Below the pieces are notes generated by a model. The model was given only the letters and a program-made list of their open reading frames with translations, made no database searches and was not told where the DNA came from. A stretch of 12,956 nucleotides of DNA from Candidatus Bipolaricaulia bacterium (GTDB lineage Bacteria; Bipolaricaulota; Bipolaricaulia; JBHIAT01). Every line of letters starts with the position of its first letter. Position 1 is the stretch's first letter. Location of the stretch: positions 1 through 12,956 of the forward strand of contig JBHIAT010000103.1 in NCBI GenBank assembly GCA_046758705.1, written 5' to 3'. Positions 1 to 12,956 of the stretch are shown piece by piece. The translations under genes and the position numbers were made by a program.

Positions 1-378
1 CCGGACGTCCCGGGGGATTATCAGGTCCGGTTAACCGTCCAGGACAGCCGTCAGGGATGCACGTTTAGTACCCAGGATACAGTTGAGGTGACGGTCACCG
101 TCACCGAGCTCCGCAATGGGCCCAACCCGGCGAGCACGAGCACCGACTTCTTCTATGACTTCGACGCGTCGGAGGTCAGCGAGGCGAAGCTGATGGTCTT
201 CAACGTCGCTGGAAGGCTTGTTTACAGCGCAACTCTGCCTCTGCCGGCGACCGGTCCGTTTAGATGGTTTCTGACCGACAACCAGGGCCGGGATCTCGCG
301 AGCGGTCTATACCTGTATGTCATTCTGGCCGATGGGGCTCCCTCAGTCACCGCCCACCGGCTGGTGATCGAACGATAG
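1..378 (+). CDS. 3' part of a secreted/surface protein (5'-truncated): PKD-like Ig repeat followed by a FlgD-Ig / T9SS-CTD-like C-terminal domain
   Basis: Frame is open from base 1 (PDVPGDYQVRLTVQDS..., PKD-like 'PG.Y.V.LTV.D'). It continues NGPNP...VFNVAGRLV...WFLTDNQGRDLASGLYLY, the pattern of FlgD-Ig/T9SS type A CTD-like tails. Stop TAG at 376-378. The ORF-track start at 88 is probably internal. Confidence 0.75.
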   Translation, partial: PDVPGDYQVRLTVQDSRQGCTFSTQDTVEVTVTVTELRNGPNPASTSTDFFYDFDASEVSEAKLMVFNVAGRLVYSATLPLPATGPFRWFLTDNQGRDLASGLYLYVILADGAPSVTAHRLVIER

Positions 379-381
379 TAG

Positions 382-406
382 AACAAAAAACAAAACAAAA
401 CTAAAC
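382..406 (+). repeat. A-rich low-complexity tract, degenerate (CAAAA)n
   Basis: AACAAAAAACAAAACAAAACTAAAC, an intergenic tract in otherwise GC-rich sequence. Confidence 0.6.
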
Positions 407-429
407 TACCCAGGGGATCGAACCATTTT

Positions 430-2025
430 ATGATTGAGATCACGTTAGAGGCCATCATCCTGCTGTTGGTCGTCGCCTCGGTCGTTGCCGTGGTCGTCAA
501 GTACGTCCACCTCCCGTACACGATCGCCCTCGTCATCGTCGGTGCGCTGATCGGGATCTTCGGGACGTTTTCTGGACTTGAGCTATCGAAGGCGTTGATC
601 CTGACCGTCTTCCTCCCGCCGATCCTGTTCGAGGGGGCACTGGCGATGGACCTCGACCATCTTCGGGAGAACCTGCGGCCGGTAGGGGTGCTGGCGTTCT
701 TCGGCACGCTCATCTCGGCGTTCGCGGTCGGGGCCGGGGCCCATTACCTGCTCGACCTGGACTGGACGCTCGCCCTGCTCTTCGGTGTGATCATCGCGCC
801 GACCGATCCGGTCTCGGTCATCGCCCTGTTCCGGGAGCTGGGCCTGAGGCGGTTGGGGACGATCGTGGCGGGCGAGTCGATCTTCAACGATGGGCTGGCG
901 GTCGTGTTGTTCGGGATCCTGATTGCGGTGGTTGAGGGGGAGGAGCTGGGCGTGCTCGATGCGTTCAGCGATTTCCTGTATGTGATCGCCGTCGGAGCGT
1001 TCCTCGGGCTCGCGTTCGGGTATCTGGCCTACCGGATTCTCGGCCATATCGACGACCACCTCATCGAGGCAGTGATCACTCTGGCGCTCGCTTACGGCGT
1101 CTTCCTGCTCGCTGAGACCGTCGATGCCTCTGGGGTGATCGCCGTCGTCCTCGCCGGTCTGATCATTGGCAACTACGGGCGGGTCTTCTCGATGTCCCCG
1201 ACGACCCGGGTGCATCTCACCTCATTCTGGGACACGATTGTGTTCATCGCCAACTCGCTCCTGTTTCTGCTGATTGGGATCGCGCTCGCCGCCGCCGAGA
1301 TTGCCGTTCGTCCCGCGCTGTTCCGCATCGCCGTGGCGATCCCGCTGGCCGTGGTCGGCCGGGCGCTCGCCGTCTATCCGTTGTTGACACTGCTCAACTT
1401 GGGGAGGGACCGGATTCCTGCAAGCTGGTGGCCTGTGGTCTTCTGGGGCGGGCTGCGGGGGTCAATCCCGGTGGCGCTCGTCCTGGGGATCGGCGCAATC
1501 GGGGTGAGTCGCGACGTGAGCGATACCCTGCTGACGACCGTCTTCGGCGTTGTCTTGTTCTCACTCGTCGTCCAAGGGCTGACGATGAAGCCGCTGGTCC
1601 GTCGGCTCAAACTCGGGGCGGGTGCGACGGCGGAGCAGGCGCAGGCGTATGAGTACGAAGAGGCGGTCGGCCAAGAGCAAGCACTCATCGCTGCAATCCA
1701 CGAGCTGGATGCAATGCGCGGCCGCGGGGAGATCTCGGATCGGACGTTCACCGCGTTGAAGCAGCGGTACGAGGAAGCGCTTGCAAACGTCTCCCAGGAG
1801 ATCGACCAACTCCAGATCCAACACGAAGTGATCGAAACCGAACGGGAGTACGCCGAGCGCCGGGTGTTGTTCGCACGCCGGGCGGCGCTGCGGTCTGCCT
1901 TGGAGCGCGGAGTCATCTCCGAGGCCGTTTACAAGAAACTCCGGACGGAGATCGATCGGGAGCTGGAAAACACGGAGGGCAGATCATCCGCCGAACCTGC
2001 AACGGGCGATCCGCCCCGCGATTAG
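430..2025 (+). CDS. CPA1-family Na+/H+ antiporter (NhaP/NhaG-like) with C-terminal cytoplasmic helical domain
   Basis: Many TM segments and CPA1 motifs LPPILFE, TDPVSV, GESIFNDG and WGGLRG, followed by a charged helical tail. Confidence 0.93.
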   Translation: MIEITLEAIILLLVVASVVAVVVKYVHLPYTIALVIVGALIGIFGTFSGLELSKALILTVFLPPILFEGALAMDLDHLRENLRPVGVLAFFGTLISAFAVGAGAHYLLDLDWTLALLFGVIIAPTDPVSVIALFRELGLRRLGTIVAGESIFNDGLAVVLFGILIAVVEGEELGVLDAFSDFLYVIAVGAFLGLAFGYLAYRILGHIDDHLIEAVITLALAYGVFLLAETVDASGVIAVVLAGLIIGNYGRVFSMSPTTRVHLTSFWDTIVFIANSLLFLLIGIALAAAEIAVRPALFRIAVAIPLAVVGRALAVYPLLTLLNLGRDRIPASWWPVVFWGGLRGSIPVALVLGIGAIGVSRDVSDTLLTTVFGVVLFSLVVQGLTMKPLVRRLKLGAGATAEQAQAYEYEEAVGQEQALIAAIHELDAMRGRGEISDRTFTALKQRYEEALANVSQEIDQLQIQHEVIETEREYAERRVLFARRAALRSALERGVISEAVYKKLRTEIDRELENTEGRSSAEPATGDPPRD

Positions 2026-2027
2026 GC

Positions 2028-2504
2028 TTACCGACCCAGGGTGACCCCGAGAAAGTATATTTGATCAGAAGTACCATCTCCCCAGAAGATGATTGCAGAC
2101 TCGAAGAACAGGCCGACGCCTCCCAGGAGGATGGTCCCACCCGCTTTGAGCGAGAGGATTCCCGGCTCCGGAAAGAACTCGCTTAAGGCCGGGTCAAAGA
2201 TGAAGGCGACCGGGGCACCACCCACGTAGAGTCCAAAATCCCGAAACGGAATACCGAGTCTGAAGAACGGCCAGAAGACGTGGAATATTCCGCTGTCAGC
2301 CGGCACGTTGACCCAGGCATCGATATCCAGGCCGAACCCCTCTCCGACCGACAGCCGGCCCAGAAAAACAGACTCTCCTGGCACTAATGAGCCGAAGGTC
2401 GCTAACCCAACACCGGCTCTGACCGCATAGGCGTTGCTCGCCAGCAACGAGATGAGCGCGACGGCGACGACAACCACGAGTACAAAACTCAATCTGCGAT
2501 GCAT
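2028..2504 (-). CDS. Hypothetical exported protein (signal peptide, Gly/aromatic-rich beta-strand pattern)
   Basis: MHRRLSFVLVVVVAVALISLLASNAYA fits a Sec signal peptide with an AYA cleavage motif. AAGGGGGG SD-like sequence upstream. Fills the gap between convergent genes. Confidence 0.75.
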   Translation of the reverse strand: MHRRLSFVLVVVVAVALISLLASNAYAVRAGVGLATFGSLVPGESVFLGRLSVGEGFGLDIDAWVNVPADSGIFHVFWPFFRLGIPFRDFGLYVGGAPVAFIFDPALSEFFPEPGILSLKAGGTILLGGVGLFFESAIIFWGDGTSDQIYFLGVTLGR

Positions 2505-2548
2505 GATAATCCCCCCTTAGAAATTTGGCCGAACGGTGGCCGCCCTCC

Positions 2549-2578
2549 TATATAGCACAAAGAGCTTGCCCGTGTCAA
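2549..2578 (-). promoter_or_regulatory. Putative sigma70 promoter for the 2504 gene
   Basis: Minus strand TTGACA (2578-2573), 18-nt spacer, then TGc-TATATA (2554-2549). The -10 is imperfect. Confidence 0.45.
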
Positions 2579-2579
2579 C

Positions 2580-3686
2580 CTAACTGCGATATCGTCCGGT
2601 CAGCGGCAGGATGACCCGATCCGCGTCGCTGATCGTCCCGTTCGCCAGGTAGCGATCGAGGGCAGCGAGCGTCGTTGCCGAGGTTGGCTCGATCAAAAAG
2701 CCGCCCCGATGCGCCTCCAGAAGCGCGCGTTCGATCTCGGCGTTCGAGACGGTCACCACGTCGCCGCCCGTCTCCCGGAGCGCTGTCACGATCTGGTCCA
2801 AGCGCACCGGCCTGACGATTCTCATCCCATCGGCGATGGTCTCTCCCCCCTGTGGAACGTCCCCGTCGCCGTGGAACGCCCGGGTGACCGGGTCGAACTC
2901 CTCTGTCTGGACCGCCAGCAACCGGGGGGGGTGATCGAGCCACCCGACCTGGACCAACTCCCGAAAGCCGAGATGAATGCCAAGCAACAGCGTTCCGCTC
3001 CCTACCGGGCAGACGATCGCATCCGGGGCGTTCCAATCGAGCTGCGCGCCCAGCTCGAACGCGAACGTCTTCGTCCCGTGAAGAAAGTAGGGGTTGATCA
3101 TATGCCCGGCATAGTAGATCTTCTCTTCGATACAGAGCCGTTGTGCCGCCTCGGTCACCGCCTCCCGGCCCCCGGCGATCCGGCGCAGCTCGGCCCCGAA
3201 CGCTTCAATCGTCCTAACCTTGCCAATGGGTGCGTCATCCGGGACGAAAATCGACGCCCGCACCCCGGCCCGAGTGCTGTAGGCAGCGACGCTCGCCCCG
3301 GCGTTGCCTGAGGAATCCTCGACGACCCTCGGAATACCGAGTTCACGGACTTTGCTCAGCAGCACCGCCGCACCTCGATCCTTGAACGACCCGGTCGGCA
3401 GCAGGTACTCCAGCTTGACCAGGATATTCTCCTGACCCGGGATAACCGGCACGAGTGGGGTCACCGATTCGCCGAGCGAGATGCGAAACTCAGGTCGCAC
3501 CGGCAGCAGTTCTTCAAACGCCCACATCCCCTGGTAAAAGCGGACGGGAGGTGATGGGTCGACCTCGGGCACAAACTCCAGATCTAACGCTTCTCCACAC
3601 GTGCATTGCCACCGTTGGACTGCCTCATCCTCGCTGTAAACCGCCCTGCACTCGCGACATCGCAACCGGACAGTTCTGCTCTGCAC
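2580..3686 (-). CDS. thrC: Threonine synthase-like PLP-dependent enzyme (fold type II), about 368 aa
   Basis: Motifs SLGESVTPL, KLEYLLPTGSFKDRG (PLP lysine), DSSGNAGAS, PVGSGTLL and IEPTSA; N-terminal CxxC...CxCG Zn-ribbon. Start reassigned to GTG at 3686, just after the upstream stop (3690-3688) and behind a GGGAGGGG SD. Substrate specificity is not certain. Confidence 0.8.
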   Translation of the reverse strand: MQSRTVRLRCRECRAVYSEDEAVQRWQCTCGEALDLEFVPEVDPSPPVRFYQGMWAFEELLPVRPEFRISLGESVTPLVPVIPGQENILVKLEYLLPTGSFKDRGAAVLLSKVRELGIPRVVEDSSGNAGASVAAYSTRAGVRASIFVPDDAPIGKVRTIEAFGAELRRIAGGREAVTEAAQRLCIEEKIYYAGHMINPYFLHGTKTFAFELGAQLDWNAPDAIVCPVGSGTLLLGIHLGFRELVQVGWLDHPPRLLAVQTEEFDPVTRAFHGDGDVPQGGETIADGMRIVRPVRLDQIVTALRETGGDVVTVSNAEIERALLEAHRGGFLIEPTSATTLAALDRYLANGTISDADRVILPLTGRYRS

Positions 3687-3687
3687 A

Positions 3688-5844
3688 CTAATCCCCTCCC
3701 CCGTCCGACGTGGACGCGAATGAGTCGGCAAACTGAAGTTGGTAAAGGGCGTGATACAGACCCCGTTGTCTGAGCAGCGCGTCGTGGGTCCCTTCCTCAA
3801 CGATCCGCCCTTGATGCAGGACGATGATTCGATTGGCATCCTGAACGGTCGAGAGGCGATGGGCGATGACCAGGGACGTCCTGCCCTTAAGGATCCGCTT
3901 CAGGGACGACTGAATGAGCTGCTCGGTGTGAGAGTCGATGTTGGCGGTCGCTTCGTCGAGAATCAGGATCTGGGGATCGAAGGCGACGGCCCGTGCGAAC
4001 GCAAGCAGTTGGCGTTGGCCGACGGAGAGTGTCTCACCCCGTTCGACCATCTCTGTCTGATAGCCGTTCGGCAGCATCTCGATGAAGTCATGGGCTTGCA
4101 CGAACTTGGCCGCCTCCACCGCCTGCGCCTCCGGGACCCGCTTGCCCTTCAACCGGATGTTGTCCATCACATCTCCAGAGAACAGAAAGACATCCTGAAG
4201 GACGACGGCCATCCGAGAGCGCAGCGCTTCCAGATCATAGTGCCAGATGTCGGTCCTATCGAGCAGGATTTTGCCCCGTTGCGGCTTGTAAAGCCGGAGC
4301 AGCAAGTTGATGATCGTCGTCTTCCCCGAGCCGGTCGGCCCGACGATCGCCACCCGCTCCCCGGGTGCAGCTTTGAACGAGATCCCGTTGAGTACGAAGT
4401 TGGGCTCATTGCTGTCTCCATCTCTATCTTCATCGGCGTCGTAAGCGAACCACACGTCCTGGAATTCGATCTGGCCACGGGGTGTGGGAAGCGCCTCGCC
4501 GTCGCGTCGCTCCTGCGGCTCATCGAGCAGCATGAAGATTCGTTCCGAGGCGGCCATGGCGCCCTGCATGATATTGTATTTATCGGCAAGGTCCCGGATC
4601 GGTTGGAACAACATGCGCACGAAACTCAGGAACGCAACCAGTGAACCGAGGGTAAAGAATCCGGCCGACACACCGAAACCGCCGCGCCAGATGATCAGGG
4701 CCACAGCCAGTGTACTGATCAATCCGATCAACGGTTGGAAGATCGCGAACACCATCAACTGTTTCATGTCGGCCCGGTACTTCTCCTTGTTGATCCCTCG
4801 GAACCGCTCCCGGCTATCGTGCTCCTGGGAGAAGATCTGGATGATGCGCATCCCGGAGATGCTCTCCTGGAGGAAGGCGTTGAGCTTGGCCAGCTTGACG
4901 CGCACCTCTCGGTATGCCTGTCGAGCGCGCTTTCTAAACACAAGGGTGATGTAGGAGATAATTGGGATGAAGATCAGGATCAGCCCGGTGAGCCTCGGGT
5001 TCATCTGGAACATCAGCGCGATGATCCCGAGGATCAGGAACAGATCCTTGAGCAGGTTGACGAGCACCGCGGTGTACATCTCATTGATCGCGGAGACATC
5101 GTTCGTCGCTCGGGTGACCAGGCGCCCGATGGGATTTCGGTTGAAGTAGCGCATCGGCAGACGAACCAGGTGAGCATGGATTCGCTCCCGCATGTCATGC
5201 ATGATCTGCTGGCCGGTGAGTTGCAGCAGGTAGACTTGGGCGAAGCCGAACACGAGCCGTCCGAACAGGATCAGGACGAACATCAGCGCGAGTTGGCTCA
5301 CCCCCCGCAGGTCATCATGTCGCAAGATGCCGAGGTCCGATCGATCCACCCGATTGAGCATCTGTTGGCTCACGATGTACCCACCGGGAACCGCCTCGAA
5401 CAACTCGGGGTAGCGTGCCACGACCTCCAGTCTTTGAGTGTCCTCGTTGCTTACCCACAGATAACGGATCCCGGAAAGGTAAGGCTCCAACGCCTGATGC
5501 GTCCCCGAATCGAGCGTGGCGGTATCGATCAGATATCTCCCATCTCCCAACGGGATCGCGGCTCGTTCATCGCCTTCCCCTTCCAGTGCCTCCAGATGGC
5601 GCGCCACCGCCTCGGACCCAGGTGGGGTCAGAATCGCCATGGGCAAGACGATAAACCGATCGATGGCCGTCCTGGTGATGAGGGGGAGGGCGAGTTCAAG
5701 GGCAGTGACGAACAGGATGAAGATGACAGAGGCAAGAAATAGCCGAGTGTACGGCCTGATATAGCCGATCAGCTGCCTCATCAGCCGGGCATCGTAGGCC
5801 CGACCGAGCGCCTCCTCCTCGAGGTAAGCTCTCCCTCCCATCAT
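3688..5844 (-). CDS. yheH: Heterodimeric ABC exporter subunit (TMD+NBD), YheH/BmrD-like, with large extracellular loop
   Basis: Walker A GPTGSGKTT, degenerate signature LSVGQRQ, canonical Walker B ILILDEATANID, H-loop IAHRLST. Long insertion after TM1. Overlaps the upstream subunit by 4 nt. Confidence 0.88.
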   Translation of the reverse strand: MMGGRAYLEEEALGRAYDARLMRQLIGYIRPYTRLFLASVIFILFVTALELALPLITRTAIDRFIVLPMAILTPPGSEAVARHLEALEGEGDERAAIPLGDGRYLIDTATLDSGTHQALEPYLSGIRYLWVSNEDTQRLEVVARYPELFEAVPGGYIVSQQMLNRVDRSDLGILRHDDLRGVSQLALMFVLILFGRLVFGFAQVYLLQLTGQQIMHDMRERIHAHLVRLPMRYFNRNPIGRLVTRATNDVSAINEMYTAVLVNLLKDLFLILGIIALMFQMNPRLTGLILIFIPIISYITLVFRKRARQAYREVRVKLAKLNAFLQESISGMRIIQIFSQEHDSRERFRGINKEKYRADMKQLMVFAIFQPLIGLISTLAVALIIWRGGFGVSAGFFTLGSLVAFLSFVRMLFQPIRDLADKYNIMQGAMAASERIFMLLDEPQERRDGEALPTPRGQIEFQDVWFAYDADEDRDGDSNEPNFVLNGISFKAAPGERVAIVGPTGSGKTTIINLLLRLYKPQRGKILLDRTDIWHYDLEALRSRMAVVLQDVFLFSGDVMDNIRLKGKRVPEAQAVEAAKFVQAHDFIEMLPNGYQTEMVERGETLSVGQRQLLAFARAVAFDPQILILDEATANIDSHTEQLIQSSLKRILKGRTSLVIAHRLSTVQDANRIIVLHQGRIVEEGTHDALLRQRGLYHALYQLQFADSFASTSDGGGD

Positions 5845-7565
5845 GGGACTCGAAGTTCCTCCTCCGCCTTCTGTAACTGATAGAACCGGTTGTAGAGCCC
5901 GCCGTAAGCGATCAGCTCCCGGTGGGTCCCCCGTTCGATGATCCGTCCTTGGTCGAGCACCACGATCTGGTCGGCGTTCTGAACGGCCGAGACGCGATGG
6001 GCGATGACGATCGAGGTCCGTGCCCGCAGCACCGCTCGCAAATTCTCCAGGATCAGTCGTTCCTTCTCAGCATCGACGGCCGAGAGGGGATCGTCGAGGA
6101 TGAGGATCTCGGGATCGCGGAGCAGCGCTCGGGCGATCGCCACCCGCTGTTTCTGGCCGCCGGAGAGCGTTACCCCTCGCTCCCCCACCTGGGTGTCAAA
6201 ACCGTCAGGAAACGCCATAATCTCGTCGTAGATCCCGGCGAGTTTGGCGGCGGTTATGATCTCTGCCTCGCTTGCTTGCGGTTGACCGAAGGCGATGTTC
6301 TCTCGGATCGTGGTGGAGAACAGGAACGGATCCTGGGGAACGATCCCCACCCTGCGCCGCAACTCGTCGAGCCGCAGGACGGTGACATCGACCCCGCCGA
6401 TCCAAACGGATCCTTCCGGTGGATCGAAGACTCTCAGGATGAGGTGGGCGATCGTGCTCTTTCCCGAGCCGGTCAGCCCGACGACACCCAAGACCGTCCC
6501 GGCTCCCACTTCAAGGTCGATCTCCTGCAGCGCCGGGGTCCTGTCCGGATAGGTAAAGCTCAACCGGGTAAACTCGATTCCATACTGCTCGGGGAATCTT
6601 CGAGGTCGTTCCACCTCCCGGACGGTCGGGACCACCTCCAGGATTCGGGTGATCCGGTTCATCGATGCCGTCCCCCGCTGCACCAGGTTGACGACCCAGC
6701 CGAGTGCCATCATCGGCCAAGCGAGCAACCCCAGATAGGTGATGAACGCCACAAAGTCCCCCAGACTGATCCCCCCGGTGATCACCGCTCGCCCACCCAG
6801 CCACAGGATGATCACTGTAGAAGATCCGGCGAGGAGCGCGATCAGCGGGTCGAATGCCCCCCAGACTCTGACGAGCGACATATTCTTCCGAACGAACGCT
6901 TCGTTCACCTGTCCGAACTCCTGCTCGGCCCCCCGTTCCTGAACGAACGTCTTGATGATGCGAATCCCGGCGAGGTTCTCCCGGACCTGCTCGGTGAGCC
7001 GCGCGAACGTCTCCTGAATCGCCTCGAACCTCCGATGGATCACCCGGCCAAACCCGGAGACGACCAGGGTGATGAACGGCAGGGGGATGAAGGCGTAGCC
7101 GGTCAGAGTCGGATTGATGTAAGTCATCGCTGCAAGCGAGAACGAGACCATGATCAGCGCGTCTGCTAGCGCGAGCACGCCGAACCCGCAGGCCATCCGG
7201 ACCGCATCGATATCGTTGGTCGCGTGCGCCATCAGGTCGCCGGTCTTCGTCCGATGGAAGAAGTCGGTGGACAGGGTCAGCAAATGTCCATAGAGTCGAT
7301 CCCGAAGATCCCGCTCAATCCGTCGGGATGCCCCGATGATCAACAGGCGCCACAGGAACCGGAGCAGAGTCACACCCAGAGCGATCCCGACGATGTAGGC
7401 GGCGTACCTCAGCAGATGGGCCGAGATCCCCAAGGAGAGCTGATCCACCACGCGACGGATAATCAACGGGATGACCAGTTGACCCGCGTCCAAAGCGAGT
7501 AGTGCTCCGACCCCGAGGATCATCCGCCATCGGTAACGCCACAGATACTTGAGGATTTCCTTCAT
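5841..7565 (-). CDS. yheI: Heterodimeric ABC exporter subunit (TMD+NBD), YheI/BmrC-like
   Basis: GDLMAHATNDIDAV, Walker A GLTGSGKST, canonical LSGGQKQR, degenerate Walker B ILILDDPLSAVD (Asp in place of the catalytic Glu). Confidence 0.9.
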   Translation of the reverse strand: MKEILKYLWRYRWRMILGVGALLALDAGQLVIPLIIRRVVDQLSLGISAHLLRYAAYIVGIALGVTLLRFLWRLLIIGASRRIERDLRDRLYGHLLTLSTDFFHRTKTGDLMAHATNDIDAVRMACGFGVLALADALIMVSFSLAAMTYINPTLTGYAFIPLPFITLVVSGFGRVIHRRFEAIQETFARLTEQVRENLAGIRIIKTFVQERGAEQEFGQVNEAFVRKNMSLVRVWGAFDPLIALLAGSSTVIILWLGGRAVITGGISLGDFVAFITYLGLLAWPMMALGWVVNLVQRGTASMNRITRILEVVPTVREVERPRRFPEQYGIEFTRLSFTYPDRTPALQEIDLEVGAGTVLGVVGLTGSGKSTIAHLILRVFDPPEGSVWIGGVDVTVLRLDELRRRVGIVPQDPFLFSTTIRENIAFGQPQASEAEIITAAKLAGIYDEIMAFPDGFDTQVGERGVTLSGGQKQRVAIARALLRDPEILILDDPLSAVDAEKERLILENLRAVLRARTSIVIAHRVSAVQNADQIVVLDQGRIIERGTHRELIAYGGLYNRFYQLQKAEEELRVP

Positions 7566-7579
7566 CGCAAGAACTATTT

Positions 7580-7608
7580 ATGGTACGAAATCTGGATGCG
7601 ATGATCAA
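7580..7608 (-). promoter_or_regulatory. Putative sigma70 promoter of the ABC-ABC-thrC operon
   Basis: Minus strand TTGATC (7608-7603), 17 nt, TACCAT (7585-7580). Only 14 nt separate the -10 from the ATG at 7565, and there is no SD. Confidence 0.55.
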
Positions 7609-7637
7609 GCGGTAAGGCTGACACATACCTCACGATC

Positions 7638-7666
7638 TTGACAAGTCTTCTTGGATGTAGTACAAT
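7638..7666 (+). promoter_or_regulatory. sigma70 promoter upstream of the cold-shock gene leader
   Basis: TTGACA (7638-7643), 17 nt, TACAAT (7661-7666). Confidence 0.8.
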
Positions 7667-7928
7667 TTTTTCATATAAGGAGCTAAAGTGAAGCGCTGGA
7701 TGGCCCTCGAAGGTGGGAGATCGAAGGCAAACGGATGATCCATCCTTGCCGACCGTTCCCCCTGACCATCCGCCTTCCTTGAGTGAGGAGATTCAGATCG
7801 ATTGTCGTGCCAAAACCTGATCGTTCAACTTCATTCCCCGAGTGGGACTTGACTCACCGATCCCCTATGAACTCTACTCTATAAACCTTAAGCATGAAAC
7901 CCAATCTTTGTACCAAGGAGGTGTGGAC

Positions 7929-8135
7929 ATGACCCGAGGTATCGTCAAGTGGTTCGATGAGAAGAAGGGCTACGGATTCATCGAACGTGAAGACGGTGAA
8001 GATGTGTTCGTCCACTTCTCGTCGATCCAGACTGAGGGGTTCAAGACCCTCAAGGAGGGCGAGACGGTCGAGTTTGATGTGGTAGCGGGTGAGCGTGGCC
8101 CCAAAGCGGCCAACGTGGTGAAGGTGAATCCGTAA
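7929..8135 (+). CDS. cspA: Cold-shock protein (CspA family), 68 aa
   Basis: RNP1 KGYGFI and RNP2 VFVHFS; GPKAANV. AAGGAGGTG SD at 7915-7923 places the start at ATG 7929 rather than 7842. The specific paralogue name is not resolvable. Confidence 0.96.
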
Positions 8136-8291
8136 AAACACGGCTGGGCTCCAGCGATCCGATGACGCTCGGTCCGGCGCTTACCAGCGCTAATCATCAA
8201 CTGAAGCGACATGCAGATCCTGATCTCCGTGCACTTGGACCAAGGATGAAGTGTATTGCCGGAGTGGCGGTTAACGAGGAGATTGTCGGAA

Positions 8292-8320
8292 TTGACAATT
8301 CGGCATTCGTATGTTATAGT
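8292..8320 (+). promoter_or_regulatory. Near-consensus sigma70 promoter P1 (distal), upstream of the small-peptide array
   Basis: TTGACA (8292-8297), 17 nt, TGt-TATAGT (8315-8320) with an extended -10. Confidence 0.8.
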
Positions 8321-8350
8321 GGCAGATAAGAGTGAGAAAAGTGGTCAGGA

Positions 8351-8369
8351 AATATAGATGGTCTATATT
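8351..8369. promoter_or_regulatory. Perfect 8-3-8 inverted repeat, candidate operator
   Basis: AATATAGA-TGG-TCTATATT, located between promoters P1 and P2. Confidence 0.45.
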
Positions 8370-8484
8370 ATTAATCTTGTTCGATTCTTCGGATGAATCT
8401 CTTGGTATTCTGAGTTTTTCAAATTCACGATCGAGTATAATCCAATTGGATAAAGGGTTAGAGATTTACCCAGATCGGCTAACC

Positions 8485-8513
8485 TTGCAAAAGAGCCGAT
8501 TGAGTGTTATACT
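8485..8513 (+). promoter_or_regulatory. sigma70 promoter P2 (proximal) of the small-peptide array
   Basis: TTGCAA (8485-8490), 17 nt, TGt-TATACT (8508-8513) with an extended -10. Confidence 0.75.
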
Positions 8514-8533
8514 AAATTCTGAAGTTTGGATGA

Positions 8534-8559
8534 GATAGGGAATCGGGAGATTCCCTATC
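8534..8559 (+). other. 5' UTR stem-loop, 11-bp perfect stem with GNRA tetraloop
   Basis: GATAGGGAATC-GGGA-GATTCCCTATC, immediately before the SD at 8568-8577. Confidence 0.8.
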
Positions 8560-8583
8560 GATTATTAAAGGAGGTGAGAGCAG

Positions 8584-8679
8584 ATGCCGGAACTTCTAGA
8601 TGCAGTAGGGGGTCTGCTCATCACGGTGGGAATCGCCGTCCTGTTGATCAGGATCGGCGGTTACTTCGAAGGGGGTTAA
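8584..8679 (+). CDS. Small hydrophobic peptide, copy 1 (31 aa, MPELLDAVGGLLITVGIAVLLIRIGGYFEGG)
   Basis: AAGGAGGTGA SD 6 nt before the ATG; TAA at 8677-8679; paralogues differ mainly at synonymous sites. Confidence 0.88.
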   Translation: MPELLDAVGGLLITVGIAVLLIRIGGYFEGG

Positions 8680-8730
8680 TGCCCCCTGACTTTCCCGGTG
8701 GAACCCATCTGGCGGAGGAGGTGACAGCGG

Positions 8731-8826
8731 ATGCCGGAACTTCTAGATGCGGTAGGGGGTCTGCTCATCACGGTGGGGATTGCCGTCCTGTTGATGAGGA
8801 TCGGCGGTTACTTCGAAGGGGGTTAA
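8731..8826 (+). CDS. Small hydrophobic peptide, copy 2 (31 aa, MPELLDAVGGLLITVGIAVLLMRIGGYFEGG)
   Basis: GGAGGAGGTGA SD. Four nt differences from copy 1, all at codon position 3 (3 synonymous, 1 Ile>Met). Confidence 0.88.
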   Translation: MPELLDAVGGLLITVGIAVLLMRIGGYFEGG

Positions 8827-8878
8827 TACTCCCTGACTTTCCCGGTGGAACCCATCTGGCGGAGGAGGTGACAGTAAA

Positions 8879-8977
8879 GTGCCCATATTGCTCGAAGCGG
8901 TAGGTAGCCTGCTCATCTCGGTAGGAATTGCCGTGCTGATCATGAGAATCGGTGGTTACTTCGAGAGAGGAGATTAG
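8879..8977 (+). CDS. Small hydrophobic peptide, copy 3 (32 aa, MPILLEAVGSLLISVGIAVLIMRIGGYFERGD)
   Basis: GGAGGAGGTGA SD and GTG start; 25/31 aa identical to copy 2 despite many synonymous changes; TAG at 8975-8977. Confidence 0.86.
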   Translation: MPILLEAVGSLLISVGIAVLIMRIGGYFERGD

Positions 8978-8980
8978 TGG

Positions 8981-9124
8981 ATGCCAAATTTGGCAGAGGT
9001 GTTGATCAGCGTTTCCGTGCTATTGGTAGGGGTTGGAGCCTTGGTTGTTCTGTTGAAGCTGGCGATAGTTCTAGATCGAATGGAGAGACGGCTCAGAAAA
9101 GAGGAAGACGAGGAAGCAGACTGA
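8981..9124 (+). CDS. Small single-TM protein, divergent paralogue of the array peptides (47 aa, MPNLAEVLISVSVLLVGVGALVVLLKLAIVLDRMERRLRKEEDEEAD)
   Basis: AGAGGAGA SD inside the 3' end of copy 3; ATG 3 nt after its stop; MP start, hydrophobic core, basic then acidic tail. Confidence 0.8.
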   Translation: MPNLAEVLISVSVLLVGVGALVVLLKLAIVLDRMERRLRKEEDEEAD

Positions 9125-9166
9125 CCTTTATACGGAGGTTTATATCGGGTTGGATGTCGTCGTCAA

Positions 9167-9200
9167 CAGGGGGCAGCCGGACCGGCTGCCCCTGATTTTC
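9167..9200 (+). terminator. Probable intrinsic terminator closing the peptide operon
   Basis: GGGGCAGCCG (9170-9179) pairs with CGGCTGCCCC (9183-9192), extendable by CA/TG, and is followed by ATTTTCT. The U-tract is short. Confidence 0.65.
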
Positions 9201-9217
9201 TAAGAGGTGACATCGTT

Positions 9218-9544
9218 ATGCTGAAAATTGTCTCATCTGTGTTGATGCTGGCCCTAATCACCTTACTCATCGCTACCCCAGTCCTCGCCCAGGTCGCCAC
9301 AGAGCAGGACCTTAACCGCCTGGAGCAGAGGGTGGCCGCTCTTGAGGACCAGGTCCGGAACCTCGCGGGGCGGGTCGTGAACCTGGAGCAGCAACCGGCA
9401 TCGGCTGCCGAGGAGGGAATCCCCGGGTCAGAGGTAGCGGCTGCCATTATCGTGTCCCTGATCGTGATCGCTGGGTTCATCGCCGTCGAGGCGTTACGAC
9501 GAGGGGCAATCGAGTTCCCCCGACGTGGACGTGAGCTCGAGTGA
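9218..9544 (+). CDS. Hypothetical protein: signal peptide, coiled coil, C-terminal TM anchor with basic tail
   Basis: AAGAGGTGA SD; signal ending in PVLA/Q; heptad segment DLNRLEQRVAALEDQVRNLAGRVVNLEQQ; TM segment VAAAIIVSLIVIAGFIAV followed by RR. Confidence 0.85.
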   Translation: MLKIVSSVLMLALITLLIATPVLAQVATEQDLNRLEQRVAALEDQVRNLAGRVVNLEQQPASAAEEGIPGSEVAAAIIVSLIVIAGFIAVEALRRGAIEFPRRGRELE

Positions 9545-9548
9545 ATCG

Positions 9549-10487
9549 GTGAACCTATTCCTGTTCACCGGGGATCGTTATCTCCGAGAGCGGGCCGCTC
9601 GCAGGAAGATCAAGGAGATCTGGGACGCGCTTCGTGAACCGGATGGACCTCTCGGGGAGGTCCACCTGGACGGTGAGGAGATCACCTACCCGGCGCTGCT
9701 GGAACGATTGGGCCGTTCCCTGTTCCATGTCGGTGAGATCGTCTGGATCCGGAACGCCGATCGGTTGACCCAACCGGAGCAGGTCGCCGATCTCCTTGCT
9801 GGGGGTCTCCCCGAGGGGGTTCACCTGATCCTCGATGCCGAGCGGCTCGATCGAAACGGAAAACTCTATCGGACCGTCGCAAATGTCGGAAAGATCGAGG
9901 TACTCTCCTTCCAACGCCGGGAACTCCGCAGCTCGGTCAAACAGATGCTCCGCGAGCGGAGGCTTGAGCTGTCGGAAGCCGGATTCCATTACCTGGTCGA
10001 ACATATAGAGCCCGACCTGATGCGCATCGACAGCGAACTGGAGAAGCTGTCTCGCTACCATGTGCCCGGCCGCCGGGAGCTCGACCTTGAAGCGGTGCAG
10101 GGGCTGTTGTTCACCACCGCGGGGACCCGGGTGTTCGATTTCCTGGACGCGTTGGGAAATCGGCGGCTCCGGGATGCCCTCGACGCCCTGGAGGCGTCGC
10201 TGCGATCCGAGGAGGAGCCAGGACGCCTCTTCTTTATGGCCGCCGGGCATATCCGGGCATTGCTCAGGATCAGATCCCTGGTGGAGACAGGATATTCCGA
10301 CGCCCAGATCGCTCGCACGACAGACGATTATCCATGGCGGGTGAAACGACGTCGCCGACAGGCAAACAACTTTGCGATGAAGGAACTGATCACGCTCATC
10401 GGGCGGTTCCATCAAGCCGACGTCCGGATCAAGCGCGGTGAGATAGAGTTGGAGGACGCGCTGTTAGGGATTGTTCTGGCATTATAA
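9549..10487 (+). CDS. holA: DNA polymerase III delta subunit
   Basis: N-terminal LFLFTGDRYL, SLF motif, DLMRIDSELEKL, RVFDFLDAL, and C-terminal ADVRIKRG; about 312 aa. The GTG at 9549 is preferred over 9525 because it avoids an overlap. Confidence 0.88.
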   Translation: MNLFLFTGDRYLRERAARRKIKEIWDALREPDGPLGEVHLDGEEITYPALLERLGRSLFHVGEIVWIRNADRLTQPEQVADLLAGGLPEGVHLILDAERLDRNGKLYRTVANVGKIEVLSFQRRELRSSVKQMLRERRLELSEAGFHYLVEHIEPDLMRIDSELEKLSRYHVPGRRELDLEAVQGLLFTTAGTRVFDFLDALGNRRLRDALDALEASLRSEEEPGRLFFMAAGHIRALLRIRSLVETGYSDAQIARTTDDYPWRVKRRRRQANNFAMKELITLIGRFHQADVRIKRGEIELEDALLGIVLAL

Positions 10488-10493
10488 GCAGTC

Positions 10494-10558
10494 AGCTGTC
10501 AGCAGGTCAGCCATCATCAGGAAAACCCTCATCAGCTTTTGGCCTCTTGCTGAAAGCT
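10494..10558. terminator. Imperfect long inverted repeat between convergent holA and secD; possible bidirectional terminator
   Basis: AGCTGTCAGCAGG (10494-10506) pairs with CTTGCTGAAAGCT (10546-10558) at 12 of 13 positions, including one G-U. No clear U-tract. Confidence 0.35.
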
Positions 10559-10566
10559 TATGTATC

Positions 10567-11907
10567 CTATCCCTTCTGCTCTGTGACCTTCGCCGGGAGC
10601 TGTGGGGTGAGGCCGGTGGTGATCAGGATGAACCGGGTGACGAACAGGGCGGCGAACAGGCTGCCTAGAATACCGATCCCCAGGGTGATGGCAAATCCCC
10701 GGATCGGGCCGGTCCCCAGCAACAGCAAGATGCTGGCGGCGGCGAGTGTGGTGATGTTAGCATCGAGCACTGCCGACAGCGATTTTTGGAAGCCACCCCG
10801 GATCGAAGCCCGAGGGGATTTTCCAGCGCGGCGTTCCTCCTTGATCCGTTCGAAGATGATCACATTCGCGTCGACGCTTATTCCGATGGTGAGAATCACC
10901 CCGGCGATCCCCGGCAGGGTGAGCGTTGCCCGGAAACCGGCGAGCGCCCCGAAGATGATCAGCATATTGAGCAACAGGGCGAGGTTGGCAACGAGCCCGA
11001 GCCAACGATAGCGGATCACCATGTAGATCAGGATCAGGATGAACCCGGCCGTGATGGAGATCACCCCGCGCCGCACCGAGTCGGCCCCGAGCGTCGGCCC
11101 GACCGACTCTTCCTGAAGGATCGTCACATCGACGGGCAGCGCGCCGGCCCGCAGCACGATCGCCAGGCTCCGCCCCTCCTCGACGGTGTAACGTCCCTCG
11201 ATGCGTGCCTGGTCGACCCGTCCGGACCGGGCGGCATCCTTGATTCCCTGGCTGATGAACGGAGCGCTCTGGATCACCCCGTCCAGCACGATCGCCAGTT
11301 GTTCGTTCACCTGCAGTCGGTTGATGGCCCGGGTGAACTGCTCGGCCCCGTCCCGGTTGAACGTGAGTGCGATGTAGATTGGGTCTGGCGACTGTTGATC
11401 TATCCGCACCCGGGCATCGCTCAGCGCCGCCCCGGTGAGTACGGGTTCCTCGTCGACGAGGTAGACGTTCCCATCCCGATCCCGGAGCACCTGTTGGCCG
11501 AGCTGTTCAGGGATCAATTCCTCCCCTAGCCCCCCGACTCGGACCACTCGCTTGAACTCCAAAAGTGCGGTCCGCCCGATCAGTCGACGTGCCTCCTCCG
11601 GATTTTCCGTGCCGGGCAGTTCCACCAGCACCCGATCCGTCCCGGCGCGGGTGATGGTCGGCTCCGTCAGACCGAACTGGTCAACGCGATTGTTCAGGAT
11701 GGTCACCACTCGATCGAGGATCTCCCGGCGCTGATCGACGTTCGCCCCAACGACCTGAGCCTCGAGGAGCAACCGGACCCCGCCCTGCAGATCGAGCCCG
11801 AGGCGGATGCTCTCATCGATCGGGTAGAGAAAGTACAGGGCGACAACCACAACGGCGACGATGATCCCCAGCTTGATCCAATTCTCCCGCTCCCATCCCA
11901 TCGTCAA
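10567..11907 (-). CDS. secD: Protein translocase subunit SecD
   Basis: LGLDLQGG, NRVDQFG, VELPG, LAIVLD, LRAGALP, VGPTLG, LTLPGIAG, DANVIIFERIKEE, DANITT, GPIRGFA. Start is TTG 11907 or ATG 11901. Confidence 0.97.
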   Translation of the reverse strand: MTMGWERENWIKLGIIVAVVVVALYFLYPIDESIRLGLDLQGGVRLLLEAQVVGANVDQRREILDRVVTILNNRVDQFGLTEPTITRAGTDRVLVELPGTENPEEARRLIGRTALLEFKRVVRVGGLGEELIPEQLGQQVLRDRDGNVYLVDEEPVLTGAALSDARVRIDQQSPDPIYIALTFNRDGAEQFTRAINRLQVNEQLAIVLDGVIQSAPFISQGIKDAARSGRVDQARIEGRYTVEEGRSLAIVLRAGALPVDVTILQEESVGPTLGADSVRRGVISITAGFILILIYMVIRYRWLGLVANLALLLNMLIIFGALAGFRATLTLPGIAGVILTIGISVDANVIIFERIKEERRAGKSPRASIRGGFQKSLSAVLDANITTLAAASILLLLGTGPIRGFAITLGIGILGSLFAALFVTRFILITTGLTPQLPAKVTEQKG

Positions 11908-12170
11908 TCCCGCTCCTGAACCTCCGTGATGCTGTCCTTGGCCAGACGCAGTTTCGCCCCATCCTCCAGTTTCAGCACAACACTGCGTTTGCCGATCCTG
12001 ACGATCTCTCCGTAAATTCCCCCAGCCGTGATGATCCGGTCGCCCTTGTTGAGCCCCTCGACGAGCTGATGATGCCGCTGTTGACGTCTGCGTTGCGGCC
12101 GAATCAAGAACACATAGAAGATCGCGACGAACAAGAGCAGGAAGATCAGCGATGGTGCAATCCCTTCCAT
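11904..12170 (-). CDS. yajC: Preprotein translocase subunit YajC
   Basis: N-terminal TM, then FYVFLIRPQRRR and LNKGDRIITAGGIYG; directly upstream of secD. Confidence 0.96.
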   Translation of the reverse strand: MEGIAPSLIFLLLFVAIFYVFLIRPQRRRQQRHHQLVEGLNKGDRIITAGGIYGEIVRIGKRSVVLKLEDGAKLRLAKDSITEVQERD

Positions 12171-12178
12171 CCTTTCAT

Positions 12179-12956
12179 CTACCTCCGCGCTAAGATTTCT
12201 GTCTCCCTCAGCTTCACGATCTCTACACCAGGATAGTAGTGTTGCAGAATCGCTCGGTAATTATATCCGTTCAACGCATACCCGCGAGCGCCCCACTGAG
12301 ACAGCCCCAGTCCGTGGCCCCGACCGCTCCCTGCGAAGGTGACCCCGTACTCGTTGCGTGTGACGGTGAACAACGTGCTAGGCAACCTCGCCAGGTTTTT
12401 GAACTCGACTCCGGTCAACACCGTCTCTCGGCCGTTAGAATGGTGGATCCATACATGGGTCACCCGACGGGATTGGGGAGACCGGCGGATCTCCAGGTCA
12501 TAGATCAAGCCGATCTTCAGTCTCCAGTCCCGATTCAGATGAGCGGCAAGCTCCTCATAGGTCAACGAGATCTCCCAGCGATAGTAGGGAGCGTCTGCCT
12601 CGAACGGAGACGAGACGGATCGCAAGTATGGGACATAGTTTCCCCAGATGTTCTCCGAGTTGGCGGTGTAATCGCCGCTCTGGCTAGAGTAGAACGCTTC
12701 GACCGGCTCTCCCTGGTAGATAAGGATCTCACCCCGAGTGGCGTCGACAGCTTGGCGGATCCGGTCGTGTTCGGTATCGAACCCGTTGTAGACCTGGTCG
12801 ACCTCGTGGTCCACCAGATCGTAGGGCCTGTTTTGGTTTTGCATCGCCTTGTAGACCGCATAGGTGCGGGCGGCCACCGCCTGGCTTTTGAGCGCCTCCA
12901 TCGGCCAGTCGACGGACATCTCGTTGCGCAGCACTCCGTAGAGGTACTCTTCCAGG
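12179..12956 (-). CDS. SpoIID/LytB-domain lytic transglycosylase-like protein (5'-truncated)
   Basis: Frame is open to the window edge (LEEYLYGVLRNEM); motifs EALKSQAVAARTYA, DQVYNG, PYLRSV and GHGLGLSQWGA. Confidence 0.93.
   Translation of the reverse strand, partial: LEEYLYGVLRNEMSVDWPMEALKSQAVAARTYAVYKAMQNQNRPYDLVDHEVDQVYNGFDTEHDRIRQAVDATRGEILIYQGEPVEAFYSSQSGDYTANSENIWGNYVPYLRSVSSPFEADAPYYRWEISLTYEELAAHLNRDWRLKIGLIYDLEIRRSPQSRRVTHVWIHHSNGRETVLTGVEFKNLARLPSTLFTVTRNEYGVTFAGSGRGHGLGLSQWGARGYALNGYNYRAILQHYYPGVEIVKLRETEILARR

Follow-up and report, generated by a model that had tools for sequence, protein, structure and literature searches.

Two families of short single-pass membrane proteins encoded by a candidate four-gene operon in Bipolaricaulota

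Introduction

Do four short open reading frames (ORFs) in tandem, carried by an uncultured hydrothermal-vent Bipolaricaulota bacterium, encode genuine proteins, and what might such proteins do? The ORFs lie in an operon at 8485-9200 of the window (the whole stretch of 12,956 nucleotides that was analysed), and an initial annotation based on the letters alone had read them as paralogous micro-peptide genes. We know of no well-studied cultured member of the Bipolaricaulota and of almost no work on the envelope biology of the phylum. The analysis reported here separates the four ORFs into two conserved, strongly signalled and mostly unannotated families of small membrane proteins, A (ORFs 1-3) and B (ORF 4), which co-occur, sometimes in one operon, and on which purifying selection is very strong. 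They illustrate clearly how real genes can fall short of the usual gene-calling length limits, and they provide a concrete target, namely four peptides of 3-5 kDa within reach of synthesis or expression.

Organization of the locus and expression signals

Every element described previously for this locus, a promoter, a GNRA hairpin, four ORFs with Shine-Dalgarno (SD) sites and a terminator, was recovered at its position (Table 1), and the promoter-like site, the SD sites and the terminator agree with the proposal of a single transcription unit with strong signals. The start codon of ORF 4 is 3 nt downstream of the ORF 3 stop, with a GAGAGGAG run 8 nt upstream of that start. Rfam returned no match in 8136-9200, and its four weak hits elsewhere in the window were all below gathering scores. 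The four data sets listed as carrying sequence of 8250-9300 are all DNA contig sets from one hydrothermal-vent study, and none is an RNA data set.

Table 1. Features of the four-gene locus, in coordinates of the window.
Feature	Position	Strand	Basis
Sigma-70-like promoter, TTGCAA-17-TATACT, TG before the -10	8485..8513	+	Consensus scan, 9/12 matches
5'-leader hairpin, 11-bp stem, GGGA (GNRA-type) tetraloop	8534..8559	+	RNA fold
SD of A1, AGGAGGTGA	8569..8577	+	Sequence, direct repeat
A1 (ORF 1), family A, 31 aa, ATG start, single-pass membrane peptide	8584..8679	+	ORF, homologues, selection, hydrophobicity
SD of A2, AGGAGGTGA	8716..8724	+	Direct repeat family D3
A2 (ORF 2), family A, 31 aa, ATG start, recent duplicate of A1 (I22M)	8731..8826	+	ORF, repeat, selection
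SD of A3, AGGAGGTGA	8863..8871	+	Direct repeat
A3 (ORF 3), family A, 32 aa, GTG start, older paralogue	8879..8977	+	ORF; 79% DNA identity to A2
B (ORF 4), family B, 47 aa, ATG start	8981..9124	+	ORF, homologues, selection
Intrinsic terminator, GC-rich 11-pair stem (9169-9193) and T-run	9169..9200	+	Terminator scan, RNA fold

Comparable signals accompany the related loci. Each of the 23 distinct upstream regions has an SD-like site before the first family A gene, and 16 of them have a sigma-70-like promoter, in 14 cases of the form TTGACA-18-TGcTATA; upstream of the loci in genome family f6 a TTG...TAnnnT pattern is invariant (6/6 aligned regions), and in the operons of f6 a hairpin with a T-run was also recognized by eye 3' of B. 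The leader of the present operon (8514-8600, 87 nt) folds at -27.8 kcal/mol (z = -3.59). No equivalent of its hairpin was seen by eye upstream in the other genome families, and this 5' hairpin appears to be without conservation outside this genome. Pairing between the GYF codons of one cistron and the SD site of the next is possible but not significant (z only -1.7 and -1.4). Our best reading of the signals taken together is that the operon would be strongly expressed.

Conservation of the coding sequences

Family A consists of peptides of about 31-36 aa with four invariant residues (L5, G16, G25 and Y27) and a [RK]-[ILV]-G-G-Y-[FL] motif following one hydrophobic helix, and ORFs 1-3 all fit the alignment of this family (alignment A1; profile match E 1e-16 to 7e-15). 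A profile search found intact homologues in 43 of 184 Bipolaricaulota genomes, including 16/18 genomes of f4, 18/19 of f6 and 3/3 of f11, and the search for related loci used the nine closest sequences of alignment A1 as query. The f4 genomes carry one A copy each, so amplification is not essential to function. Across 26 distinct family A coding sequences from many genomes the frame is open throughout, and over 30 codons the first position varies in 26 columns, the second in 8 and the third in 30, with a mean pS of 0.73 and a mean pN of 0.19 over 325 pairs. Single comparisons are more extreme still, with 24 synonymous differences and one non-synonymous difference separating L013 from L015 (Sd 24, Nd 1), and 15 and none separating L023 from L028 (Sd 15, Nd 0). 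Family A peptides have thus remained unchanged while synonymous sites became saturated, and ORFs 1-3 are real genes, far beyond chance. A non-coding repeat or an assembly artefact was also considered and is ruled out by the codon-position pattern of variation.

The three copies in this genome differ in age. ORFs 1 and 2 differ, as first noted, at four coding sites that are all third-codon positions, but the changes are not all silent, since three are synonymous and the fourth (ATC/ATG) replaces an isoleucine by a methionine. Their similarity extends over an entire 147-nt unit (8569-8715 and 8716-8862; 95% identical, spacer included), so the pair alone says little about selection, and the purifying selection originally read from the copies is instead borne out by ORF 3 and by the other genomes. 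ORFs 1 and 2 are the product of a recent 147-nt duplication; a contig from a related strain is shorter by exactly 147 nt, with 8649 joined to 8797, and therefore has one unit fewer. The unit specific to the second copy (8698-8826) was found without differences on separate contigs from three runs (X1-X3) of one study; the window itself may derive from that study, and these contigs are therefore not independent support. ORF 3 differs from ORF 1 by seven residue replacements and one extra residue, and from ORF 2 by six replacements. Over 30 codons the comparison with ORF 1 gives about 14 synonymous and about 10 non-synonymous differences (Nei-Gojobori; pS 0.57, pN 0.15), and the range against both copies is 0.53-0.57 for pS and 0.14-0.15 for pN.

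ORF 4 had been counted as a fourth paralogue. The close paralogy holds for ORFs 1-3, whereas ORF 4 belongs to a separate conserved family that has only a distantly similar transmembrane core (hhalign 82% and 69%), a likeness detectable only from profile to profile. It forms row 1 of the family B alignment (alignment A3), with 28-51% identity to the other 11 rows, and the profile of this alignment matched 91 database proteins. ORF 4 has a short N-tail, one transmembrane helix, a charged amphipathic C-terminal helix and an acidic tail. Family B is characterized by the core LL-x-x-[VI]-G-[AG]-[LM]-I/V...K-[LI]-A with a charged helix after it, and some homologues carry an N-terminal extension resembling a signal peptide (ORFs of 65 and 84 aa). 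Homologues occur in 38 of the 184 genomes, a distribution nearly that of family A, and pS again exceeds pN (0.69 against 0.10 for L042 and L046). For both families the proposal of coding ORFs subject to purifying selection was upheld: the frames of homologues are intact and pS is far greater than pN.

The impression that the peptides belong to no recognised family also held, with no significant match in Pfam, NCBIfam, PHROGs, PADLOC or the PDB. Family A matched no family in Pfam and NCBIfam at E-values up to 10, the best Pfam E-value among the 26 members of alignment A1 was only 0.1, and the best hit among PDB sequences had an E-value of 0.46; for family B the best Pfam hit reached 17.1 bits, against a cut-off of 28.2. 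Neither family matched PHROGs or PADLOC, and the best ESM Atlas score was 0.79 for each, which is below the useful level. All named relatives of A and B are "hypothetical protein" entries and all are from Bipolaricaulota. The exact ORF 4 protein is already present, unnamed, in public protein collections, and the exact ORF 1 and ORF 3 sequences are absent from a collection of 15 billion proteins. A literature search on small proteins and gas vesicles of Bipolaricaulota yielded nothing on these peptides.

Distribution and genomic neighbourhood

Families A and B occur in only one part of the phylum. Of the 184 genomes, 35 have both, 8 have A without B, 3 have B without A and 138 have neither, a tally in which related genomes are not independent; the co-distribution is largely at clade level, and shared ancestry alone could explain it. 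The two families share an operon in f6, where the order is A-A'-B followed by a terminator, with B last, and again in the present genome. The 36-aa A' form stands alone in five f6 genomes (71-87% complete), where the family B profile gave no match, so B is not needed everywhere. In f2, f4, f7 and f11 family A adjoins recO and/or a beta-ketoacyl synthase gene (fabF), and in f2, f4 and f7 family B lies between phoH/7TM-HD and ligA. Inheritance of these genes is shown to be vertical and housekeeping-like.

Membrane character and proposed assembly

The A copies have net charges of -2, -2 and -1 and contain no Cys, the computed charge agreeing with that first given for copies 1 and 2. Their cores have a mean hydrophobicity of 0.7-0.8 and a hydrophobic moment of 0.13-0.15, and for the cores of A and B together the hydrophobicity is 0.7-0.86 with a low moment; these values are transmembrane-like, in keeping with the initial annotation of hydrophobic membrane peptides. 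Family A peptides are transmembrane and not amphipathic. Conservation around the A helix favours no single face (conservation moment 0.02-0.06) and runs in stripes along two opposite faces of small residues (L5-G9-L12-G16-R23-Y27 and A7-L11-S14-A18-L21-G25). Such all-round conservation on two small-residue faces would fit a high-abundance oligomeric proteolipid, which is plausible, but conservation of the whole helix would be equally expected if each peptide sat inside a larger complex. Prediction of an A-B complex from alignments A1 and A3 scored 0.03 against a mark of 0.32, a run made without controls that is not evidence either way.

The position of the charges points to the orientation of the peptides in the membrane. 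In A the sole basic residue, R23, is C-terminal, as is the basic helix in B, which together with the signal-peptide-like extension of some B homologues argues for an N-out/C-in topology. The Pf3 coat protein, a mini-protein inserted by YidC in the N-out/C-in orientation, likewise has an acidic N-tail, one hydrophobic helix and basic residue(s) after it; the resemblance is one of layout only, and it suggests that the present peptides may follow the same insertion route and adopt the same topology. Unlike the Pf3 coat protein, they have no phage context and no basic DNA-binding tail, and there is no homology.

Our tentative proposal, which we consider quite possible, is that the members of these two Bipolaricaulota-specific families are abundant proteins that span the membrane once, N-out/C-in, and assemble with one another there. 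One strongly expressed operon would supply three small integral membrane proteins of family A and one of the distantly related family B, with the tandem A copies raising dosage. The contribution of family A would be a single transmembrane helix, acidic at its N-tip and bearing the conserved R-I-G-G-Y-F-E motif as an interface, and that of family B a similar helix followed by a charged one. Both would insert N-out/C-in and pack side by side via their small-residue faces, giving homo- and hetero-oligomers in the cytoplasmic membrane, where they would act as abundant structural or modulatory housekeeping components and be neither toxins nor secreted peptides. That A, A' and B go further and form an abundant, self-contained hetero-oligomeric proteolipid ring, pore or lateral lattice of single helices, a membrane-organising element of one Bipolaricaulota clade that would be unprecedented and without a large partner, we regard as unlikely. 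A self-assembling membrane element of that kind, or modulators of a 7TM-HD signalling enzyme as considered below, would be new biology either way; if the peptides are only lineage-specific membrane fillers, they would be a modest addition to small-protein catalogues.

Comparison with known small membrane proteins and alternative explanations

The bacterial proteins MgrB, AcrZ, MgtS and KdpF are small, cross the membrane once and bind larger membrane proteins, with MgrB acting on PhoQ and KdpF on KdpABC. Families A and B resemble them in having fewer than 50 residues, one transmembrane helix and no signal peptide, and in being often missed by annotation, but are unrelated to them in sequence (the MgtS-like and YldA rows of the ESM Atlas scored only 0.76, below the useful level). 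Also unlike the MgrB-type proteins, they lack a consistently adjacent partner and form two paralogous families with tandem copies and near-consensus promoters. By analogy, A and/or B could serve a larger membrane protein as accessory or regulatory subunits, and the best candidate for it is a 7TM-HD (PgpH-like) receptor with an intracellular HD hydrolase; we judge this somewhat unlikely. In six loci (L051 in f2; L043, L046 and L052 in f4; L049 and L050 in f7) a 7TM-7TMR_HD + HD gene is immediately followed by the B gene in the same orientation, a seventh (L048 in f4) has one gene in between, and conservation all round the helix would suit a peptide buried in a complex. Several observations count against it. 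B is located elsewhere in f6 and in the present genome, and in f4 it apparently has its own promoter abutting the start codon (a by-eye reading). The g10 genomes possess A and B, yet the 7TM-HD gene was found in 0/3 of them (75-93% complete) and phoH is then directly followed by B. The 7TM-HD gene is conversely far more widespread than A and B, occurring without them in f8 (4/4), f9 (4/4), f10 (1/1) and f5 (20/50), and family A never adjoins it in the loci examined.

A tandem array of small, hydrophobic, single-helix peptides, with a copy number that differs between strains, also brings to mind the type I toxin arrays ldr/rdl and ibs/sib, which likewise consist of small hydrophobic ORF repeats of variable copy number, and A and B might then depolarise the membrane as toxin-like or holin-like pore formers. 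This is very unlikely. Type I toxins are usually tightly repressed, and the strong SD sites and near-consensus promoters found here are the opposite; no minus-strand promoter-like site that could drive an antisense RNA was detected in 8100-9700 by a consensus scan, which cannot exclude one. The peptides are moreover negatively charged and without a PHROGs or PADLOC match, and they occupy a fixed chromosomal position with syntenic, family-wide rather than patchy inheritance across the clade. The suggestion of an exported amphipathic peptide organised like the Staphylococcus psm-alpha operon was not supported, and we think it barely probable that the A peptides are surfactant or antimicrobial peptides of this kind or resemble leaderless/two-peptide bacteriocins. 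The psm-alpha genes are several, tandem, leaderless and paralogous on one highly expressed transcript; the present operon likewise groups several leaderless 31-aa paralogues, and upstream of it the opposite strand carries two genes for ABC exporters (3688-7565). Phenol-soluble modulins (PSMs), however, are amphipathic, surface-active, exported helices, and the uniformly hydrophobic, transmembrane core of A, with its low moment, argues against a PSM-like role. Bacteriocins are expected to be cationic, whereas these peptides are anionic; in other genome families the neighbours of A vary and include no conserved transporter or immunity gene; and strict purifying selection with synteny across families, reflected in vertical inheritance at a fixed locus beside recO and/or fabF, is unlike bacteriocin loci. 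For A and B as gas-vesicle accessory proteins we see only a slim chance. One halophilic lineage (L012, L034 and L035) has an extra A+B pair inside its gvp cluster, in the same orientation and flanked by a 333-aa coiled-coil ORF and a GvpF/L-like ORF, and a GvpA-family match was obtained in 6/41 relatives, this genome included, all six of which have A. Against this, A is present in 7/7 f4 genomes, of which 0/7 gave a GvpA-family match, the A and B genes lie on other contigs than gvp in the five remaining gvp-bearing genomes, and the halophilic lineage has retained a separate A-A'-B operon besides the embedded pair. Within that lineage the two genes of the extra pair moved together, and, were A and B to build a ring, pore or lattice, their recruitment into the gas-vesicle gene cluster of a halophile would indicate an adaptable assembly.

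Organization of the operon

The stretch 8485-9200 of the window agrees with the sequence description in the initial annotation, with a promoter-like site, a hairpin, four ORFs and a terminator-like stem in a single transcription unit with strong signals (see table). The fold of the leader has z = -3.6 (RNA fold, window), and an Rfam search returned no match within the operon stretch of the window. The sequence AGGAGGTGA stands 5' of each of ORFs 1-3, and a GAGAGGAG run precedes ORF 4, which starts 3 nt past the stop codon of ORF 3. The module is real, conserved and largely unannotated, and comprises two small-membrane-protein families restricted to part of the phylum Bipolaricaulota: family A (ORFs 1-3, or A1-A3) and family B (ORF 4).

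Features of the operon in the window, and the A and B pair embedded in a gas-vesicle cluster at locus L034 of a relative
Feature	Positions	Strand	Basis
Promoter-like site TTGCAA-17-TATACT, TG upstream	8485-8513	+	consensus scan
Hairpin, 11-bp stem, GGGA loop	8534-8559	+	RNA fold
ORF 1 (A1), 31 aa	8584-8679	+	ORF reading
ORF 2 (A2), 31 aa	8731-8826	+	ORF reading
ORF 3 (A3), 32 aa, GTG start	8879-8977	+	ORF reading
ORF 4 (B), 47 aa	8981-9124	+	ORF reading
GC-rich 11-pair stem with T-run, ending the unit	9169-9200	+	consensus scan, RNA fold
Embedded A and B pair	L034 3856-3954, 4149-4289

At the ends of A genes (8660-8745 and 8807-8893), the codons for G-Y-F-E are able to pair with the Shine-Dalgarno (SD) site of the next cistron (GUUACUUC with GGAGGUGAC), which would result in translational coupling; the fold z values of -1.7 and -1.4 are not significant. 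Some 265 nt before A1, at 8292-8320, a spacer richer in AT (GC 0.48) contains a further near-consensus promoter-like site (TTGACA-17-TATAGT with TG, 11/12 matches). This site is not followed by any convincing ORF; it could drive a small RNA or an additional leader of greater length. A related strain from run X4, one of the sequencing runs of a hydrothermal-vent study, differs from the window at many positions in 8284-8479.

Coding status and copy number of family A

Copies 1 and 2 form a 147-nt tandem unit and differ at four third positions, one of which changes I22 to M. These differences had been read as purifying selection, but the 95% identity spans ORF and spacer alike, so they reflect recency rather than selection and the case from the window by itself is weaker than was claimed. 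Coding under purifying selection is nevertheless upheld by copy 3 (pS 0.57 and pN 0.15 against copy 1) and, decisively, by homologues in other genomes. An intact short frame is present in 19 of 41 related genomes (single-protein query) and in 43 of the 184 genomes of the phylum (profile search), and 15 further loci come from records titled Bipolaricaulota, Bipolaricaulia or Acetothermia, apart from a few MAGs that bear the label Thermotogae or Fraserbacteria. Among 26 distinct coding sequences, second codon positions vary at 8/30 sites and third positions at 30/30, with a mean pS of 0.73 and a mean pN of 0.19 (325 pairs). Some species pairs encode an identical peptide with synonymous sites saturated; the loci L023 and L028 differ by Sd 15 and Nd 0, and L013 and L015 by Sd 24 and Nd 1. 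ORFs 1-3 are real genes.

All 23 distinct regions upstream of a first A gene contain an SD-like site, and 16 of them a promoter-like site, 14 of these being near-consensus (TTGACA-18-TGcTATA). Six of the seven regions missed by the pattern belong to the coded family f6; in an alignment, TTG...TAnnnT is common to all six without variation and at promoter spacing. In the f6 operon the -35 element is preceded at about 25 nt by a conserved box, AGGTRAC-N-AAYTTC (around 1400-1415 in L010, L013, L015, L016 and L018, and 245-260 in L014), which has nine positions invariant in 6/6 sequences and may be a regulator site.

The unit specific to copy 2 is present, identical, on contigs of three runs from the vent study. 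In the related strain of run X4 (95-99% alike), a contig joins 8649 to 8797, exactly one 147-nt unit fewer, leaving two A copies against three in the window. Either copy number is polymorphic or this contig is an assembly collapse of the repeat; under both, the older state is A-A3-B.

Family B

The initial annotation had described four paralogous genes, which holds for ORFs 1-3. ORF 4 is not a close paralogue, its similarity being seen by profile-profile comparison (probability of the family A alignment 82% against ORF 4 and 69% against the B alignment) across the transmembrane core LL-x-x-VG-x-x-[VI]-x-[LF]-x-[KR]-[LI]. It is a second conserved family, with homologues in 38/184 genomes of the phylum (single-protein search) and 91 database proteins, none of which (0 of 91) carries a Pfam domain; all that are named are 'hypothetical protein' from Bipolaricaulota, Bipolaricaulia or Acetothermia. 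Family B is likewise under purifying selection (L042 against L046, pS 0.69, pN 0.10). In genus g4 of family f4 (L042, L043, L045, L048), B is preceded by GTTTGACTTCCC...TGTCATA abutting the first ATG, and a second ATG lies 9 nt beyond, which points to B having a promoter of its own and a leaderless mRNA.

Distribution and gene order

The distribution of B mirrors that of A. Both occur in f2 (A 1/1, B 1/1), f4 (16/18, 16/18), f6 (18/19, 13/19), f7 (4/9, 5/9) and f11 (3/3, 2/3), and neither was found in f3 (0/74), f5 (0/50), f8 (0/4), f9 (0/4) or f10 (0/1). Including two profile re-checks, 35 genomes have both, 8 have A only, 3 have B only and 138 have neither, a tally of mutually related genomes that is no statistical test. 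Some absences of B may be misses, since its phylum-wide search started from a single protein; a profile re-check of the eight A-only genomes still found no B.

The f6 operons share a common architecture with that of the window. A 31-aa A gene is followed by A' (a 36-aa form with a three-residue insertion), B, and a hairpin and T-run terminator, an order that parallels the inferred older A-A3-B state. Outside f1 and f6, A and B are unlinked. In f4, A is convergent with recO (a RecO-like N-terminus is visible in 6/7 loci examined and Pfam-confirmed in L005); in f7 and f11 it has recO on one side and, on the other, a beta-ketoacyl synthase gene transcribed divergently, and in f2 it adjoins the latter gene (A-adjacent genes Pfam-confirmed in L058, L059, L061 and L062). 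B lies downstream of phoH and a gene for a 7TM receptor with an intracellular HD hydrolase (7TM-7TMR_HD + HD, PgpH-like; 7TM-HD) in f2, f4 and f7, and upstream of ligA in the f4 loci L047, L048 and L052. Those B-flanking genes abut in f6 with no B between them, and the window genome likewise has a phoH/7TM-HD locus without B. A and B thus have old, stable and separate positions among housekeeping genes elsewhere, and were united in a single operon in f1 and f6. One halophilic lineage has an additional A and B pair within a gas-vesicle cluster. Co-occurrence, operon fusion and this joint relocation are evidence that A and B work together.

The cluster (L034 900-7800, also L012 and L035) is from Great Salt Lake-type Bipolaricaulota. 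GvpO, the only Gvp ORF checked, has a Pfam match, and other ORFs read as GvpA-, GvpN-, GvpF/L-, GvpJ/M- and GvpK-like. The window genome has GvpA-family genes on contig C60.

Predicted topology and function

Peptides of family A begin with an acidic tip (E3, D6). Their helix is hydrophobic throughout (mean hydrophobicity 0.7-0.8, moment 0.13-0.15) and is followed by R-I-G-G-Y-F-E; the net charge is -2. In the alignment L5, G16, G25 and Y27 never vary and L21 and G26 hardly do. The conserved positions do not gather on a single face (moment 0.02-0.06) but fall on two opposite stripes (L5-G9-L12-G16-R23-Y27 and A7-L11-S14-A18-L21-G25), each containing small residues. In family B a short N-terminal tail leads into a helix of mean hydrophobicity up to 0.86; a charged, amphipathic helix follows, and an acidic tail closes the peptide. 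Some homologues are longer (61-88 aa), and 65- and 84-aa ORFs start with a second, signal-peptide-like hydrophobic segment; the N-terminus of the part that is conserved would then lie extracellularly. Together with the positive charges past the helix in both families, this points to an N-out/C-in topology, and the short forms would insert independently of a signal.

The four products are small, hydrophobic and under strong selection, and the two families that they represent are co-inherited. The initial annotation recognised no family, and neither A nor B matched any curated family or solved structure; they are new as families, ordinary as a kind. The reading that we tentatively favour, at a little short of an even chance, is that the four peptides are abundantly produced, take up an N-out/C-in orientation in the membrane and associate side by side, via two small-residue faces, in homo- and hetero-oligomers, to which B would contribute a cytoplasmic charged helix. 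Such an assembly would do housekeeping work in the membranes of this clade, whether as a structural element or by modulating other membrane proteins.

For B, the idea of a specific large partner such as the 7TM-HD enzyme has its appeal, but we consider it unlikely. Against it, both A and B are retained in genus g10, where the enzyme family was found in 0/3 genomes; families with the enzyme and without A or B are common; and B in f4 apparently (by eye) has its own promoter abutting the start codon. Gas-vesicle function, suggested by the embedded pair, shares a small remainder of probability with the toxin and export readings; the association is confined to one lineage, and of seven f4 genomes all (7/7) have A and none (0/7) a gas-vesicle match. 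The fixed synteny, the presence of consensus promoters and SD sites, and a consensus scan of 8100-9700 that detected no antisense promoter make a type I toxin unlikely. The export readings, whether the psm-alpha-like peptide proposed earlier or a bacteriocin, fail on amphipathicity and charge, on the vertical inheritance of the genes and on the absence of transport genes conserved beside them.

Neighbouring genes in the window

The operon is flanked by ordinary genes, with a cold-shock-domain gene upstream and a 108-aa membrane/coiled-coil ORF and the gene for the DNA polymerase III delta subunit downstream, followed by ORFs that read as yajC-like and secD-like. The 108-aa ORF (9218-9544), directly past the terminator, has two hydrophobic segments, one N-terminal and one C-terminal, on either side of a heptad-like coiled coil, and shows a weak, sub-threshold DivIC match (22.1 bits vs 28.9). 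It extends beyond the start of the holA-like gene (9525), and the exact protein is present in public collections without a name. Two adjoining ABC exporter-type genes (574 and 718 aa) occupy 3688-7565 on the minus strand, a pair not kept beside A in other genomes; the 718-aa product has, by eye, an apparent extra segment of about 130 residues past its first hydrophobic stretch.
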